Assembly (NCBI RefSeq): GCF_055900595.2
Contig: NZ_CM148325.1
Length of the DNA stretch: 64,000 nucleotides
Reading direction: 5' to 3' (one strand)
In this document: positions 1-64,000 of the stretch, in pieces
How positions within the stretch are numbered: position 1 is the first letter of the stretch
Layout: the number at the start of each line of letters is the position of its first letter
Notes under the pieces: generated by a model
Database searches by the model: none
What the model was told of the DNA's origin: nothing
The model's input: the letters and a program-made list of their open reading frames with translations, nothing else
Position numbers and translations under genes: made by a program

Positions 1-11017: not shown

Positions 11018-12391
11018 ATGATGGAAGGTCAACAGCACGGCGAGCAGCTAAAGCGCGGCCTTAAAAACCGCCATATTCAGCTTATCGCGCTGGGTGGCGC
11101 GATAGGGACAGGGCTATTCCTGGGTAGCGCCTCCGTAATACAGTCCGCAGGGCCAGGGATTATCCTGGGTTACGCCATTGCTGGTTTTATCGCCTTTCTG
11201 ATCATGCGTCAGCTGGGTGAAATGGTGGTCGAAGAACCTGTCGCAGGCTCCTTTAGCCACTTTGCTTATAAATACTGGGGCAGCTTTGCTGGCTTCGCCT
11301 CTGGCTGGAACTACTGGGTACTGTACGTTTTAGTTGCCATGGCAGAGCTTACTGCTGTGGGTAAATACATTCAGTTCTGGTATCCAGAAATCCCCACCTG
11401 GGTTTCTGCCGCCGTATTCTTTGTGGTGATCAACGCCATCAACCTGACCAACGTAAAAGTGTTTGGTGAGATGGAGTTCTGGTTTGCCATTATCAAAGTT
11501 ATCGCGGTGGTAGCGATGATCATCTTCGGCGGCTGGCTGCTATTCAGCGGCAACGGCGGCCCGCAGGCGAGCGTTAGCAACCTGTGGGATCAGGGCGGTT
11601 TCCTGCCGCACGGCTTCACCGGGCTGGTGATGATGATGGCGATTATCATGTTCTCGTTCGGTGGTCTGGAACTGGTGGGGATCACCGCAGCAGAAGCTGA
11701 TAACCCGGAGCAAAGCATTCCAAAAGCGACTAACCAGGTTATCTACCGCATCCTGATTTTCTATATTGGTTCGTTAGCCGTTCTGCTCTCGCTGATGCCA
11801 TGGACCCGCGTTACCGCTGATACCAGTCCGTTTGTACTGATCTTCCACGAATTGGGCGATACCTTTGTGGCGAATGCGCTAAACATCGTAGTACTGACTG
11901 CTGCGCTCTCCGTGTACAACAGCTGCGTATATTGCAACAGCCGTATGCTATTTGGGCTGGCACAACAGGGCAACGCGCCAAAAGCGCTAGCGTCTGTCGA
12001 CAAACGCGGCGTACCGGTTAACACCATTCTGGTTTCCGCGCTGGTTACAGCATTGTGCGTGCTGATTAACTACCTTGCACCGGAATCCGCATTCGGACTG
12101 TTAATGGCACTGGTAGTATCTGCACTCGTGATCAACTGGGCGATGATCAGCCTGGCGCATATGAAATTCCGTCGCGCCAAGCAGGAACAAGGTGTGGTAA
12201 CTCGCTTCCCTGCTCTGCTTTATCCGCTGGGTAACTGGATCTGCCTGCTGTTTATGGCGGCGGTACTGGTGATTATGCTGATGACCCCAGGAATGGCGAT
12301 TTCGGTATACCTGATCCCGGTATGGCTGATCGTGTTAGGTATCGGCTATCTGTTTAAAGAGAAAACCGCCAAAGCCGTAAAAGCGCATTAA
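11018..12391 (+). CDS. aroP: aromatic amino acid:H+ symporter (APC family)
   Basis: ORF track 457 aa, MMEGQQHGEQLKRGLKNRHIQLIALGGAIGTGLF...; 12 predicted TM-like hydrophobic stretches. Confidence 0.93.
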   Translation: MMEGQQHGEQLKRGLKNRHIQLIALGGAIGTGLFLGSASVIQSAGPGIILGYAIAGFIAFLIMRQLGEMVVEEPVAGSFSHFAYKYWGSFAGFASGWNYWVLYVLVAMAELTAVGKYIQFWYPEIPTWVSAAVFFVVINAINLTNVKVFGEMEFWFAIIKVIAVVAMIIFGGWLLFSGNGGPQASVSNLWDQGGFLPHGFTGLVMMMAIIMFSFGGLELVGITAAEADNPEQSIPKATNQVIYRILIFYIGSLAVLLSLMPWTRVTADTSPFVLIFHELGDTFVANALNIVVLTAALSVYNSCVYCNSRMLFGLAQQGNAPKALASVDKRGVPVNTILVSALVTALCVLINYLAPESAFGLLMALVVSALVINWAMISLAHMKFRRAKQEQGVVTRFPALLYPLGNWICLLFMAAVLVIMLMTPGMAISVYLIPVWLIVLGIGYLFKEKTAKAVKAH

Positions 12392-12399
12392 TCTCTCTA

Positions 12400-12426
12400 C
12401 GCCCTCACCCGTGCTGGGTGAGGGCG
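12400..12426. terminator. GC-rich hairpin between convergent aroP and ampE (terminator-like, weak U-tracts)
   Basis: 11-bp stem CGCCCTCACCC/GGGTGAGGGCG with 5-nt loop at 12400-12426; only short T-run follows, so intrinsic termination efficiency uncertain. Confidence 0.45.
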
Positions 12427-12433
12427 ACAATCT

Positions 12434-13288
12434 TTACACCAACGCCCCGTAAATCGTCAGTAGCGCAATTACCACCACGACCACGAACGAGGTTTTCTTC
12501 GCCATGGAAACCGCTGCCTTCGGCGTCTCCACCTTATCGACATGCGGTTCACGCGCCAGAGAGAACTGTGCCAGACGTGTTAATACCTGATATTGCGAAG
12601 TATGGAAATCACCCAGCGAAGCAAACCAGGCCGGTAACGCTTTCTCCCCATGACCGATCAAGGCATATACCACACCCGCAAGACGAACCGGCACCCAATC
12701 CAGTACATGAAGCACGGCATCAATGCCGGACTGTAAACGATGATGCGGCGTCTGGTAACGCGCCAGCCAGTATTGCCATGCACGCAAAAACGCATACCCC
12801 ATCAGCGTAACGGGTCCCCAGGTTCCCCCCACAATCAGCCAGAACAACGGAGCAAGATAAAAACGAAAGTTAATCCACAGCAATGCATTTTGCAGCTCAC
12901 GCAAATACTCACGTTCATCGCAGCCTGCCGGGACGCCGTGAATCATGGTGAGTTCGCCAGCCATCGTGGCACGGGCATGGCTATCATTACGTGAAGCAGC
13001 TGTCAGATAAGCATGATAATGAAGACGAACTTTACCTGCGCCAATACACAGCAAACCAATCAGCAGCCACACCAGCAGCGTGGGAACGTTGAACAATACT
13101 CCCTGCAATGCGCGTAACAGTAAAAAAGTCACGCCCATCGCAATAATGGTCATGCCTAATGTGCGCCCGAGAGAAAAATGTTTCACCCGCCGGAAGAACG
13201 CCTCAAGACGATGATCAAGCTGCCAGTGCTCGCCCAGCTTAAACAGGCGCTCGAAAATTAACACCAATAGGGTTGTAAACAGCGTCAT
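12434..13288 (-). CDS. ampE: inner-membrane protein AmpE
   Basis: Track ORF 12434..13327 trimmed to [16 protein letters not shown]... (284 aa); start overlaps ampD stop (ATGA). Confidence 0.9.
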
Positions 13289-13836
13289 GTTGTCTCCTTG
13301 CTGACCAGGGCGCGAAACCGTGCCCAATCAAAGGCGGGGCCGGGATCGGTTTTCCGATCCGGCGCAATATCACAATGGCCCGTCATGTTATTAGCGATAT
13401 CTGGATAGCGATCAATCAGTGCCCGCGTAACCGCCGCAAGCTGTTGATACTGCGCATCGGTATACGCCAGCGTATCGGTGCCTTCCAGCTCAATCCCAAT
13501 AGAAAAATCATTGCAGCGTTCGCGCCCCTGATACTGAGAGACTCCGGCATGCCAGGCACGTTTATCGAAAGGAACATACTGGACTATTTCACCATCGCGG
13601 CGAATCAAACAGTGAGCGGAGACGCGCAAATGGGCGATCTCAGCAAAGAAAGGATGTGCCTGCGGATCAATAGTTCCAGTGAATAATGCGTCGATCCACG
13701 GACCGCCAAACTCGCCTGGCGGCAGGCTAATATTGTGCACCACCAGCAGGGTGGGTGTTTCGTCATCCGGGCGGCAATCGTAATGTGGTGAGGGAACGCG
13801 GCGCGCGCCAACCAGCCACCCCTGTTCTAACAACAT
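13285..13836 (-). CDS. ampD: 1,6-anhydro-N-acetylmuramyl-L-alanine amidase AmpD
   Basis: ORF track 183 aa, [26 protein letters not shown]...; amidase_2 type sequence. Confidence 0.92.
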
Positions 13837-13863
13837 GCAGGATCTCCTTATATGTGGTGCTAA

Positions 13864-14817
<954 letters not shown>

Positions 14818-15019
14818 TTGCTGACAGATTTATCCGCTCCATCGCGGGCGGATAATCTCCCCTTTCCCAACTTTCTTCGTAACGCCTCGCAAATTTCTTG
14901 TCTTTAGCTGCAACGTAATAAAAAACTCCGGAAGCTGCTTTCCCGTTTCGTTTTTTGCCCCTCGCTTGTGCTGATGGCGTTTGCCAAAGTAGCGCCAACC
15001 AAATCAAGGAGCGAAACAA

Positions 15020-15460
15020 ATGGACAAGCAACGCGGTTTTACACTTATCGAACTGATGGTGGTTATTGGCATCATTGCCATTTTAAGCGCCATTGGTATT
15101 CCCGCTTATCAAAACTACCTGCGCAAAGCCGCACTCACCGACATGCTACAAACCTTTGTGCCTTACCGTACCGCCGTAGAGTTGTGCGCGCTGGAACATG
15201 GTGGATTAGATACCTGCGACGGTGGCAGCAATGGCATTCCCTCGCCTACCACCACCCGCTATGTTTCAGCCATGAGTGTGGCAAAGGGCGTGGTGTCGCT
15301 GACCGGGCAAGAAAGTCTCAATGGGCTAAGCGTCGTCATGACACCGGGTTGGGATAACGCAAACGGCGTCACCGGCTGGACGCGCAACTGCAATATTCAA
15401 AGTGACAGCGCATTGCAGCAAGCCTGCGAAGATGTCTTTCGCTTTGATGACGCCAACTAA
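15020..15460 (+). CDS. ppdD: type IV prepilin (prepilin peptidase-dependent protein D)
   Basis: ORF track 146 aa; N-terminus MDKQRGFTLIELMVVIGIIAIL is a classic type IV pilin leader with G/F cleavage site and E+5; AAGGA SD. Confidence 0.9.
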   Translation: MDKQRGFTLIELMVVIGIIAILSAIGIPAYQNYLRKAALTDMLQTFVPYRTAVELCALEHGGLDTCDGGSNGIPSPTTTRYVSAMSVAKGVVSLTGQESLNGLSVVMTPGWDNANGVTGWTRNCNIQSDSALQQACEDVFRFDDAN

Positions 15461-15469
15461 GGAGCGGCA

Positions 15470-16855
15470 ATGAATATTCCACAGCTCACCGCCCTGTGTC
15501 TGCGTTATCAGGGAGTCTTGCTGGATGCCAGCGAAGAGGTGGTTCATGTTGCGGTGGTCGATGCCCCTTCGCATGAGCTACTGGACGCATTGCATTTCGC
15601 TACCACCAAACGTATTGAGATCACCTGCTGGACGCGCCAACAAATGGAAGGTCACGCCAGTCGCACCCAACAGACATTGCCCGTAGCTATTCATGAGAAG
15701 CATCAGCCCAAAGCAGAGTTGCTGACTCGAACGTTACAATCTGCGCTGGAACAACGCGCGTCTGATATTCATATCGAACCAGCGGACAATGCCTACCGCA
15801 TCCGCTTGCGTATCGACGGTGTATTGCATCCTTTACCGGATGTTTTACCGGATGCCGGAGTCGCATTAACCGCCAGATTAAAAGTGCTGGGCAACCTGGA
15901 TATTGCGGAACATCGCCTGCCGCAGGACGGGCAATTCACTGTCGAACTGGCAGGAAACGCCGTCTCATTTCGTATTGCGACCTTACCATGCCAGGGTGGT
16001 GAAAAGGTGGTATTAAGGTTGTTACAGCAGGTGAGCCAGGCACTGGATATCAACACGCTGGGGATGCAGCCGTTACAACTGGCGGACTTTGCTCATGCCT
16101 TGCAACAACCACAGGGACTGGTGCTGGTAACTGGCCCTACAGGCAGCGGCAAAACGGTCACGCTTTATAGTGCCCTGCAAACGCTGAATACCGCTGACAT
16201 TAATATTTGTAGCGTCGAAGATCCGGTTGAGATCCCCATAGCCGGACTAAACCAGACGCAAATCCATCCGCGTGCCGGTCTTACCTTTCAGGGCGTTTTG
16301 CGTGCGTTATTGCGCCAGGACCCTGACGTCATCATGATCGGAGAGATCCGCGATGGCGAAACAGCAGAGATCGCTATTAAAGCGGCGCAAACCGGTCACC
16401 TGGTGTTGTCTACCCTACACACCAATTCCACCACTGAAACGCTGGTACGTTTACAGCAAATGGGAGTCGCCCGCTGGATGCTCTCATCGGCGCTTACGCT
16501 GGTAATAGCCCAGCGTCTGGTACGTAAACTTTGCCCACATTGTCGCCTGCAGCAAGGGGAGCCCATCCATATTCCAGACAATGTATGGCCGTCGCCGCTG
16601 CCCCGCTGGCAAGCACCCGGTTGTGTACATTGCTACCACGGTTTTTATGGTCGCACGGCCTTATTTGAAGTTCTGCCCATAACACCGTTCATACGTCAGC
16701 TTATTTCCGCTAATACCGACGTTGAATCGCTGGAAACGCACGCCCGACAGGCGGGTATGCGAACGCTTTTTGAAAACGGCTGCCTGGCCGTGGAGCAAGG
16801 CTTAACCACCTTTGAAGAGTTAATCCGCGTATTGGGAATGCCGCATGGCGAGTAA
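15470..16855 (+). CDS. hofB: type IV pilus / T2SS assembly ATPase (GspE/PilB family)
   Basis: ORF track 461 aa; Walker A GPTGSGKT, tetracysteine motif CPHC...C..C near C-terminus. Confidence 0.9.
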   Translation: MNIPQLTALCLRYQGVLLDASEEVVHVAVVDAPSHELLDALHFATTKRIEITCWTRQQMEGHASRTQQTLPVAIHEKHQPKAELLTRTLQSALEQRASDIHIEPADNAYRIRLRIDGVLHPLPDVLPDAGVALTARLKVLGNLDIAEHRLPQDGQFTVELAGNAVSFRIATLPCQGGEKVVLRLLQQVSQALDINTLGMQPLQLADFAHALQQPQGLVLVTGPTGSGKTVTLYSALQTLNTADINICSVEDPVEIPIAGLNQTQIHPRAGLTFQGVLRALLRQDPDVIMIGEIRDGETAEIAIKAAQTGHLVLSTLHTNSTTETLVRLQQMGVARWMLSSALTLVIAQRLVRKLCPHCRLQQGEPIHIPDNVWPSPLPRWQAPGCVHCYHGFYGRTALFEVLPITPFIRQLISANTDVESLETHARQAGMRTLFENGCLAVEQGLTTFEELIRVLGMPHGE

Positions 16856-18047
16856 GCAACTCTGGCGCTGGCGTGGCATAACCGGCGACGGCAATGCGCA
16901 AGATGGGATGCTATGGGCAGAGAGCCGTGCTTTGCTGCTCATAGCACTACAGCAACAGATGGTTACCCCACTTAGCCTGAAGCGAATCGCCATCAATTCT
17001 GCGCAGTGGCGAGGAGATAAAAGCGCGGAAGTCATTCATCAACTGGCGACGCTACTCAAAGCCGGGTTAACGCTTTCTGAAGGGCTGGCACTGCTGGCGG
17101 AACAGCATCCCAGTAAGCAATGGCAAGCGTTGCTGCAATCGCTGGCGCACGATCTCGAACAGGGCATTGCTTTTTCCAATGCCTTATTACCCTGGTCAGA
17201 GGTATTTCCGCCGCTCTATCAGGCAATGATCCGCACGGGGGAATTGACTGGTAAGTTAGATGAATGTTGCTTTGAACTTGCTCGTCAGCAAAAAGCCCAA
17301 CGTCAGTTAGCCGATAAAGTGAAATCAGCGTTGCGTTATCCCATCATCATTTTAGCGATGGCAATCATGGTGGTTGTGGCAATGCTGCATTTTGTACTGC
17401 CGGAGTTTGCTGCTATCTACAAGACCTTTAACACCCCATTACCGGCGCTAACGCAGGGGATCATGACGCTGGCAGACTTTAGTGGCGAATGGGGCTGGCT
17501 GCTGCTGTTGTTCGGCTTACTGCTGGCAATAGCCAATAAGTTGCTGATGCGCCGCCCGACCTGGCTTATCGCGCGGCAGAAATGGCTGTTACGCATCCCG
17601 ATTATGGGTTCACTGATGCGGGGACAAAAACTCACGCAGATCTTTACGATTCTGGCGCTGACTCAAAGTGCAGGCATTACTTTTTTACAGGGCGTAGAGA
17701 GCGTCAGAGAAACAATGCGCTGCCCGTACTGGGAGCAACTTCTGACACAAATCCAGCACGATATCAGTAACGGTCATCCTATCTGGCTGGCGCTAAAAAA
17801 TGCCGGTGAGTTTAGCCCGCTCTGTTTGCAATTAGTGAGAACAGGAGAGGCATCCGGTTCGCTGGATCTCATGTTAGACAACCTCGCCCGTCATCATCGG
17901 GATAACACCATGGCGCTGGCGGATAACCTTGCAGCCTTGCTCGAACCGGTGTTGCTGGTCATAACGGGAGGAATTATCGGTACGCTAGTGGTGGCAATGT
18001 ATTTGCCAATTTTCCATTTAGGCGATGCGATGAGTGGGATGGGATAA
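16845..18047 (+). CDS. hofC: type IV pilus inner-membrane platform protein (GspF/PilC family)
   Basis: ORF track 400 aa; overlaps hofB by 11 nt; two GspF-like repeats with TM segments. Confidence 0.9.
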   Translation: MASKQLWRWRGITGDGNAQDGMLWAESRALLLIALQQQMVTPLSLKRIAINSAQWRGDKSAEVIHQLATLLKAGLTLSEGLALLAEQHPSKQWQALLQSLAHDLEQGIAFSNALLPWSEVFPPLYQAMIRTGELTGKLDECCFELARQQKAQRQLADKVKSALRYPIIILAMAIMVVVAMLHFVLPEFAAIYKTFNTPLPALTQGIMTLADFSGEWGWLLLLFGLLLAIANKLLMRRPTWLIARQKWLLRIPIMGSLMRGQKLTQIFTILALTQSAGITFLQGVESVRETMRCPYWEQLLTQIQHDISNGHPIWLALKNAGEFSPLCLQLVRTGEASGSLDLMLDNLARHHRDNTMALADNLAALLEPVLLVITGGIIGTLVVAMYLPIFHLGDAMSGMG

Positions 18048-18048
18048 C

Positions 18049-18072
18049 GCTGGCGTGTTACTCCACGCCAGC
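18049..18072. terminator. hairpin between convergent hofC and guaC
   Basis: 9-bp stem GCTGGCGTG/CACGCCAGC with 6-nt loop directly after the hofC stop and 10 nt before the guaC stop; no strong U-tract. Confidence 0.45.
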
Positions 18073-18081
18073 ATTGGGAGA

Positions 18082-19125
18082 TTACAGATTGTTGAAGATG
18101 CGGTTTTCTTGTTCCTGTACACGGATAAACGTAGTGCGCTTGGTCAGCTCTTTCAGGCGTGAAGCCCCAACGTATGTACAAGCTGAACGCAGGCCGCCCA
18201 AAATATCACGCGCGGTATTTTCAACCGGGCCTCGCAGCGGCAGCTTAACGGTTTTACCTTCTGCTGCGCGATATTCCGCAACGCCGCCAACGTGACGTTT
18301 CATCGCAGACTCGGAGCTCATGCCGTAGAACAGCATAAATTTCTCGCCGTTCTCCTCAACGATGCGACCGCCGCTCTCTTCGTGGCCCGCCAGCATGCCG
18401 CCAAGCATGACGAAATCGGCACCGCCGCCAAAGGCTTTCGCGACATCGCCCGGCGTGGTGCAGCCACCGTCGCTGACGATCATTCCGCCCAGACCATGCG
18501 CAGCATCGGCACATTCGATCACCGCAGAAAGTTGCGGATAACCGACGCCTGTTTTGACGCGAGTTGTACAAACAGAACCGGGGCCAATGCCAACTTTAAC
18601 GATATCAGCACCGGAGAGGATAAGCTCCTCACACATTTCACCTGTCACGACGTTGCCAGCACAAATGGTTTTGGTCGGCCACGCTTCACGCGCTTTCGCA
18701 ACGAACTGCACGAAGTGTTCAGAATAACCATTCGCCACATCAATACAAACGAAGTTTAATGCCGGGTTCAGGTCGAGAATCTGTTTAGTTTTTTCGAAAT
18801 CCGCATCAGACGTACCGGTAGAAACCATCACATGTTTCAGCACATCAGCGGAAGAATTGTTGATAAACGCTTGCCACTCTTCGACAGAATAGTGTTTATG
18901 CACAGCAGTCAGAATATCAAAAGAAGCCAGCGCAGAGGCCATAGAAAATGTGCCTACGGTGTCCATATTTGCGGCAATAATCGGCACGCCGGACCAGCTC
19001 TGACCTGAATGTTTAAAGGTGAATTGACGTTCCAGTTCAACATCGGAACGGCTTTTAAGAGTGGAGCGTTTAGGGCGGATGAGAACGTCTTTAAAACCTA
19101 ACTTCAGATCTTCTTCAATACGCAT
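18082..19125 (-). CDS. guaC: GMP reductase
   Basis: ORF track 347 aa, [23 protein letters not shown]...; IMPDH/GMPR TIM-barrel family. Confidence 0.93.
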
Positions 19126-19349
19126 GTGCGGATTCCTGGGGTTAATGGCTATAAGGGTAAGAGCGCAACTCCAGTGACGCTATCATACGCACTAATCAAT
19201 GCGGCGCAAGACTGCGAAATTGTCTTTTTTTACGCTACAATCCCATAAATTTACCTGGTAAATAGTGAGCGAACGTTTCATCAATTTCGCTTTCGTGCGC
19301 TCATTTTTAACGTTTTGATAATCATGATGAATTCCCGGGAATATAAATT

Positions 19350-19970
19350 ATGAGGTATATAGTTGCCTTAACGGGAGGCATTGGCAGTGGCAAGAGTACC
19401 GTTGCCAATGCGTTTGCTGATCTCGGAATTAACGTCATTGATGCCGATATTATTGCGCGTCAGGTGGTTGAACCAGGTGCACCTGCGCTACATGCCATTG
19501 CTGATCACTTTGGCGCTAACATGATTGCTGCTGATGGAACATTGCAGCGCCGGGCCTTGCGCGAGCGGATTTTCGCCAACCCGGAAGAGAAAAACTGGCT
19601 TAACGCCCTGCTGCATCCGCTGATTCAGCAAGAGACGCAACACCAGATCCAGCAAGCAACTTCCCCCTATGTACTGTGGGTTGTGCCATTGCTGGTAGAA
19701 AACTCATTGTATAAAAAAGCGAATCGAGTGCTGGTGGTGGATGTCAGCCCAGAAACGCAACTTAAGCGCACCATGCAGCGCGATGATGTCACTCGCGAGC
19801 ATGTCGAACAAATCCTTGCTGCTCAGGCACCGCGCGAAGCTCGCCTTGCCGTGGCAGATGACGTCATTGATAATAACGGCGCACCGGATGCTATCGCATC
19901 GGATGTTGCCCGCCTGCACGCACACTATTTGCAGCTTGCGTCGCAGTTTGTCTCACAGGAAAAACCGTAA
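19350..19970 (+). CDS. coaE: dephospho-CoA kinase
   Basis: ORF track 206 aa; P-loop GGIGSGKST at N-terminus. Confidence 0.9.
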
Positions 19971-20713
19971 TGCAGACCCAGGTCCTTTTTGAACATCCAC
20001 TAAATGAAAAAATGCGTACATGGCTGCGCATTGAGTTTTTGATTCAGCAACTCACCGTTAATCTACCCGTCGTTGACTACGCTGGCGCTCTGCATTTCTT
20101 CCGCAATGTCAGTGAATTACTGGATGTTTTCGAGCGCGGCGAAGTCCGTACTGAGCTGTTGAAAGAACTTGACCGCCAGCAGCGCAAACTCCAGACCTGG
20201 ATTGGCGTGCCTGGCGTTGACCAGAGCCGCATTGAAGCATTAATTCAGCAGTTAAAAGCGGCGGGGAGCGTATTAATTTCCGCGCCGCGTATCGGGCAAT
20301 TTCTGCGTGAAGATCGTTTGATTGCTCTGGTGCGTCAGCGACTGAGCATCCCAGGCGGCTGTTGTAGCTTTGATTTACCTACATTGCACATTTGGCTGCA
20401 TCTACCCCAGGCGCAGCGCGACAGCCAGGTAGAAACCTGGATTGCCAGCCTGAACCCGCTCACCCAGGCACTTACCATGGTGCTGGATTTAATTCGCCAG
20501 TCGGCCCCCTTCCGTAAACAAACCAGCCTGAATGGTTTTTATCAGGATAACGGTGGCGATGCCGACTTGCTGCGCCTGAATCTGTCGCTCGATTCACAGC
20601 TTTATCCGCAAATTTCCGGTCATAAGAGCCGTTTTGCCATTCGTTTTATGCCGCTGGATAGTGAAAACGGACAGGTACCGGAACGTCTGGATTTCGAACT
20701 GGCCTGTTGCTAA
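19970..20713 (+). CDS. zapD: cell division factor ZapD (FtsZ-ring associated)
   Basis: ORF track 247 aa; start overlaps coaE stop by 1 nt (TAATG). Confidence 0.9.
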
Positions 20714-20722
20714 GGAGTAAAA

Positions 20723-20920
20723 ATGTCAGAAACTATTACGGTGAATTGCCCAACCTGCGGGAAAACGGTGGTGTGGGGTGAAATCAGCCCGTTTCGGCCA
20801 TTTTGTTCCAAACGTTGCCAGCTGATCGACCTCGGAGAATGGGCTGCTGAAGAAAAGCGAATCCCCAGCAGTGGCGATCTTTCCGAAAGCGATGACTGGA
20901 GCGAAGAGCCAAAGCAGTGA
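20723..20920 (+). CDS. yacG: DNA gyrase inhibitor YacG (zinc finger)
   Basis: ORF track 65 aa; CPTCGK...CSKRC zinc-binding motif; AAGGAG SD. Confidence 0.9.
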
Positions 20921-20927
20921 CATTTTA

Positions 20928-21125
20928 TCTGATGCGACGCTGGCCTGATAAGACGCGGGCAGCGTCGCATCAGGCATCGTGTGCAAATGTCGGATGCGGC
21001 GGGAACGCCTTATCCGACCTACAAGACCTTACATATCAACGTGTTAAAATTGTAGATGCTGATAAGACGCGCCAGCGTCGCATCGGGCATCTTGTGCAAA
21101 TGTTGGATGCGGCATAAACGCCTAT
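20928..21125. repeat. REP/BIME cluster (several REP-like palindromic units)
   Basis: Repeated units CTGATGCGACGCTGGC...GCCAGCGTCGCATCAGGC and GGATGCGGCG..AACGCCTTATCCGACCTAC between yacG and mutT; overlaps the last mutT codons. Confidence 0.75.
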
Positions 21126-21520
21126 CCGACATACACACGCTTAAGCTTCGCAAGTACCGGTTCATTGGCTGGCGGAAAATCATCGGCATTCAGACCGACC
21201 AGCGACATCCACTCACCGGGTTGCCCTTCTTTACCCCACGGCTCCCCTTCCCAGCTTTCGACCAGCCAGAACCACAGTGTTATATGCCTGTCCGGGAATT
21301 CATATTCCAGTTTTTCAAATAGCGAATAATGTTGTGGGGTAATCCCGACTTCTTCCTGAAGTTCACGCACCACCGCCTGTTCCGGCGTTTCGCCCATTTC
21401 AATTTTACCGCCAGGAAACTCCAGTTTATTCGCCATGTGCGCATCTGCGGCGCGACGGGTTATAAAGATTTCATTGTTCTCGTTGCGAATAATACCTACC
21501 GCAATTTGCAGCTTTTTCAT
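21122..21520 (-). CDS. mutT: 8-oxo-dGTP diphosphatase (Nudix hydrolase) MutT
   Basis: ORF track 132 aa; Nudix box GGKIEMGETPEQAVVRELQEEVG. Confidence 0.9.
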   Translation of the reverse strand: MKKLQIAVGIIRNENNEIFITRRAADAHMANKLEFPGGKIEMGETPEQAVVRELQEEVGITPQHYSLFEKLEYEFPDRHITLWFWLVESWEGEPWGKEGQPGEWMSLVGLNADDFPPANEPVLAKLKRVYVG

Positions 21521-21532
21521 TGTCTTAAACCT

Positions 21533-21562
21533 ATAAAAAAGGCGCAGAATCCTGCGCCTTTT
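21533..21562 (-). terminator. intrinsic terminator in the 59-nt secA-mutT gap
   Basis: On the minus strand: GGCGCAG - loop - CTGCGCC followed by TTTTTTATAGG (plus-strand A6 at 21535-21540). Confidence 0.65.
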
Positions 21563-21579
21563 ACTTCAACTGTTAGCTT

Positions 21580-24285
21580 TTATTGCAGGCGACCGTGGCA
21601 CTGCTTGTATTTTTTACCAGAACCGCACGGACAAGGATCATTACGTCCAACTTTGCGTTCACCGGTTTGTGCCGCCAGTGCAGCTGCGGCTGCAGAGTCG
21701 TCATCCTGATGGCTAAGCTGCTGCATTTGCGCTAAACGCTCGGCTTCCATACGACGCTGTTGTTCCAGCTCCTCAACCTCTTCAGGCATACGTACCTGGA
21801 CTTTGCTCAGCGTGCTGATGACTTCATATTTCAGCGACTCCAGCATCGCTGCAAACATGGAGAACGATTCACGTTTGTATTCCTGCTTCGGATCTTTCTG
21901 TGCATAGCCACGCAGGTGGATACCTTGACGCAGATAATCCATCGCCGCCAGGTGCTCTTTCCACAGGGAGTCAAGCGTTTGCAGCATGACGCCTTTCTCG
22001 AAGTGACGCATCATCTCAGCGCCAACCACTTCTTCTTTACGCTGATACACTTCGATGGACTGCGCCAGAATACGCTCACGCAGCGTCTCTTCATGCAGTT
22101 CTGGCTCTTTGTCCAGCCACTCGGCAATCGGCAAATCGAGGTCGAAATCGTTCTTCAGACGTTCCTGCAGCCCCGGAATATCCCACATTTCTTCCAGCGA
22201 CTGCGGCGGAATGTAGGCATCGATGGTCGCTTTGAACACATCTTCACGAATGCTGTTGATGGTATCGCTCACATCGCTGACATCCAGCAGTTCATTACGC
22301 TGGGAATAAATAGCGCGACGCTGATCGTTAGCCACGTCATCATATTCCAGCAGTTGCTTACGAATATCGAAGTTACGGCTTTCAACTTTACGCTGAGCGT
22401 TGGCAATCGCTTTTGTCACCCACGGGTGCTCGATGGCTTCGCCTGGTTTCATACCCAGTTTACGCATCATGCCGGAAACACGGTCAGAAGCAAAAATACG
22501 CATCAGCGCATCTTCCATCGACAGGTAGAAACGGGAAGAACCGGCATCCCCCTGGCGCCCAGAACGACCGCGTAACTGGTTATCGATACGACGAGATTCG
22601 TGACGTTCTGTACCGATGATATGCAGACCACCTGCAGCCAGTACCGCATCGTGACGCACCTGCCAGTCGGCTTTGATTTTTTCAATTTGCTCTGCGGTCG
22701 GATTTTCCAGCGCGGCAACTTCTGCCTGCCAGCTACCACCGAGCACAATATCTGTACCACGACCCGCCATGTTAGTCGCGATAGTCACCGCCGCCGGATA
22801 ACCCGCTTGTGCAACAATCGCTGCTTCGTTAGCGTGGAATTTGGCGTTCAGAACGTTGTGTTTGATACCGGCTTTGGTCAGTTCGTTTGACACCAGCTCA
22901 GATTTTTCGATGGAGATAGTACCCACCAGCACCGGCTGGCCTTTCGCAGTACGTTCTTTGATATCTTCAATGATCGCCTGAATTTTTTCCGCTTCAGTCA
23001 TGTAGACCAGGTCCGGCAGATCTTTACGAATCATTGGACGGTTGGTCGGAACAACGACGGTATCCAGCTTATAGATGGAGCTGAATTCGAAAGCTTCGGT
23101 ATCAGCAGTACCGGTCATCCCCGCCAGTTTTTCATACAGACGGAAGTAGTTCTGGAAGGTGATCGACGCCAGCGTCTGGTTTTCGTTCTGGATCTGTACA
23201 CCTTCTTTCGCTTCCACTGCCTGATGCAGGCCATCGGACCAACGACGTCCCTGCATGGTACGACCGGTGTGTTCGTCAACGATGATAACTTCACCATCTT
23301 TAACGATGTAGTCGACGTCTCGGGTAAACAGCGCATGAGCGCGCAGCGCCGCCGTTACGTGGTGCATCAGCATGATGTTGGCCGGAGAGTACAGAGACTC
23401 CCCTTCATCCATGATGCCTTCTTTCACCAGCAGTTCTTCAATCAGCACCAGACCACGTTCGGTCAGGTTCACCTGGCGAGATTTTTCGTCCACCGAGAAG
23501 TGGCCTTCGCCCTGGAAGGTTTCGGAGTCTTCTTTTTCCTGACGGATCAGGTGCGGAATAATTTTATTCACGCGTTTATACATTTCCGAGCTGTCTTCTG
23601 CCGGGCCGGAAATGATCAGCGGTGTACGCGCTTCATCGATCAGGATGGAGTCCACTTCGTCCACCAGCGCATAGTGCAGTTTACGCTGTACACGTTCTTC
23701 AGGGCTGAACGCCATGTTATCGCGCAGGTAGTCAAAGCCGTATTCGTTGTTCGTACCGTAAGTGATGTCAGCTGCGTAAGCTTCACGCTTCGCCGGTGCT
23801 GGCATACCCGGCAGGTTGATACCGACTGTCAGGCCGAGGAATTCAAACAGCGGACGGTTGTTTTCGGCGTCACGTTGCGCCAGGTAGTCGTTGACGGTAA
23901 CAACGTGTACGCCCTTACCGGTTAATGCGTTCAGGTAAGCAGGCAGCGTTGCGGTCAGGGTTTTACCTTCACCGGTACGCATTTCCGCGATGCAGCGTTC
24001 GTTAAGAACCATACCGCCGAGTAACTGAACGTCGAAGTGACGCATACCAAAGACGCGCTTACTTGCCTCACGCACTACAGCGAAAGCTTCTGGGATCAGA
24101 TTTTCCAGCACTTCGCCTTTTTCCAGACGTGCACGAAACTCTGCAGTTTTCCCTTTAAGTTCTTCGTCGGAGAGTTTTTCCATCTCCGGTTCCATGGCAT
24201 TGATAATGTTGACGACTTTGCGCATCCGGCGCAGGGTGCGATCGTTACGACTACCGAAAACTTTAGTTAATAATTTGATTAGCAT
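21580..24285 (-). CDS. secA: preprotein translocase ATPase SecA
   Basis: ORF track 901 aa; Walker [10 protein letters not shown]-terminal zinc finger [14 protein letters not shown]. Confidence 0.95.
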
Positions 24286-24346
24286 AATAAAATCTCAAAC
24301 GCCCCGTGTTGCGGAGTCAATAAAATGAAATAAAAGTTTATCGTTG

Positions 24347-25027
<681 letters not shown>

Positions 25028-25089
25028 TCACCTGGCCGGAGAGAGTGCCAGATTTGCCAGTCGAATTTTATACGACAGTATAAATGTCG

Positions 25090-26028
<939 letters not shown>

Positions 26029-26107
26029 CTATCCAACCGAAGTGTACTATACATTCGGCGGGCCAGTTTAGCACAAAGAGCCTCGAAACCCAAATTCCAG
26101 TCAATTC

Positions 26108-27259
26108 TTAATCAGCTTGCTTACGCAGGAATGCTGGGATATCCAGATAATCCGGCTCTTTCGCAGTTTGCGGCGCATTGTCATTCACGACTTTAGCAAC
26201 CGGCTTCTGCTCCTGGGTCAGCGGAGCCATCCCGTGCTGCTGGTAGCGATCCATCACTGGCTGCTGAACCTGCTTATTGGTCACCAGAGTGATTTCAGGA
26301 CGTTTGTCCATACCGATACCTGTCGCAACAACAGTTACGCGCAGCTCGTCATTCATATCCGGGTCAAGAGAAGTACCGATAACGACAGTTGCGTTGTCGG
26401 ATGCAAATGCACGGATGGTGTTACCTACCGTTTCGAACTCATCCAGACGCAGGTCGAAGCCCGCCGTGATGTTAACCAGCACGCCGCGCGCGCCAGACAG
26501 ATCGATATCTTCCAGCAGCGGAGAGGAGATAGCCATTTCAGCAGCTTCTTCCGCACGGTCTTCGCCGCTCGCCACACCAGAACCCATCATTGCGTAGCCC
26601 ATTTCAGACATTACGGTACGTACGTCTGCAAAGTCCACGTTCATCAGGCCTGGACGAGTAATCAGTTCAGCGATACCTTGCACAGCACCTTTCAGTACAT
26701 CGTTCGCTGCGCCAAATGCATCCAGCAGGGAGATACCGCGGCCCAAGACTTTCAGCAGTTTGTCGTTAGGGATAGTGATCAGAGAGTCCACATGCTTGGA
26801 CAGTTCAGTGATCCCCTGCTCAGCGAATGCCATACGCTTCTTGCCTTCAAAGTTGAAAGGCTTAGTCACGACAGCAACGGTCAGGATCCCCAAATCTTTT
26901 GCCACTTCAGCGACAACTGGTGCTGCACCAGTACCGGTACCACCACCCATACCCGCAGCAATAAAGACCATGTCTGCACCTTCCAGCGCCGCACGCAGTG
27001 CATCGCGATCCTCATCAGCCGCATTACGGCCAACTTCTGGATTTGCGCCAGCTCCCAGTCCTTTGGTGATACCGCTACCGATTTGAATCGTCTGTCCAAC
27101 CGCTGTTTTACGCAGCGCTTGTGCATCGGTATTTACCGCGAAGAATTCAACACCTTCAATGCGCTCGCGCACCATGTGTTCAACAGCATTACCGCCGCCG
27201 CCGCCGACGCCGATGACTTTAATCACCGCGTCATTGGTAAGTTCCATTGGTTCAAACAT
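26108..27259 (-). CDS. ftsZ: cell division GTPase FtsZ
   Basis: ORF track 383 aa; tubulin signature GGGTGTG. Confidence 0.96.
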
Positions 27260-27319
27260 AGTTTCTCTCCGATTTGTGCCTGTCGCCTGAGGCCGTAATT
27301 ATCGTCGACCTCATAAAAA

Positions 27320-28582
27320 TTAAAACTCTTTTCGCAGCCAACTATTGAGTCGCTTGATCCACGAGCCAACTGATGCTGTAACACGTTTTTCTACTTCAGC
27401 TTCACCGTTAAGATGTGACTCTTTCCCATAGTGAAGCAATCCCACCGCCGTCGAATAATACGGCTCCTGAGCATAATCCGTTAAACCGGTAATGTTCAGC
27501 GGCGCGCCGATACGCACTTGCGTATGAAACACGCGCTGAGCACAGGCTGCAAGACCTTCGATCTGCGCTGCGCCACCAGTTAAAACAATGCCTGCCGCCA
27601 GGTGATGTTTAACCCCTTGTTGGCGAAGCTTTTCCTGCAACTGCAATATCTCTTCGTTGACCAGGTTGAGCAGCTCGGTATAGCGCGGCTCGATCACCTC
27701 TGCCAGGGTCTGACGTTGCAGACTCCGCGGTGGACGACCGCCTACGCTCGGCACTTCCACGCTCTCATCTTTTCCAACGATGGAACCCAGCGCACAACCG
27801 TGGCGAACTTTAATCGCTTCGGCGTCGCTTGGCGGCGTGCCAAAGGCGTAAGCGATATCACTGGTCACGACATTGCCAGCATAAGGAATTACCTTAGTGT
27901 GGCGCAATGCCCCACCGGTATAAACGGCGATATCCATTGTACCACCACCGATATCGACGACGCAGACACCCAGTTCACGTTCATCTTCCGTCAATACCGA
28001 ATAACTTGATGCCAGTCCGGCAAATATCAGTTGGTCAACTTTCAGCCCACAACGTTCAACCGCTTTGACGATGTTTTTCGCCATATCGTTGTGACATGTG
28101 ATCAGGTGCACTTTTGCCTGCATCCGCACGCCCGAAAGTCCTACCGGATTCTTGATCCCTTCCTGATAGTCAATCGCATACTCTTGCGGGATCACATGCA
28201 GCACACGATGCTCATCGCGCACACGCACTGATTTCGCGGTATGGACGACGTTTTCCACATCTTCTTGCGTCACTTCTTCTTCAGAAATAGGCACCATACC
28301 AATTTCATTCTGGCAGCTGATGTGCTTACCAGAAAGCGCCAGATATACCGAAGAGATCTGACAATCTGCCATCAATTCTGCCTGGTCAATGGCGCGTTGT
28401 ACGCACTTGACCACGGATTCGAGGTCGTTCACCCCGCCTTTATCCATACCACGCGACGGGCAGCTGCCCACGCCAATGATATTGACCATACCGTCGGGCA
28501 GAACTTCCCCTACTAAAGCGGCAACCTTCGCGGTACCAATCTCCAGTCCTACTACCAGTTTTCTGTCCGTCGCCTTGATCAT
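27320..28582 (-). CDS. ftsA: cell division protein FtsA (actin-like ATPase)
   Basis: ORF track 420 aa. Confidence 0.95.
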
Positions 28583-29409
28583 TGTTGTTCTGCCTGTGCC
28601 TGATTTTGTTGCTGAGTAGATTCCTCTGGCGGCAAGGGCGCCCAGCCTACTGCCGCTCCAGAGTCATAACGCAAATCAACGTAGCTAATCCGTTTGCCAT
28701 CGGTTTGCGCCTGCTGCTGTAAAACCGGATAAAGTTCTACAAAGCGAGCCAAACGTTTCATCGTATCGCCCCGGCCAAGATTGAGCTTAATATCGTTATT
28801 CAGCGTCAACTGCCAGGAACGCCGCGCGGTCATCGCCGCTTCCTTCAGAGTAAATCTGTCCTTTGCCAGCATCTGCCCCATTTCGCGATAGCCCTGCAAC
28901 ACTTCATTGGCGCTGCCTTCCGGGCCATACAGCATTGGAAGCACCTGCTTGCTGGTGCGATCTGGCGGCACGCTGAAAGTGTTTCCTTCCGCGTCTACCA
29001 TATGTTGATCATTCCACCGCGCAATCGGCACATATTCAACCAGATGAATCTTCAATTCATCAGGCCACTGCTTTCTGACGCTCACCTGCTTAATCCACGG
29101 CAGGCGTTGTTCTATTTGCGTCTGGATGATGTTGACATCCTGGGTCATAAAGGTACCTGGCTCACCCAATGCCAGGATCGACTGCCGGATATCGTCATTA
29201 CGCGTGTAATGGCGTTCACCGGTCAACACCAGCTTTGAGAGCGGCAGGCGTTGCGCATCTTCCATCCAGCCCAACACGACCCAGCCGCTCACCAACACTG
29301 TCGTTAAAACGGTCAGCAGGAAAAGGATCCCCGCCAGACGCGTTCCATTATTGCGGCGAGAAGAAACCTCTTCTTCGCTGTTTCGCGTGTTCAGAGCAGC
29401 CTGCGACAT
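28579..29409 (-). CDS. ftsQ: cell division protein FtsQ
   Basis: ORF track 276 aa; single TM segment; stop overlaps ftsA start (ATGA). Confidence 0.93.
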
Positions 29410-29410
29410 A

Positions 29411-31799
<2,389 letters not shown>

Positions 31800-31852
31800 T
31801 CTTTACGCCATTAACTTCTTACATTCATACGATGCAAAAGGCATCGCTACAA

Positions 31853-32920
31853 TTACGCCCGGGCAGCCCGGCTCACTTCATTTGCCACTCGCTCGGTGGC
31901 ATCCGGAATGGATGCAGCACGGGCGCGTTCTGCCATGGTTAATAAGGTTTCTCGCGACCACCCGGCCAGGGTGTTGGCGACTGCATCCACGCTAAGCTGT
32001 GGCTGCTCGATAATTTTGGCTGCGCCCGCTTTTTCCAGCGGTAGCGCATTCCAGTATTGCTGGCGGTCTTTATGTTGAAACGGCACAAACAATGCCGGTA
32101 GCCCCGCTGCGGCAATTTCACTCACCGTTAACGCGCCGGAGCGGCAAACAACGACATCTGCCCACGCATACGCTGCCGCCATATCATCAATAAATTCCGT
32201 CACTTTATGCTGCGGTTGCCCTGCTTCGGCATATGCCTGTTCAACGGTTTGTTGCGAACCTTTGCCGCTCTGATGCCAGATAGTGACTGAATCGCCCAGC
32301 TTTGCTGCAACCTGCGGCATTGTTTGGTTAAGAATACGAGCGCCCTGAGAACCGCCCACTACCAACACACGAACCGGACCTTCACGACCAGCCAAACGTT
32401 GCTGCGGCAGTGGCAACGCCAACACATCGGTACGAACAGGATTACCCACCACTTCCGCATTAGGGAAAGCGCCTGGAAACGCCTGCATCACTTTGGTGGC
32501 AATCTTCGCCAGCCATTTATTGGTTAAGCCCGCAATACCGTTTTGTTCATGAAGTACAACCGGAATGCCTAACGACCACGCAGCCAGTCCACCTGGACCT
32601 GATACGTAGCCGCCCATACCGAGCACCACATCAGGTTTGAACGCTTTCATAATCGCCCGCGCCTGACGCCAGGCGTTAAAGATTCGCAGCGGTGCGGCAA
32701 TCAGTGCTTTTATACCTTTACCACGCAGACCAGAGATACGAATGAAATCAATTTCGATGCCATGTTTTGGCACTAAGTCCGCTTCCATACGGTCGGCAGT
32801 CCCTAACCAGCGAACTTGCCAACCCTGAGCCATTAGATGGTGCGCAACCGCCAGTCCCGGGAACACATGTCCACCGGTTCCGCCGGCCATCACCATTAAT
32901 CGCTTTCCTTGACCACTCAT
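31853..32920 (-). CDS. murG: UDP-GlcNAc:undecaprenyl-PP-MurNAc-pentapeptide GlcNAc transferase
   Basis: ORF track 355 aa. Confidence 0.94.
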
Positions 32921-34161
32921 CGTGAACCTCGTACAAACGCCTGCGCTTTCTCCAGACGCGTTTCATAATCAATACGCAACAGCATCATGATGGCTGTCGA
33001 CATAATAAGTAAGCTCGAACCACCGTAACTGATCAGCGGTAATGTCAGACCTTTGGTCGGTAACATCCCCGCTGCCGCGCCTACGTTAACCAGCGCCTGG
33101 AAACTAAACCAGATGCCAATGGAACAGGCGAGAAAACCGGAAAAACGATGGTCAATTTCTAATGCTTTACGGCCAATCGACATCGCACGAAAAGCGACGA
33201 AGAATACCATTAAAAGTGCCAGCACCACACCGACATACCCCAGTTCTTCGCCGATAATGGCGAAAATAAAGTCAGTGTGTGCTTCCGGCAGATACTCCAG
33301 TTTTTGAACCGAGTTACCTAAACCTTGCCCCCACAGTTCGCCGCGACCAAACGCCATCAGCGATTGCGTTAACTGATAGCCGCTACCAAAGGGATCTTCC
33401 CACGGATTCCAGAATGCGGTAACACGGCGGATACGGTACGGTTCGGCGAGGATCAGTAACACAACCGCTGAAATCCCCATGCCGATAATGGCAATGAACT
33501 GCCACAATTTCGCCCCCGCCAGGAACAACATCGCCAGCGTGGTCACAAACAGCACCACCACCGTACCAAGGTCTGGCTGTGCCAGCAGTAACACTGCCAA
33601 CACCAGAATCACGCCCATCGGTTTCAAGAAGCCGCGCAGGTTATTACGCACTTCGTCGCCTTTACGCACCAGATAGTTGGCGATATAGCAAAACAGCGAC
33701 AGTTTTGTCAGCTCCGCAGGCTGGATACGCAGCAAGCCGAGATCGATCCAACGCGATGCCCCTTTAACAGAGCTACCCACTACCAGAACGATCATCAACA
33801 GGATGATTGAACCGAGTAGCATCGTAGCGCTGTAACGTTGCCAGAACTCCATCGGCAGACGCAGCGTAATGATCGCCAGAATGAACGCCAGGATCAGGTA
33901 GACGCCATCACGCTTAGCGAAGAAAAAGGGATCGTTAGTCAAGCGTTGTCCGATAGGCATTGATGCGGACGTCACCATGATAAAGCCGATCGCCGCGAGG
34001 CCGAAGGTCAGCCACAGTAAGGTGCGATCGTACATGATCAGGCTTTCGGTATCTTTTTCCCGCGAGCCCATCACCCAGCCCTTTAGCGCCGTGGAGATCC
34101 AGACCAGGATACTGAATCCTGGCAGGCGCGGCATTTTCAGGCGAGGGAGAGATAAACGCAT
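32917..34161 (-). CDS. ftsW: peptidoglycan glycosyltransferase / lipid II flippase-family protein FtsW (SEDS)
   Basis: Track ORF 32917..34164 (TTG) trimmed to ATG 34159-34161, [16 protein letters not shown]... 414 aa; multi-TM. Confidence 0.92.
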
Positions 34162-35477
34162 CAACCTAACTCCTTCGCCAGACGGGCAAACTCATTGCCT
34201 CGTTGTTCAAAGTTCTTGAATTGATCAAGGCTGGCACAGGCCGGGGAGAGCAGAACCATATCTCCTGGTTGAACACGCGGAGCCAGCAAGCGCATCGCCT
34301 GTTCCATGGTTTCGGTTTGTTCTGCCACTTCCGGGCGCAGTGCCGCCAGCTGTGCGCCGTCACGACCGAAACAATACAAACGTACGTTATCGCCATTCAG
34401 GTAACGTGCCAGCGGACTAAAGTCCGCCGATTTACCATCGCCGCCCAGCAACAAATGCAGCGTGCCATCTACGTGCAGGCCATTCAGCGCCGCTTCCGTA
34501 CTGCCGACATTGGTCGCTTTCGAGTCGTTAATCCAGCGCACACCGTTATGTTCCAGCACCACTTCAAAGCGATGCGGCAAACCAGTGAACGTAGTTAACG
34601 CTTTCAGGCTACTGGCGCGTGGCAAACCAGCTGCGTCTGCCAGCGCCAGTGCCGCCAGCGCATTGGTGTAGTTATGCTGACCGGAAAGTTTCATCTCTTT
34701 CACGTTCAACACTTTCTCGCCTTTCACCCGCAGCCAGGTTTCACCCTGCTGATGATTCAAGTGATAGTCGCCCATATTGATACCAAAGCTAACGCAGCGT
34801 TCATCCGCACCACGAATCGGCATTGTTAAGGCATCATCAGCATTAACCACGCAAACTTTCGCATTTTCATAAATGCGCAGTTTTGCCGCACGATACTGCT
34901 GTAAACCAAATGGATAGCGATCCATATGATCTTCTGTCACGTTCAGAATGGTCGCTGCCACCGCCTGTAAACTGGAGGTGGTTTCAAGCTGGAAGCTCGA
35001 CAGCTCCAGCACGTACAGTTCGCACTCATCATCCAGCAGCATCAACGCAGGCAGGCCAATATTGCCACCCACACCAACGTTAACCCCCGCCGCTTTCGCC
35101 ATTTCACCCACTAGCGTGGTGACCGTGCTTTTGCCGTTAGAACCGGTAATCGCCACAATCGGTGCTTGTGCTTCGCGACAGAACAGCTCGATATCGCCAA
35201 CGATTTCGATTCCGGCATCAGCGGCAGCGCTTAAGGATGGATGCGCCAGTGCAATACCGGGACTGGCGACAATCAGATCGGCCGCCATCAGCCATTCATC
35301 ATTCAGACCGCCCGTGTGGCGTTCTACGGCTTCGGGTAATTTATCCAGGCCAGGCGGTGTCATACGCGTATCCATAACGCGCGGCGTCACACCGCGAGCG
35401 AGGAAAAAGTCCACGCAAGAAAGCCCGGTGAGGCCCAGGCCGATAATGACGACATTTTTACCCTGGTAATCAGCCAT
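34161..35477 (-). CDS. murD: UDP-N-acetylmuramoylalanine--D-glutamate ligase
   Basis: ORF track 438 aa; stop shares 1 nt with ftsW start. Confidence 0.94.
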
Positions 35478-35479
35478 GA

Positions 35480-36562
35480 TTAACGTACCTTCAGCGTTGC
35501 CAGACCAATCAGGACCAGCATCAGCGAAATAATCCAGAAACGTACAATGACGCGCGGTTCCGGCCAGCCTTTCAGTTCATAGTGGTGATGAATCGGTGCC
35601 ATGCGGAAAATACGTTGTCCGCGCAGTTTAAAGGAGCCGACCTGCAAAATAACCGACAGGGTTTCAACGACAAACACGCCGCCCATAATCACCAGCAGGA
35701 ATTCCTGACGCAGCAGTACGGCGATAATGCCCAGCGCGCCACCTAACGCCAGCGAACCTACATCGCCCATAAAGACCTGCGCCGGATAGGTGTTAAACCA
35801 CAAGAAGCCCAGCCCTGCCCCGACTATCGCGGTACAGACAATGACCAGTTCCCCGGCGTGTCGCAGATACGGTATGTGTAAATAGCTGGCAAAATTCATG
35901 TTGCCGGTTGCCCATGCCACCAGCGCAAAACCACCGGCGACGAATACAGTCGGCATAATCGCCAGGCCATCAAGACCATCGGTCAGGTTTACCGCGTTGC
36001 CGGTGCCCACAATGACGAAGTAAGCCAGCAGAATGTAGAACAGCCCCAACTGCGGCATCACATCTTTAAAGAACGGGACCACCAGCTGCGTTGCAGGCGT
36101 GTCTTTCCCGGCAAGGTACAAAGCAAAAGCAACACCCAGCGCAATAACCGACATCCAGAAATACTTCCAGCGAGCAATCAACCCCTTGGTGTCTTTACGC
36201 ACCACTTTGCGATAGTCATCAACGAAGCCAATAACACCGTAACCGACCAGCACGACCAACACGCACCAGACATACGGGTTGGACGGGTATGCCCACAGCA
36301 GCACGGAGATCACAATCGCTGTCAGGATCATAATCCCGCCCATGGTCGGCGTACCGCGCTTGCTGAAGTGTGATTCAGGACCGTCGTTACGCACCACCTG
36401 ACCAAAGGAGAGTTTTTGTAAATGAGCAATCATGCGCGGGCCCATCCACAATGAGATGAACAGCGCAGTCAGCAGGCTGACGATGGCGCGAAACGTCAGA
36501 TAGGAAAAGACGTTAAAGCCGGAATAATATTTGACCAAATGTTCGGCCAGCCAAACTAACAT
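35480..36562 (-). CDS. mraY: phospho-N-acetylmuramoyl-pentapeptide transferase
   Basis: ORF track 360 aa; multi-TM. Confidence 0.94.
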
Positions 36563-37914
36563 GTCCCATTCTCCTGTAAAGCGCGTACTACCTCTTCCAT
36601 GGCAGCACTACGTGAACCCTTAACTAAAATTGTAATTACCTGTTGCTCAGCAATCAGTGATTTAAGACGTGTGATAAGCGCAGTTTTATCGGCAAAATGT
36701 TCACCAACGCCGCTGGCGGTACTGATAGCATGGCTTTGTTTACCCACACTTAACACGCGGTCAATACCCGCTGCCTTCGCCGCTTCGCCCACCTGTACAT
36801 GGCAGGCCTCGCTTTCAGCGCCCAGTTCCGCCATATCGCCCACCACCAGCACACGGTAGCCCGGCATTTCAGCCAGTACCTGAACAGCGGCGGTCATGGA
36901 GCCGACGTTAGCGTTGTAGGAGTCGTCGAGCAGCAACTGATTTTCCGCCAGTTGAATGGGGAACAGACGGCCAGGAACAGCTTTCAGATTTGCCAGCCCC
37001 GCTTTAATAGCATCAAGCGTTGCGCCCACGGACATGGAGAGCGCAGCGGCTGCCAGAGCATTCGCAATATTGTGACGCCCCGGCAACGGCAGCAGAACAT
37101 CGACGCTACCCGTTGGGGTTTGCAGCGTAAATTCCGTACCGTGCGAGGTCACGTGGATATTGGTGGCGGTGAAATCGCTGTTGTTAGCATTCGGTGAGAA
37201 GCGCCACACTTTGCGTGAGCCAATCACACTCTGCCAGTTCAGCCAGTCGTTGTTGTCGGCATTCATAATGGCGATACCGTTTTCCGGCAGACCGGTAAAG
37301 ATTTCGCCTTTCGCTTTCGCGACACCCGCAAGCGAGCCAAAACCTTCCAGATGCGCCGCTGCCAGGTTGTTGACCAGCGCCGCTTCCGGGCGAGTCAGAC
37401 TCACAGTCCAGGCAATTTCGCCCTGATGGTTCGCGCCAAGTTCAATTACTGCGTAATCGTACTCTGGCGTTAAGCGCAACAGCGTCATCGGTACACCGAT
37501 GTCGTTGTTGAGATTGCCTGCCGTATAAAGCGTGTTGCCACACTGGCTTAAAATCGCCGCCGTCATCTCTTTAACGGAGGTTTTGCCGGAGGAACCGGTC
37601 AGAGCAACCACGCGCGCCGGAACTTGCTGGCGAACCCATGCAGCCAGTTCACCAAACGCCAGACGCGTATCCTTGACGATTAACTGCGGCAGATCGATAT
37701 CCAGCGGACGGCTAACCAGTAGTGCACCCGCACCGCCAGCTTTCGCCTGGTCAGCAAAATCATGGGCATCGAAACGTTCGCCTTTCAGGGCAACAAACAG
37801 GCAGCCCGGCGTCAGTTTTCGCGTGTCAGTGGTTACAGCATCAAGGGTAATATCTGCACCTTGCAGTTCACCGTTGAGAATATCGGTAAGTTGGCTAAGG
37901 GTTACGCTAATCAT
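36556..37914 (-). CDS. murF: UDP-MurNAc-tripeptide--D-alanyl-D-alanine ligase
   Basis: ORF track 452 aa; overlaps mraY start by 7 nt. Confidence 0.94.
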
Positions 37915-39398
37915 GCAATCACCCCCAGCAGACGCGCCACCGTGACGCGATCGGAGTAGTCCAGACGCTGATTGCCAACAATCTGGTAATCCTCATGACC
38001 TTTGCCCGCGACCAGTACCACATCATTCTCTTTAGCCTGCATAACGGCGCAAGTCACCGCTTCAGCACGGCCTTCCATCACTTTGGCATGTCCGGCATCT
38101 AACATTCCCGCCAGAATATCGTTGATGATAGCGCGCGGTTCTTCGGTACGCGGGTTATCGTCCGTTACCACCGCCACGTCAGCAAATTCTTCCGCAATCG
38201 CGCCCATCAGTGGACGCTTACCTTTATCGCGATCGCCACCACAGCCAAAGACGCACCACAGCTTGCCTGCACAGTGAAGACGTGCAGCCTGCAAGGCTTT
38301 TTCCAGTGCATCCGGCGTATGCGCGTAATCCACCACTACCGTCGGTTTGCCTGGCGCAGTGAACACTTCCATACGTCCACAAACCGGCTGCAGGCGTGCG
38401 GCAGTTTTCAGCAGATCAGCCAGTGGATAGCCCAGCGCCAGCAGTGTCGCCAGCGCCAGCAGCAAGTTGCTGACGTTAAAAGCGCCCATCAGATGGCTTT
38501 CAATTTCGCCATCGCCCCAGCTTGAGCTAAAACGAATAGTCGCACCGCTGTCGTGATAGTTCACTTCAGTCGCTTTCAACCAGCGTCCGTGACAGTTCGG
38601 ATTGATATGACCTTCCATTGATACCGCAACCGCGTCCGGCAGTTTTGCCAGCCAGCGGCGGCCCACTTCATCGTCGGCGTTAATAATCGCCTGACCGCAA
38701 TGATGTTCAGAATAAAGCAGCCATTTCGCGGCTTCGTAGTGTTCCATATCACCATGATAATCAAGGTGATCGCGGCTTAAGTTGGTAAAGACCGACGCCG
38801 CAAATTTCAATGCCGCCACACGGTGCTGTACCAGTCCGTGGGAGGAAACTTCCATTGCGCAAAAAGTCGCGCCCTGATCCACCAGTCCCGCCAGCTCATG
38901 CTGAACATCGACTGCCGAACCGGTGGTATTTTCTGTCGGGATCACTTTTCCCAGCAGGCCGTTACCAACAGTCCCCATTACCGCGCTGGTTTCGCCAAGC
39001 AGTTGGCTCCACTGCGCCAGAAGCTGAGTAGTCGTAGTCTTGCCGTTGGTGCCCGTTACGCCCACGAGACGGAAATTGTCAGAGGGTTCATGGTAAAAGC
39101 GGCCCGCCAGTGCAGATAAACGCTCGTTGAGCTGGCTGAGATAGATGACTGGTACGCCGTGCATTTCACGGATTTCACCGTCGGTCGCCTCATCTTTCGC
39201 CTCTGCAATAATGGCAGCCACACCTTGCGCTATCGCCTGCGGGATATATCGACGCCCGTCCGCCTGATGACCTACTACAGCTACAAAGAGATCGCCCGCC
39301 GCAGCCACACGGCTGTCGAGTGTCATCTCTCGCAGTGCTCGCGAAGGTGCGTCTGGCACCCACGGAGCAAGAAGGTCGCGCAAATTACGATCTGCCAC
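37911..39398 (-). CDS. murE: UDP-MurNAc-L-Ala-D-Glu--2,6-diaminopimelate ligase
   Basis: ORF track 495 aa; ATGA overlap with murF. Confidence 0.94.
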
Positions 39399-41151
39399 CT
39401 GTCCCCTCGCCTTGATTAATCACAAATTCATTTTTATCGCCCGTTGTCAGCGCATCCGGCTCGATGTTCATGGTACGCAATACGCCGCCCATGATGGCAC
39501 CAAAGACCGGCGCGGAAACGGCGCCGCCGTAGTATTTACCCGCCTGCGGATCGTTGATAACAACAACCAGCGCGAAGCGCGGCTGACTCGCAGGCGCAAC
39601 GCCTGCGGTATAAGCAATATATTTATTGATGTAGCGACCGTCCGGCCCGACCTTTTTCGCGGTACCGGTTTTAATGGCGATACGATAGCCTTTAATCGCC
39701 GCCTTCACGCCGCCACCGCCCGGTAGCGCCACGCTTTCCATCATATGCACCACGGTGCGAACAATGGACTCCGGGAAGACACGTTCACCGGGAACCGGGG
39801 GATCAACTTTGGTAATCGACAGCGGGCGATAAATGCCATAGCTGCCGATAGTTGCGTAGACTCGCGCTAACTGTAACGGTGTTACCATTAGCCCATAGCC
39901 GAAAGAGAAGGTGGCCCTCTCTATGTCAGACCACCGTTGTTTTTGAGGATATAAGCCACTGCGTTCTCCGACCAACCCCAAATTGGTCGCTTTTCCCAGT
40001 CCAAAACGTGAGTAAGTATCTACTAACGCTGAGGACGGCATCGCTAACGCCAGCTTGGAAACACCGACGTTACTCGACTTCTGTAATACCCCGGTCAGGG
40101 TTAATTCGCTGTAGCGTGCCACGTCTTTGATTTCGTGGCCGTTAATTCGATAAGGAACGGTATTCAGTACCGAGTTTTCTCGCACCACGCCACGTTGCAA
40201 CGCGGTCATCACCACCATCGGTTTAACCGTTGAACCCGGTTCAAACACGTCGGTAATGGTACGGTTACGCATCGCCTCTTTCGGCGTGCCACTCAGATTG
40301 TTTGGGTTGTATGACGGGCTGTTAGCCATCGCCAGCACTTCACCGGTGTTGACATCCACCAGCACGGCGCTACCAGATTCAGCTTTGTTAAAGGCCACCG
40401 CGTTGTTCAGTTCGCGATAAACCAGCGCCTGCAGGCGTTCATCAATACTCAGCGCCAGGTTGTGCGCCGCCTGACTGTCGGTGGAAGAGATATCTTCAAT
40501 TACGCGACCATAGCGGTCTTTACGCACAATGCGCTCACCCGGCTGCCCGGTAAGCCATTTATCGAAACTCTTCTCGACGCCCTCAATCCCCTGACTATCG
40601 ACGTTAGTAAAGCCGATGAGGTGAGCGGTCACTTCGCCGGATGGATAATAACGGCGAGATTCTTCACGCAGATGAATCCCCGGCAGTTTCAGTTTTTTGA
40701 TGTACTCTGCCATGTCAGGGTTTACCTGACGCGCCAGATAAATAAAGCGCCCTTTCGGGTTGGCGTTAATGCGGGCTGAAAGCTGATCCAGCGGAATATT
40801 GAGTGCGTTAGCCAGCGCCTTCCAGCGATCACCGACGCTGATACCGCCAGCGTCATGCACTTCTTTCGGGTCAGCCCAAATCGCTTTTACCGGCACGCTC
40901 ACCGCTAACGGGCGACCAGAACGGTCAGTAATCATGCCGCGGGAGGTGGAAACTTGCTGAACGCGAAGAGAACGCATGTCGCCCTCTTTTACCAGCATAT
41001 CCGGGGAGATAACTTGTAACCACGCTACGCGTCCGAGCAGAAAAGCCAGCGCCAGGAGAATACAGCCGCATAACAACGCAAAACGCCAACTGATAAAGTT
41101 GGCATGTTCTTCCTGACGTTTTGGTTTCTGCGTTTTCGCCGCTGCTTTCAT
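39385..41151 (-). CDS. ftsI: peptidoglycan D,D-transpeptidase FtsI (PBP3)
   Basis: ORF track 588 aa; STVK, SSN and KTGT penicillin-binding motifs present. Confidence 0.95.
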
Positions 41152-41166
41152 GCGTCGCGTTTATCC

Positions 41167-41532
41167 TTATTTTTGCACTACGATATTTTCTTGTGACGGA
41201 TCAACATGCTGCATTTGCAGCTTTTCCGTGGCGATCCTTTCCACCCGGCTATGGTCGCCGAGCGCATTCTCTTCAAGGATCAGGTTGCGCCATTCAATGT
41301 CTAAAGCATCTCGCTCCAGCACCAGTTGTTCGCGCTGAGCGGTCAGCAAACGGGTGTGGTGCGCCGTGGTTACCACGGTCACCGCCGTCAAAATAATGCA
41401 AATGAACAGGCAGAGTGGCAGCTTCCCAAATCGCAATAGATCGTCACCGATAACACCAGGCAATGCATGGCGCTCGTGGCTTCCCATCGATCCTTTAACT
41501 TTGCTTAGAGCTTCTGTCACTCTGCTGATCAT
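41167..41532 (-). CDS. ftsL: cell division protein FtsL
   Basis: ORF track 121 aa; single TM plus leucine-zipper-like region. Confidence 0.92.
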
Positions 41533-42470
41533 GCGTTCGTCCTCTCTGCAATACGCAGAACTGAACTACGGGCACGAGGGTTCTCAGCCACCTCTTCTTC
41601 GCCCGGCATTAACTTGCCTAGTGCTCGCAGCTGACGGCCACCCAGTTTTTTGAGCTGCTCTTCAGTCATCGGTAACCCTGCCGGAACTTGCGGACCACGG
41701 CTGTTTTCACGCATAAAGCGTTTCACAATGCGGTCTTCCAGCGAGTGGAAGCTGATGATCGAGAGCCTCCCCCCCGGGGCCAGCACGTTGAGCGAGCTTT
41801 TTAGCGCCTGCTCTATCTCCTCCAGTTCACTGTTTACCCAAATGCGCACCGCCTGGAAGGTACGGGTCGCGGGATGTTTAAACTTATCTTTCACCGGCGT
41901 TGCGGCAGCCACGACTTCCGCCAGTTCTTTGGTGCGGGTCATCGGCTGTTCGCGGTTTCGCTCGACAATGGCGCGGGCAATGCGTTTGGCAAAACGCTCT
42001 TCACCATAGGTTTTCAATACCCAGGCGATATCGGCTTCTTCTGCGGTTTGTAGCCATTCAGCGGCTGACTGCCCACGGGTTGGGTCCATACGCATGTCCA
42101 GCGGACCATCGCGCATAAAGGAAAAGCCGCGTTCAGCATCATCAAGTTGCGGTGAAGAGACGCCAAGATCGAGGAGAATGCCGTCGATCTTGCCGATAAG
42201 ATCGCGCTCGGCAACATATTCGCCCAGCGCGGAGAAAGGTCCGTGGATGATGGAGAAGCGCGGATCATCAATAGTCTTCGCAACGGCGATAGCCTGCGGG
42301 TCGCGATCGATCGCCAGCAAACGCCCCTCTTCGCCAAGCTGCGAGAGGATCAGACGTGAGTGACCACCGCGACCAAAAGTCCCATCAATGTAGATGCCAT
42401 CAGGACGGATATTGAGGCCATTAACGGCTTCATCCAGCAGCACCGTAGTATGTTTATAGTTTTCCATCAT
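41529..42470 (-). CDS. rsmH: 16S rRNA m4C1402 methyltransferase RsmH (MraW)
   Basis: Track ORF 41529..42599 trimmed to [16 protein letters not shown]... (313 aa) at ATG 42468-42470. Confidence 0.92.
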
Positions 42471-42471
42471 T

Positions 42472-42930
42472 TTATAGAGACAAGTCCTGCAGTCGCTCCG
42501 ATAAGTCTCCGGTAGCCAACTGCTCTGCGTCGATATCTTCCTTGACCTGTTGATGCCAGGTTGTTTCATCCCACAGCTCAAACTTGTTGAACTGTCCAAC
42601 CAGCATCACTTCTTTTGTCAGCCCGGCATGTTGCCGCAGTACTGGCGCGATTAATAATCGACCGGCGCCATCCATCTGACATTCGCTGGCATGACCTAAC
42701 AGAAGGCGCTGCACACGGCGCTCAACCGGGTTCATGCTCGACAGACGCGATAATTTTTGCTCGATAATTTCCCATTCAGGCAGGGGGTAAAGCAGCAGGC
42801 ACGGGTGATGAATGTCAATGGTGCAAACCATTTGACCGGCAGCGTTCTCAAGCAGCTGTTCCCGATAACGGGTAGGCACTGATAAGCGCCCTTTGCTGTC
42901 GAGATTGACTAACGTTGCTCCCCGGAACAT
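42472..42930 (-). CDS. mraZ: transcriptional regulator MraZ
   Basis: Track ORF 42472..42966 trimmed to [19 protein letters not shown]... (152 aa) at ATG 42928-42930. Confidence 0.92.
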
Positions 42931-42948
42931 GCCAGCCTCACCCCTTAT

Positions 42949-43021
42949 TCCCACTTTGCCCCACAATTTCCCACTGAAAGGAGTTTACGGAGCGGAGGAA
43001 AAGCTTGTCAAGCCAGTCACA
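42949..43021 (-). promoter_or_regulatory. Pmra promoter with three MraZ-box direct repeats (TGGGN at 10-bp spacing)
   Basis: Minus strand reads TTGACA - 18 nt - TAAACT, then GTGGGaaattGTGGGgcaaaGTGGGaataa (plus-strand CCAC at 42951, 42961, 42971) just upstream of mraZ. Confidence 0.7.
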
Positions 43022-43530
43022 AGGCATACCGAGGTAAAAAACCCGATGTTTACGGCTAATATCAGCGTTGTTTATTTTACGTCCAACGTGCGAAGCAAAT
43101 TAACGTTATGAATAGCTGTAAGAAAAAATCCCTCATGGTCATCACCGTTTTAAAATGACTAACTATTTTCCACAGCAAATATAAAGTGTCAGTTTGCGAC
43201 GCGAGCGGCATTTTAGGACATATCTTCCCCAGTTAACAGTCCCTGTTGCGTCTGTGTGGCGCTTGATGCCAGCAGGTTTGCGCAAAAGCAAAGAAAAGTG
43301 TTTGTTAAATCGGCAATTCATCTCTGCATGTAACAAAATAATGCAAAAACGCTCTGTCAATATTGCTTAATTATTGTGAATTTCAGCAGGTGAGTTAATT
43401 AATGGGCGGGTTTAAAAGCATTTATCAATAATAGCCAGGAATAGTCTTATTTACTTTAAGGATATTGATGTCCATTCCCGTACTCGACGCGCCAATGAGA
43501 AATTCACTGGCGCGTATTTTTGTTCGCGGC

Positions 43531-44535
43531 TTAGTTACGGCTGAGCACGCCGCGGCGATAGAGATTACGTTTAATGCGCGTTAACCCAGGTTTTGGCTTA
43601 CGCGGTTCGTCCAGGCTTGCCAGGACAATTTCCAGCACACGCTCTGCGACATCGCGGTGACGTTGAGCCACTGCCAGCACCGGGCACTGTAAGAAGTCGA
43701 GCAGTTCGTTATCGCCAAAGGTGGCAATTGCCAGGTCAGAAGGCAGTTTGCCATCGCGACGCAGCGTGACATCCATCACCCCTTGCAACAACGCAAACGA
43801 CGTTGTGAACAGCGCCTGCGGCATCGGATGCGTTTCCAGCCATTTTTCGAATAACTGGGCAGCCGCCTCCCGCTCATAACTGTTGGCATAAAGGAAATGC
43901 ACTTCGCGCGGATCATCTTTCCAGGCAGTACGGAAACCTTGCTCACGCAAGAAGCTCACAGAAAGCTCCGGCAGCGCGCCAAGATAAAGCACCGTCTCGG
44001 CGGGAAACTTACGTAACTCTTCCGCCAGCATTTCGGCATCATCCTGATCGGCACCAACCACGCTGGTGAAGTGTTCACGATCGAGGGCGCGGTCCAGCGC
44101 GACAATCGGGAACGGGTCGTTAGCCCAGCGTTGATAAAAAGGATGCTCTGGTGGCAACGACGTCGAAACAATAATGGCATCAACCTGACGCTGTAGAAGA
44201 TGCTCAATACAACGCATTTCGTTGTCTGGCTGATCTTCTGAGCAAGCAATCAGCAGTTGATAACCCCGTTGCCGCGCCTGACGTTCAAGATAATTAGCGA
44301 TGCGGGTATAGCTGGTGTTCTCCAGATCGGGGATCACAAGACCAATAGAACGTGTGCGTCCAGCACGAAGCCCAGCTGCCACGGCGTTCGGGTGGTAATT
44401 GTGCTCACGCACCACAGCCATGACTTTTTCAACGGTTTTGTCGCTCACACGGTATTGCTTCGCTTTGCCGTTAATAACATAGCTTGCAGTGGTCCGCGAC
44501 ACTCCCGCTAGCCGAGCGATTTCATCCAGTTTCAC
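43531..44535 (-). CDS. cra: catabolite repressor/activator Cra (FruR), LacI family
   Basis: ORF track 334 aa; N-terminal [26 protein letters not shown]. Confidence 0.94.
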
Positions 44536-44714
44536 AATTGCCCCTTGCGTAAAATGTAAAAACCATAGCCATTGTACTGGTATGGGTTAAATTCATTAAC
44601 ATCTAAGCGCAGAAAATTAACTGCGGCAACTGCTTTTATTCCAGGTTCCCACTGAATTCGCAAAAAAAGCCCAACGTGACATGTTGGGCTGCAAATTGCG
44701 CATTGAGATCATTC

Positions 44715-45206
44715 TCAACGCATTATTTTATCGCCGCGCGAAAGTCCAACTACACCAGAGCGAGCAACTTCCACAATTTTCGCCACATCGCGAATCGATG
44801 CTAAAAATGCATCAAGCTTATCGCTGGTGCCTGCCAGTTGGACGGTGTAAAGCGATGGCGTGACATCGATGATTTGCCCACGAAATATTTCCGTATTGCG
44901 CTTCACTTCGTCACGTCCGTAGCCGCTGGCCTGAATTTTCACCAGCATAATTTCCCGCTCGACGTGCGCCCCCTGCCCCAGCTCGCTCACGCGCAAGACA
45001 TCGACCAGTTTGTGTAATTGCTTTTCGATCTGCTCAAGCACTTTTTCATCGCCCACGGTCTGGATGGTCATACGCGATAATGTCGGATCGTCGGTGGGCG
45101 CAACGGTCAGGCTTTCAATGTTGTACCCACGTTGGGAAAAAAGGCCAATCACGCGGGATAACGCGCCTGATTCATTTTCGAGTAAGACTGATAATATCCG
45201 GCGCAT
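44715..45206 (-). CDS. ilvH: acetolactate synthase III small (regulatory) subunit
   Basis: Track ORF 44715..45236 trimmed to [19 protein letters not shown]... (163 aa); ACT domain. Confidence 0.92.
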
Positions 45207-45208
45207 AA

Positions 45209-46933
45209 TCAGGTTCTCTCCGTTTTGCTTAACCACATTTCATCCATTCCGCCCCCGCGAATCTGCATCGGGTAGACGTGCTCACTGCCATCGACGGTAA
45301 CATCAACAAAGACCAGACGATTATTGCGCACCTGTTCCAGCGCCTCGCTAAGTTTGCTTTCCAGCTCTTGCGGATGAGAAATCTGGATCCCAACATGCCC
45401 ATAGGCTTCCGCCAGACGGACGAAATCGGGTAGCGATTGCATATAAGATTGTGAATGACGGCCGGAATAGATCATGTCCTGCCACTGCTTCACCATCCCC
45501 AGATAGCGATTATTGAGATTCACCACCAATACCGGCAACTCGTATTGCAAGGCGGTTGACAGTTCCTGAATGTTCATCTGAATACTGCCGTCACCAGTGA
45601 CGCAAACCACGGTTTCTTCTGGCAGCGCCATTTTGACACCCAGTGCCGCAGGTAAACCAAACCCCATCGTGCCGAGGCCACCAGAGTTAATCCAGCGACG
45701 CGGTTTGTCGAAAGGATAATAAAGTGCGGCGAACATCTGGTGCTGCCCGACATCAGACGTCACGTAAGCGTCCCCCTTCGTCAGCCGCCAAAGAGTCTCG
45801 ATAACCGCCTGCGGTTTAATCTTTTCACTGTGAATATCGTATTTCAGGCACTGACGAGCACGCCACAGTTCAATCTGCTGCCACCAATCGCGGATCTCAT
45901 CCAGCGGTTGATGGGCGGATTCTTGCGACAGGAGTTCAAGCATTTGTTCGAGGACCTGGCGGGCATCTCCAACAATCGGGATATCAGCAGTCACAGTTTT
46001 AGAAATGGAAGTAGGATCAATATCGATATGCAGAACCGTGGCATTTGGGCAGTACTTCGCAAGATTGTTCGTCGTTCGGTCATCAAAACGTACCCCGACG
46101 GCAAAAATCACATCCGCGTTATGCATCGTCATATTGGCTTCGTAGGTGCCGTGCATTCCCAGCATGCCCAGTGCCTGACGATGCGTTGCCGGAAACGCCC
46201 CCAGCCCCATTAATGAGGAAACAACGGGCAGATTCAACGCCTCCACCGTGTCTTTCAACTGCTGATGGCAGCCCGCCGTGATTGCCCCACCGCCTACATA
46301 CACAACCGGTTTTTTTGCCGCCACCAGCGTTTGCAGAGCGCGCTTAATTTGCCCTTTATGTCCGGAGGTCGTGGGATTGTAAGATCGCATACTGACCGAC
46401 TCCGGCCAGACGTAGGGTAATTTGTTCGCAGGATTAAGAATATCTTTCGGTAAATCAACGACCACTGGTCCAGGGCGACCACTTGCCGCCAGCCAAAAAG
46501 CCTTTTTCAGCACCTGCGGAATGTCTTCCGTTTGCTTAACCAGAAAACTGTGCTTCACCACTGGGCGGGAAATTCCCACCATGTCGCACTCCTGAAAGGC
46601 ATCATAACCTATCAACGAGGTCGCTACCTGCCCGGAAAGGACAACTAATGGAATGGAATCCATATAAGCGGTGGCAATGCCAGTAATCGCATTGGTCGCC
46701 CCTGGCCCCGATGTTACCAGCACGACGCCGACTTCCCCGGTCGCGCGTGCCAGACCATCGGCCATATGCACCGCCGCCTGCTCATGACGAACTAATACAT
46801 GATCGATACCACCCACGGTATGCAATGCATCGTAAATATCAAGGACCGCGCCTCCGGGATAACCGAATACTTGTTTAACGCCCTGATCGATAAGCGATCG
46901 GACGACCATCTCGGCTCCAGACAACATCTCCAT
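45209..46933 (-). CDS. ilvI: acetolactate synthase III large subunit
   Basis: Track ORF 45209..46945 trimmed to [28 protein letters not shown]... (574 aa); TPP-binding enzyme. Confidence 0.93.
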
Positions 46934-47059
46934 GGCCTGCCTCACTGTTTAACGGAAAAATGTGTAAAACACATTAACCGCCCGATCTTGCTTAAGCAAT
47001 TGGTAGCCAGAGACATAAATACGAGGTAATAAGAATAAACAGGAGGAAAGGTGAAAAGA

Positions 47060-47090
47060 AACGATAAAATCCTCCATTACGGAGGATTAA
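47060..47090 (-). terminator. candidate intrinsic terminator downstream of leuO
   Basis: Stem AATCCTCC/GGAGGATT with 5-nt loop at 47068-47088; on the minus strand it is followed by a U-rich run (UUUUAUCGUUUCUUUUC). Confidence 0.45.
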
Positions 47091-47249
47091 ATTGATAATA
47101 AATCGGCTAAATCCCACAACTTACAGCAATTTCTCTATTTTTTTAATTAATCCTAAAATAGTGAACTCACACATTCAGAATAAAATTCTATATTCAATAA
47201 AAAATACAGAATAAATCAGTAATCAATATCTGACCTATTCTGCATTCAG

Positions 47250-48194
47250 TTAGCGTTTGCAAATTGAGACTAATTGCTCTTCCATCCACTGATGGCCTTT
47301 GTCGCGCCCGGCAGCTTCATGCCAGGAGAGATAACAGGTTCTGCTATTTTGTTTTAATGGCAGCGGTAATACCTGTAACTCTAAAGATTCAGCGAACTCT
47401 TCAGCCAGCCAACGCGGCGCAATAGCGACCAGATGCGTTTGCGACACCACGCTCAGTACACTCATCATTGCCATGCCCTGATACGCGATACTGGCTTGTT
47501 TATCTACCGTGTCATACCACGGTTGACTAAATGACGCGAAACGATCGAGCGAAACTGCCGCATGTTGTTCGTTATAAACATCATGTTTCAGTAACGGGCC
47601 TTTAATTGTTGGATGATTTTTGCTGGCTACCAGCACCATTTCATCTTTAAATAATGGCACACTGGTAAATTCAGGACGATGGAAGTCTTCATAACTAATC
47701 ACAAACTCCGTTTCCTGATAACGCAGTTGATGTTCAGTGTTCTGATTTAATGAAGACTTGAACATAACATGTATATTTGGCGCAGTTTGCTCAATGTGAT
47801 TATAAATCTGCGAGGTCAGAATGCTGTCTAACGGACTGCAAACACAAAGATGAAATACACGTTCACTGCTCGCGGGTTCAAAACCTGAACCTGGCAATTC
47901 ATTTTGTACTAATTGCAATGCCTGACGAACTGAACCAAAAAGTTGAAATGCGCGAGCAGTCGGTTGAATGCCACGGCCATAACGAACAAAAAGCTCGTCA
48001 TTAAACATCACCTTCAGGCGTGCAACCGCGTTACTGACCGCAGGTTGCGACATCCCCAGAACATGAGCGGCACGGGTGATGTTTTGCTCCTGCATCACGG
48101 CATCGAAAACGGTTAATAAGTTGAGATCGACCATGCGTAGTTGTGGCTTGCTTAACTCCGCCGTCTCTGGTTGCTCTGTTTGTACCTCTGGCAT
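47250..48194 (-). CDS. leuO: LysR-family transcriptional regulator LeuO
   Basis: Track ORF 47250..48278 trimmed to [10 protein letters not shown]... (314 aa) at ATG 48192-48194. Confidence 0.88.
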
Positions 48195-48852
48195 ACTTAA
48201 CTCCACTGTCACACTTAACTCCCTTTCCCTTATTGGAATGCAGAGAAATAATCCTCGAGAATATGATTTATCATGCATATAAAATAAGAAAAAGGAAAAT
48301 GAGAAAAATTAGGAAAACATAAAGATACGGGTTCTTATAAAAACAGAACCCATTGCCGAGTAAAGAGTCATTTACCGCAGCATAATAATCCATAATGTTT
48401 TTGTTGCGAAAACAATCTAATCATAACTACCGCGAATACTCAATCATCCACAAAATGGATTAAATGTGCTTTTTTAATAATTAATTTATATGTTTAATGC
48501 ATTAATTCTTAACATTAATCGAACAATAATATTCACCAAATGAATATCAAAAAATTAGCAAAACATATAATTCAATACAAATCATCAAGATAGGTTTTGT
48601 AACGCGTGCATTTTATCCCCCTTTTCCTCGTTGATTAGATGCAAAAATTTATTCTGAAATATGTCAACCGATGAAAAGCGTCGGTGGTTAAGCAGAAATT
48701 AATATCGCTTGTTTTAACCACCGCAGCACAATTAGCTAATTTGACGAATGCAGAACTCACTCTGGCGGAACGTTTTTGTTGCGTCAGGGTTGACATCCGT
48801 TTTTGTATCCAGTAACTCTAAAAGCATATCGTATTCATCTGGAGCTGATTTA

Positions 48853-48939
48853 ATGACTCACATCGTTCGCTTTATCGGTCTACTACTACTAAACGCATCT
48901 TCTTTGCGCGGTAGACGAGTGAGCGGCATTCAGCATTAA
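48853..48939 (+). CDS. leuL: leu operon leader peptide (28 aa, four consecutive Leu codons)
   Basis: GGAG SD then ATG 48853; [28 protein letters not shown]; Leu codons CUA x4 at 48880-48891. Confidence 0.88.
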
Positions 48940-48954
48940 GCCAGCACGCAGTCA

Positions 48955-48990
48955 AACAAAAAACCCGCGCCATTGCGCGGGTTTTTTTAT
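48955..48990 (+). terminator. leu attenuator (intrinsic terminator)
   Basis: A6-CCCGCGCC-loop-GCGCGGG-T7 at 48958-48988, between leuL and leuA. Confidence 0.88.
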
Positions 48991-49031
48991 GCCCGAAGCG
49001 AGGCGCTCAAAAAGAGACAAGGACCCAAACC

Positions 49032-51694
<2,663 letters not shown>

Positions 51695-51696
51695 TC

Positions 51697-53713
<2,017 letters not shown>

Positions 53714-53757
53714 TTTGTAAACCGTCCGGCACTCAATCGCCAAAAAGAAAAAAGCCA

Positions 53758-53973
53758 GCAGATAATCACTGCTGGCGTGGCGATTAACACCAATACTCAG
53801 TCACACATGATGTCCGCAAATCAGTAGTCAGAATGACTCCCCTCCCACTGCATCAGCTCTTCAAGCATGGTTAATCGTTGTGGGACGCTTAACCAACGCA
53901 ACCAGCACAACGTCGCTGTCGCGGTAAAATAGTGCTGATAAAACTGACGCATGGGGCACCTCCTTGCTTCATC
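53758..53973 (-). ncRNA. sgrS: dual-function small RNA SgrS (glucose-phosphate stress; base-pairs with ptsG mRNA)
   Basis: Minus strand begins GATGAAGCAAGGAGGTGCCCCATG..., contains the GAGUAUUGGUGUUAAUCG seed region and ends in hairpin GCCAGCAG..CUGCUGGC + U6 (plus 53758-53789); divergent from sgrR. Confidence 0.85.
53821..53952 (-). CDS. sgrT: SgrT small protein (43 aa) encoded within SgrS
   Basis: AGGAGG SD then ATG 53950-53952; MRQFYQHYFTATATLCWLRWLSVPQRLTMLEELMQWEGSHSDY; nested in larger track ORF 53821..54120. Confidence 0.8.
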   Translation of the reverse strand: MRQFYQHYFTATATLCWLRWLSVPQRLTMLEELMQWEGSHSDY

Positions 53974-54040
53974 GTTAGGAATTATTGACTTAATATAGGG
54001 AAAATAAAATTGCTGACTTTTGCGCAGGAGTTCCCCTTTT

Positions 54041-55696
54041 ATGCCATCCGCTCGTCTGCAACAACAGTTCATCCGCCTGTGGCAATGCTGCGAGGGTAAA
54101 TCGCAGGACACAACGCTCAACGAACTAGCGGAGTTATTGAGCTGCTCCCGTCGTCATATGCGCACCCTGCTCAATACCATGCAGGATCGCGGCTGGCTGA
54201 CGTGGGAAGCGGAGGTCGGGCGCGGTAAACGCTCACGTTTAACATTCCTCTATACCGGGCTGGCGCTTCAGCAACAGCGAGCAGAGGACCTGCTGGAGCA
54301 GGATCGTATCGATCAGTTGGTGCAACTGGTTGGCGACAAAGCGGCTGTGCGGCAAATGCTGGTTTCTCATCTGGGGCGTACCTTCCGCCAGGGGCGGCAC
54401 ATCCTGCGCGTTCTCTACTATCGTCCGTTGCGCAATCTGCTGCCCGGCAGTGCATTGCGCCGTTCCGAAACCCATATCGCCCGGCAAATCTTCAGTTCGC
54501 TAACGCGCATAAATGAGGAAAATGGGGAACTGGAAGCAGACATCGCCCACCACTGGCAGCAAATATCACCGCTTCACTGGCGCTTCTTTTTGCGTCCAGG
54601 AGTCCATTTTCATCATGGTCGTGAACTGGAAATGGACGACGTGATCGCCTCTTTAAAACGAATCAATACGCTGCCGCTCTATTCGCATATTGCGGACATT
54701 GTGTCGCCGACGCCCTGGACGCTGGATATCCATCTCACGCAACCGGACCGCTGGTTACCGTTACTGCTGGGGCAAGTTCCGGCGATGATCCTGCCACGAG
54801 AATGGGAAACCCTCAGTAACTTTGCCAGCCATCCCATCGGCACCGGTCCGTATGCGGTGATCCGCAACAGCACCAATCAACTGAAAATTCAGGCATTCGA
54901 TGACTTCTTCGGTTATCGCGCATTAATCGACGAAGTAAATGTCTGGGTTCTGCCAGAAATTGCCGACGAGCCAGCCGGCGGTCTGATGCTAAAAGGGCCG
55001 CAGGGCGAGGAAAAAGAGATTGAAAGTCGGCTGGAGGAAGGTTGCTACTATTTACTGTTCGACAGCCGCACCCATCGTGGGGCGAATCAGCAAGTCAGGG
55101 ACTGGGTAAGTTATGTGCTTTCTCCAACTAATCTGGTCTATTTCGCCGAGGAACAATACCAGCAACTCTGGTTTCCAGCCTACGGGCTGTTGCCGCGCTG
55201 GCATCATGCCCACCCGGCGCAGTGCGAAAAACCTGCCGGGCTGGAAAGCCTCACCCTGACCTTTTATCAGGATCATATTGAGCATCGGGTGATTGCCAGG
55301 ATCATGCAGCAGATTCTGGCAAGTCATCAGGTCACACTTGAAATTAAAGAGATCAGCTACGATCAGTGGCACGAAGGAGAGATCGAGAGCGATATCTGGC
55401 TTAACAGCGCCAACTTTACGCTGCCGCTGGATTTTTCGCTGTTCGCGCACTTGTGCGAGGTGCCGCTGCTCCAACACTGTATTCCGATCGACTGGCAAGC
55501 CGACGCCGCCCGCTGGCGCAATGGCGAAATGAATCTGGCGAACTGGTGCCAGCAACTGGTCGCCAGTAAAGCAATGGTGCCACTTATCCACCACTGGCTG
55601 ATCATTCAGGGGCAACGCAGTATGCGCGGTCTGCGTATGAACACCCTCGGCTGGTTCGATTTTAAATCCGCGTGGTTTGCACCACCGGATCCATGA
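54041..55696 (+). CDS. sgrR: transcriptional regulator SgrR (HTH + solute-binding-like domain)
   Basis: Track ORF 54020..55696 (TTG) trimmed to [15 protein letters not shown]... (551 aa) at ATG 54041. Confidence 0.92.
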
Positions 55697-55727
55697 TTGC
55701 TGGTTGATAACAAAATCACTACACTAA

Positions 55728-55855
55728 CGCCGTTCTCAACGGGGTGCCACGCTGCCGCGTGCGCTGAGAAAATACCCGTCGAACCTGATCCGGATAACGC
55801 CGGCGAAGGGATTTGAGGCTCCTTCTCAAGTCCTTTGCCACTCTTCTTTGAGGTG
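55728..55855 (+). promoter_or_regulatory. TPP riboswitch (THI-box) in thiBPQ leader
   Basis: GGGGTGCC...CTGAGA...ACCCGT.GAACCTGATCCGGATAACGCCGGCGAAGGGA conserved THI-element seen at 55741-55811, directly upstream of thiB. Confidence 0.88.
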
Positions 55856-55859
55856 CAAA

Positions 55860-56843
55860 GTGTTAAAAAAATATCTTCCCCTGCTGTTGCTCTGTACAGC
55901 ACCCGCTTTCGCTAAACCCGTTCTGACTGTTTATACCTACGATTCCTTCGCCGCCGACTGGGGGCCAGGTCCGGTGGTGAAAAAAGCCTTTGAAGCCGAC
56001 TGTAATTGCGAACTGAAACTGGTGGCGCTGGAAGATGGCGTTTCGCTTCTCAACCGTCTGCGGATGGAAGGCAAAAACAGTAAAGCCGATGTGGTGCTGG
56101 GGCTGGATAACAATCTGTTAGATGCCGCCAGCAAAACCGGGCTGTTTGCTAAAAGCGGTGTGGCAGCGGATGCCGTTAACGTTCCCGGCGGCTGGAATAA
56201 TGACACTTTCGTCCCGTTTGATTACGGCTATTTCGCCTTCGTCTATGACAAGAACAAACTGAAAAATCCGCCGCAAAGCCTGAAAGAATTGGTTGAAAGC
56301 GATCAAAACTGGCGGGTGATTTATCAGGATCCGCGTACCAGTACGCCGGGCCTGGGCCTGTTGTTGTGGATGCAAAAAGTCTATGGCGATGACGCCCCAC
56401 AAGCCTGGCAGAAGCTGGCGAAGAAAACGGTCACGGTCACCAAAGGCTGGAGCGAAGCCTACGGCCTGTTTTTAAAAGGCGAAAGCGATCTGGTACTGAG
56501 TTACACCACCTCTCCGGCTTATCACATTCTCGAAGAGAAGAAAGATAACTACGCCGCCGCGAACTTCAGCGAAGGTCACTATTTGCAAGTGGAAGTCGCC
56601 GCCCGCACCGCTGCCAGCAAACAGCCGGAGCTGGCGCAAAAATTCCTCCAGTTTATGGTTTCTCCGGCTTTTCAGAATGCGATCCCAACCGGCAACTGGA
56701 TGTATCCGGTGGCAAACGTCACGCTGCCTGCCGGTTTTGAAAAATTGACCAAACCGGCAACCACGCTGGAGTTCACGCCAGCCGAGGTGGCGGCACAACG
56801 TCAGGCATGGATTAGCGAATGGCAACGCGCCGTCAGCCGTTAA
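55860..56843 (+). CDS. thiB: thiamine/TPP ABC transporter periplasmic binding protein
   Basis: Track ORF 55848..56843 (TTG); recognised N-terminus (M)LKKYLPLLLLCTAPAFA signal peptide begins at GTG 55860 with GAGG SD; 327 aa. Confidence 0.88.
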   Translation: MLKKYLPLLLLCTAPAFAKPVLTVYTYDSFAADWGPGPVVKKAFEADCNCELKLVALEDGVSLLNRLRMEGKNSKADVVLGLDNNLLDAASKTGLFAKSGVAADAVNVPGGWNNDTFVPFDYGYFAFVYDKNKLKNPPQSLKELVESDQNWRVIYQDPRTSTPGLGLLLWMQKVYGDDAPQAWQKLAKKTVTVTKGWSEAYGLFLKGESDLVLSYTTSPAYHILEEKKDNYAAANFSEGHYLQVEVAARTAASKQPELAQKFLQFMVSPAFQNAIPTGNWMYPVANVTLPAGFEKLTKPATTLEFTPAEVAAQRQAWISEWQRAVSR

Positions 56844-58429
56844 TTCCCGGCTGGTTAATTCCAGGCGTAAGCGCCGCTACGCTTGTGGTGGCGGTTGCAC
56901 TGGCGGCATTTCTCGCCCTGTGGTGGAACGCGCCGCAGGGTGACTGGATGGCAATCTGGCAGGACAGCTACCTGTGGCATGTGGTGCGCTTCTCCTTCTG
57001 GCAGGCGTTTCTCTCGGCGCTGCTCTCTGTCGTACCCGCGATATTCCTCGCCCGCGCGCTCTATCGCAGGCGCTTTCCGGGTCGGCTGGTGCTGTTGCGT
57101 CTGTGCGCAATGACCTTGATCCTCCCGGTGCTGGTTGCTGTTTTCGGCATTCTTAGCGTCTATGGTCGCCAGGGCTGGCTGGCATCACTCTGCCAATCGC
57201 TCGGTCTGGAGTGGACCTTTTCGCCCTACGGCCTGCAAGGCATTTTGCTGGCGCACGTATTTTTTAATCTGCCGATGGCGAGCCGCTTATTGCTCCAGGC
57301 ACTGGAAAACATTCCCGGCGAACAGCGTCAGCTTGCTGCCCAGCTTGGCATGCGCGGCTGGCATTTTTTCCGCTTCGTTGAATGGCCGTGGTTACGGCGC
57401 CAAATCCCGCCGGTTGCTGCGCTGATCTTTATGCTCTGTTTCGCCAGCTTCGCCACCGTGCTGTCGCTGGGCGGTGGTCCGCAGGCGACCACTATCGAGC
57501 TGGCAATCTATCAAGCGCTGAGTTACGACTACGATCCCGCCCGCGCGGCGATGCTGGCGCTGATCCAGATGGTTTGTTGCCTTGGGCTGGTGCTGTTGAG
57601 TCAGCGACTAAGTAAGGCCATTGCGCCCGGCACCACGCTGCTGCAAGGCTGGCGCGACCCGGACGATCGTCTGCATAGCCGCATTTGCGACACGGTGTTA
57701 ATTGTGCTGGCGCTGTTGCTGTTGCTGCCACCGTTACTGGCGGTGCTCGTCGATGGGATAAATCGCCAGTTGCCGGAAGTGCTGGCGCAGCCGGTGCTGT
57801 GGCAGGCGCTGTGGACCTCGTTGCGTATTGCGCTGGCGGCAGGCGTATTGTGCGTGGTGCTGACCATGATGCTGCTATGGAGCAGTCGCGAACTGCGGGC
57901 ACGGCAAAAAATGCTGGCGGGCCAGGCGCTGGAGATGAGCGGCATGTTGATCCTCGCTATGCCGGGGATTGTGCTGGCAACGGGCTTCTTTTTACTGCTC
58001 AACAACACCATCGGCCTGCCACAATCTGCTGACGGCATCGTGATTTTCACCAATGCGTTAATGGCCATCCCTTATGCGCTGAAAGTGCTGGAAAACCCGA
58101 TGCGCGATATCACTGCCCGCTATAGCATGCTTTGTCAGTCGCTGGGCATTGAAGGCTGGTCGCGCTTAAAAGTGGTGGAGCTGCGCGCCCTGAAACGTCC
58201 GCTGGCGCAGGCGCTGGCCTTTGCCTGTGTACTGTCGATTGGTGATTTTGGCGTGGTGGCGTTGTTCGGTAACGATGATTTCCGAACCCTACCGTTTTAT
58301 CTCTACCAGCAAATTGGCTCCTATCGCAGCCAGGACGGCGCGGTCACCGCGTTAATTCTGCTGCTGCTCTGTTTTCTGCTGTTTACCGTGATTGAAAAAC
58401 TACCGGGGCGAAATGTTAAAACTGACTGA
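56819..58429 (+). CDS. thiP: thiamine ABC transporter permease
   Basis: ORF track 536 aa; two permease-like halves, multi-TM; overlaps thiB end. Confidence 0.92.
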
Positions 58430-59111
58430 TATCACCTGGCTTTATCACCATTTGCCGATGCGTTTTAGCTTAACGGTGGAACCCGGCGAGCAGGTGGCGA
58501 TCCTCGGGCCAAGCGGCGCGGGTAAAAGTACCCTGCTAAATTTGATCGCCGGTTTTCTGACGCCAGCCAGCGGTTCGCTGACTATCGAGGGTATTGATCA
58601 CACCACTACGCCGCCGTCACGCCGTCCGGTGTCGATGCTGTTTCAGGAGAACAACCTGTTCAGTCACCTGACGGTCGCGCAGAACATCGGGCTGGGGCTA
58701 AATCCGGGCTTGAAACTGAACGCGGCGCAGCAGGAGAAAATGCACGCTATTGCCCGTCAGATGGGGATTGATAATTTAATGGCGCGGTTACCGGGCGAGC
58801 TTTCCGGCGGTCAGCGACAGCGCGTGGCGTTAGCGCGTTGTCTGGTGCGCGAACAGCCGATTTTATTGCTCGATGAACCGTTCTCTGCGCTCGATCCGGC
58901 GTTACGTCAGGAGATGCTGACGCTGGTGAGCACGAGCTGCCAGCAGCAAAAAATGACGCTATTGATGGTGTCGCACAGTGTGGAAGATGCGGCGCGGATC
59001 GCCACACGCTCGGTGGTGGTCGCCGACGGGCGCATCGCCTGGCAGGGTAAGACTGAAGAATTGTTGAGCGGTAAGGCGAGTGCTTCGGCAATATTGGGGA
59101 TTACGGGTTAG
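58413..59111 (+). CDS. thiQ: thiamine ABC transporter ATP-binding protein
   Basis: Track ORF 58392..59111 (TTG) trimmed to [13 protein letters not shown]... (232 aa); Walker [10 protein letters not shown], signature LSGGQRQR. Confidence 0.92.
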
Positions 59112-59114
59112 TAT

Positions 59115-59210
<96 letters not shown>

Positions 59211-59223
59211 CACAGACTATCCC

Positions 59224-59988
59224 CTAAACCCCAACCACTTTCCGCAAAATATCGATATATACCGGCATCAACGGGTGGCGAATTAACACCACCAGCGCCA
59301 CCACGCCGATGGCAGAAATCAACGGTGTCAACCACAACAAATGACCGCGCGACAAATAATGACTTAAACGATCAGTTACCTTGCCGCTGCGCCATAACCG
59401 CCAACACAGCCAGCCGCCAACCCACAAAAACACCGCTGTTGCCAGCAGCAACCACTTAAATTCACCGCTCTGCATCCCGGCAGGAATATCGATCGCCGCA
59501 CCCGCCAGAATCCCCGGCAGGAAGTAAAACGGAGGCCATAACAGGCAGCCGATAATATTTGGCGTAATAAATTTCGCCACCGGGAGATCCAACATTCCCG
59601 CCACCATTGGCACCAGCGGACGCGTCGGGCCGACAAAACGACCGACCAGAATGGTAAACATGCTGTGTTGATGCAACGCATGTTCAGTTTTATCGAGTAA
59701 TGCTTTGTTCTTCTTCAGAAATGACCAGCGATGCAACGGCTTTTTAAAACGCCAGCCCAGCCAGAAGGAGATCCAGTCGCCCAGCAGGCAACCGACGATC
59801 CCTGCCAGCCAGGCGTGCCAGAAACTTAACTCGCCGCTGCCAATCAGCGCCCCCAGTCCCGCCATTAGCACCGTACCGGGTAAAATCAAACCGACCAGCG
59901 CCAGCGACTCCAGAAAGGCCACCAACACCACCGCCATCAATGAATACACGGTGGATTGGGTAATAAAGTGTTCCAGCAATGCTTGCAT
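59224..59988 (-). CDS. yabI: DedA-family inner membrane protein
   Basis: ORF track 254 aa; multi-TM DedA/SNARE-associated pattern. Confidence 0.88.
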   Translation of the reverse strand: MQALLEHFITQSTVYSLMAVVLVAFLESLALVGLILPGTVLMAGLGALIGSGELSFWHAWLAGIVGCLLGDWISFWLGWRFKKPLHRWSFLKKNKALLDKTEHALHQHSMFTILVGRFVGPTRPLVPMVAGMLDLPVAKFITPNIIGCLLWPPFYFLPGILAGAAIDIPAGMQSGEFKWLLLATAVFLWVGGWLCWRLWRSGKVTDRLSHYLSRGHLLWLTPLISAIGVVALVVLIRHPLMPVYIDILRKVVGV

Positions 59989-60073
59989 AATGTGCCTGTC
60001 AAATGGACGAAGCAGGGATTCTGCAAACCCTATGCTACTCCGTCAAGCCGTCAATTATCTGATTCGTTACCAA

Positions 60074-60952
60074 TTATGACAACTTGACGGCTACATCATT
60101 CACTTTTTCTTCACAACCGGCACGGAACTCACTGGGGCTGGCCCCGGTGCATTTTTTAAATACCCGCGAGAAATAGAGTTGATCGTCAAAGCCAACATTG
60201 CGACCGACAGTGGCGATAGGCATCCGTGTGGTGCTCAAAAGCAGCTTCGCCTGGCTGATGCGTTGGTCCTCGCGCCAGCTTAAGACACTAATCCCTAACT
60301 GTTGGCGGAACAGATGTGACAGACGCGACGGCGACAGGCAGACATGCTGCGCCACGCTGGCGATATCAAAATTGCTGTCTGCCAGGTGATCGCTGATGTA
60401 CTGACAAGCCTCGCGTACCCGATTATCCATCGGTGGGTGGAGCGACTCGTTAATCGCTTCCATGCGCCGCAGTAACAATTGCTCAAGCAGATTTATCGCC
60501 AGCAATTCCGAATAGCGCCCTTCCCCTTGCCCGGCGTTAATGATTTGCCCAAACAGGTCGCTGAAATGCGGCTGGTGCGCTTCATCCGGGCGAAAGAAAC
60601 CGGTATTGGCAAATATTGACGGCCAGTTAAGCCATTCATGCCAGTAGGCGCGCGGACGAAAGTAAACCCACTGGTGATACCATTCGCGAGCCTCCGGATG
60701 ACGACCGTAGTGATGAATCTCTCCTGGCGGGAACAGCAAAATATCACCCGGTCGGCAGACAAATTCTCGTCCCTGATTTTTCACCACCCCCTGGCCGCGT
60801 ATGGTGAGATTGAGAATATAACCCTTCATTCCCAGCGGTCGGTCGATAAAAAAATCGAGATATCCGTTGGCCTCAATCGGCGTTAAACCCGCCACCAGAT
60901 GGGCGTTAAACGAGTATCCCGGCAGCAGGGGATCATTTTGCGCTTCAGCCAT
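60074..60952 (-). CDS. araC: arabinose operon regulator AraC
   Basis: Track ORF 60074..61003 trimmed to [45 protein letters not shown]... (292 aa) at ATG 60950-60952. Confidence 0.95.
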
Positions 60953-61099
60953 ACTTTTCATACTCCCGCCATTCAGAGAAGAAACCAATTGTCCATATTG
61001 CATTAGACATTGCCGTCACTGCGTCTTTTACTGGCTCTTCTCGCTAATCCAACCGGTAACCCCGCTTATTAAAAGCATTCTGTAACAAAGCGGGACCAA

Positions 61100-62991
<1,892 letters not shown>

Positions 62992-63001
62992 GGACACGAC
63001 A

Positions 63002-64000
63002 ATGACGATTTTTGATAATTATGAAGTGTGGTTTGTAATTGGCAGCCAGCACCTGTATGGCCCCGAAACCCTACGTCAGGTCACCCAACATGCCGAACAC
63101 GTCGTTAATGCGCTGAATACGGAAGCGAAACTGCCCTGCAAACTGGTGCTGAAACCGCTGGGCACCACGCCGGATGAAATCACCGCTATTTGCCGTGACG
63201 CGAATTACGACGATCGTTGCGCTGGTCTGGTGGTATGGCTGCACACCTTTTCCCCGGCCAAAATGTGGATCAACGGCCTGACCATGCTCAACAAACCGTT
63301 GCTGCAATTCCACACCCAGTTCAACGCGGCGCTGCCGTGGGACAGTATCGACATGGACTTTATGAACCTGAACCAGACTGCACATGGCGGTCGCGAGTTC
63401 GGCTTCATTGGCGCGCGTATGCGTCAGCAACATGCTGTCGTTACCGGTCACTGGCAGGATAAACAAGCACATGAGCGTATCGGCTCCTGGATGCGTCAGG
63501 CGGTATCTAAACAGGATACCCGTCATCTGAAAGTCTGCCGTTTTGGCGATAACATGCGTGAAGTGGCGGTCACCGATGGCGATAAAGTTGCCGCACAGAT
63601 CAAGTTCGGTTTCTCCGTCAATACCTGGGCGGTTGGCGATCTGGTGCAGGTAGTGAACTCCATCAGCGATGGCGATGTTAACGCGCTGGTCGATGAGTAC
63701 GAAAGCTGCTACACCATGACGCCTGCGACACAAATCCACGGCGAAAAACGACAGAACGTGCTGGAAGCGGCGCGTATTGAGCTGGGGATGAAGCGTTTCC
63801 TGGAACAAGGTGGCTTCCACGCGTTCACCACCACCTTTGAAGATTTGCACGGTCTGAAGCAGCTTCCTGGTCTGGCCGTACAGCGTCTGATGCAGCAGGG
63901 CTACGGCTTTGCGGGCGAAGGCGACTGGAAAACTGCCGCCCTGCTTCGCATCATGAAGGTGATGTCAACCGGTCTGCAGGGCGGCACCTCCTTTATGGAG
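63002..64000 (+). CDS. araA: L-arabinose isomerase, N-terminal 333 codons (gene continues beyond window end)
   Basis: ATG 63002 then [26 protein letters not shown]... open in frame to position 64000; not in ORF track because no stop in window. Confidence 0.92.

Follow-up and report, generated by a model that had tools for sequence, protein, structure and literature searches.

Three adjacent genes on the + strand of the window (the whole 64,000-nt stretch of DNA analysed here) raise the question of whether they encode an intact type IV pilus module, and if so to which machine it belongs and what the pilus is used for. A sequence-only reading had described them as ppdD-hofB-hofC, with tight spacing and an 11-nt hofB/hofC overlap. 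The ORF listing and the raw sequence placed ppdD at 15020-15460 (146 aa, ATG to TAA), hofB at 15470-16855 (461 aa), and hofC at 16845-18047 (400 aa), and the coordinates of that description were exact. The 9-nt gap between ppdD and hofB (15461-15469) contains the Shine-Dalgarno sequence AAGGAG. hofB and hofC overlap at 16845-16855 on the + strand (ATGGCGAGTAA), and an identical overlap is annotated in K-12, in Sakai, and in a genome with 100% identity. The sole Shine-Dalgarno-like element 5′ of hofC is a weak GGGAA, which suggests translational coupling of hofC to hofB through the overlap. In our estimate, there is a probability of about 93% that these genes form the ppdD-hofB-hofC operon of E. 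coli, part of the enterobacterial type IVa pilus/DNA-uptake machine.

PpdD carries the type IV leader claimed for it (MDKQRG/FTLIELMVV...; PF07963 N_methyl, E=2.5e-10, plus TIGR02532), and it scored 269.3 bits against the PpdD equivalog NF007862 (cut-off 138), with residues 1-145 of 146 covered. Cleavage is predicted before F7. This would remove the 6-residue leader MDKQRG, encoded at 15020-15037 on the + strand, and leave a mature pilin of 140 aa; both lengths are values of the T4a class. The short basic leader ending in G, with F1 and E5 in the hydrophobic N-terminal helix, forms a class III signal peptide. PDB entries 6GV9 and 6GMS are PpdD and depart from the window protein only at mature residue 115 (T versus A). 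Residues 7-146 of the window protein are one residue apart from 6GV9, the EHEC pilin whose filament structure has been solved, and the full protein is 100% identical to that of K-12 and 99.3% to that of Sakai. Cysteines for both disulfides (C50-C60 and C118-C130) were present, as were the other key residues E5, K30, D35, E53, H54, E92, E131, D132, R135, and D137; 10.1101/2021.04.14.439816 defines the C-terminal disulfide loop, the additional C50-C60 disulfide typical of enterobacterial pilins, H54, and the residues of the Ca site. Leader removal, N-methylation, and filament assembly have been reported for the K-12-identical protein or the EHEC protein that differs by one residue (PMC3330819; 6GV9). 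PpdD is a type IVa major prepilin.

HofB scored 816.9 bits against its own family model NF007755 (cut-off 617) and matched PF00437 with E=2.6e-145 (484.2 versus a cut-off of 24.9). Motif inspection revealed a Walker A sequence GPTGSGKT at aa 222-229 (nt 16133-16156, + strand), an Asp box EDPVE at aa 250-254, a Walker B sequence DPDVIMIGEIRD at aa 284-295, a His box TGHLVLSTLHT at aa 308-318, and a tetracysteine Zn motif, CPHC + CVHC, at aa 355-358 and 385-388. Residues 79-454 align with Geobacter PilB (5TSG/5ZFR; E about 1e-104), and the motifs coincide. This places HofB in the GspE/PilB family, as an assembly (extension) ATPase of the hexameric type. It scored below the cut-off of the canonical PilB model TIGR02538 (484.6 versus 675.65) because its N-terminus is short and retains only part of the MshEN-like region: the match pairs residues 68-454 with profile positions 168-561 of 564, the MshEN domain is partial (profile positions 24-86 of 90), and the N-terminus is about 100-125 aa shorter than in solved PilB chains. 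HofB is a shorter enterobacterial subtype that would function in PilB fashion.

HofC scored 660.7 bits against NF007861 (cut-off 401) and matched PF00482 in two stretches (E=1.7e-57). Its residues 64-395 align with residues 84-415 of M. xanthus PilC (3JC8; E=9e-45), and hydropathy analysis revealed three hydrophobic segments at about 159-192, 212-236, and 355-395. HofC is the platform protein of the GspF/PilC family, polytopic and located in the inner membrane. The GspE-family ATPase and GspF-family platform protein of the sequence-only reading were therefore both borne out.

PGAP names hofB "gspE", and its RefSeq product is "type II secretion system protein GspE". The families are homologous; in the T2SS trio GspG-GspE-GspF the ATPase and platform folds are shared, and the pilin also has a class III signal peptide. 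According to PMC2649431 and PMC3330819, which cite the finding, the Klebsiella Pul T2SS can assemble PpdD. That HofB and HofC are type II components for protein secretion, and not for a pilus, is nevertheless extremely improbable. Both proteins scored below the cut-offs of the corresponding T2SS equivalogs (HofB 454.6 versus 630.25 for GspE, TIGR02533; HofC 270 versus 424 for GspF, TIGR02120), and their closest solved relatives are PilB and PilC. The first co-transcribed gene encodes a true type IVa pilin whose filament has been solved; with its 140 aa and two disulfides, PpdD is of this class and not a T2SS pseudopilin. Unlike in T2SS loci, no further gsp genes adjoin the operon, and gspC, D, and G-N are absent from its neighbourhood.

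The trio of pilin, PilB-type ATPase, and PilC-type platform is the same as in Haemophilus influenzae pilABCD and in Pseudomonas aeruginosa pilA + pilBCD, and the Haemophilus cluster is likewise under a CRP-S site and Sxy (PMC1635313). In contrast to pilABCD and pilBCD, no pilD follows hofC; convergent guaC is found there instead, in nearly all Enterobacterales loci examined. HofB also differs from PilB in its shorter N-terminus, which keeps only part of the MshEN-like region.

To the eye of the earlier reader, the genes had shown no frameshift or truncation. Relative to K-12 MG1655 and O157:H7 Sakai, we found no frameshift, internal stop, or length change, and intactness was borne out by gene lengths and motifs, by alignments with the solved structures of PilB, PilC, and the pilin, and by comparison with 23 orthologues. 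K-12 ppdD-hofB-hofC (b0108-b0106) and EHEC O157:H7 hcpA-hcpB-hcpC (ECs_0112-0110) share with the window the gene order, the gene lengths (441, 1386, and 1203 nt), the 9-nt gap and 11-nt overlap, the flanking genes nadC and guaC, the 202-nt upstream spacer, and the CRP-S core. The window allele is not that of the laboratory strain: HofB is 97.4% identical to the K-12 protein (12 substitutions) and HofC 96.0% (16 substitutions), and with O157:H7 included the values are 97.4% (12 substitutions) for HofB and 96.0-96.3% (15-16 substitutions) for HofC. The substitutions are confined to columns that vary among 23 other taxa, and no invariant column is altered. This natural-isolate allele is confirmed to be as intact as the alleles that have been studied.

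Of 5426 complete E. coli genomes, 5423 contained the 3.3-kb segment at ≥80% coverage, and ppdD-hofB-hofC is core genome of E. coli. Several E. coli chromosomes carry the segment with 100% DNA identity, and in them the genes are annotated as ppdD, gspE (hofB), and hofC; only 80 of 5424 matching genomes showed ≥99% identity. The gene order ampD-nadC-ppdD-hofB-hofC-guaC is kept as far as Yersinia, Serratia, and Brenneria, and in the Erwinia locus the nadC-side synteny is kept and guaC has no match. Near-full-length protein matches reach Yersinia, Serratia, and Erwinia. These are real conserved genes rather than chance ORFs.

The ORFs were full length in 10 comparison loci, out to Enterobacter and Leclercia, with dN/dS of about 0.03-0.16; the operon is under purifying selection. 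The non-synonymous rate of HofB and HofC is 3-10 times above that of neighbouring housekeeping genes. This faster evolution, together with the absence of expression under laboratory conditions (PMC1635313, PMC3330819), is what would be expected of a relic, with ORFs that are open by chance, are becoming pseudogenes, and have no function in the lineage. Given the selection data, such a relic is very unlikely. Three ORFs totalling 3 kb are intact and dN/dS is far below 1; every catalytic motif is kept, columns invariant in other taxa are unaltered in the window, the proteins match nearly full length in distant genera, the locus is nearly universal in the species, and the upstream regulatory site is conserved. 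Selective maintenance of the module across Enterobacterales points to a function that is real, though seldom induced.

The description of the module as cryptic or poorly expressed, with a role that is partly open, agrees with the literature. Neither the ppdD transcript nor the pilin can be detected when Sxy is missing, and the transcript rises 90-fold with Sxy and cAMP-CRP (PMC1635313). CRP binds a ppdD promoter fragment, and induction requires Sxy, CRP, and cAMP in K-12 (PMC1635313). Because the primers used for the 90-fold induction lie inside hofB (window 15792-15901; PMC1635313), hofB is part of the induced transcript. CRP-S promoters show Class I-like activation with direct CRP-Sxy contact (PMC6728893).

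Sxy-dependent CRP (CRP-S) sites were taken as 22-bp CRP sites upstream of the first gene with C6 and/or G17 and never T6. A candidate is present at 14873-14894 on the + strand, centred about 136 nt 5′ of the ppdD ATG; its core TTCGT-N6-TCGCA (14876-14891, TTCGTAACGCCTCGCA) has the diagnostic C6 and G17 and is identical in the window and K-12. This is the only match to TGCGA-N6-TCGCA with two mismatches in the nadC-ppdD spacer. A scan of the window at two mismatches gave 36 matches versus 46.6 expected, a count not above chance and hence uninformative, and cross-genus positional conservation was therefore used as support. Of 28 Enterobacterales loci, 21 have their best CRP-S-like match between -130 and -146, and this holds for 6 of the 9 distant genera; the candidate also aligns across loci as a conserved block. 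Primer matching, with one primer showing mismatches to the non-K-12 window allele, placed it inside the CRP-bound ppdD fragment of PMC1635313. The placement fits the published dependence on Sxy and cAMP-CRP, and we propose 14873-14894 as a candidate CRP-S site.

A scan of 14700-18300 for sigma-70 consensus promoters found none (3.0 were expected in shuffled sequences), a result taken only as consistent with activator dependence. Two readings of the core promoter were considered. The first has a weak promoter at 14908-14936 on the + strand, with -35 CTGCAA (14908-14913), a 17-bp spacer, and -10 GAAGCT (14931-14936), in which TG.AA (14909-14913) and GAA (14931-14933) show little or no variation among 16 Enterobacteriaceae; the candidate start site would be at about 14943, with the CRP-S centre near -60 in a Class I arrangement. 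In the second, the block TG-n-CA-n-A-n-T at 14982-14990 on the + strand (TGCCAAAGT), whose T, G, C, A, A, and T are invariant in 16 of 16 aligned Enterobacteriaceae, is a candidate extended -10 element with a start site at about 14997. The conserved blocks fit both readings. The ppdD Shine-Dalgarno sequence AAGGAG (15006-15011, + strand) lies 8 nt 5′ of the ATG, and its AGGAG is invariant across genera.

Between the candidate CRP-S site and this ribosome-binding site, the non-coding blocks TG.AA (14909-13), GAA (14931-33), TTT/CTCG (14954-64), and TG.CA.A.T (14982-90) are invariant and common to at least 16 Enterobacteriaceae lineages from about 8 named genera. They might be more than a weak core promoter: a second regulator might bind there, or they might act as another promoter, silencing the operon and responding to the natural inducing signal. 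We consider this speculative and rather unlikely. The blocks are concrete targets for dissecting the promoter. Pairing of a leader RNA element, GUUUCGUUUUUUG, with the Shine-Dalgarno region (start near 14943) was rejected as unsupported: the leader from about 14943 folded with an overall z-score of -0.6, RNAalifold gave only -0.59 kcal/mol, and the helix was paired in 60% of cells versus 58.7% in shuffled sequences (register approximate).

A predicted hairpin lies on each side of the operon. The first, a stable one, directly follows the nadC stop (14817), at 14826-14858 on the + strand, with a fold of -16.0 kcal/mol (z = -4.2); none of 200 shuffles folded equally well, and this hairpin probably shields ppdD from nadC read-through. 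The second, at 18049-18072, has a 9-bp stem and a 6-nt loop (-18.1 kcal/mol, z = -3.6; 0 of 200 shuffles) and sits in the 34 nt that separate the convergent genes hofC and guaC. This hairpin has no U-tract and is likely a 3′-end or bidirectional terminator element. An Rfam search of the operon region gave no match.

Secretin/alignment genes, minor pilins, prepilin peptidase, and retraction ATPase were not found within about 15 kb of the operon in either direction. The machine needs more than these three genes, and the word "module" in the sequence-only reading was apt, since secretin/alignment genes, minor pilins, and peptidase are encoded elsewhere in the genome. The type IVa pilus/DNA-uptake machine is spread over at least three separate chromosomal loci; among 5426 complete E. 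coli genomes, hofMNOPQ was found in 5425, and ppdAB-ygdB-ppdC likewise in 5425. Pili have been assembled in E. coli from hofBC, hofMNOPQ, ppdAB-ygdB-ppdC, and gspO (10.1101/856302). Sxy induction yields processed PpdD and DNA uptake that depends on hofQ (PMC3330819). When the EHEC ppdD-hofBC cluster is expressed in K-12, PpdD appears on the surface (PMC2649431), and in the same paper EHEC is cited as making PpdD pili on minimal casein medium.

From this literature on near-identical alleles, we infer the following mechanism for the window allele. The operon, lacking a sigma-70 consensus promoter, would be silent until cAMP-CRP and its co-activator Sxy (TfoX) bind the CRP-S site and recruit RNA polymerase in a Class I-like manner, turning it on. 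A single transcript would carry all three genes, with hofB translated from a strong ribosome-binding site of its own and hofC by coupling at the 11-nt overlap. PrePpdD would enter the inner membrane, where GspO or PppA, encoded elsewhere, would cut the 6-residue leader and methylate F1. The HofB ATPase, docked on the HofC platform, would pull pilins from the membrane and polymerise them, with the minor pilins PpdA-PpdB-YgdB-PpdC priming the filament, and this filament would cross the HofMNOP alignment complex and then the HofQ secretin. It would serve DNA uptake, for nutrient or transformation, and in EHEC the filament would also be adhesive, as the "haemorrhagic coli pilus".

The same machine could instead have as its main natural role an adhesive, bundle-forming colonisation pilus, the EHEC "haemorrhagic coli pilus", and not DNA uptake. 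The window pilin is one residue from the EHEC pilin, which forms long filaments (6GV9), and PMC2920817 and PMC2649431 report or cite adherence, the induction of cytokines, and defective kidney colonisation by UPEC hofQ mutants. We regard adhesion as the main role as possible but the less probable alternative: PMC1635313 places the operon in the Sxy/CRP-S competence regulon, the site position is kept across Enterobacterales, and hofQ is needed for Sxy-induced DNA uptake (PMC3330819). The pilin, moreover, is unusually conserved across genera, which would not be expected of an immune-exposed adhesin; PpdD identity is 92% in Citrobacter and Pseudocitrobacter versus 66-77% for HofB. The two roles are compatible and not mutually exclusive. 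Published work already covers the operon itself, its control by Sxy and cAMP-CRP, the structures of pilin and filament, and reconstituted assembly, and nothing here is new; ppdD-hofB-hofC is an ordinary, well-known core-genome feature, intact and normally silent.

At the nucleotide level, ppdD differs from the K-12 gene at 1 nt in 441, whereas its neighbours are 2-4.5% different. Synonymous constraint on ppdD was considered and rejected, since its genus-level dS equals that of neighbouring genes; the near-identity is therefore attributed to a within-species recombination mosaic.

The ORF table and raw sequence placed the major pilin gene ppdD at 15020-15460 (+ strand, 146 aa), the assembly ATPase gene hofB at 15470-16855 (+ strand, 461 aa), and the inner-membrane platform gene hofC at 16845-18047 (+ strand, 400 aa). 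A 9-nt gap containing the ribosome-binding site AAGGAG separates ppdD from hofB, and the 3' end of hofB shares 11 nt (ATGGCGAGTAA) with the start of hofC. The sequence-only reading had described these genes as an intact cryptic type IV pilus module, and its coordinates and description were exact. The annotated neighbourhood (aroP, ampE, ampD, nadC, ppdD, hofB, hofC, guaC, yacM, coaE, zapD, yacG, mutT, secA) corresponds to minute 2.5 of the E. coli map, in reversed orientation relative to K-12. RNA folding revealed stable hairpins flanking the operon on both sides, at 14826-14858, 3' of nadC (-16 kcal/mol, z = -4.2), and at 18049-18072, in the hofC-guaC spacer (-18.1 kcal/mol, z = -3.6).

All three proteins exceeded the cut-offs of their equivalog profiles: PpdD scored 269 bits on NF007862 (cut-off 138), HofB 817 bits on NF007755 (617), and HofC 661 bits on NF007861 (401). 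Domain searches assigned PF07963 and a weak Pilin match to PpdD, PF00437 (E=2.6e-145) to HofB, and two copies of the PF00482 repeat to HofC, which has three hydrophobic segments. Gene lengths were the same as in K-12 MG1655 and O157:H7 Sakai, and comparison with these strains revealed no internal stops in ppdD, hofB, or hofC. Relative to K-12, PpdD was 100% identical (no substitutions, one synonymous nucleotide change), HofB 97.4% (12 substitutions), and HofC 96.0% (16 substitutions). Residues 7-146 of PpdD differed at one position from PDB 6GV9 (EHEC pilus filament) and 6GMS; the match begins at residue 7, and the cleavage site is therefore G6|F7. Among the key residues listed for the EHEC pilin (10.1101/2021.04.14.439816), E5, disulfides C50-C60 and C118-C130, H54, and the calcium-site residues were all kept. 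HofB retained the Walker A (222-229) and Walker B (284-295) motifs, the Asp and His boxes, and two CxxC pairs. When 23 orthologues were aligned with the window proteins, substitutions specific to the window all fell at columns variable between genera, and the window proteins did not deviate at any invariant column. In PDB comparisons, HofB residues 79-454 aligned with Geobacter, Myxococcus, and Thermus PilB/PilF (E ~1e-93 to 1e-105), slightly more strongly than with Vibrio GspE, and HofC residues 64-395 aligned with M. xanthus PilC; these alignments also favour intactness. These findings confirm the earlier observation and support its interpretation; the operon itself is already known.

The operon is the very same as K-12 ppdD-hofB-hofC and EHEC hcpABC, in another allele. 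Unlike Haemophilus pilABCD and Pseudomonas pilA/pilBCD, it has no peptidase gene next to it. The N-terminus of HofB is ~100-125 aa shorter than that of solved PilB chains, and because of this the protein scored below the canonical PilB equivalog cut-off (484.6 vs 675.65). It also failed the GspE equivalog (454.6 vs 630.25). RefSeq/PGAP nevertheless names the hofB product "gspE: type II secretion system protein GspE". This is a family-level label and no evidence for a secretion role; because the GspE cut-off was failed and the gene lies within a type IV pilus operon, the name is misleading.

At a coverage of at least 80%, 5423 of the 5426 complete E. coli genomes carry the 3.3-kb segment (14800-18100), and several chromosomes, e.g., that of strain Z0117EC0005, match it at 100% identity. 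Only 80 of 5424 matching complete genomes were at least 99% identical to it, indicating that the window carries a minority hofB-hofC allele. Plasmid-classed records held 3 of the 5437 matching places. Over its 441 nt, ppdD had a single difference from K-12 (dS 0.010), whereas hofB, hofC, nadC, and guaC were 2-4.5% divergent (dS 0.07-0.15), with 3-4.5% for hofB and hofC alone. Since dS of ppdD at the genus level was similar to that of its neighbours, the near-identity of ppdD is explained by recombination mosaicism, with what looks like a breakpoint close to the ppdD/hofB junction.

A distribution scan with HofB as query (one genome per species) revealed syntenic ampD-nadC-ppdD-hofB-hofC-guaC loci in E. 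albertii, Citrobacter, Enterobacter, Kluyvera, Leclercia, Pseudocitrobacter, Brenneria, Serratia, and Yersinia. Gene order is likewise kept in Erwinia, where guaC had no match. In 10 comparison loci, out to Enterobacter and Leclercia, ORFs were full-length with dN/dS of 0.03-0.16, a pattern of purifying selection. This constraint is more relaxed for hofB and hofC than for ppdD and the neighbouring housekeeping genes. Type IV pilins exposed at the surface would usually be expected to vary more than their assembly proteins. In comparison loci L007-L020 (Citrobacter, Enterobacter, Pseudocitrobacter, and others), identity was 78-92% for PpdD, 64-78% for HofB, and 55-71% for HofC (92%, 66%, and 57% in Pseudocitrobacter); by these alignments the pilin is better conserved between genera than the motor and platform. 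Luna Rico et al. 2019 (cited in 10.1101/2021.04.14.439816) had already published the high conservation of PpdD. These results mark the module as a core-genome feature that has been maintained, rather than as a relic. In Escherichia sp. ESNIH1 (locus L021, 4001-5212) and Pseudescherichia vulneris (L022, 4001-5209), the HofB match begins at query residue 57-58, right after ppdD; HofB in these two appears to lack its first ~56 residues, a partial MshEN-like region.

No sigma-70 consensus promoter was found in 14700-18300 (shuffles averaged 3.0). The 202-nt nadC-ppdD spacer contains a sole candidate CRP-S-like site, TTCGTAACGCCTCGCA at 14876-14891, with the diagnostic C6 and G17. Because the CRP-S motif count alone was at chance level, positional conservation was tested. 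The best CRP-S-like match lay 130-146 nt 5' of the ppdD ATG in 21 of the 28 Enterobacterales loci compared. These include 6 of 9 distant genera, in which the remaining spacer looks unrelated by eye; for the distant genera, a rough binomial estimate gives a chance probability of ~3e-5. Within Enterobacteriaceae, the site is a conserved alignment block. Cameron & Redfield 2006 (PMC1635313) showed that a ppdD promoter fragment binds CRP in vitro and that induction reaches 90-fold and requires Sxy, CRP, and cAMP. When their primers were matched to the window (ppdDR with several mismatches against this non-K-12 allele), the site fell inside the CRP-binding fragment. The induction primers mapped inside hofB (15792-15901), which demonstrates that hofB is co-transcribed. 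Activation of the Class I type, with CRP and Sxy in direct contact, is backed by PMC6728893.

Five short blocks (14909-14990), located 3' of the CRP-S site and 5' of the ppdD ribosome-binding site, showed no or almost no variation across 16 Enterobacteriaceae: TG.AA (14909-13), GAA (14931-33), TTT (14954-56), CTCG (14961-64), and TG.CA.A.T (14982-90). They would be compatible with a weak -35/-10 pair (17-bp spacer, start at ~14943, CRP-S near -60) or with an extended -10 element (start at ~14997, CRP-S near -113); a search for published ppdD start-site data found none. A possible 13-bp helix within 14945-15016 pairs U-rich GUUUCGUUUUUUG with the ppdD Shine-Dalgarno region. Sequestration of the ribosome-binding site by this helix was rejected, as it was neither conserved nor covarying in other genera.

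In the proposed mechanism, Sxy and cAMP-CRP would turn on a single transcript, and a prepilin peptidase encoded elsewhere would process PrePpdD. HofC-docked HofB would then assemble PpdD into a filament, with PpdA-PpdB-YgdB-PpdC priming it, and the filament would pass through HofMNOP and then the HofQ secretin. Published work established these steps for near-identical alleles, and we infer them for this one. Sxy induction yields processed PpdD and hofQ-dependent DNA uptake (PMC3330819), and exactly this gene set assembles pili in E. coli (10.1101/856302). According to the summary in PMC2649431, EHEC forms PpdD pili and its ppdD-hofBC cluster works in K-12. Neither hofMNOPQ nor ppdAB-ygdB-ppdC was found in the ~15 kb flanking the operon on each side; 5425 of the 5426 complete E. 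coli genomes carry each of these loci.

Rfam matches at gathering score were all to known families, none inside the operon: tp2 (9555-9668), naRNA4 (20942-21019), STnc40 (21535-21604), PssrA (27251-27340), Leu operon leader (48839-48988), SgrS (53747-53973), and TPP riboswitch (55730-55829). The yacG-mutT spacer varies in length from strain to strain, and mutT (21122-21520, - strand) encodes 132 aa (399 nt) as in O157 Sakai, compared with 129 aa (390 nt) in K-12.

Follow-up and report, generated by a model that had tools for sequence, protein, structure and literature searches.

The 132-residue end of MutT, a common polymorphism of Escherichia coli with its stop codon inside a REP element

The mutT gene of Escherichia coli, whose product has 129 residues in strain K-12, terminates three codons later, within a REP element, in the stretch of 64,000 nucleotides that we have analysed (the window), and this 132-residue end is a common lineage-level polymorphism of the species, already held in databases. 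Very probably, we are dealing with an old array of REP units of the BIME-2 type, variable in copy number, beside which the stop codon was lost through linked substitutions, so that termination falls in the first REP: a common polymorphism and not a rearrangement of the repeat. The position of the mutT stop is in this respect an ordinary feature, and the BIME located between mutT and yacG has long been known in K-12; a literature search on mutT together with BIME found no relevant paper.

The mutT gene and its neighbours

The features at the end of the gene are the following:

21122..21520, minus strand: mutT coding sequence (8-oxo-dGTP diphosphatase), 132 amino acids and a stop, from the open reading frame list and NCBIfam
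21122..21133, minus strand: codons 130-132 and the stop (TAT GTC GGA TAG), all within the REP unit named Y1 below, from allele alignments
20723..20920, plus strand: yacG (DNA gyrase inhibitor), convergent with mutT, from NCBIfam NF001638 (130 bits) and RefSeq annotation

The protein encoded by this minus-strand reading frame ends ...PVLAKLKRVYVG (KLKRVYVG-TAG), with the TAG stop at 21124-21122. Two equivalog profiles recognize it as MutT well above their cutoffs, NF008044 of NCBIfam with 243.2 bits (cutoff 148) and TIGR00586 with 225.6 bits (cutoff 97.9); both span residues 1-129, leaving the tail of three residues outside the model. The mutT DNA of the window is identical to the RefSeq mutT of strain Z0117EC0005 (WP_000736034.1), and a stretch of 1,401 bp is 100% identical to the RefSeq chromosome of that strain. 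The plus strand carries coaE, zapD and yacG and the minus strand secA and mutT, which is the gene arrangement of E. coli K-12 at 108-112 kb; the BIME is the 3' region common to mutT and yacG.

On the other side of mutT, the Rfam family STnc40 (RF02057, a Salmonella small RNA candidate) matches positions 21535-21600 on the minus strand with 69.9 bits (gathering score 45). This match sits in the 3' end of secA and in the spacer between secA and mutT, and its 5' end is clipped by the search boundary.

The REP array between mutT and yacG

The gap between yacG and mutT (20921-21121, 201 bp) contains four REP units of alternating orientation and a partial arm. Listed from the mutT side, its components are:

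21102..21134, minus strand: REP Y1, the mutT-proximal palindromic unit GTATGTCGGATAGGCGTTTATGCCGCATCCAAC, from inverted-repeat and fold analysis
21089..21101, minus strand: 13-nt linker ATTTGCACAAGAT, from Y1 to Z1
21052..21088, minus strand: REP Z1 (a Z2-type unit) GCCCGATGCGACGCTGGCGCGTCTTATCAGCATCTAC, resembling the published REP query GCCTGATGCGACGCTGGCGCGTCTTATCAGGCCTACG (PMC11208160)
21023..21051, minus strand: spacer of 29 nt between the two Y-Z pairs
20989..21022, minus strand: REP Y2 GTAGGTCGGATAAGGCGTTCCCGCCGCATCCGAC
20976..20988, minus strand: linker from Y2 to Z2
20942..20975, minus strand: REP Z2 GCCTGATGCGACGCTGCCCGCGTCTTATCAGGCC, an exact match to the core pattern and, together with Y2, above the gathering score of Rfam naRNA4
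20929..20941, minus strand: partial REP arm AGCGTCGCATCAG, pairing with the 5' arm of Z2 (inverted repeat)

The four units match the REP consensus GCC(G/T)GATGCG(G/A)CG(C/T)...(G/A)CG(C/T)CTTATC(C/A)GGCCTAC (PMC12306157, PMC11208160), of which Y1 and Z1 are degenerate versions; Y1 has a deletion of 1 nt in GGATAAGG and a C.A mismatch in its stem. The set formed by a Y unit, a linker and a Z unit makes up a direct repeat of 113 nt, and this alternation of Y and Z2 units, with short linkers, tandem repetition and a copy number that varies, is the layout of BIME-2. At least 188 bp of the array are intergenic, while 13 nt of Y1 (21122-21134) lie inside the mutT reading frame. Since the proximal match to naRNA4 starts at 21131 and Y1 reaches 21134, the last three codons (130-132) and the stop consist of REP sequence.

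The naRNA4 family of Rfam (RF02564), which is derived from BIMEs, matches the distal pair (20942-21019, minus strand) with 73.5 bits, which exceeds the gathering score of 59.5, and the proximal pair (21057-21131, minus strand) with 50.7 bits, below that score. As in naRNA4, the REP325 BIME-2, a 77-nt unit made of Y, linker and Z2 thus fits the covariance model in its distal copy, while the proximal copy departs from it; naRNA4 is a nucleoid-associated RNA, and it is through a sequence model that the mutT-yacG locus is likened to it.

Such elements are dispersed in the window, as expected from REPs and BIME-2: the core pattern is matched five times in the 64 kb, against 0.41 matches expected, and none of 100 shuffles reached five. 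Among these matches is a second BIME, at 59119-59205, composed of one Y-type and one Z2-type REP between two convergent reading frames. Its start is 8 nt beyond the stop codon 59109-59111, and some 18 nt lie between its end and the stop of the minus-strand reading frame at 59224, which illustrates how often REPs sit near stop codons.

Two linked substitutions at the stop

In K-12 MG1655, mutT has 390 nt and encodes 129 residues ending KLKRL, as the earlier note on this DNA stated, and all 23 entries for E. coli MutT in the PDB are of this form. That note was also right that the window protein is three residues longer, 132 against 129, and that its last codons and stop lie in a REP unit; it had extended the overlap to 21150, which proves too far, as the overlap ends at about 21134-21135, and bases 21136-21150 are normal mutT coding sequence.

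The end of the K-12 gene reads CGT CTG TAG|GTCAGATAAGGCG..., its TAG directly adjoining the REP stem, whereas that of the window reads CGT GTG TAT GTC GGA TAG|GCG.... Codons 130-132 are therefore an extension relative to K-12, opened by TAT where K-12 has TAG. Two linked substitutions distinguish the sequences, CTG TAG becoming GTG TAT, where the C to G change gives L129V and the G to T change turns the stop into tyrosine. The REP starts at the same base in the alignment of K-12 with the window, and when ST2747, CPww7, O157:H7 and MS20655 are aligned with these two, the REP junction is again the same and the stop differs only by TAG against TAT or TAC. In the window, termination makes use of the TA(A/G) inside the conserved REP motif GGATA(A)GG. 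The 1-nt deletion in the REP changes TAA into TAG, and it leaves the position of the stop unchanged, because both fall in the same codon. The read-through alleles continue, after codon 128, as follows:

O157:H7: GTG TAT GTC GGA TAA, end VYVG
ST2747: GTG TAC GTC GGA TAG, end VYVG
MS20655 / Nissle type: GTG TAT GCC GGA TAA, end VYAG
R11 type: GTG TAT GTC GAA TAA, end VYVE
CNR85I8 type: GTA TAT GTC GGA TAG, end VYVG

In every allele observed the extension is limited to three codons. Like ordinary stop-loss alleles with short C-terminal extensions, the mutT allele involves a change in the third position of a stop codon and a run to the next stop; it differs from them in that its backup stop is part of a conserved REP consensus (GGATAAGG).

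The BIME of K-12 (NC_000913.3, 111434-111648) shares with that of the window its locus, its convergent neighbours, the two Y-linker-Z2 pairs, here in a gap of 215 bp, and the base, after codon 129/130, at which the first REP begins. It differs by TAG at codon 130 and a protein of 129 residues, where the window has TAT and a stop three codons further on, within the REP arm; about 10% of the bases of the array differ as well, and so does the spacer between the pairs.

The sequence TGTAG also stands ahead of the distal Y2 copy and resembles a REP tail; Y2 retains the GTAG tail, which in the proximal copy of K-12 is the stop. Gene conversion from Y2 was considered as a source of the CTG-TAG of K-12 and rejected, as the bases ahead of Y2, CTTGTAG or TTTTGTAG, would have yielded TTG and not CTG. 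Template switching at a quasi-palindrome was likewise considered for GTG TAT and found unsupported: the reverse complement of the downstream arm gives GTGCAAATGTCGG, not GTGTATGTCGG.

Frequency in the population

To count the alleles, 5,426 complete E. coli genomes were searched with 30-mers centred on codon 130. Since megablast requires an exact 28-mer, each 30-mer query counts one allele; no genome was matched by a query at more than one place, and the matches with a listed feature fell in mutT. The counts were:

TAG stop, K-12 type: 1,780 genomes
TAG stop, CPww7 type (including HUSEC2011): 1,370 genomes
TAG stop, minor allele (guessed, AAG with GTCAGA): 2 genomes
Read-through, O157 type: 334 genomes
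Read-through, window type: 119 genomes
Read-through, Nissle type: 355 genomes
Read-through, ST2747 type: 113 genomes
Read-through, R11 type: 567 genomes
Read-through, EP91A type: 208 genomes
Read-through, CNR85I8 type: 137 genomes

Alleles with the TAG stop thus account for 3,152 of the 5,426 genomes (58%) and read-through alleles, which include those of O157:H7 and Nissle 1917, for at least 1,833 (34%), with 441 (8%) unclassified. RefSeq annotates a mutT of 399 nt in the read-through strains.

Copy number of the REP pairs

The number of REP pairs varies among strains, with gaps of about 87-100, 201-215 or 331 bp for one, two and three pairs, respectively. A single pair (87-100 bp) is found both in CPww7, with its protein of 129 residues, and in O157:H7, with 132; two pairs are found in K-12 (129) as well as in the window (132), and three in E. 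coli 1217KP (331 bp). Each end being seen with one and with two pairs, the extension comes from a point change of the stop and not from a rearrangement of REPs, and copy number was accordingly discarded as its cause.

Elsewhere in the genus the array can be longer: E. albertii, Escherichia sp. E1V33 and SCPM-O-B-8794 have three Y-Z pairs or at least four, and many E. coli have one. In E. coli 7_12_30A (NZ_CP074845.1, locus 1-875), the mutT-yacG BIME carries IS621, a member of the IS110 family, within a Z2-type REP, directly after ...CTTATCAGGCCT. The published natural target of IS621 is ATCAGGCCTAC (PMC11208160), and the site used in 7_12_30A matches it. The array of the window strain has ATCAGGCCAGC and ATCAGCATCTAC, and contains no perfect IS621 target.

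The end of mutT in other species

A scan of species-representative genomes provided five outgroups: E. albertii, E. whittamii, Escherichia sp. MOD1-EC7003, Escherichia sp. E1V33 and the divergent SCPM-O-B-8794. In all five, MutT has 129 residues and codon 130 is TAG or TAA, immediately followed on its 3' side by GTCGGATAAGGCG... and then by two to at least four Y-Z pairs; three of the five have CGT CTG TAG, as K-12 does. Since the stop of all five is codon 130 and adjoins the same REP, we take both the array and the codon-130 stop as ancestral for the genus.

Within E. coli the picture is less simple. A neighbour-joining tree of 384 nt of mutT, built on 25 variable sites, without support values and ignoring recombination, nests the 129-residue E. 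coli alleles in those of 132 residues, with the window allele basal. Given this nesting, the K-12-like TAG may have been regained, brought in from outside or preserved as an old polymorphism, instead of being simply retained; for the CTG-TAG allele, regain, import and retention are each possible.

The mutT-proximal REP of K-12 (GTCAGATAAGGCGTTTTCGCC...ATTCGCACACG, locus 635-700) is near-identical to that of Escherichia sp. E1V33 and unlike those of other E. coli alleles, while the MutT proteins of K-12 and E1V33 are only about 89% identical. As judged from the sequences, this likeness may be due to exchange between species or to a polymorphism of long standing at the end of the gene.

Further away, the MutT of Salmonella has 131 residues and ends ...KLRQFAH, and no REP was found there at the position matching the end of the E. 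coli gene. In Citrobacter species, REPs lie a few bases further downstream or overlap the gene in other registers. A different conserved palindrome, GCCTGCTAAGCGAAGCGCCAGCAGGC, adjoins or contains the mutT stop at 15 loci of Enterobacter, Leclercia and Lelliottia; in some species TAG stands immediately ahead of it, and in others GCC TGC TAA lies within its 5' arm, giving a protein that ends ...KAC. With these cases, a mutT stop embedded in a downstream hairpin recurs across genera.

Hairpin energies and possible effects on expression

The whole region of 236 nt is predicted to fold with -97.5 kcal/mol, much more stably than shuffled controls (z = -5.6). A scan for intrinsic terminators predicted no terminator-like site in the mutT-yacG gap, which leaves the BIME as the sole structured element separating mutT and yacG. 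BIMEs bind DNA gyrase and Pol I, and protection of mRNA 3' ends is known for the family, according to the background section of PMC1525189. By analogy, we infer that the REP hairpins may shield the 3' ends of the mutT and yacG transcripts.

The proximal hairpin itself is of uneven strength. For Y1, predictions give -14.9 kcal/mol in the window against -23.6 in the O157 allele, and in its 66-nt context the window hairpin has z = -1.2; it has decayed, to a predicted -11 to -15 kcal/mol, in the window strain and in several others. Both substitutions of CTG TAG to GTG TAT add pairs with the downstream linker AUUUGCAC, and between otherwise matching alleles the predicted stem goes from -20.5 to -23.6 kcal/mol, a gain of about 3 kcal/mol for the longer stem.

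REPs located at most 15 nt from a stop are reported to stall ribosomes and lower translation, for example in nrdAB (Liang, Rudd and Deutscher 2015, Mol Cell 58:431, as summarised in PMC12306157). The mutT gene falls within this distance in both allele classes: 0 nt separate the stop from the REP in K-12-type alleles, and the window allele has its stop in the 5' arm of the REP. The class described by Liang et al. (2015) is further marked by ribosome stalling, mRNA cleavage and a tmRNA-dependent reduction of the upstream protein; for mutT, stalling, cleavage and tmRNA tagging would be predictions. By analogy, the REPs could dampen mutT translation in both classes, and a REP-dependent stalling effect on MutT dosage is possible; the proximal hairpin being weak in the window, any such effect may be small. 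One may go further and imagine that the extent of stalling is set by stem strength together with the position of the stop, which abuts the REP or lies 9 nt inside it, that TAG and TAT lineages make different amounts of MutT, and that the substitutions were selected. We hold this chain of suppositions to be very improbable; were it true, the two types of lineage would differ slightly in their baseline rate of A:T to C:G mutation.

Competing explanations

The earlier note saw the extension as created by the REP junction, in a small strain-level remodelling of the gene end. Understood in this way, an insertion, a deletion or a change in copy number of REPs would have made a new gene-repeat junction and with it a new end of mutT. 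The number of pairs does vary, as comparison of the 3' ends with K-12 and other strains brought out, and one strain has IS621 in its array, but copy number is unlinked to the position of the stop: 129- and 132-residue ends both occur with one and two pairs, the stop differs by a base substitution alone, and the junction lies at the same nucleotide in K-12, in all sampled E. coli and in the five other Escherichia. We give such an origin hardly any credence. Nor does the remodelling belong to one strain: K-12 does lack the 132-residue end, as the note supposed, but many others have it, with read-through in at least 1,833 of the 5,426 complete genomes and the 399-nt gene in RefSeq. These numbers also weigh against an error of sequencing or assembly, an idea that may come to mind since repeats are error-prone and the allele has a 1-nt deletion in GGATAAGG; with the identical 30-mer present in 119 complete genomes, and 1,401 bp identical to an independent RefSeq chromosome, it can be set aside almost entirely.

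More serious is the possibility that 132 residues are ancestral in E. coli, the K-12-like end being secondary, by back-mutation or, more plausibly, by import of CTG-TAG through recombination. The gene tree speaks for it, in that 129-residue alleles fall inside those of 132 residues, and the basal window allele has outgroup states; so does the presence of read-through in O157:H7 and Nissle 1917. These two lineages we take to belong to phylogroups E and B2, branching outside A and B1, where the K-12-like strains with 129 residues presumably belong. The similarity of the K-12 proximal REP (GTCAGATAAGGC.TTTTCGCC...ATTCGCACACG) to that of E1V33 would further hint at exchange between species. Yet the stop at codon 130 in five of five non-coli Escherichia makes simple retention possible too, and the tree has its few variable sites, its missing support values and its disregard of recombination; we find this history quite possible, short of adopting it. 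It is also conceivable that the shift of the stop was selected, a stop placed 9 nt into a longer REP stem tuning MutT through stalling and trans-translation, or through mRNA stability. The linked substitutions do lengthen the predicted stem (by the difference between -20.5 and -23.6 kcal/mol), and REPs at most 15 nt from a stop are reported to lower translation (PMC12306157, citing Liang et al. 2015). But in the 129-residue alleles, too, the stop adjoins the REP, so that both classes are within the 15 nt, and the proximal hairpin has decayed in the window strain and several others; selection of this kind appears improbable.

Significance

We come back to stop loss beside an old array. The anatomy of the array, the substitutions, their frequency in the population and the outgroup states are direct observations, and a very probable sequence of events can be built on them. 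An old, genus-wide REP array of the BIME-2 type fills the mutT-yacG gap, its first REP starting at the end of mutT. Codon 130 is TAG, abutting the REP stem, in K-12-like alleles; with the change of CTG TAG to GTG TAT, L129 becomes valine and the stop is lost. The ribosome would then continue through GTC GGA, in the 5' arm of the REP, until it met the TA(A/G) of GGATA(A)GG, releasing a product of 132 residues ending VYVG.

The three residues added beyond the solved 129-residue form are likely, we infer, to be functionally neutral. The tail varies among lineages (VYVG, VYAG, VYVE), and this variation fits weak constraint.

The conserved REP motif GGATAAGG can be understood as a built-in backup stop, such that a mutation of the stop beside the REP costs only three residues. 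The 129-residue MutT of K-12, that of all solved structures, is consequently not the sole common natural form of the enzyme. Should REP-dependent stalling act at mutT, the amount of this antimutator enzyme could depend on the allele.

What the first reader, a model, noticed from the sequence alone, without database searches (positions are those of the whole stretch)
42949..43021. MraZ operator: three TGGGN direct repeats phased at 10 bp next to Pmra
The repeats GTGGGaaattGTGGGgcaaaGTGGGaataa on the minus strand sit immediately downstream of a near-consensus -35/-10 (TTGACA/TAAACT) and 19 nt upstream of the mraZ ATG, consistent with MraZ autorepression of the dcw operon.
Basis: partly seen in the sequence, partly recalled or inferred. 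Interest (0 to 1): 0.25.

Follow-up and report, generated by a model that had tools for sequence, protein, structure and literature searches.

The report
Known MraZ operator at E. coli Pmra

Summary
On the minus strand, TTGACA (43011-43006), an 18-nt spacer and TAAACT (42987-42982) are followed by GTGGG at 42974, 42964 and 42954, with 19 nt to the mraZ ATG (42930). The triple repeat is unique in the 64-kb window and absent from all shuffles.

The window is E. coli chromosome (cra | mraZ-rsmH-ftsL-ftsI-murE). From the -35 to the ATG it differs from K-12 by one spacer base.

All 80 other Enterobacteriaceae species examined keep GTGG-N6-GTGG-N6-GTGG. Of the 81 sequences compared, 74 keep the geometry TTGACA-18-TAAACT-7-GTGG. 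This block is nearly invariant, while most of the remaining intergenic DNA drifts.

Published single-base Cappable-seq data put the K-12 start site on the first G of box 1 (window 42974). The boxes therefore cover +1 to +25.

The downstream gene is a bona fide MraZ (Pfam PF02381) carrying the DNA-contacting Lys13/Arg15 and the second DXXXR arginine.

Papers citing Eraso et al. 2014 report that MraZ binds these repeats and represses mraZ to murC. A 2026 cryo-EM study shows one MraZ subunit bound per box.

Verdict: already known, interpretation supported, low interest. Nuances: the conserved core is GTGG rather than TGGGN, a fourth degenerate box is possible, and the G-quadruplex motif is E. coli-specific.

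The parts
43006..43011 (-). Pmra (mraZ1p) -35 hexamer TTGACA, 6 of 6 consensus
   Evidence: Sequence read and promoter scan. Invariant in 77 distinct Enterobacteriaceae sequences.
42988..43005 (-). 18-nt promoter spacer. It is almost invariant across Enterobacteriaceae except 42996-42994. It contains the only difference from K-12 (C at 42994, A in K-12).
   Evidence: The PdhR gel-shift probe in PMC3265435 is the K-12 equivalent of about 43031-42988.
42982..42987 (-). Pmra -10 hexamer TAAACT, 4 of 6 consensus
   Evidence: Invariant across Enterobacteriaceae. The geometry TTGACA-18-TAAACT-7-GTGG is kept in 74 of 81 sequences.
42974..42974 (-). Transcription start site inferred from K-12: the G of box 1. 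Alternative reported starts are 42975 and, from 1997 mapping, 42968.
   Evidence: Cappable-seq start site at K-12 89590, read score 27.2 (PMC4782308 supplement), mapped to the sequence. SMRT-Cappable-seq gives 89588 and 89589 (PMC6131387 supplement). The 38-nt leader of Hara 1997 is cited in PMC7761207 and PMC5089854.
42970..42974 (-). MraZ box 1, GTGGG (+1 to +5)
   Evidence: The GTGG core is present in all 81 sequences.
42960..42964 (-). MraZ box 2, GTGGG (+11 to +15)
42950..42954 (-). MraZ box 3, (AAA)GTGGG (+21 to +25). The fifth base is G only in E. coli and is T, C or A in the other 80 species.
42941..42944 (-). Possible degenerate fourth box, (AA)GGGG, in 10-bp phase (+31 to +34). It cannot be separated from the ribosome-binding region. 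Uncertain.
   Evidence: GGGG sits at the fourth phased position in 69 of 81 sequences. M. genitalium and Burkholderia operators have four boxes.
42936..42939 (-). Shine-Dalgarno GAGG, 5 nt before the ATG
   Evidence: Sequence read. Conserved.
42472..42930 (-). mraZ coding sequence (152 aa plus stop), encoding the repressor that binds the boxes
   Evidence: ORF list, Pfam PF02381, PDB relatives 9qlr, 9qlg, 9sx6 and 1n0e, DXXXR motifs D11-R15 and D87-R91 with K13, and RefSeq annotation.

Best explanation
The segment is the Pmra (mraZ1p) promoter of the E. coli dcw cluster together with its MraZ operator.

Sigma-70 RNA polymerase uses TTGACA-18 nt-TAAACT and starts at the G of the first GTGGG. 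Three GTGG(G) boxes at +1, +11 and +21 lie one helical turn apart, and so on one face of the DNA.

By homology with the M. genitalium structure, each box is read in the major groove by the 'cradle-like' beta-sheet motif of one MraZ subunit (Lys13, Arg15, and Arg91, which corresponds to M. genitalium Arg86). Neighbouring subunits of an opened MraZ ring then bind cooperatively.

Because the array covers +1 to +25, bound MraZ is inferred to occlude the start site and the downstream polymerase contact region. This would block open-complex formation or promoter escape.

The outcome is negative autoregulation of mraZ and of the co-transcribed genes rsmH, ftsL, ftsI, murE and onward.

Shown here: the sequence anatomy, its uniqueness, its conservation, and the identity of MraZ. 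Taken from the literature: MraZ binding, repression and start-site mapping in K-12, whose operator is identical. Inferred: the exact step of transcription initiation that is blocked.
For: 1. The anatomy is exact, and the triple repeat is unique in 64 kb with 0 of 100 shuffles matching. The promoter scores 10 of 12.
2. The locus is E. coli cra | mraZ-rsmH-ftsL-ftsI. The 94-nt promoter-operator segment is found once in each of 5423 of 5426 complete genomes, at 99% identity or better in 3504 of them. It differs from K-12 by one spacer base.
3. Phylogenetic footprint: all 80 other Enterobacteriaceae species keep GTGG-N6-GTGG-N6-GTGG. The block 43013-42950 is nearly invariant, while only a few short upstream islands are similarly conserved. 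The promoter-to-box geometry is kept in 74 of 81 sequences.
4. Cappable-seq puts the start site at K-12 89590, the first G of box 1. SMRT-Cappable-seq reports operon starts at 89588 and 89589.
5. The protein is MraZ (PF02381, E = 4e-47). It aligns with M. genitalium MraZ across both DXXXR motifs, and K13, R15 and R91 are present.
6. Literature: E. coli MraZ binds the repeats downstream of the Pmra -10 and represses mraZ to murC (PMC7761207; PMC8475190). [quoted passage not shown] The B. subtilis equivalent is described in bioRxiv 10.1101/2022.02.09.479790.
7. The leader RNA has no significant structure (z = -0.28) and leaves the repeats unpaired. There is no Rfam match. Both points favour a DNA-level element.
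Against: No binding or expression experiment was or could be done on this strain.

The primary paper (Eraso et al. 2014) is not held in the library, so its results are cited second-hand.

The 1997 start-site mapping gives a 38-nt leader, corresponding to window 42968. That is 6 nt downstream of the Cappable-seq position and 13 nt past the -10, so the two mappings disagree. Either position still lies inside the operator.

Loss of mraZ gives no obvious phenotype in E. coli (PMC8475190), so the physiological weight of this repression is unclear.

The mechanism by which bound MraZ stops RNA polymerase is inferred from position alone.
Confidence: 0.93

Rival explanations
1. The G-runs function chiefly as a G-quadruplex on the non-template DNA strand or in the 5' UTR RNA. 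This structure would throttle transcription or translation of mraZ independently of MraZ protein.
For: The window has a canonical (G3+ N1-7) x4 motif at 42972-42941: GGG-7-GGGG-6-GGG-5-GGGG. It is one of only three such motifs in 64 kb. A 2025 paper reports a functional G-quadruplex downstream of the S. aureus mraZ promoter and claims conservation in Gram-negative bacteria (PMC11796246).
Against: None of the 80 other Enterobacteriaceae species has the canonical motif in -70 to +3. Their box 3 is GTGGT, GTGGC or GTGGA, so the third G-run has only two Gs. Selection therefore preserves GTGG at a 10-bp phase, not four G3 tracts. The idea is also already published.
Confidence: 0.04
2. The repeats act at the RNA level in the 44-nt leader. 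They would be a structured element or a protein-binding site, for example GGA motifs for CsrA, controlling mraZ translation or stability.
For: The repeats are transcribed, lying at +1 to +25 according to Cappable-seq. GGA occurs in boxes 1 and 3.
Against: The leader folds no better than shuffled sequences (z = -0.28), and the repeats are unpaired in the minimum-energy structure. No Rfam family matches. The strict 10-bp phase and the invariant GTGG core fit a DNA helical repeat. The same boxes occur in organisms where they overlap or precede the start site.
Confidence: 0.02
3. The repeats are a chance or neutral short tandem duplication with no function.
For: None beyond the general frequency of short repeats.
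Against: None of 100 shuffles matches. The repeats are retained in all 80 other species examined, while the spacers between boxes and most of the remaining intergenic DNA vary.
Confidence: 0.005

Closest known systems
E. coli K-12 Pmra (mraZ1p) promoter with its three MraZ direct repeats (Hara et al. 1997; Eraso et al. 2014)
   Same: Same locus and same organism. The sequence from the -35 to the ATG is identical except for one spacer base. The gene order is the same.
   Different: Only the single nucleotide difference at 42994 (C here, A in K-12), which lies in the one variable patch of the spacer.
M. genitalium and M. gallisepticum MraZ boxes (AAAGTG[T/G] repeats; cryo-EM structures in PMC12957436)
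   Same: Direct repeats with a GTG(G/T) core at a 10-bp period, next to the -10 and overlapping the start site. One MraZ subunit binds per box. The Lys13, Arg15 and second-motif arginine residues are conserved.
   Different: The mycoplasma operator has four clear boxes with an A-rich 5' flank. E. coli has three clear boxes plus at most a degenerate fourth. E. coli MraZ is reported to form a dodecamer rather than an octamer.
B. subtilis MraZ-binding repeats (GTGG[A/T]G x3) and the four 7-nt repeats at B. cenocepacia PmraBc
   Same: Phased GTGG repeats between the -10 and mraZ that mediate autorepression of the mra operon.
   Different: The flanking bases, the number of repeats (four in Burkholderia) and the leader length (100 nt in Burkholderia) differ.
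Operators of beta-sheet repressors (Arc, CopG, MetJ) and of AbrB/SpoVT-fold regulators
   Same: Recognition by beta-strands in the major groove, with cooperative binding to tandem short boxes.
   Different: The protein families are different. MetJ-type boxes are 8-bp tandem palindromes, not 10-bp-phased direct repeats.

Membership tests
MraZ operator (MraZ boxes / MraZ-binding repeats) | At least three direct repeats with a GTG(G/T) core spaced one helical turn (10 bp) apart | tested here: met
   GTGGG at 42974, 42964 and 42954, an exact 10-bp period, unique in the window.
MraZ operator (MraZ boxes / MraZ-binding repeats) | [quoted passage not shown] | tested here: met
   The boxes start 7 nt after TAAACT and end 19 nt before the mraZ ATG. 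The gene order mraZ-rsmH-ftsL-ftsI-murE follows. The K-12 start site falls on the first base of box 1.
MraZ operator (MraZ boxes / MraZ-binding repeats) | Cognate MraZ protein with two DXXXR motifs and the DNA-contacting Lys/Arg residues | tested here: met
   PF02381 at E = 4e-47. D11-R15, D87-R91 and K13 are present. The protein aligns with M. genitalium MraZ chains from the PDB.
MraZ operator (MraZ boxes / MraZ-binding repeats) | Boxes conserved in orthologous promoters while the inter-box spacers vary | tested here: met
   All 80 other Enterobacteriaceae species keep the three GTGG cores. The fifth base and the spacer bases vary.
MraZ operator (MraZ boxes / MraZ-binding repeats) | Direct, box-dependent binding of MraZ (gel shift or footprint) | not testable with these tools
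   Reported for K-12, whose operator is identical, by Eraso et al. 2014. That result is cited second-hand from PMC7761207 and PMC8475190. The primary paper is not held.
MraZ operator (MraZ boxes / MraZ-binding repeats) | MraZ-dependent repression of the downstream operon in vivo | not testable with these tools
   Literature only: repression of mraZ to murC in E. coli (PMC7761207).
Sigma-70 promoter (Pmra / mraZ1p) | -35 and -10 hexamers with a 16-18 nt spacer | tested here: met
   TTGACA-18-TAAACT scores 10 of 12. Both hexamers are invariant across Enterobacteriaceae.
Sigma-70 promoter (Pmra / mraZ1p) | Mapped start site about 6-9 nt downstream of the -10 | tested here: met
   The K-12 Cappable-seq start site at 89590 is the 8th base after TAAACT. 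The older 38-nt-leader mapping is 6 nt further downstream. Nothing was mapped in this strain.
G-quadruplex regulatory element | Four G3+ tracts with loops of 1-7 nt | tested here: met
   Present at 42972-42941 on the minus strand.
G-quadruplex regulatory element | Motif conserved in orthologous leaders | tested here: not met
   None of the 80 other Enterobacteriaceae species has the canonical motif.

The most novel reading that the evidence does not exclude
The E. coli operator may be a four-box array, as in Mycoplasma and Burkholderia. The fourth box would be the degenerate, 10-bp-phased (AA)GGGG at 42944-42941, which abuts the Shine-Dalgarno sequence. A four-subunit MraZ arc would then cover +1 to about +35. 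GGGG sits at this phased position in 69 of 81 Enterobacteriaceae sequences. In Buttiauxella, an exact 10-bp insertion keeps it in phase and separates it from the ribosome-binding site. In most taxa, however, its conservation cannot be distinguished from ribosome-binding-site constraint. Outside Buttiauxella it also decays in the long-leader group.
Probability: 0.2. Interest if true: 0.2.

Novelty: already known. Interest (0 to 1): 0.08.

Why it matters
[quoted passage not shown] MraZ is among the most widely conserved bacterial regulators. The operator is therefore biologically important, but it has been described genetically, biochemically and, in a homologue, structurally.

This check adds only confirmatory detail:
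- a clean phylogenetic footprint across 80 Enterobacteriaceae species;
- GTGG, rather than TGGGN, as the conserved core;
- agreement between modern single-base start-site data and the predicted -10, which places box 1 at +1;
- the finding that the G-quadruplex motif in this leader is E. coli-specific.

Tried and rejected
1. I tried to read the primary papers: Eraso 2014 by DOI and PMC4010979, Hara 1997 as PMC179470, and Mengin-Lecreulx 1998 as PMC107448. None is held, so I relied on papers that cite them.
2. A full-text search for 'TGGGN' together with MraZ returned nothing.
3. An Rfam scan of 42400-43600 gave only a sub-threshold osmY hit inside mraZ (19.9 bits against a gathering score of 46.9). 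I judged it chance.
4. Folding the 5' leader showed no significant structure, so I rejected an RNA-element reading.
5. I considered the G-quadruplex reading and rejected it as the selected function, because none of the 80 other species keeps the motif.
6. I tested whether the conserved islands upstream of Pmra encode the 44-aa ORF at 43211-43077. The ORF length ranges from 7 to 74 aa across species, so it is not conserved.
7. I tested whether the same islands form a conserved RNA structure. RNAalifold found essentially none, at -0.9 kcal/mol, although the single E. coli sequence folds moderately well (z = -1.89).
8. The genome-contig scan with a single protein reached only Enterobacteriaceae at 88% identity or higher. 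The cross-phylum generality of the boxes therefore rests on the literature, not on my own data.

Full report
**Observation.** Reading 42400-43600 on the minus strand shows the following features:
- the -35 TTGACA at 43011-43006;
- an 18-nt spacer;
- the -10 TAAACT at 42987-42982;
- seven bases, CCTTTCA;
- GTGGG at 42974-42970, 42964-42960 and 42954-42950, an exact 10-bp period;
- 19 nt that include GGGG (42944-42941) and the Shine-Dalgarno GAGG (42939-42936);
- the ATG at 42930-42928.

GTGGG-N5-GTGGG-N5-GTGGG, even with one mismatch allowed, occurs once in the 64-kb window and in none of 100 dinucleotide-preserving shuffles. The looser GTGG-N6-GTGG-N6-GTGG is also unique, with a shuffle mean of 0.005. 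The consensus scan rates the promoter 10 of 12, the best site in the region.

**Identity of the locus.** The 1.2-kb region matches 5423 of 5426 complete E. coli genomes once each. RefSeq annotates cra, mraZ ('division/cell wall cluster transcriptional repressor MraZ') and rsmH there.

The ORF list gives mraZ (42930-42472), rsmH, ftsL, ftsI and murE on the minus strand, with cra upstream.

Against K-12 MG1655, the stretch from the -35 to the ATG is identical apart from C (window) versus A (K-12) at 42994 in the spacer.

The 94-nt promoter-operator segment is at 99% identity or better in 3504 genomes. All but one of the remaining genomes are at 95-99%.

**The protein.** The 152-aa product hits Pfam MraZ (PF02381) at E = 4e-47. 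By sequence it matches the solved MraZ chains 9qlr, 9qlg, 9sx6 and 1n0e. It carries DXXXR motifs at D11-R15 and D87-R91, and K13. These align with M. genitalium D11/K13/R15 and D82/R86 in the printed alignment.

**Comparative evidence.** A genome-contig scan with the protein returned 80 loci from different Enterobacteriaceae species, at 88-96% protein identity.
- Every one has GTGG-N6-GTGG-N6-GTGG upstream of its mraZ.
- Across 77 distinct upstream sequences, the block from CTTGACAAG through the third GTGG (43013-42950) is nearly invariant. Variation is confined to a 3-nt patch of the spacer, the three bases before box 1, two bases after box 2 and the fifth base of box 3.
- Only a few short islands further upstream are conserved to a similar degree. 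The rest of the 600-bp intergenic region drifts.
- The geometry TTGACA-18-TAAACT-7-GTGG holds in 74 of the 81 sequences compared.
- Box 3 is GTGGG only in E. coli and is GTGGT, GTGGC or GTGGA elsewhere. The selected core is therefore GTGG, often preceded by A/T-rich bases such as AAAGTGG, which agrees with the GTG(G/T) consensus in the literature.

**Transcription start.** Two papers state that Hara et al. 1997 mapped the Pmra start 38 nt upstream of mraZ (PMC5089854; PMC7761207). That position corresponds to window 42968, which is 13 nt past the -10.

The Cappable-seq table of Ettwiller et al. 2016 lists a plus-strand start site at K-12 89590 with a read score of 27.2. It is the strongest start site in the neighbourhood, and none is listed at 89596. 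Position 89590 is the G of the first GTGGG, which is window 42974. It is the 8th base after TAAACT.

SMRT-Cappable-seq lists mraZ-led operons starting at 89588 and 89589. I did not check that table's coordinate convention.

The older mapping differs by 6 nt but still falls inside the operator.

**Mechanism.** The literature held in the library states the following:
- E. coli MraZ binds the repeated sequence downstream of the Pmra -10 and represses mraZ through murC (PMC7761207; PMC8475190).
- An R15A change in the first DXXXR motif abolishes the lethality of overproducing MraZ (bioRxiv 10.1101/2022.02.09.479790).
- In M. genitalium, cryo-EM shows four subunits of an opened MraZ ring on four boxes. 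Each 'cradle-like' beta motif sits in a major groove, and Lys13, Arg15 and Arg86 contact TG(T/G). Binding and repression fall stepwise as boxes are mutated (PMC12957436).

Combining these reports with the anatomy here, the most likely mechanism is cooperative binding of three adjacent MraZ subunits, and possibly a fourth, to one face of the DNA from +1 to +25. This would occlude the start site and the downstream polymerase contacts and produce negative autoregulation. Which initiation step is blocked is inferred, not shown.

**Rivals.**
- *G-quadruplex.* The window has a canonical four-tract motif at 42972-42941. None of the 80 other species has it, and the idea is already published for S. aureus (PMC11796246).
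- *RNA-level leader element.* The leader is not significantly structured (z = -0.28) and matches no Rfam family.
- *Chance.* The shuffles and the conservation exclude it.

**Possible extension.** GGGG sits at the fourth 10-bp-phased position in 69 of 81 sequences. In Buttiauxella an exact 10-bp insertion keeps it in phase and moves it away from the ribosome-binding site. In other long-leader taxa it decays, and in the short-leader taxa it cannot be separated from ribosome-binding-site constraint. I give a genuine fourth box about 0.2 probability.

**Verdict.** This is the known Pmra promoter and MraZ operator of E. coli, so novelty is 'already known' and interest is low.

Noticed in passing
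window 43239-43175 and 43131-43088 (minus strand): Two strongly conserved non-coding islands lie in the cra-mraZ intergenic region. The first is CTGTTAAC...CCTAAAATGCCGCTCGCGTCGCAAACTGACACTTTATATTT, with a -10-like TAAAAT at 43215-43210. The second is TTTTTCTTAC...TATTCATAACGTTAATTTGC. Cappable-seq lists a K-12 start site at 89360 (read score 9.4), which is about window 43204, just after that TAAAAT. Nothing is annotated there in K-12 and there is no Rfam hit. The mechanical 44-aa ORF is not conserved, and no conserved RNA structure was found. The islands are probably an upstream promoter plus protein-binding sites. Their function is unexplained.
   Followed up: partly
window about 43347-43327 (minus strand): A third small conserved block, TTTTGCATTATTTTGTTACAT, ends at a weak Cappable-seq start site (K-12 89237, read score 2.1, about window 43327). 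It may be another minor promoter upstream of Pmra.
   Followed up: no
window 42988-43031 (minus strand): The Pmra spacer and the flank of the -35 are conserved far more than a sigma-70 spacer requires. Gohler et al. 2011 (PMC3265435) used the K-12 equivalent of this stretch as a PdhR gel-shift probe. They reported very weak binding in vitro and 1.7-fold enrichment by ChIP. A second regulator may overlap the -35.
   Followed up: partly
L083 (E. coli WS3294A, NZ_CP035819.1), equivalent to window 42976-42972: One of the 5423 matching E. coli genomes carries a 5-bp deletion (CAGTG) that removes box 1 and the start-site base. It also shifts boxes 2 and 3 five base pairs closer to the -10. It is either a natural operator mutant or an assembly error.
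   Followed up: partly
window 42972-42941 (minus strand): A canonical G-quadruplex motif is formed by the three boxes plus the GGGG before the Shine-Dalgarno sequence. It is present in E. coli only, because box 3 ends in G there. None of the 80 other Enterobacteriaceae species has it.
   Followed up: yes
L055, L057, L058, L061, L065, L070, L071, L078, L080 and other loci whose boxes start 52-54 nt upstream of the ATG: In Buttiauxella, Cedecea and some other genera, the leader between box 3 and the ATG is about 10 bp (8-10 bp) longer than in E. coli. The extra unit in Buttiauxella, GGGGAATTTA, resembles a box-plus-spacer unit. This suggests gain or loss of one repeat unit during evolution.
   Followed up: partly
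L023 (CACSKA010000010.1): A record titled 'Chryseobacterium sp. 18061' carries an Enterobacteriaceae-type mraZ locus with 93% protein identity to E. coli. Its box sequence (GTGGGGATTTGTGGGCGAAAGTGGA) and leader are identical to those of Citrobacter sp. 18056 from the same project. The assembly is probably mislabelled or contaminated.
   Followed up: no
window 42400-43600 compared with E. coli genomes: Only 19 of 5423 genomes are at 99% identity or better to this 1.2-kb stretch, and the rest are at 95-99%. Most of the divergence from K-12 lies in the cra-proximal half of the intergenic region. The window therefore comes from a minority E. coli lineage at this locus.
   Followed up: no

Follow-up and report, generated by a model that had tools for sequence, protein, structure and literature searches.

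The stem-loop that follows the cra gene in this E. coli-like DNA is, in our judgement, probably the hairpin in which the cra transcript ends, and the Escherichia counterpart of one found past the cra stop codon across Enterobacteriaceae. By its likeness to known transcript ends, it is probably of the U-less kind found where transcription stops by Rho: cra transcription would run on and stop deeper in the untranslated spacer, Rho being the most likely agent, and the hairpin would block 3'-to-5' exonucleases, setting and protecting the stable end of the cra mRNA. The element is unannotated yet ordinary, of a known kind, and carries little weight for biology at large. It does teach a caution: a terminator-like hairpin facing an empty strand, accompanied by an SD-ATG, can be the 3' hairpin of a neighboring gene together with a chance reading frame.

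The cra-mraZ junction

The window (the whole stretch of DNA analysed, 64,000 nucleotides of contig NZ_CM148325.1) is oriented opposite to K-12. The two genes lie on its minus strand, and their spacer of ~600 bp, bounded downstream by mraZ, spans window positions 42931-43486, i.e. K-12 89,079-89,633. RefSeq annotates no gene in this interval, either for K-12 or for 6 other fetched E. coli records, in agreement with an earlier note on this DNA, which knew of none here. The features needed below are:

43531..44535, minus strand: cra (catabolite repressor/activator), from the open reading frame and the RefSeq annotation of matching E. coli records
43531-43533, minus strand: cra stop codon
42472..42930, minus strand: mraZ, an open reading frame on the same strand and next downstream of cra
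43487..43515: stem-loop, with arms 43487-43494 ACGCGCCA and 43508-43515 TGGCGCGT and a 13-nt loop
43516..43524, plus strand: T-run ATTTTTGTT, directly 3' of the stem
43458..43470, plus strand: AAGGA-N5-ATG (AAGGA 43458-43462, ATG 43468-43470), judged a chance match
43468..43584, plus strand: 38-codon frame overlapping the cra 3' end (43531), judged non-coding

The earlier note described these plus-strand elements correctly: the 8-bp stem, the 13-nt loop and a T-run on the plus strand only are all present, as is the AAGGA-N5-ATG that opens a 38-codon frame (43458-43584 with its AAGGA) running through the hairpin into cra antisense. It was also right that no U-tract follows the stem on the cra-sense strand, where the stem is followed by CGAGTACGGG in the window and by AGAGTACGGG in K-12.

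The stem is perfect and G+C-rich, and begins 15 nt past the cra stop in cra sense. In the cra-sense (minus-strand) RNA, it lengthens to 12 bp, one of them a G.U pair, and the loop shrinks to 5 nt. Folding of 56 nt gave -20.4 kcal/mol for the plus strand (z = -2.7 relative to shuffles) and -23.1 kcal/mol for the cra-sense strand (z = -3.9). A relaxed terminator scan, which required a perfect 8-bp stem, a loop no longer than 14 nt and 5 or more T among the 8 bases that follow, returned 11 sites in the 64-kb window versus 0.63 in dinucleotide shuffles, and the hairpin is more than a chance occurrence; a scan with an 8-nt maximum loop missed it only because of that loop limit. Among the 11 sites, the one past cra is alone in having its T-run face a strand without a gene end. 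Origin of the element from a REP-like repeat family was ruled out, since it has a median of 1 place per genome.

The hairpin across Enterobacteriaceae

We compared 82 cra loci, namely 80 species representatives of Enterobacteriaceae, K-12 and the window. A stable hairpin is present in every one (82/82); it begins between -3 and 56 nt relative to the cra stop and has energies of -10.7 to -26.9 kcal/mol, while its sequence is not conserved between genera. In cra sense, about 36 of the loci look like terminators; another 33 carry no T-run on either flank of the hairpin, and 13 are terminator-like in antisense only, these last including all 6 Escherichia sequences. Textbook cra-sense terminators of the form AAAGGCAGC...GCTGCCTTTTTT occur in Kosakonia, Phytobacter, Atlantibacter and Franconibacter, and Cedecea and others have textbook terminators as well. 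The earlier note had allowed that the hairpin might simply be that of cra, and the comparison largely bears this out, with canonical cra terminators frequent in related genera. In Citrobacter koseri a REP-like sequence beginning GCCGGATAAGGCG occupies the hairpin position past the cra stop, with a second hairpin further on.

When the best hairpin was picked independently on each strand, the cra-sense strand was the more stable at 58 loci and the antisense strand at 12, with a mean difference of -2.9 kcal/mol, uncorrected for base composition. A stability bias toward cra sense, likewise uncorrected, is expected if selection acts on the cra mRNA.

Within the genus, 7 distinct Escherichia sequences share 9 core pairs, and E. 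whittamii shows a single compensatory pair change, CG to UA. One C to U change in E. albertii reads as a U.G wobble in the cra-sense RNA and as a C.A mismatch in the antisense RNA, and the energies there are -18.9 kcal/mol in cra sense versus -9.9 in antisense. The same comparison gives -20.0 versus -16.1 kcal/mol in the window (best hairpin per strand), -18.5 versus -19.5 in K-12 and -15.8 versus -15.5 for the Escherichia consensus; to judge from these values, the Escherichia data alone barely separate the two strands. Of the two things whose conservation the earlier note had proposed to check, the hairpin is conserved in position at all 82 loci and in its stem within Escherichia; the reading frame is not conserved.

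A U-less hairpin at the cra 3' end

In E. coli, transcripts that depend on Rho for termination have stable stem-loops lacking a U-run at their 3' ends, and rut sites follow a short way downstream (Dar & Sorek 2018, PMC6061677). The cra hairpin resembles this class in that, in cra sense, it stands right past the stop codon with no U-run after it, and in that a mildly C-over-G stretch follows in a long untranslated spacer. Its cra-sense stability of -20 to -23 kcal/mol, its place 15 nt past the stop and the lack of a U-run are also what is looked for in a protective 3' stem-loop. It differs from the class in the A-run 5' of its stem, which is undescribed there, and both its Rho dependence and its place at the end of the cra mRNA are putative. 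The C/G ratio is 1.5-2.3 in 78-nt windows that start 26-78 nt past the hairpin in cra sense, a modest figure given as a raw ratio without background, and this stretch may harbor a possible rut site.

In the Tjaden 2023 compendium, cra and mraZ have a co-transcription probability of 0.12 and are called 'NO'; as the two genes are scored not co-transcribed, cra transcripts would end within the spacer. Taking this together with the missing U-run of the Escherichia hairpin, we infer a Rho-type stop in the spacer. No Rho-region entries were found at the K-12 coordinate prefixes searched (8903x-8908x), and the SMRT-Cappable-seq tables hold no entry for cra or mraZ. Sitting less easily with a cra 3'-end hairpin are the near-equal folding of the two strands within Escherichia, the absence of a cra-sense 3' end at the hairpin from curated, thresholded Term-seq lists, and the A-run, whose stronger conservation in the genus relative to its neighbors this reading leaves unexplained. 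The curated Term-seq set (Adams et al. 2021) has no 3' end on either strand from K-12 83,641 to 89,783. At the end of that interval, it has a reproducible 3' end that falls within the mraZ ORF, 149 nt in (K-12 89,783, cra-sense; ~42781 in the window).

Reversed polarity in Escherichia

Read in cra sense, the T-run at 43516-43524 is an A-run, AACAAAAAT, that precedes the stem; the plus-strand T-run is simply the complement of this A-run, and it gives the hairpin the look of an antisense terminator. The T-run, 4-5 nt long (A in cra sense), recurs in E. coli, E. albertii, E. whittamii and two unnamed Escherichia species. It is invariant at 4 positions, while the adjoining spacer up to the stop codon differs at most positions among E. 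coli, E. albertii and E. whittamii. The antisense-only arrangement holds in 6/6 Escherichia sequences compared and consistently in no other genus, and on this comparison the reversed polarity is Escherichia-specific and conserved within the genus.

Two histories for the A-run were considered and rejected. That it was ancestral to Escherichia and Salmonella, with the hairpin placed on different sides of it, is contradicted by local alignment, in which the Escherichia, Citrobacter and Salmonella stems are orthologous and the A-run is specific to Escherichia. A small inversion of a terminator module fails as well: when aligned, the Escherichia stem and the Citrobacter stem (GCGCCGG...CTGGCGC) point the same way, and so does the 3' arm context CCYTCTGGCGCG in the two genera. 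It may be that the A-run is left over from a two-faced terminator, or that it has been kept because the element truly stops antisense transcription just before cra.

Two-faced (bidirectional) intrinsic terminators are reportedly common in E. coli. Like them, the cra hairpin has an A-run 5' of its stem, and it could have lost a U-run on its sense side; unlike them, it has a single T-run face, the one without a gene. In the window, hairpins with T-runs on both strands were seen at four places (3177-3199, 4955-4974, 21540-21559 and 48961-48984), and the one at 4955-4974 sits between two co-directional minus-strand ORFs. An A-run thus lies 5' of a terminator stem at a junction without a convergent gene, and A-runs in this position are for that reason not diagnostic.

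A possible reverse-facing terminator

Because the polarity is conserved across Escherichia, a plus-strand terminator that is competent in sequence does exist. The plus strand has both a G+C-rich stem and a U-run directly 3' of it, the stem measuring 8-10 bp, with energies that range from -16.1 to -22.9 kcal/mol among E. coli and its close relatives and -9.9 in E. albertii, while a U-run in cra sense is lacking in every Escherichia and present in ~36/82 of the related loci. Like a canonical intrinsic terminator, then, the plus strand has a G+C-rich stem followed by AUUUUUGUU, and many other genera are canonical at orthologous positions. The Escherichia element departs from the canonical form in that its U-run is on a strand without a known transcription unit, and in its long loop of 12-13 nt, unless the inner 3 bp form.

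It is accordingly conceivable, and we raise it tentatively, that the element is a working reverse-facing intrinsic terminator, an insulator against weak or condition-specific antisense transcription from the AT-rich, conserved cra-mraZ spacer. Such a terminator would act 7 nt ahead of cra and may double as the cra 3' hairpin. The full set of plus-strand features (a G+C-rich stem of 8-10 bp at -16 to -23 kcal/mol, then 4-5 U) speaks for it, as do the unique facing of the T-run among the 11 scan sites, the layout shared by all 6 Escherichia compared and the invariance of the A/T run next to a diverging spacer. K-12 argues the other way, having no plus-strand 3' end, start site or assembled transcript here, with upstream plus-strand promoter-like sites that reach 8/12 at best; so do the C.A mismatch that weakens the antisense stem of E. 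albertii to -9.9 kcal/mol and the A-run at 4955-4974, where no gene converges.

A combined version seems to us rather unlikely: the cra terminator would have been remodelled in Escherichia into a reverse-facing intrinsic terminator, with cra itself Rho-ended and stem-capped, and one hairpin would do two strand-specific jobs. The conserved A-run would then let the stem stop antisense transcription from the spacer 7 nt before cra. Were the reverse terminator real, a single stem-loop would have different 3'-end functions on its two strands, and it would point to antisense transcription from an unusually conserved 600-bp spacer upstream of the dcw cell-division cluster.

Transcript data and a hypothetical plus-strand RNA

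The earlier note suggested from the polarity that a plus-strand transcript arising in the spacer ends at the hairpin. This found no support in Term-seq, in start sites, in the RNA-seq compendium or in promoter sequence. For this region, Kim et al. 2012 give just two start sites, 87,663 (cra) and 89,589 (mraZ), hence none in the spacer besides the mraZ promoter, and the Tjaden 2023 compendium of 3,376 RNA-seq samples has no unannotated transcript bounded within 890xx-895xx. Neither an RNA 3' end, such as a terminator leaves at the end of a transcription unit, nor a start site or transcript is seen on the plus strand here in three K-12 data sets. The Term-seq, start-site and RNA-seq sets are all thresholded, and weak antisense transcription may escape them. 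The best sigma-70-like sites upstream of the hairpin on the plus strand score only 8/12; one weak promoter-like site has its -10 at 43427, and a second, at 43334, falls in a conserved block.

That the hairpin terminates an unannotated plus-strand small RNA starting within the spacer is very improbable. These weak sites and the position of the orphan terminator-like site, adjoining the conserved block at 43438-43449, are what can be said for it; the marks by which a small RNA would be recognised, namely a promoter of its own, a distinct transcript and either conservation or kinship to a known family, were not found. The Rfam scan gave nothing significant, its best match being to Spot_42 at chance level (15.6 bits, E = 3.7, where the gathering score is 80). 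No such RNA is in the 3,376-sample compendium or the Term-seq lists, and in the other genera this conserved block lies right against cra-sense terminators, so that no space is left for the body of an RNA. In E. coli WEM25 (NZ_CP061530.1, locus 1-700), moreover, an IS1A element stands exactly at the spacer-side (plus-strand 5') base of the stem; the stem and T-run are intact there and the ATG region is displaced.

The small reading frame

The chance that the AAGGA-ATG frame encodes a small protein, 38 aa long (25 in most E. coli), is next to nil, and frame non-conservation effectively refutes the idea at the level of sequence. In its favor there is the AAGGA 5 nt ahead of the ATG in the window and most Escherichia, and the exact 38-aa sequence occurs in at least 1000 public contigs, where some submitters' pipelines automatically call it a 'hypothetical protein'. 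K-12 reads AAGCA at the SD position. The AAGGA-N4-8-ATG pattern occurs 14 times in the window versus 8.7 +/- 2.9 in shuffles, so that the SD-ATG is not above chance, and frames of at least 25 aa are common here (59 in 4 kb). Counted from an upstream TTG, the frame has 39 codons.

Its length appears confined to a rare allele (window 43452-43533), which has one loop base fewer and in which Cra ends in ...LSRN versus ...LSRS in K-12. The 79-nt allele of the window was matched at >=99% by only 18/5,423 complete E. coli genomes; 28/28 other records, sampled evenly down the remaining ranking, are one base longer, and all 6 fetched alleles have one more base in the loop; every allele fetched, K-12 included, has an extra C there. 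This extra base changes the frame after codon 13, giving a 25-codon ORF, MS[IS]PVL..SYG, from the same ATG. The 25 codons are kept in E. albertii with 9/25 residues changed, and in E. whittamii a stop follows codon 19. Variable sites fall at codon positions 1/2/3 in the numbers 8/11/13, without codon-position bias, and between K-12 and E. albertii 9 codons differ non-synonymously and 4 synonymously. In its distal half, the frame simply reads cra codons in antisense.

A conserved frame under purifying selection was thus not seen, nor was evidence of translation: the Ribo-RET/Api-Pmn sORF supplement (Stringer et al. 2021), which bears on the ribosome profiling that the earlier note had proposed, lists nothing at the coordinates of the frame, and RefSeq has no gene there. 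The earlier note itself thought the frame probably coincidental, and the sequence comparison upholds this: AAGGA-ATG and the 38-codon frame are best taken as coincidental and not a gene.

Conserved blocks in the spacer

The length of the cra-mraZ spacer is nearly constant, at 557-655 bp in 76/77 species and 733 in one. Besides the mraZ promoter region, blocks conserved at >=90% across Enterobacteriaceae lie at ~43326-43345 (GCATGTAACAAAATAATGC), ~43176-43237 (a 60-nt block) and ~43089-43126. We found no annotation, Rfam match or literature for these blocks, and full-text searches on the cra-mraZ or fruR-yabB spacer returned nothing relevant.

The block at 43438-43449, GGAATAGTCTTA (TAAGAnnATTCC in cra sense), is the first conserved block past the cra hairpin in every genus (loci L002-L081). 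For the plus strand of K-12, Cappable-seq lists no start site at 8911x-8913x. In Enterobacter and Citrobacter, this block is a near-perfect palindrome of ~20 bp (GATAATTCCTTAGGAATCAT, AGAATATTCTTTAGAATTATCT), and its sequence resembles either an operator bound by a dimeric regulator or a GAnnAT element of the -10 type.

Follow-up and report, generated by a model that had tools for sequence, protein, structure and literature searches.

An AT-rich spacer between leuO and the leucine operon of Escherichia coli as a probable H-NS-silenced control region

What does a long, strongly AT-rich stretch of DNA do between two divergent transcription units? We asked this of the spacer that separates leuO from the leucine operon in a window of 64,000 nucleotides (contig NZ_CM148325.1 of assembly GCF_055900595.2; the window is the whole stretch of DNA analyzed). 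An earlier note, made from the sequence by itself, had described 658 bp of AT-rich DNA at this place and read it as an H-NS-silenced promoter-relay locus. Our analysis confirms the observation and supports the interpretation, with qualifications that concern the transfer of H-NS data to this strain, the relay, and several sites that were missed. The spacer belongs to an ordinary class of regulatory region and is already known from the literature.

Position, composition and conservation of the spacer

The spacer and the gene at its left edge are as follows.

48195..48852, strand not applicable: leuO-leuL AT-rich divergent intergenic spacer, 658 bp, GC 32.7%
47250..48194, minus strand: leuO coding sequence, LysR-type regulator of 314 aa (open reading frame list; RefSeq annotation in the syntenic strain ECCNB12-2 and in K-12)

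The claim that 658 bp separate leuO from the leu operon is exact from both start codons: the minus-strand ATG of leuO covers 48192-48194, and the leuL ATG occupies 48853-48855. The gene identities and the divergent layout also held, with leuO on the minus strand, leuL and leuABCD on the plus strand from 48853, and ilvIH downstream of leuO. The encoded LeuO is 99.0% identical in amino acids to that of K-12.

The AT-richness is pronounced. The spacer has a GC content of 0.327, compared with a window mean of 0.525 (SD 0.037 for 658-bp stretches), and it is the lowest of all 63,343 overlapping stretches of that length in the 64 kb. The spacer stands about 5.4 SD below the mean. Within it, 100-bp sub-windows reach a minimum of 0.21-0.22 around 48445-48594, and GC stays at 0.21-0.26 across about 150 bp; the other intergenic troughs in the window are clearly shallower. 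Relative to the window as a whole, TpA steps are 2.2 times and A4+/T4+ tracts 3.7 times as dense. The AT run quoted in the earlier note, AATTAATTTATATGTTTAATGCATTAATTC, is present at 48479-48508. The second deepest trough, with a minimum of 0.374, is the divergent intergenic region between pdhR and aroP (about 10475-11017). Its K-12 orthologue is likewise on the list of H-NS-bound 'promoter islands', and a RamA ChIP site is on record for aroP<>pdhR in Salmonella.

We then compared the spacer within E. coli, where it is present in 5399 of 5426 complete genomes. The K-12 spacer (NC_000913, 83709-84367) is 659 bp long, lies between the same flanking genes, and is 94.8% identical to ours from end to end, differing by 33 substitutions and one 1-bp indel without structural change. 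The two are identical at the marbox 15-mer, at the first SlyA site, from the leu -35 through the conserved -10 block, and in the leuO Shine-Dalgarno region; substitutions fall at 48492, in the second predicted SlyA site, and at 48311, in the BglJ-RcsB-like core. Against K-12, flanking whole genes are 95.6-96.9% identical and third codon positions 88-92%. Because the identity of the spacer lies between these values, it is under moderate constraint, in line with what regulatory DNA should show. In 3002 genomes the spacer is 90-95% identical to that of the window, compared with 95-99% for leuA and leuO segments of the same length. We considered the idea that it is unusually polymorphic and rejected it, since the spacer is better conserved against K-12 than third codon positions are.

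Several features of individual genomes were also recorded. From ilvI through leuO to leuA (45209-50603), nucleotide divergence from K-12 is 3.1-4.4% (8-12% at third codon positions), and the proteins differ by 1-6 residues. Strain ECCNB12-2 (NZ_CP033635.1) has a spacer 100% identical to that of the window. In the same strain (3961000-3964500, compared with window positions 10931-12543) the T6SS gene tssD lies beside aroP where the window has pdhR, and the aroP region is 96.8% identical, so that the window derives from another genome; the identity of the spacer may reflect recombination or shared ancestry of the leu segment only. In FDAARGOS_943 (NZ_CP065615.1), an IS1 element has taken the place of leuO and of the whole spacer apart from its last 161 bp, and in about 20 other genomes less than 80% of the spacer is covered.

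The arrangement extends well beyond E. coli. A DNA-pattern scan of species-representative genomes for the leu-leader signature found 120 loci. In 66 of these, representing 66 species and more than 20 genera, leuO stands upstream of leuL in divergent orientation. Across 52 species of Enterobacteriaceae the spacer measures 603-659 bp (mean 641, SD 15) with a GC content of 0.32-0.39, compared with 0.42-0.55 for the leuO coding sequence. Two loci labelled Enterobacter have a spacer of about 427 bp, although the leuO start is uncertain there, and in Serratia, Edaphovirga and Yersinia the spacer reaches 684-1062 bp with a GC content of 0.30-0.40. On the other side of leuO, the gap to ilvI is far more variable in length (364 ± 64 bp, compared with 641 ± 15 bp). 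This gap is AT-rich as well (GC about 0.30) and contains yabR, a gene of 14 aa with a GTG start (MKRNDKILHYGGLN; 47051-47095, plus strand), which overlaps a hairpin with a 9-bp stem (47068-47088) that is terminator-like on the minus strand and follows the leuO stop at a distance of about 160 nt.

Aligning the 52 spacers with MAFFT revealed where sequence, as opposed to length, is kept. Conservation is concentrated at the end of the leuO 5'-UTR with its GGAG (48197-48226), in the proximal leuO promoter zone (48248-48325), in the marbox block (48725-48739), and at the leu promoter and the start of the leader (48787-48852). Across these species practically no alignment is possible in the middle of the spacer (about 48330-48410 and 48590-48725). 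Comparative sequence data of this kind show AT-richness and spacer length to be ancestral properties that are maintained across the Enterobacteriaceae; the spacer was therefore not acquired horizontally.

Promoters and regulator sites at the two ends

At the left end, three elements face leuO.

48195..48226, minus strand: conserved end of the leuO 5'-UTR with putative Shine-Dalgarno GGAG (at least 90% column conservation, 52 species)
48265..48273, minus strand: candidate extended -10, TGnTAAATC, of the proximal leuO promoter P2 (predicted)
48310..48317, minus strand: candidate BglJ-RcsB box, TTTTCCTA, fitting the core wwTTCykA (predicted)

GGAG, the reverse complement of CTCC at 48201-48204, stands 6 nt before the leuO ATG and would serve as its Shine-Dalgarno sequence. 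The candidate -10 is enclosed by conserved sequence at 48261-48295, ATATGATTTA(Y)CATGCATATAAAATAAGAAAAAG, in which TG and TAAAT are kept and n varies. The BglJ-RcsB-like core reads TTTTCCTA in the window and TTTTCCGA in K-12, and is held within a second conserved block, AAAATT(A/C)GGAAAACATAAAG, at 48305-48325. The positions of leuO P2 and of the BglJ-RcsB box were reportedly mapped by Stratmann in 2012. In K-12, leuO is silent in laboratory growth through H-NS and StpA, has at least two promoters and is autoregulated by LeuO (PMC5025477, PMC3950696). The activator of P2 is BglJ-RcsB, whose box stands 57 bp before the P2 start, and the core motif wwTTCykA is quoted in the same work (PMC3950696). 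The position of the candidate -10 agrees with that distance and provisionally predicts a P2 start at about 48255-48259.

LeuO itself recognizes a core site that is described as a 19-bp palindrome of the form 7-N5-7 (PMC6698644). The spacer contains five candidate palindromes of this form with at most one mismatch, for example ATATTCACCAAATGAATAT at 48529-48547. A longer inverted repeat, CGGTGGTTAA/TTAACCACCG at 48682-48723, was dropped as a candidate because other species do not keep it and its K-12 copy is imperfect. The leu -35 region, GGTTGACAT (48788-48796), has an exact inverted copy, ATGTCAACC (48661-48669), 118 bp to the left. This copy forms a perfect TTGACA directed toward leuO (minus strand, 48667-48662) with no good -10 after it, and might be connected with P1, the distal leuO promoter.

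The right end faces the leucine operon.

48726..48740, plus strand: marbox GCACAATTAGCTAAT, a MarA/SoxS/Rob site (identical to a published 15-mer; near-invariant in 52 species)
48790..48826, plus strand: leuLABCD promoter, with -35 TTGACA at 48790-48795, a 17-bp spacer and a weak -10, TAACTC, at 48813-48818
48839..48988, plus strand: leucine operon leader and attenuator (Rfam RF00512, 147.5 bits, E = 7e-34)

Transcription of leuLABCD presumably starts near A48826, in line with the K-12 annotation. Most of the approximately 110 loci with sufficient upstream sequence have TTGACA 59-75 bp, usually about 63 bp, ahead of the leuL start codon, and its position is also kept in genera where leuO is not adjacent. 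In the 52-species alignment the promoter appears as the block TATCCAGTA(A/C)C(T/A)CTAAAAGCATAT; the -10 is TAACTC in the window and TACCAC in most other genera. A simple sigma-70 and terminator scan of 2.2 kb gave three promoter-like sites where 5.5 were expected, and hence no enrichment; with its weak -10, the known leu promoter escapes the scan. The Rfam score of the leader that follows compares with a gathering score of 50, and the Pfam family PF08054 scores 73.4 bits against 25 (E = 1e-20). Leaders of this type combine a peptide rich in consecutive Leu codons with alternative hairpins and a terminator. leuL occupies 48853-48939 on the plus strand, the terminator hairpin lies at 48958-48987 (inverted repeat I3), and leuA starts at 49032 on the same strand. 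Only the first 14 nt of the leader overlap the spacer.

The marbox was absent from the earlier note. From its 3' end to the leu -35 hexamer downstream there are 49 bp, its block is among the best conserved of the spacer in the 52-species footprint, and the asymmetric form GCAC-N-...-GCTAAA found at 48726-48740 is consistent with a marbox. The window 15-mer agrees with the consensus gcactaattgctaaa quoted in PMC5684230 at 11 of 15 positions, and an identical sequence, gcacaattagctaat, is listed in Table 1 of that paper as the MarA ChIP-seq site 'leuL<>leuO' of E. coli H10407, with in-vitro binding scored +++. The corresponding Salmonella Typhimurium sequence, GCACAATTAGCTAAA, is bound by MarA, Rob and SoxS (PMC10268841, Table 1). 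The site resembles those of marbox-dependent promoters in being a ChIP-seq and in-vitro MarA target that is bound by SoxS and Rob in Salmonella. The texts examined from these two ChIP-seq papers state no regulatory effect of the marbox on leuL or leuO. A perfect palindrome, AATTAGCTAATT at 48730-48741, overlaps the marbox; we dropped it as a LeuO or SlyA site because a string match in the literature identified it with the published marbox. In its position the site differs from typical marbox promoters, the inferred leu start lying about 93 bp downstream of its center. In the classification of Martin and Rosner, class I and II marboxes are said to overlap the -35 or to be centered near -62 or -72.

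H-NS, SlyA and the promoter relay

Published work on K-12 places H-NS and SlyA on the orthologous DNA, and the following intervals can be transferred to the window.

48239..48663, strand not applicable: equivalent of a K-12 'promoter island', with coordinates carried over through the K-12 alignment
48195..48538, strand not applicable: equivalent of the 344-bp K-12 fragment that binds SlyA in gel shifts (primers TC51/TC52; PMC5797941)
48486..48505, strand not applicable: two overlapping predicted SlyA sites, given as 305 and 297 bp upstream of leuO (PMC5797941)

The K-12 island (83898, 426 bp) is H-NS-bound in all three of the data sets compiled, those of Grainger, Kahramanoglou and Oshima (PMC3661553, Table 1), and leuO carries the H-NS marks G, K and O in another compilation (PMC5797941, Table 2). 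In Salmonella, H-NS at the leuO promoter region silences leuO, and silencing is relieved by upstream transcription or by supercoiling (PMC6797219, PMC10981669). From the 95% identity and the base composition, we infer that the spacer would also be occupied and silenced by H-NS in the strain from which the window comes.

Does this predicted affinity depend on particular sites? The high-affinity H-NS motif is the 10-bp sequence tCGATAAATT (PMC2094087; Lang et al., 2007), although AT-rich H-NS regions may hold no copy of it (PMC2094087). In the spacer we found no match to it within one mismatch. With at most two mismatches there are three matches, compared with 2.3 ± 1.5 in dinucleotide-preserving shuffles; with at most three there are 21, compared with 16 ± 3.7. 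Matches at two or three mismatches are 3.4-3.8 times denser in the spacer than in the whole window, but they are not enriched over the shuffles. The prediction of H-NS binding thus comes from composition, namely AT content, TpA steps and A-tracts, and no particular site underlies it. The proposal that the AT runs are H-NS nucleation sites accordingly stands as far as composition is concerned, whereas a specific nucleation motif was not borne out, the shuffles explaining the matches.

The same AT run has a further content that the earlier note did not mention, for both predicted SlyA sites fall within it. One, TTAATGCATTAA at 48494-48505, is a perfect 12-bp palindrome in a palindrome scan; the other, TTATATGTTTAA at 48486-48497, is one substitution away from K-12. 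Of the primers that define the SlyA-binding fragment, TC52 corresponds to 48195-48218 without change, and the complement of TC51 to 48514-48538 with two mismatches.

In these properties the spacer resembles other E. coli promoters that H-NS silences and antagonists counter-silence. Like bgl, yjjQ-bglJ, cas and proU, it has AT-rich upstream DNA of the kind bound by H-NS and StpA, and all of these loci, leuO included, are activated by LeuO, BglJ-RcsB or SlyA acting as antagonists. Those four are mostly accessory or cryptic, whereas the leuO spacer is ancestral, part of the core genome, and adjacent to a housekeeping biosynthetic operon.

The relay is a different matter. It was in leu-500 strains of Salmonella Typhimurium that a promoter relay was established (PMC4264507), in which local supercoiling activates ilvIH, leuO and leuABCD in succession and the spacer provides an AT-rich silencer and LeuO sites. 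PMC4264507, PMC6797219 and PMC10981669 cite Fang and Wu (1998) and Chen et al. (2001-2005) for this locus. The gene order and orientation of that locus are identical to those of the window, where ilvI (45209-46933) and leuO (47250-48194) are codirectional on the minus strand and leuL and leuA run on the plus strand from 48853. In the two subspecies of Salmonella enterica sampled, the spacer is nearly equal in length (645-655 bp) and equally AT-rich (GC 0.33), and it shares the leu promoter, marbox and proximal leuO promoter blocks with E. coli. However, it is in the central part that the AT-rich silencer and the H-NS nucleation site of Salmonella were defined, and the center cannot be aligned with E. 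coli. The demonstrations were made in leu-500 backgrounds of Salmonella and not in E. coli, and in the literature examined we found no demonstration of a relay in E. coli. The description of the locus as a promoter relay therefore holds for its gene order; the relay proper is a Salmonella result, which synteny alone would extend to the window.

Alternative readings and the control of two divergent units

Might the AT-rich stretch instead be what remains of a small genomic island, gained by horizontal transfer and silenced as foreign by H-NS? The K-12 region does overlap a GIST-predicted genomic island and a predicted foreign gene (PMC3661553, Table 1), and the GC content lies 20 points under that of its surroundings. 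Yet the layout of leuO, spacer and leuL recurs in all 66 species and is similarly AT-rich throughout, spacer length is nearly constant within the Enterobacteriaceae, practically every complete E. coli genome has the region, and no mobile-element features or flanking repeats were found. Synteny has largely refuted a foreign origin, which we regard as barely conceivable. An unannotated gene, for a small protein or a small RNA, would make the AT-richness incidental. The spacer is long by bacterial intergenic standards, the gap between leuO and ilvI next door contains the recently annotated yabR in K-12, and the ORF list includes seven frames of 20-63 aa within or overlapping the spacer. Against this, when six of the seven (all but the 20-aa ORF at 48309-48371) were compared with Pfam, the sole match was leuL itself. 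That match sits inside a 63-aa in-frame upstream extension of leuL that starts upstream of the leu promoter and is closed in another E. coli. The remaining ORFs lie in the middle segments that are least conserved across the 52 species. Rfam at E <= 1 returned from 46500-49500 only the Leu leader and weak terminator look-alikes, and RefSeq annotates no feature in the spacer of K-12 or of the matching E. coli genomes listed. The earlier judgement that there is no convincing ORF thus survives, and a hidden gene strikes us as highly improbable.

A third possibility is that AT-richness is simply the ordinary composition of a long intergenic region that bears promoters, with H-NS binding passively and adding nothing to the regulation exerted by the specific factors. 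Composition accounts for the motif matches, the sequence in the middle of the spacer can change freely, and the second deepest trough of the window, between pdhR and aroP, is likewise a divergent promoter region. Nevertheless, leuO is de-repressed in E. coli hns and hns stpA mutants (PMC5025477, PMC3950696), and its silencing in Salmonella is H-NS-dependent (PMC6797219). The central trough is also far deeper than the other intergenic troughs of the window. Moreover, AT-richness and length are held while the sequence turns over, which argues for selection on composition and geometry. We therefore consider a purely passive role very unlikely.

The reading that we favor, and with considerable confidence, is that the spacer is a shared control region of two divergent units, leuO on one side and leuL with leuABCD on the other, whose AT-rich middle is coated by H-NS and StpA and can be counter-silenced. 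At its right end, a promoter with a strong -35 and a weak -10 would feed the leucine attenuator, with the marbox upstream; at its left end would lie the leuO ribosome-binding site, the proximal leuO promoter and a box of the BglJ-RcsB type. H-NS and StpA on the middle would keep leuO off in ordinary growth, as published for K-12 and Salmonella and as we expect here. Proteins that bind within the coated DNA, namely BglJ-RcsB, SlyA, LeuO itself and LrhA, would relieve this silencing. Negative supercoiling or transcription invading from neighboring promoters could also lift it, and would be the basis of the Salmonella relay. LeuO for its part binds the leuLABCD promoter region, where 2-isopropylmalate enhances its binding (PMC12494820).

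A more speculative proposal concerns the marbox. Compared with the usual class I position it is three helical turns farther out, and it faces away from leuO; the spacer, moreover, combines a fixed length with a free middle. Taken together, these properties could mean that the stress regulators MarA, SoxS and Rob bound or counteract the H-NS filament there, as a boundary or a counter-silencer, and that selection would hold the promoters at a fixed distance so that supercoils or bridges can couple leucine biosynthesis with the LeuO regulon. We put this forward tentatively, as a possibility that is more probably wrong than right.

What the analysis adds to the earlier account is a map of the spacer in window coordinates, containing the leuLABCD promoter, the leuO promoters and the published SlyA sites, together with three points that the first reading had missed: the spacer is ancestral and conserved in length, its H-NS affinity is compositional rather than motif-based, and it contains a conserved marbox. 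As a discovery the locus offers little; its significance is that of a textbook case, in which H-NS silencing and counter-silencing are combined with neighboring promoters coupled by supercoiling.

Follow-up and report, generated by a model that had tools for sequence, protein, structure and literature searches.

Recovery of the leuL leader and its predicted transcription attenuator from an Escherichia coli genome sequence

Introduction

The protector, preemptor and terminator were defined in Salmonella, whose leu leader (RF00512) has the same architecture and the same invariant GC hexamers as the leader described here. About a third of the peptide positions differ between the two, as do the outer stems of the protector. 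The S. typhimurium leu leader contains three CUA codons (PMC1183508), and that of S. enterica subsp. arizonae has MSHIVRFTGLLLLNAFSVRGRRVGGIQH, with four CTA.

The same logic, in which a short ORF with tandem cognate codons precedes the structural genes, is found in trpL, hisL, pheL, thrL, ilvL and ivbL (PMC1183508; PMC9291695). These leaders share with leuL the 1:2, 2:3 and 3:4 pairings, an intrinsic terminator and a coupling pause hairpin (PMC1183508; PMC9291695). They differ from it in the regulatory amino acid and in sequence, and leuL stands out among them in that all of its control codons are the rarest synonymous codon.

Leucine operons of Firmicutes use T-box leaders. A leader of this type likewise senses the charging of tRNA-Leu and switches between terminator and antiterminator. 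Unlike leuL, however, it binds the uncharged tRNA directly and needs no translation.

Experimental work on E. coli leuL has documented ribosome pausing at its four CUA codons, and this pausing raises leuA RNA (bioRxiv 10.1101/2021.05.27.446073). In the same study, the terminator was associated with a 29-fold drop in RNA, reduced to 4-fold when ribosomes paused, and a change of CUA to UUA in a reporter lowered the response from 11.5-fold to 2.7-fold (10.1101/2021.05.27.446073). A passage in Elf and Ehrenberg that discusses Carter et al. (1986) gives a corresponding result for Salmonella, in which a CUA-to-CUG change lowered sensitivity. These authors argue for CUA as the best control codon, and their modelling adds to the evidence that read-through responds to tRNA charging (PMC1183508). 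A NusA-sensitive pause has been described near the end of leuL, with a protector (pause) hairpin upstream of it (PMC9291695), and leuL is among the sequences most sensitive to leucine starvation (PMC3783181).

Here we describe a leader of this kind in a 64,000-nucleotide stretch of DNA (the window; NCBI RefSeq assembly GCF_055900595.2, contig NZ_CM148325.1). We conclude, with a probability of about 97%, that the element is the leuL leader and ribosome-mediated transcription attenuator of the E. coli leuLABCD operon. It is an already known and ordinary, textbook element that belongs to a curated and experimentally studied family.

Identification of the leader and its occurrence in E. coli genomes

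The features of the leader and of the genes that follow it are given below, with the basis for each.

48790..48818, + strand: predicted leu promoter (-35 TTGACA at 48790-48795, 17-bp spacer, -10 TAACTC at 48813-48818); read from the sequence
48841..48844, + strand: Shine-Dalgarno GGAG of leuL, 8 nt before the ATG; read from the sequence
48853..48939, + strand: leuL, 28-codon leu operon leader peptide ORF; translation, Pfam, NCBIfam and E. coli annotation
48880..48891, + strand: four consecutive CUA Leu control codons (codons 10-13); read from the sequence
48839..48951, + strand: protector structure; MFE and centroid of the free leader
48906..48970, + strand: antiterminator (preemptor), GCGCGG at 48906-48911 with CCGCGC at 48965-48970; folding
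48958..48988, + strand: intrinsic terminator (attenuator); folding, Rfam alignment and conservation
49032..50603, + strand: leuA (2-isopropylmalate synthase); NCBIfam NF002084 (1047 bits), Pfam HMGL-like and LeuA_dimer, annotation
Start at 50603: leuB, directly after leuA

The leader matches the Rfam family RF00512 (Leu_leader) over the entire model (positions 1-148 of 148, window 48839-48988, + strand) with 147.5 bits (E = 1.6e-32), against a gathering threshold of 50 bits. The LeuL peptide matches Pfam PF08054 (76.5 bits, cut-off 25) and NCBIfam NF007397 (80.9 bits, cut-off 59), in both cases over residues 1-28 of 28. Together with the three-state fold recovered in 73-76 of 77 leaders (see below), the matches to RF00512, PF08054 and NF007397 bear out the first-pass annotation, which had called the element a textbook transcription attenuation device. 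The placement of leuL in that annotation is exact to the base, and the peptide it read there is identical to LeuL of K-12.

The 401-bp stretch 48700-49100 is present in 5399 of the 5426 complete E. coli genomes. It is 100% identical to several of them, in which the features at this place are annotated as leuL and leuA. The remaining 27 complete E. coli genomes are without the leuL-leuA query region, and 3 of the 5400 places that match belong to plasmid-classed records. Identity to 48700-49100 is at least 99% in only 187 of the 5399 genomes; therefore, the lineage of the window is one of the less common in E. coli. EC42405 (bovine) and Z0117EC0005 (dog) are among the best matches to this stretch.

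E. coli K-12 MG1655 has the same gene order, with leuO divergent and then leuL-leuABCD. Its leuL (b0075, 83622-83708) has the same peptide, the same four CUA codons and the same protector, antiterminator and terminator sequences. Relative to MG1655, the leader transcript carries two substitutions in the window, both with T in place of C: one is in the 5' UTR, at 48832, and the other, at 48930, is synonymous (ATT vs ATC, Ile26). Position 48930 is unpaired in the predicted states. Position 48832 lies just 5' of the Rfam model and is paired in one masked fold only. Further differences from K-12 occur upstream of the -35 element, and one occurs between the terminator and leuA. The leuO-leuL intergenic DNA at 48700-48790, just upstream of the -35 element, differs from K-12 at 7 of ~80 positions.

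The leader ORF and its leucine codons

We read leuL from the ATG at 48853 to the TAA at 48937-48939. A mechanical ORF list contains a 63-aa ORF at 48748-48939 instead, because the list takes the first ATG after a stop. The true start of leuL is the internal ATG at 48853, since the GGAG lies 8 nt upstream, the annotation places the start here, and the ATG column is kept in 78 leaders. In the alignment of orthologous leaders, a GGAG/GGGG/GAGG column is mostly kept at the Shine-Dalgarno site. Small antisense ORFs over the leader (e.g., 48858-48929 and 48872-48973, - strand) are mechanical listings, without supporting evidence.

Leucine codons 10-13 of leuL are all CUA, as the first-pass annotation had it, and correspond to four CTA at 48880-48891. 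This run is the sensing site for charged tRNA-Leu. The fifth Leu codon (codon 18) is TTG. The same annotation had described CUA as rare, and this holds: CTA is the rarest Leu codon in the window, where it accounts for 57 of the 1733 Leu codons (3.3%) in 38 long ORFs. Given four Leu and the codon usage of the window, the probability of four CTA in a row is about 1.2e-6. Two in-frame CTA in a row are absent from all 38 long ORFs of the window, and the 12-mer of the CTA run, CTACTACTACTA, occurs once in the 64 kb when both strands are searched.

Codons 21 and 22 of leuL (48913-48918) are the rare Arg codons AGA and CGA, which make up 1.3% and 5.2% of the Arg codons of the window, respectively. 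The AGA codon (48913-48915) belongs to the 3' strand of the protector (GGUAGAC), and most orthologues have it too. The CGA at codon 22 is specific to E. coli and E. albertii.

Promoter and operon context

The TTGACA hexamer and its spacing to a hexamer of the TA(A/C/T)C type are kept in nearly all of the 77 orthologous loci. Transcription probably starts at about 48824-48826, ~27 nt upstream of leuL. A consensus scan for promoters and terminators (48300-49100) missed both the leu promoter and the attenuator. The promoter was missed because the rule wants T at the last -10 position, which here is C, and the terminator was missed because an A-U extension of the stem uses up the U run, so that no U tail is left. 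Both misses are thus a product of the scan rules and not evidence of absence. The attenuator hairpin lies between an A run and a U run, and would resemble a terminator on either strand.

The divergent ORF upstream of the leader was identified as LeuO (NF007063, 572 bits), which gives the gene context leuO (divergent), leuL, leuA and leuB. The start of leuA lies 43 nt past the U run and 92 nt past the leuL stop codon. leuA is the first structural gene under the control of the attenuator.

Alternative structures of the leader RNA

The free leader folds into protector plus terminator at -55.7 kcal/mol (z = -5.06, 200 dinucleotide shuffles). The inner part of the protector pairs GUCUACU at 48878-48884 (codons 9-11) with GGUAGAC at 48910-48916, and CGCA at 48894-48897 with UGCG at 48905-48908. 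In this fold it sequesters five of the six bases of GCGCGG (48906-48911). The outer helices of the protector, which reach 48839 and 48951, are less conserved.

The terminator begins 19 bases past the leuL stop codon and is a 13-bp stem (AAAAAACCCGCGC, loop CAUU, GCGCGGGUUUUUU) with a 7-bp GC core. The hairpin alone has a predicted energy of -20.2 kcal/mol. A hairpin followed by seven U had been proposed as the attenuator, and both parts were located, with the stem at 48958-48970:48975-48987 and the U7 run at 48982-48988. The end that had been noted for the element, 48990, takes in two extra bases, AT, past the U run.

The antiterminator has as its core the GCGCGG:CCGCGC pairing, enclosing an irregular inner stem in which 48914-48927 pairs with 48940-48953. 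Two segments of the leader thus have two mutually exclusive partners each. GCGCGG (48906-48911) can pair either with the CUA/CGCA region or with CCGCGC (48965-48970), and CCGCGC can pair either with GCGCGG or with the 3' arm of the terminator. The first-pass annotation had named the absence of mutually exclusive hairpins as the result that would speak against it; such hairpins were found, and they share exactly these two hexamers, GCGCGG at 48906-48911 and CCGCGC at 48965-48970.

We modelled the stalled ribosome with an assumed footprint whose edge lies 14 nt past the first base of the A-site codon. With this footprint size, the edge falls at 48894-48903 for CUA codons 1-4, just short of G48906. 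At equilibrium, the terminator still forms when the complete leader is folded with a ribosome mask, and for this reason nascent RNA was folded without the 3' arm of the terminator, i.e., in the kinetically relevant state. Folding of the whole nascent RNA around the footprint gave the GCGCGG:CCGCGC antiterminator for CUA codons 1, 2 and 4. For CUA codon 3, the MFE of the whole nascent RNA was not the antiterminator, as pairing across the ribosome won. Such pairing is physically doubtful, so the folds were repeated with only the RNA 3' of the ribosome, and here the antiterminator was the MFE (-19.9 kcal/mol) for all four CUA codons. When the ribosome is placed at the stop codon, the inner protector forms again behind it and the core of the terminator stays free.

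For the complete leader, the terminator is favoured (-34.1 kcal/mol, vs -20.6 kcal/mol with the antiterminator forced). That the terminator is always favoured once its 3' arm is present implies, from these folding models, that antitermination must be a kinetic, co-transcriptional outcome, which is beyond what folding can demonstrate. Kinetic, co-transcriptional antitermination is the accepted view for this class of attenuators.

Among 1000 dinucleotide shuffles of 48895-48957, 21.7% showed antiterminator-like pairing to the GC core, and 2.8% also left the core free in ribosome-free nascent RNA. On this single sequence, the shuffle result for the switch is suggestive: it is modestly unusual and not compelling.

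Conservation of the leader across Enterobacterales

With LeuA as the only bait (83-99% identity), we retrieved 80 loci from bacterial contigs (one genome per species). Among the groups covered are Escherichia, Citrobacter, Enterobacter, Klebsiella/Raoultella, Salmonella, Serratia, Erwinia, Pectobacterium, Pantoea, Brenneria and Buttiauxella. In 79 of the 80 there is a leader ORF with a run of three or four Leu codons; in the 80th, the DNA upstream of leuA is only 93 nt long. The codons of the Leu run in these 79 leaders are CTA in 273 of 286 cases (95%), CTT in 7 and CTC in 6, and the CTT and CTC codons occur only at the end of the run.

One scaffold of Affinibrenneria salicis (NZ_VYKJ01000001.1) encodes leuA twice, at 239768-243742 and 831387-835361, with identical leader peptides. 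The two copies are oppositely oriented, with ~590 kb between them, and appear to be a duplication of the leu leader together with leuA.

The alignment comprises 77 distinct leaders. CTACTACT, the CGC of AACGCA, GCGCGGT, ACCCGCGC and CGCGGGTTTTTTT are invariant, whereas most peptide positions vary. The three GC hexamers show little or no variation, and neither do the terminator core (CCCGCGC/GCGCGGG) and the U run; the terminator is conserved in all 77 leaders. Among the invariant bases are the third positions of Arg19 and Gly20, which are synonymous, and that of codon 18, where the third base is fixed while the amino acid is Leu, Val, Met, Ala or Glu. Invariant third bases in spite of a varying amino acid point to selection on the RNA, and not on the peptide, at these positions, judging from the aligned sequences.

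Pairing within the leader is also conserved. Over the 77 leaders, protector and terminator positions are paired in 78.5% of cases, compared with 38-48% when the partners are slid. The inner protector helices reach 97-98%, and one of their pairs is compensatory (U-A to C-G, 20 sequences). The outer helices, whose pairs come from the E. coli MFE, transfer poorly, with only 60-69% pairing. The six-pair core of the antiterminator is invariant and can form in 77 of 77 leaders, and nine pairs of its inner stem are changed on both sides. The cores of the antiterminator and terminator never vary, so covariation cannot test them. RNAalifold on the MAFFT alignment recovered only the invariant inner protector and the terminator, and gave no compensatory pairs. 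When the leaders were folded one by one, the terminator formed in 75 of 77, GCGCGG was sequestered in 76, and the antiterminator formed under a stalled ribosome in 73. In the simple stalled-ribosome fold of the S. enterica subsp. arizonae leader, the MFE was not the antiterminator.

Other features of the window

Four further matches to RNA families were identified at the Rfam gathering level.

9555-9668, + strand: tp2
20942-21019, - strand: naRNA4
21535-21604, - strand: STnc40
55730-55829, + strand: TPP riboswitch, upstream of an ORF at 56064

At 53714-54040, SgrS (Rfam RF00534, 228 bits, 53747-53973, - strand) was found directly after leuD. In K-12, setA presumably lies between sgrS and leuD. 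Of 5399 E. coli genomes, 2159 match a junction query (53500-54200) in one continuous piece, and in the others the match falls into two separate places, which suggests a polymorphism in the presence or absence of setA at the sgrS-leuD junction.

There is also a full-length match (105 bits, 27251-27340, - strand) to the Rfam family PssrA ('plasmid-encoded Shigella sRNA A'). It looks to lie inside the chromosomal cell-division gene cluster, near the ftsA/ftsZ junction by its offset from leuL. This placement is odd for a family that is described as plasmid-encoded.

Discussion

A leader ORF, tandem regulatory codons, a terminator and, from folding and an assumed ribosome footprint, mutually exclusive pairings and the geometry of a stalled ribosome, which are features of an attenuator of this class, were all found at this locus. 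We infer, or take from the literature, the stalling of the ribosome, the kinetic competition and the role of the protector in pausing.

In the proposed mechanism, when no ribosome is present or when the ribosome has moved past the Leu codons, the CUA region would pair with GGUAGAC, and CGCA with UGCG, to form the protector. The protector would sequester GCGCGG (48906-48911) and leave the downstream CCCGCGC free to form the terminator hairpin with GCGCGGG. With the terminator formed, RNA polymerase would stop at the U7 run, before leuA. When charged tRNA-Leu is scarce, in particular the minor tRNA that reads CUA, the ribosome would stall on the four CUA codons. Its footprint would then cover the 5' strand of the protector and end just before 48906, so that GCGCGG would be free. 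GCGCGG could pair with CCGCGC once this is transcribed, forming the antiterminator; no terminator would then form, and transcription would read through into leuABCD.

The reason for the near-universal use of CUA is less settled than the identity of the element. The conservation data fit a contribution both from pairing with GGUAG and from tRNA rarity, and do not tell the two causes apart. We tentatively consider that the CUA run and the three GC hexamers may be frozen across Enterobacterales by a double or triple constraint (decoding, protector pairing, and antiterminator/terminator pairing), with codon rarity and RNA pairing jointly explaining the universal CUA. As part of this joint constraint, the repeated CUACUACUA would give the protector several sliding registers against GGUAG. 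If true, this would refine the textbook mechanism and would not be a new one.

It seems rather improbable that the CUA run is kept mainly as a strand of the protector (CUACU:GGUAG), with rarity secondary and other Leu codons able to sense alike if paired. Several observations nonetheless agree with such a role. Little or no variation occurs in CTACTACT and in GGTA(G). Codons 10-11 are paired with GGUAGAC in the E. coli MFE, and codons 12-13 with GGUA in the alignment consensus; because the registers differ, the CUA repeat appears to offer sliding registers. CTT and CTC are confined to the end of the run, and the third base there has no partner in those registers; the rare AGA at 48913-48915 is likewise dictated by GGUAGAC. 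However, each register pairs no more than a single third-position A out of three or four, so pairing alone does not explain all of them. Replacement of CUA by CUG in Salmonella (as cited in a passage of PMC1183508) and by UUA in E. coli (10.1101/2021.05.27.446073) lowered the sensitivity or the response, which also argues against this role as the main one, although both swaps alter the pairing as well.

A very different explanation would be that leuL is an independent small gene with a constitutive terminator behind it, and that leuA is transcribed from its own promoter, with no conditional read-through. At -20.2 kcal/mol the terminator is indeed strong, and it dominates thermodynamically in all folding states. 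Yet the consensus scan found no promoter-like site on the + strand in the 43 nt that separate leuA from the terminator, the alternative pairing of the terminator's 5' arm is kept in 77 of 77 leaders, and the run of Leu codons is specific to the product of the operon. The published 29-fold drop in RNA, relieved to 4-fold on pausing at CUA (10.1101/2021.05.27.446073), also contradicts constitutive termination, and we regard this explanation as extremely improbable. A translation-independent leader (a T-box, riboswitch or protein-mediated antiterminator), with the small ORF incidental, is just as hard to credit, given that Leu_leader is the only Rfam family at gathering level at the leader, that Rfam gave no T-box match in the window, that the ORF, its ATG and a Shine-Dalgarno-like purine-rich stretch are kept in 79 of 80 loci with most amino acids varying, and that ribosome footprints on leuL have been published (10.1101/2021.05.27.446073).

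The ribosome-mediated attenuator of leuLABCD is thus the reading we retain, and its recovery from raw sequence is of value as a positive control. The use of CTA at 95% of positions in the Leu run and the fixed GC hexamers across 77 species illustrate RNA-level selection inside a coding sequence; this is of minor didactic value and raises no new question.

Follow-up and report, generated by a model that had tools for sequence, protein, structure and literature searches.

A complete Escherichia coli sgrS locus of the setA-less CFT073/O157-type allele class, with sgrT intact

The functions of the small RNA SgrS and of the protein SgrT encoded within it have been described in Escherichia coli K-12 and Salmonella (PMC4021124). 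The experimentally characterised reference is that of K-12 MG1655 (b4577/b4662), a 227-nt RNA with a 43-aa SgrT, transcribed divergently from sgrR and followed by setA, with which it is co-transcribed. A second allele class of E. coli and its SgrS and SgrT are the subject of PMC2760817: the SgrS RNAs of CFT073 and O157:H7 share 88% identity with that of K-12 and 99% with one another (Horler & Vanderpool 2009, PMC2760817), and in O157:H7 a point mutation destroys the start codon of sgrT (PMC2760817). According to the literature, sgrT translation is inhibited by a stem-loop that sequesters the ribosome-binding site and that only 3 of 15 E. coli strains possess. The SgrS genes of Salmonella, Citrobacter, Klebsiella and other Enterobacteriaceae share with these the divergent sgrR, the seed CUGAGUAUUGGUGU and the SgrT motif F..YF.AT....WL...L.ELMQW, but differ in the length of SgrT (40 to ~60 aa), in their spacers, and in the presence of setA directly after sgrS in nearly all of them.

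The DNA analysed here (the window) is a stretch of 64,000 nucleotides from contig NZ_CM148325.1 of RefSeq assembly GCF_055900595.2. Its minus strand almost certainly carries, at 53747..53973, an E. coli sgrS gene of the setA-less CFT073/O157 type with sgrT intact (Table 1). The Rfam SgrS model (RF00534) aligns with 53973..53747 over its entire length (positions 1-232 of 232) at 228 bits (GA 37; E 5.8e-65), with no non-canonical pair flagged, and SgrS was again the top match when the whole window was scanned with Rfam. The 5' end of the RNA is the G at 53973, from which the minus strand begins GAUGAAGCAAGGAGGUGCCCCAUG; SgrS nucleotide n corresponds to window position 53974 - n. The minimum free energy (MFE) of the whole RNA is -82.3 kcal/mol (z = -2.9 relative to shuffles). 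A 501-nt query from the locus has 100% identical counterparts in complete E. coli chromosomes such as NZ_CP098223.1, and in identical loci of this kind PGAP labels sgrT (WP_001248772.1), sgrR and leuD in the same arrangement as in the window. Of 5426 complete E. coli genomes, 5399 have an SgrS of the window type or the K-12 type. The feature is real, complete and already known, its allele class having been described in 2009, and nothing in the analysis speaks against this assignment. The alternative, that the match is a chance resemblance or the decayed remnant of an sgrS gene, has practically no probability: the E-value of 5.8e-65 is attained across the full model, every functional module is intact, and identical annotated loci exist in many genomes. 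RF00534, the Pfam SgrT family PF15894 and the 100% identical RefSeq loci rule it out, with nothing in its favour.

An initial reading of this DNA from its letters (the sequence-only reading) had proposed a dual-function SgrS that contains an intact sgrT, carries a seed for pairing with ptsG and ends in an intrinsic terminator, and had named a search with the Rfam SgrS covariance model as the decisive check. That search returned the match given above, and PF15894, the divergent sgrR and the annotated loci of 100% identity bear out the assignment. The known sRNA had been recognised from raw sequence with its 5' limit placed exactly at 53973, but the opposite limit, given as 53758, is wrong by 11 nt: this position sits within the 3' arm of the terminator stem, so that 4 stem bases and the entire U-tail were left out, the true 3' limit being ~53747/53748.

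Table 1. Features of the sgrS region and other Rfam matches, in window coordinates.
Feature	Position	Strand	Basis
SgrS sRNA, 227 nt, full length	53747..53973	-	Rfam RF00534
sgrT CDS, 43 codons + stop (ATG 53952..53950, stop UGA 53823..53821)	53821..53952	-	translation, PF15894
Shine-Dalgarno AGGAGG of sgrT, SgrS nt 10-15, 6 nt 5' of AUG	53959..53964	-	read from sequence
Base-pairing (seed) block CAUCAUGUGUGACUGAGUAUUGGUGU, SgrS nt 162-187, 26 nt	53787..53812	-	identity with K-12
Small stem-loop UGGUG-UUAAU-CGCCA, between seed and terminator	53778..53792	-	MFE folds
Intrinsic terminator: hairpin 53776..53754, then U-tail	53742..53776	-	terminator scan
sgrR-sgrS divergent intergenic region, 67 nt	53974..54040	.	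homology with K-12
sgrR, sgrS transcriptional activator, divergent	54041..55696	+	NCBIfam NF010149 equivalog
TPP riboswitch upstream of thiB (sroA region in K-12)	55730..55829	+	Rfam
leuD, convergent neighbour, ends 53713	53108..53713	+	TIGR00171, 343 bits
Leucine operon leader	48839-48988	+	Rfam, above gathering score
tp2	9555-9668	+	Rfam, above gathering score
STnc40	21535-21604	-	Rfam, above gathering score
naRNA4	20942-21019	-	Rfam, above gathering score

The genomic neighbourhood is that of sgrS, thiB-sgrR-sgrS-leuD, with thiB, the TPP riboswitch and leuD flanking sgrR/sgrS. The product of sgrR matches NF010149 with 1123.8 bits (cut-off 476) as well as the Pfam families SgrR_N and SBP_bac_5. 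Unlike K-12, the window has no setA between sgrS and leuD. The divergent intergenic region agrees with that of K-12 at 65 of 67 positions, the two differences lying ~43 and ~51 nt upstream of the sgrS start (~-43 and ~-51) and the segment from ~-42 to +12 being identical. By homology with K-12 (PMC2760817), the sgrS promoter and the SgrR operator are expected to lie in this region, with a putative -10 element AATAAT at 53986..53981, and the near-identity of the two sequences suggests that the SgrR-dependent promoter is intact. A sigma-70 consensus scan found no minus-strand promoter upstream of sgrS, as expected when a promoter depends on an activator and has a poor -35 element, and this is not counted against the assignment. 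In CFT073, which differs from the window in this respect, an IS200C transposase is located directly after the U-tract of the SgrS terminator, before leuD (locus L052, 4078-4536), and in O157:H7 Sakai the gene espY2, encoding a protein similar to type III secretion effectors, is located between thiB and sgrR (locus L051, 4673-5242); these insertions indicate that the neighbourhood of sgrS is a recurrent insertion site.

Elsewhere in the window, the leucine operon leader, tp2, STnc40 and naRNA4, like the TPP riboswitch, are all expected in this region of the E. coli chromosome. One further Rfam match, to the family PssrA ("Plasmid-encoded Shigella sRNA A"; 27251-27340, minus strand, 105 bits, GA 69), spans a 60-nt gap and the overlapping ends of two minus-strand open reading frames of 420 and 383 aa. 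By synteny with K-12 this site should be the ftsA-ftsZ junction, and for a cell-division locus on the chromosome the name of the family seems misleading.

The sgrT open reading frame, its AUG at SgrS nt 22-24, encodes the 43-aa peptide MRQFYQHYFTATATLCWLRWLSVPQRLTMLEELMQWEGSHSDY, which matches PF15894 with 48.2 bits (cut-off 27; E 9.1e-13). Both the Shine-Dalgarno sequence and the 43-codon frame proposed earlier are found at the positions in Table 1. An NCBIfam search returned no SgrT match, which is not counted against the assignment because that library has no SgrT model. The sequence-only reading had suggested aligning SgrT across the Enterobacteriaceae, and in such an alignment of 41 enterobacterial SgrT open reading frames every column conserved in at least 90% of the sequences (F, YF.AT, WL, L.ELMQW) is retained in the window peptide. 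Together with PF15894 and the annotation of the RefSeq loci, this alignment settles that the peptide is SgrT. It had also held that SgrT is intact here and has decayed in some lineages, which agrees with the ATG of the window and with O157:H7 Sakai, a strain of the same allele class in which the ATG has become ATT.

Comparison with other genera began from a scan for the seed pattern in one genome per species, which gave 47 matches, 44 of them in an enterobacterial sgrR/setA/leuD neighbourhood. The other three (a Veillonella MAG, Phormidium and a Woesearchaeota MAG) have no sgrR, setA or leuD nearby and were set aside as chance matches or contaminants; by our own rough estimate, ~2 random matches would arise for 19 specified bases. 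SgrT open reading frames were located by anchoring on the MQW motif; of the 48 loci examined, 41 had an SgrT-like frame with a start codon. Among the seven others, two were cut too short, one is that of O157:H7 Sakai, and four have no recognisable open reading frame: two Siccibacter, Enterobacter sp. JUb54 and Yokenella regensburgei possess the seed and sgrR, with no frame containing the ELMQW motif upstream of the seed. The seed of Yokenella is only 135 nt from sgrR, as against ~232 nt in Escherichia. In these four, sgrT may have been lost or may have diverged strongly.

The window and K-12 alleles differ at a position that bears on the translation of sgrT. SgrS nt 13 is A in the window, giving the consensus Shine-Dalgarno sequence AGGAGG, whereas K-12 has G13 (AGGGGG) and, through it, a GGGG/CCCC hairpin. 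The first 30 nt have an MFE of -12.4 kcal/mol in K-12 and -6.7 kcal/mol in the window. With AGGAGG rather than AGGGGG, the RBS-sequestering stem-loop of K-12 is absent from the window allele, which for this reason may, as far as folding predictions go, express SgrT better than K-12. In the predicted fold of the full-length RNA the Shine-Dalgarno sequence and AUG of sgrT are largely paired (probabilities of being unpaired 0.32 and 0.06), as they are in K-12, and the accessibilities of the two sites in the full-length ensemble are similar in both alleles. G13 also occurs in E. coli strain EBJ001, and A13 occurs in other setA-positive strains (loci L053 and L054), which indicates no fixed link between G13 and the setA haplotype.

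It is unlikely that the RNA is purely a riboregulator in this strain, with sgrT conserved yet without useful translation, as has been reported for K-12. The poor translation of SgrT in K-12 (PMC2760817, PMC4021124) would fit such a role, as would the pairing of the AUG and much of the Shine-Dalgarno sequence in the full-length fold and the history of O157:H7, which belongs to the same allele class and lost the start codon yet kept the RNA. Against it stand the consensus AGGAGG of the window, the absence of the G13 that builds the K-12-specific stem-loop (with the difference in 5' folding energy given above), and an open reading frame that has stayed open, with the conserved SgrT residues all kept across genera. 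A dual-function RNA whose sgrT is presumably translated is preferred here.

The ptsG-pairing seed reported by the sequence-only reading is likewise present, as a 26-nt block identical to that of K-12. The conserved pairing block at 53812..53787 reads CATCATGTGTGACTGAGTATTGGTGT, and its core, SgrS nt 174-187 (53800..53787), is the part that pairs with the ribosome-binding site of ptsG, the seed core CUGAGUAUUGGUGU pairing with GCACCCAUACUCAG, which overlaps the Shine-Dalgarno region of ptsG. With ptsG situated outside the window, the K-12 leader was used for duplex predictions; it is a fair proxy because 5379 of 5424 E. coli genomes have a ptsG leader of at least 99% identity. A local 40-nt segment of SgrS, shuffled 1000 times for comparison, was paired with a 57-nt ptsG leader (-45 to +12). 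The observed duplex has a dG of -29.7 kcal/mol, compared with -16.1 +/- 3.5 kcal/mol for the shuffled segments, and none of the 1000 reached the observed value. A duplex calculation with full-length SgrS and a 133-nt ptsG leader was discarded: it produced long spurious duplexes that 92 of 300 shuffles equalled or surpassed. In the MFE structure most of the seed (SgrS nt 166-181) is unpaired, and nt 182-187 belong to the small stem-loop listed in Table 1, as its 5' arm. The seed is identical in both allele classes of E. coli, amid flanks that are merely 68-69% identical, which speaks directly for purifying selection on the pairing role of the seed. A natural seed-truncation variant exists in E. 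coli EBJ001 (NZ_CP086336.1), where the 5' part of the pairing block, CCTGCATCATGTGTG, has been lost through a 15-nt deletion that leaves the core CTGAGTATTGGTGT and an intact sgrT.

The present analysis covers the identity and completeness of all the sequence elements, their synteny and the complementarity of seed and ptsG; the physiology of the locus is proposed by analogy with K-12 and Salmonella (PMC4021124). Glucose-phosphate stress would lead the divergently encoded SgrR to activate transcription of the 227-nt SgrS. The single-stranded 3' seed (nt ~166-187), with Hfq, would then pair with ptsG mRNA at its ribosome-binding site, and with further known targets, which would block translation of ptsG and trigger decay of its mRNA. 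The 5' half of SgrS would be translated into the 43-aa SgrT, predicted to inhibit the PtsG glucose transporter directly. SgrR-dependent induction, Hfq dependence, silencing of ptsG, and the translation and activity of SgrT may thus be presumed for this strain from its relatives.

The 3' end of SgrS is an intrinsic terminator with a stem of 8 bp, 6 of them G-C pairs (GCCAGCAG/CUGCUGGC), a 7-nt loop and the tail UUUUUUCUUUUU; a run of six T (53753..53748) lies directly 3' of the hairpin. This terminator is the counterpart of the last helix in the Rfam SgrS consensus. The terminator and poly-U tail characteristic of SgrS, which form its predicted Hfq-binding module, are both present. The small stem-loop that precedes it has no paired positions in the Rfam consensus. 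An outer inverted repeat of 6 bp, TCGCCA/TGGCGA (53737-53742 and 53778-53783), brackets the terminator hairpin and the U/A-tract, and on the sgrS strand the upstream arm of this repeat is the 3' arm of the small stem-loop.

The sequence-only reading had further claimed that the same hairpin closes the convergent leuD transcript. This part of it is not supported: the terminator scan scores the minus strand only, and in the leuD sense the hairpin is followed by GTGGCGATTAACACC, which is no U-tract. A bidirectional terminator that ends both sgrS and leuABCD is possible all the same, if rather doubtful. The leuD stop (53713) is just 40 nt before the hairpin, with no other stable stem-loop in between; K-12 has setA and a separate hairpin close to leuD, and neither is present here; and in the leuD sense an A-tract precedes the hairpin, which the outer repeat TCGCCA/TGGCGA extends (-24.7 kcal/mol). 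The scan nevertheless calls the site on the minus strand alone, the leuD-sense tail GUGGCGAUUAACACC has no U-tract and at most 2 U in its first 9 nt, and the flank on the sRNA side is not A-rich, so that the typical symmetry of A-tract and U-tract is missing. When an upstream A-tract and a downstream U-tract were sought as the mark of a bidirectional terminator, the U-tract was found in the sgrS sense only, the leuD-sense tail being GUGGCGAUU. The hairpin may instead be a mere block to 3' exonucleases, or leuD may end by Rho, and in the leuD sense the structure could hinder RNA polymerase or shield a 3' end left by processing. Nothing relevant emerged when the literature was searched for a terminator at sgrS that works in both directions. 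A terminator acting in the sgrS direction is accordingly the reading kept here.

Among named strains, CFT073 is closest to the window: its SgrS has the same length, architecture, 3' half, seed and terminator, it likewise lacks setA, and the two RNAs differ at one base in the first ~226 nt. This is SgrS nt 62, C in the window and A in CFT073, which gives SgrT T14 in the window and K14 in CFT073; T14 also occurs in E. whittamii and Escherichia sp. MOD1-EC7003. O157:H7 Sakai also belongs to this allele class and shares the setA-less junction of sgrS and leuD, with 98-100% identity in each segment, but its sgrT begins with ATT and no SgrT is annotated, whereas the window keeps ATG (PMC2760817); with that start codon Sakai makes no SgrT. 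The K-12 allele resembles that of the window in the length of the RNA and of SgrT and in the divergent sgrR, and is identical to it at the 5' end and throughout the seed. Overall identity is ~88%, distributed as 98% over nt 1-110, 69% over nt 111-162 and 68% over nt 191-227. Of the 43 residues of SgrT, 8 differ between the two, most of them in the C-terminal tail (EGSHSDY versus DDRNSES), and the U-tail is U6-C-U5 in the window and U8 in K-12.

These differences belong to a dimorphism of the species as a whole. Window-type SgrS (at least 95% identity) occurs in 2157 E. coli genomes and K-12-type SgrS (80-90% identity) in 3242, with none between among the 5399 genomes; setA is present in 3241 genomes, and sgrS is directly adjacent to leuD in 2159. 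The 3' half of sgrS and the presence or absence of setA thus constitute one two-state haplotype across the 5,399 genomes, and ~40% of complete E. coli genomes are setA-less with the window-type allele. The classes begin to diverge at about SgrS nt 131, within the 3' end of sgrT, and with the breakpoint there the C-terminal tail of SgrT, EGSHSDY or DDRNSES, travels with the setA state. In other taxa, setA follows sgrS in Citrobacter, Salmonella arizonae and diarizonae, Klebsiella, Raoultella, Enterobacter and other genera. It is missing from E. albertii, E. whittamii and Escherichia sp. E1V33, as it is from Sakai, CFT073 and the window. In Escherichia sp. MOD1-EC7003, setA is accompanied by a K-12-type 3' half. 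The 2009 paper had drawn setA in its synteny figure and given the identity of 88% (PMC2760817), so that the dimorphism is a refinement of known facts rather than a discovery.

A speculative and distinctly improbable extension is that the 3' half of sgrS (SgrT tail, spacer, terminator loop and U-tail) and the setA state form an old Escherichia-wide haplotype, perhaps kept by selection or by repeated introgression, whose setA-less state rewires the stress response. If this were true, strains in the setA-less state would have no co-transcribed SetA efflux pump and a better exposed ribosome-binding site of sgrT. Transcription of the leu operon would be directed head-on at sgrS, held back by the sRNA terminator alone, and antisense read-through could couple leucine biosynthesis to the output of SgrS. 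As a textbook dual-function sRNA, SgrS/SgrT carries little weight as a discovery; the dimorphism is to be borne in mind when results on SgrS, SgrT translation and SetA from K-12 are extended to pathogens of the B2 and E types.

Follow-up and report, generated by a model that had tools for sequence, protein, structure and literature searches.

The 128-nt 5' leader of thiBPQ in the window (the whole 64,000-nt stretch of DNA that we analysed) is, at a probability of roughly 97%, the TPP riboswitch of E. coli thiB (tbpA), which acts as a translational OFF switch. This identification is correct and was already known: the element belongs to Rfam family RF00059 as an allele of the thiB/tbpA riboswitch of E. 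coli, a species for which three TPP riboswitches, this one among them, were on record by the early 2000s (Rodionov 2002 and Winkler 2002, as cited in PMC10578472). An earlier note on this DNA had proposed that a TPP riboswitch controls thiBPQ, and the proposal is borne out by an RF00059 match, by a RefSeq feature, by the assignment of ThiB, ThiP and ThiQ to equivalog families, and by reporter, toeprint and mutant experiments in K-12 (PMC11487190, PMC10578472). The span given in that note, 55728-55859, runs from 4 nt before the putative transcription start to the base before the GTG start codon of thiB, and it comprises the aptamer and the expression platform. The features of the locus are collected in Table 1.

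Table 1. Features of the thiBPQ leader, its operon and related leaders (window coordinates unless a related locus is named)
Feature	Position	Strand	Basis or remark
Putative sigma-70 promoter of thiBPQ	55697-55725	+	-35 TTGCTG 55697-55702, 17-nt spacer, -10 TACACT 55720-55725
TPP riboswitch aptamer (THI element, RF00059)	55730-55829	+	Rfam match; RefSeq feature at the same coordinates
Transcription start (+1) of the thiB leader, equal to the SroA 5' end	55732	+	Mapped in K-12, transferred by alignment
SroA equivalent, 93-nt 5' fragment of the leader	55732-55824	+	K-12 b4762 annotation via alignment
P1	55735-55739 with 55813-55817	+	Rfam structure mapped onto the sequence
P2/P3	55740-55778	+	Includes CUGAGA at 55764-55769
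P4/P5	55784-55809	+	Rfam structure mapped onto the sequence
Anti-sequestering / anti-P1 stem-loop (ON)	55802-55839	+	Folding, conservation, published stems
SD-sequestering hairpin (OFF)	55833-55860 (+102 to +129)	+	Constrained folding, conservation
In-frame TTG, not the start codon	55848-55850	+	Mechanical ORF start; overlaps the SD (TTGAGG)
Shine-Dalgarno GAGG	55850-55853 (+119 to +122)	+	6 nt upstream of GTG
GTG start codon of thiB	55860-55862 (+129 to +131)	+	SD, conservation, PGAP, K-12
thiB (tbpA)	55860-56843	+	Periplasmic thiamine/TPP-binding protein, 327 aa; NCBIfam TIGR01276 equivalog, 646.6 bits
thiP, permease	56819-58429	+	Equivalog NF006953, 1194.8 bits; 25-nt overlap with thiB end (56819-56843)
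thiQ, ATPase	58413-59111	+	Equivalog NF008039, 449.2 bits; 17-nt overlap with thiP end (58413-58429)
ERIC-like repeat in the P3 loop of related leaders	L005 (1254-1500), L011, L013, L023, L026, L039, L044, L050, L055, L060, L067, L071

The thiBPQ leader and its aptamer

The gene order in the window (leuCD, sgrS/sgrT, sgrR, thiB, thiP, thiQ, yabI, araC) is that of E. coli, and several complete E. coli genomes match the 1-kb stretch around the leader at 100% identity. In one of these, NZ_CP098223.1, RefSeq/PGAP places a "TPP riboswitch" feature whose converted coordinates are 55730-55829 of the window, and a thiB gene of 984 nt and 327 aa that starts with the GTG at window position 55860. The leader element was found in 5398 of 5426 complete E. 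coli genomes; among the genome records listed, all annotate the element as a riboswitch together with thiB (E. coli). The overlaps between thiB and thiP and between thiP and thiQ suggest translational coupling, and repression at the thiB start may therefore reach the entire operon.

The closest known element is the thiB (tbpA) riboswitch of K-12, also annotated as SroA (b4762), upstream of thiBPQ (b0068-b0066), with which the window shares the sgrR-thiB locus, the length and the architecture. The two leader stretches align without indels and differ at four bases, none of which is paired or contacts the ligand: P1, CUGAGA, P4/P5, CUCAA, CCUUUGCC, the GAGG Shine-Dalgarno (SD) sequence and GUG are all identical. 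In the P3 loop the window has UGC at 55753-55755 (loop UGCC), whereas K-12 has GUA (GUAC), and position 55846, in the loop of the sequestering hairpin, is C in the window and U in K-12. Judged from the sequence, the differences between the two leaders are expected to be without functional effect. The thiB gene of MG1655 (b0068) encodes 327 aa, as does that of the window. By analogy, the window's leader should bind TPP as well, given that the K-12 RNA is identical to it at all paired and ligand-contacting positions; TPP binding and the accompanying change in structure have been followed in K-12 by RNase H probing, smFRET, SHAPE-Seq and the G35C and G17C mutants (PMC8609307, PMC11487190, PMC10578472).

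The transcription start was derived from the K-12 coordinates of sroA (75516-75608) and of the thiB start (75480), which make GUG +129 to +131. This numbering puts G35 (in CUGAGA), G121 (in GAGG), U130 (in GUG) and C144 exactly on the published bases. Upstream of it, immediately after the sgrR stop codon TGA (55694-55696), a putative sigma-70 promoter was read by hand, anchored on the SroA 5' end of K-12. Its -10 element is spaced 6 nt from the start site and reads TACA[C/A]T across related leaders. A sigma-70 consensus scan of the region did not report this promoter, because its -35 element agrees with the consensus at only 3 of 6 positions. Promoter and riboswitch together account for the entire 163-nt spacer between sgrR and thiB.

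A scan against the Rfam TPP model, named as a check in the earlier note, gave a full-length match (Rfam 15, RF00059, model positions 1-105 of 105) with 66.1 bits against a gathering score of 54.3. The E-value is 9.3e-11 for a search of both strands of the 64-kb window with 4227 families, and 5.8e-13 in a local search. Standard pairs occur at 22 of the 23 model pairs, the exception being G56/A75 in P4, and the optional P3a stem is missing (a deletion in the RF00059 alignment). Both conserved motifs of the family, CUGAGA and ACCUGAUCCGGAUAACGCCGGCG, are found in the leader: the pyrimidine sensor CTGAGA lies at 55764-55769, and the pyrophosphate-sensor THI box (reference motif ACCUGAUCYGGAUAAYGCCRGCG) is present as AACCTGATCCGGATAACGCCGGCGAA at 55782-55807, or as AACCTGATCCGGATAACGCCGGCGAAGGGA when taken to 55811. 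Thus, the leader carries the canonical THI-box aptamer upstream of thiB that had been described from the letters, with all but one of its helix pairs standard. The aptamer is located 31 nt upstream of thiB, on the same strand, in the 5' leader of a thiamine transport gene.

The unconstrained minimum-energy fold of 55728-55880 did not recover P1 and reached a z of only -1.98. This indicates that, without ligand, a fold other than the aptamer is thermodynamically favoured, and that plain folding is no useful test for the aptamer. The structures discussed below were therefore taken from the Rfam model and from constrained folds of +1 to +150.

For the analysis of conservation we used thiB loci from 80 Enterobacteriaceae species, of which 78 leaders were aligned with the window, resulting in 79 sequences, 74 of them distinct. 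Fixed-length extraction clipped the 5' part of the aptamer where P3 insertions are large. The alignment (A2) is reliable only from CUGAGA on, and the P1 to P3 pairs were therefore left uncounted on it. The CTGAGA and THI-box columns are invariant or nearly so in the 79 leaders. One of the related loci (L050, CACSKA010000010.1) is titled Chryseobacterium sp. 18061; it is an enterobacterial thiB locus with a ThiB that is 85% identical and with the full conserved leader, and the contig is most likely a contaminant or mislabelled.

Several further Rfam families matched elsewhere in the window above their gathering scores, as expected for this region of E. coli: SgrS at 53747-53973 (-) with 228 bits, the leucine operon leader at 48839-48988 (+) with 147.5 bits, tp2 at 9555-9668 (+), STnc40 at 21535-21604 (-) and naRNA4 at 20942-21019 (-). 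Moreover, PssrA (plasmid-encoded Shigella sRNA A) matched at 27251-27340 (-) with 105.2 bits. This site covers the 3' end of ftsA and the ftsA-ftsZ spacer, in sense to both genes, and is chromosomal, not on a plasmid.

Alternative helices and the proposed switch

To mimic the TPP-bound state, the leader was folded with the aptamer helices imposed. In this fold the SD bases G119-G121 and base G129 of GUG are paired with a probability of at least 0.99 (probability of being unpaired at most 0.01). They lie in a hairpin in which CUUUGC (55833-55838) pairs with GCAAAG (55855-55860), and CUC (55841-55843) with the GAG of the SD (55850-55852). Its energy is -10.6 kcal/mol when +102 to +129 are folded alone, and -11.2 kcal/mol when two more bases are included. 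The overlap of the expression platform with the SD and the GTG, which had been claimed before, is thereby supported, and the hairpin extends to G55860, one base past the span of the earlier note. Comparable hairpins are predicted in 79 of 79 leaders (-7.7 to -12.2 kcal/mol). All of them pair at least two of the three AGG bases and the G of GUG, with inner pairings that differ by genus. The six outer pairs are invariant in all 74 distinct sequences, and one inner pair shows a double change from CG to UA in four sequences, which probably reflects a single evolutionary event.

The alternative to this hairpin is the anti-P1 stem. Its 5' arm (+71 to +87, 55802-55818) is made up of the 3' strands of P5, P4 and P1, and its 3' arm (+93 to +108, 55824-55839) of the linker CUCAA (55825-55829), the "invader", which is identical to the 5' strand of P1, and of CCUUUGCC. 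Folded alone, the stem has an energy of -19.8 kcal/mol, and nascent transcripts of 104-124 nt are predicted to adopt it. Since it shares bases with P1, P4 and P5 as well as with the CCUUUGCC arm, it excludes both the aptamer and the sequestering hairpin. In the 79 leaders its energy ranges from -19.1 to -20.7 kcal/mol, and 95.4% of cells are paired among the 74 distinct sequences, as compared to 38-69% in slid registers. There are no double-sided changes in this stem, and nearly all pairs of the platform are invariant, so that covariation tests are largely uninformative. The platform helices are thus backed by strong conservation and by thermodynamics, with very little covariation.

The leader therefore combines a helix of SD and start codon that is compatible with the aptamer and an alternative helix that excludes it, as in riboswitches that sequester the SD. 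The two structures correspond to the "sequestering stem" and the "antisequestering stem" of Berman et al. 2023 (PMC10578472), and the alternative stem to the "anti-P1 stem" of Chauvier et al. 2021 (PMC8609307). Direct pairing of the linker CCUUCUCAA (+93 to +98) with UUGAGG of the SD (+117 to +122) was considered as another way to mask the SD and rejected: in folds with the aptamer helices imposed it reaches -29.4 kcal/mol versus -37.5 kcal/mol for the local hairpin, and it also mismatches the published sequestering stem.

Two other TPP riboswitches of E. coli bear on this architecture. The thiM riboswitch shares the aptamer class, repression by SD sequestration and an anti-sequestering alternative (PMC8609307 and PMC10578472, citing Rodionov 2002 and Winkler 2002). 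However, it belongs to another gene and has another platform; as described, thiB uses a linker that copies the 5' strand of P1 together with a local SD hairpin. The thiC riboswitch, as cited in PMC11487190, has an anti-P1 stem, a pause near the start codon, and control of both translation and transcript level. It carries a Rho-binding site within the riboswitch, whereas a role of Rho in thiB is disputed (PMC10578472 versus PMC11487190).

In the full-length minimum-energy fold (-48.3 kcal/mol) a short anti-P1 stem and the SD hairpin occur together. The fully extended anti-P1 state lies 1.5 kcal/mol above this minimum, and the 3-bp CUC/GAG pairing is predicted even there. Equilibrium folding thus fails to part the two states cleanly, which implies that the ON state depends on kinetics, as the literature says. 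Both the small energy difference between the competing states and the mixed minimum fit the published kinetic switch.

With the mechanism published for K-12 (PMC10578472, PMC8609307), which our folds reproduce, the sequence of events in the window would be as follows. Transcription would begin at about 55732, and the aptamer, P1 to P5 (through 55817), would fold first. If TPP binds before RNA polymerase has left the leader, P1, P4 and P5 would be locked and 55833-55860 would be free to form the hairpin, in which the GAG of the SD and the first base of the GTG are predicted to be paired. The 30S subunit would be kept off, ThiB synthesis would fall, and the level of the untranslated mRNA would also be lowered. 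Without TPP, the linker CUCAA would invade P1 and zip up with the 3' strands of P1, P4 and P5 into the long stem of 55802-55818 with 55824-55839. This stem would also use up CCUUUGCC, one arm of the sequestering hairpin, and so leave the SD and the GTG exposed and thiB translated.

The aptamer match, the gene identities, the energies and conservation of the alternative helices, the strength of the SD and the conservation of the start codon are results of the present analysis. TPP dependence, the 30S toeprint, the mutants and the pause sites come from papers on K-12 and are transferred to the window by near identity. According to Berman et al. 2023 (PMC10578472), weakened pairing of the ribosome-binding site breaks the TPP response in K-12, and deletion or randomisation of the linker locks the switch OFF. 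Mutants of the sequestering stem and of the invader, incumbent and substrate strands bias the switch ON or OFF as predicted by the strand-displacement model, and cotranscriptional SHAPE-Seq backs the antisequestering stem (PMC10578472). Chauvier et al. 2021 (PMC8609307) found that the polymerase pauses at 83, 104, 117 and 136. Sensing of TPP is efficient only while the polymerase lies in the interval from the 104 pause to the 117 pause; the anti-P1 stem, which forms later, at 136, narrows the TPP-sensing window (PMC8609307). Finally, Grondin et al. 2024 (PMC11487190) reported for K-12 that TPP lowers 30S binding 2.2-fold (toeprint at C144), that G35C abolishes the TPP response, and that the SD mutant G121C has a low and unregulated expression. 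As the mechanism was dissected in such detail between 2021 and 2024, the window makes no open question newly testable.

It is unlikely that the switch works mainly on the level of the transcript, by Rho-dependent termination or mRNA decay inside thiB, and not on translation initiation. The extent of an mRNA-level component is disputed. Transcriptional lacZ fusions were repressed 1.6- to 3.9-fold by TPP, and a translation-dead U130A transcriptional fusion was still repressed 2.4-fold (PMC11487190), which would fit such a component, as would the role of Rho proposed by Bastet et al. 2017 (as cited in PMC11487190). In contrast, only full-length product was obtained in vitro at every TPP level, without intrinsic termination, and bicyclomycin left repression unchanged (PMC10578472); the same study reports both that weakening of the sequestering hairpin alone removes all regulation and that translational fusions are repressed equally whether or not Rho is functional. 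In line with this, our scan of the + strand from 55400 to 56100, which includes the leader, found no intrinsic-terminator-like site. Moreover, the toeprint is a direct effect on 30S binding (PMC11487190), and the conserved hairpin pairs the SD and the start codon, both of which argue for translation initiation as the main level of control.

The 5' part of the leader is also known as a small RNA. K-12 annotates sroA, +1 to +93, as an ncRNA; regulation by this sRNA has been predicted, and it has been linked to antibiotic tolerance in Salmonella (PMC8609307; PMC3511261). That the stable 93-nt SroA is the main product and acts in trans as a small regulatory RNA, with the control of thiB being secondary, is nevertheless very unlikely. 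The most strongly conserved parts are the core of the aptamer and the SD-GTG platform, the latter lying beyond the 3' end of SroA. This fits cis control, and cis regulation has been demonstrated experimentally in K-12. Besides its role in cis, released SroA (55732-55824) might act in trans as a TPP-responsive small RNA, a possibility that we consider quite unlikely.

The start codon of thiB

The start codon of thiB is GTG 55860, which gives a protein of 327 aa with an 18-aa signal peptide, and not TTG 55848. The earlier note had made the same choice, and had pointed out that the SD would be coding under the start of the ORF track; on both points it was right, and the TTG overlaps the SD (TTGAGG). 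The mechanical ORF list starts at this TTG, which lies in frame four codons upstream of the GTG (331 aa); no other initiator codon stands between it and the preceding stop. Translation of thiB from the TTG, as the longest-ORF rule has it, is hardly tenable. When the 20 nt ahead of each candidate start were tested, the duplex between SD and 16S anti-SD had an energy of -9.2 kcal/mol for UUGAGGUG before the GTG, but only -0.1 kcal/mol for the TTG, which thus has no upstream SD. Moreover, both PGAP and the K-12 annotation use the GTG.

Conservation points in the same direction. AGGTGCAAAGTG is invariant in all 79 Enterobacteriaceae leaders. The codon at -12, the position of the TTG, is an initiator in 44 of them (TTG in 34, ATG in 9 and GTG in 1), which would be compatible with a start at this site, but a non-initiator in 35 (CTG in 19, AAG in 6, CAG in 3 and others in 7), and a stop stands there in three leaders (TAG in L059 and L074, TAA in L035). 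In Salmonella enterica subsp. diarizonae an in-frame stop is found at -15. With the four residues MRCK added, the signal peptide would still have a plausible n-region. An ATG at -12 was observed in L006, L008, L011, L012, L031, L038, L044, L048, L067 and L071; gene callers may prefer it, in which case ThiB would be annotated four residues too long.

The most direct evidence is from K-12, for which the TTG start is already effectively refuted. In an in-frame translational fusion the U130A mutation (GUG to GAG) left expression barely detectable (PMC11487190). This loss shows that GUG is the start codon, since with a start at the TTG the mutation would only change Val to Glu. In addition, the toeprint of 30S and tRNA-fMet at C144 is at +15 from G129 (PMC11487190) and fits this base, not +117.

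The signal peptide of ThiB, MLKKYLPLLLLCTAPAFA followed by KPV, consists of 18 residues encoded by 55860-55913, and the mature protein begins with K19 (55914). In crystallised ThiB (PDB 2QRY) the tag is followed by K19, and from there on all residues to the C-terminus are identical to those of the window's ThiB. Since the signal peptide is removed, the mature N-terminus cannot tell a GTG from a TTG start, and N-terminal proteomics, which had been suggested as a test, is uninformative. A minor, N-terminally extended ThiB precursor made from TTG 55848 under some conditions is conceivable, though with little likelihood. The practical value of the present analysis for the window is one of annotation only: the longest-ORF start of thiB at TTG 55848 is wrong, and GTG 55860 is right.

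Insertions and a possible aptamer loss in related leaders

The element also precedes thiB in genera with a ThiB of 81-98% identity, and together with an E-value of about 9e-11 and a full-length match above the curated threshold this makes it virtually inconceivable that the RF00059 match is a chance resemblance in a leader without any ligand-sensing role.

The P3 loop of the thiB aptamer contains an ERIC-like repeat in at least 12 related leaders (Citrobacter, Raoultella, Pseudocitrobacter and others). The repeats were found by their core GTGACTGGGGTGAGCG, allowing at most two mismatches, and we take this core to be that of the ERIC consensus. The distance from P1 to CUGAGA is 144-228 nt with the repeat versus 26-29 nt without it. 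In the RNAfold prediction for the L005 leader P1, P2, P4 and P5 are kept, and P3 is a very long hairpin. Our search of the literature on ERIC elements within riboswitches yielded no specific report.

An Rfam scan of 12 related loci gave a TPP match in nine. At the gathering threshold, no TPP match was obtained for L005 and L011, which carry the ERIC-like repeat in P3, and for L069, in which the 5' part of the aptamer is replaced. That Rfam misses L005 and L011 suggests that riboswitches bearing ERIC-like repeats are probably under-annotated by genome pipelines. The observation may thus have a modest practical value, as the repeat pushes the aptamer below Rfam detection at these two loci.

In L011 (Citrobacter sp. 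wls619, 1345-1500) the loop of the sequestering hairpin carries another ERIC-like copy, which is inverted relative to the first and sits between CCUUUGCCACC and AUGAGGUGCAAAGUG; folding still predicts the outer helix of this hairpin. When the leader is folded at full length, the two copies of the repeat pair with each other, and such a pairing, as modelled, might disturb the switch.

In L069 (1082-1470, a Pluralibacter metagenome-assembled genome) everything 5' of the 3' strand of P5, that is the 5' two-thirds of the aptamer, is gone. Its place is taken by unrelated AT-rich DNA with an 85-aa ORF on the opposite strand. The arms of the anti-sequestering stem and of the sequestering hairpin are intact, as are the SD and the GTG. 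Either the aptamer has been lost naturally, or the locus is a chimera of the assembly.

Finally, the window itself contains one ERIC-like core, GTGACTGGGGTGAGGG, at position 4730 (-), with one mismatch.
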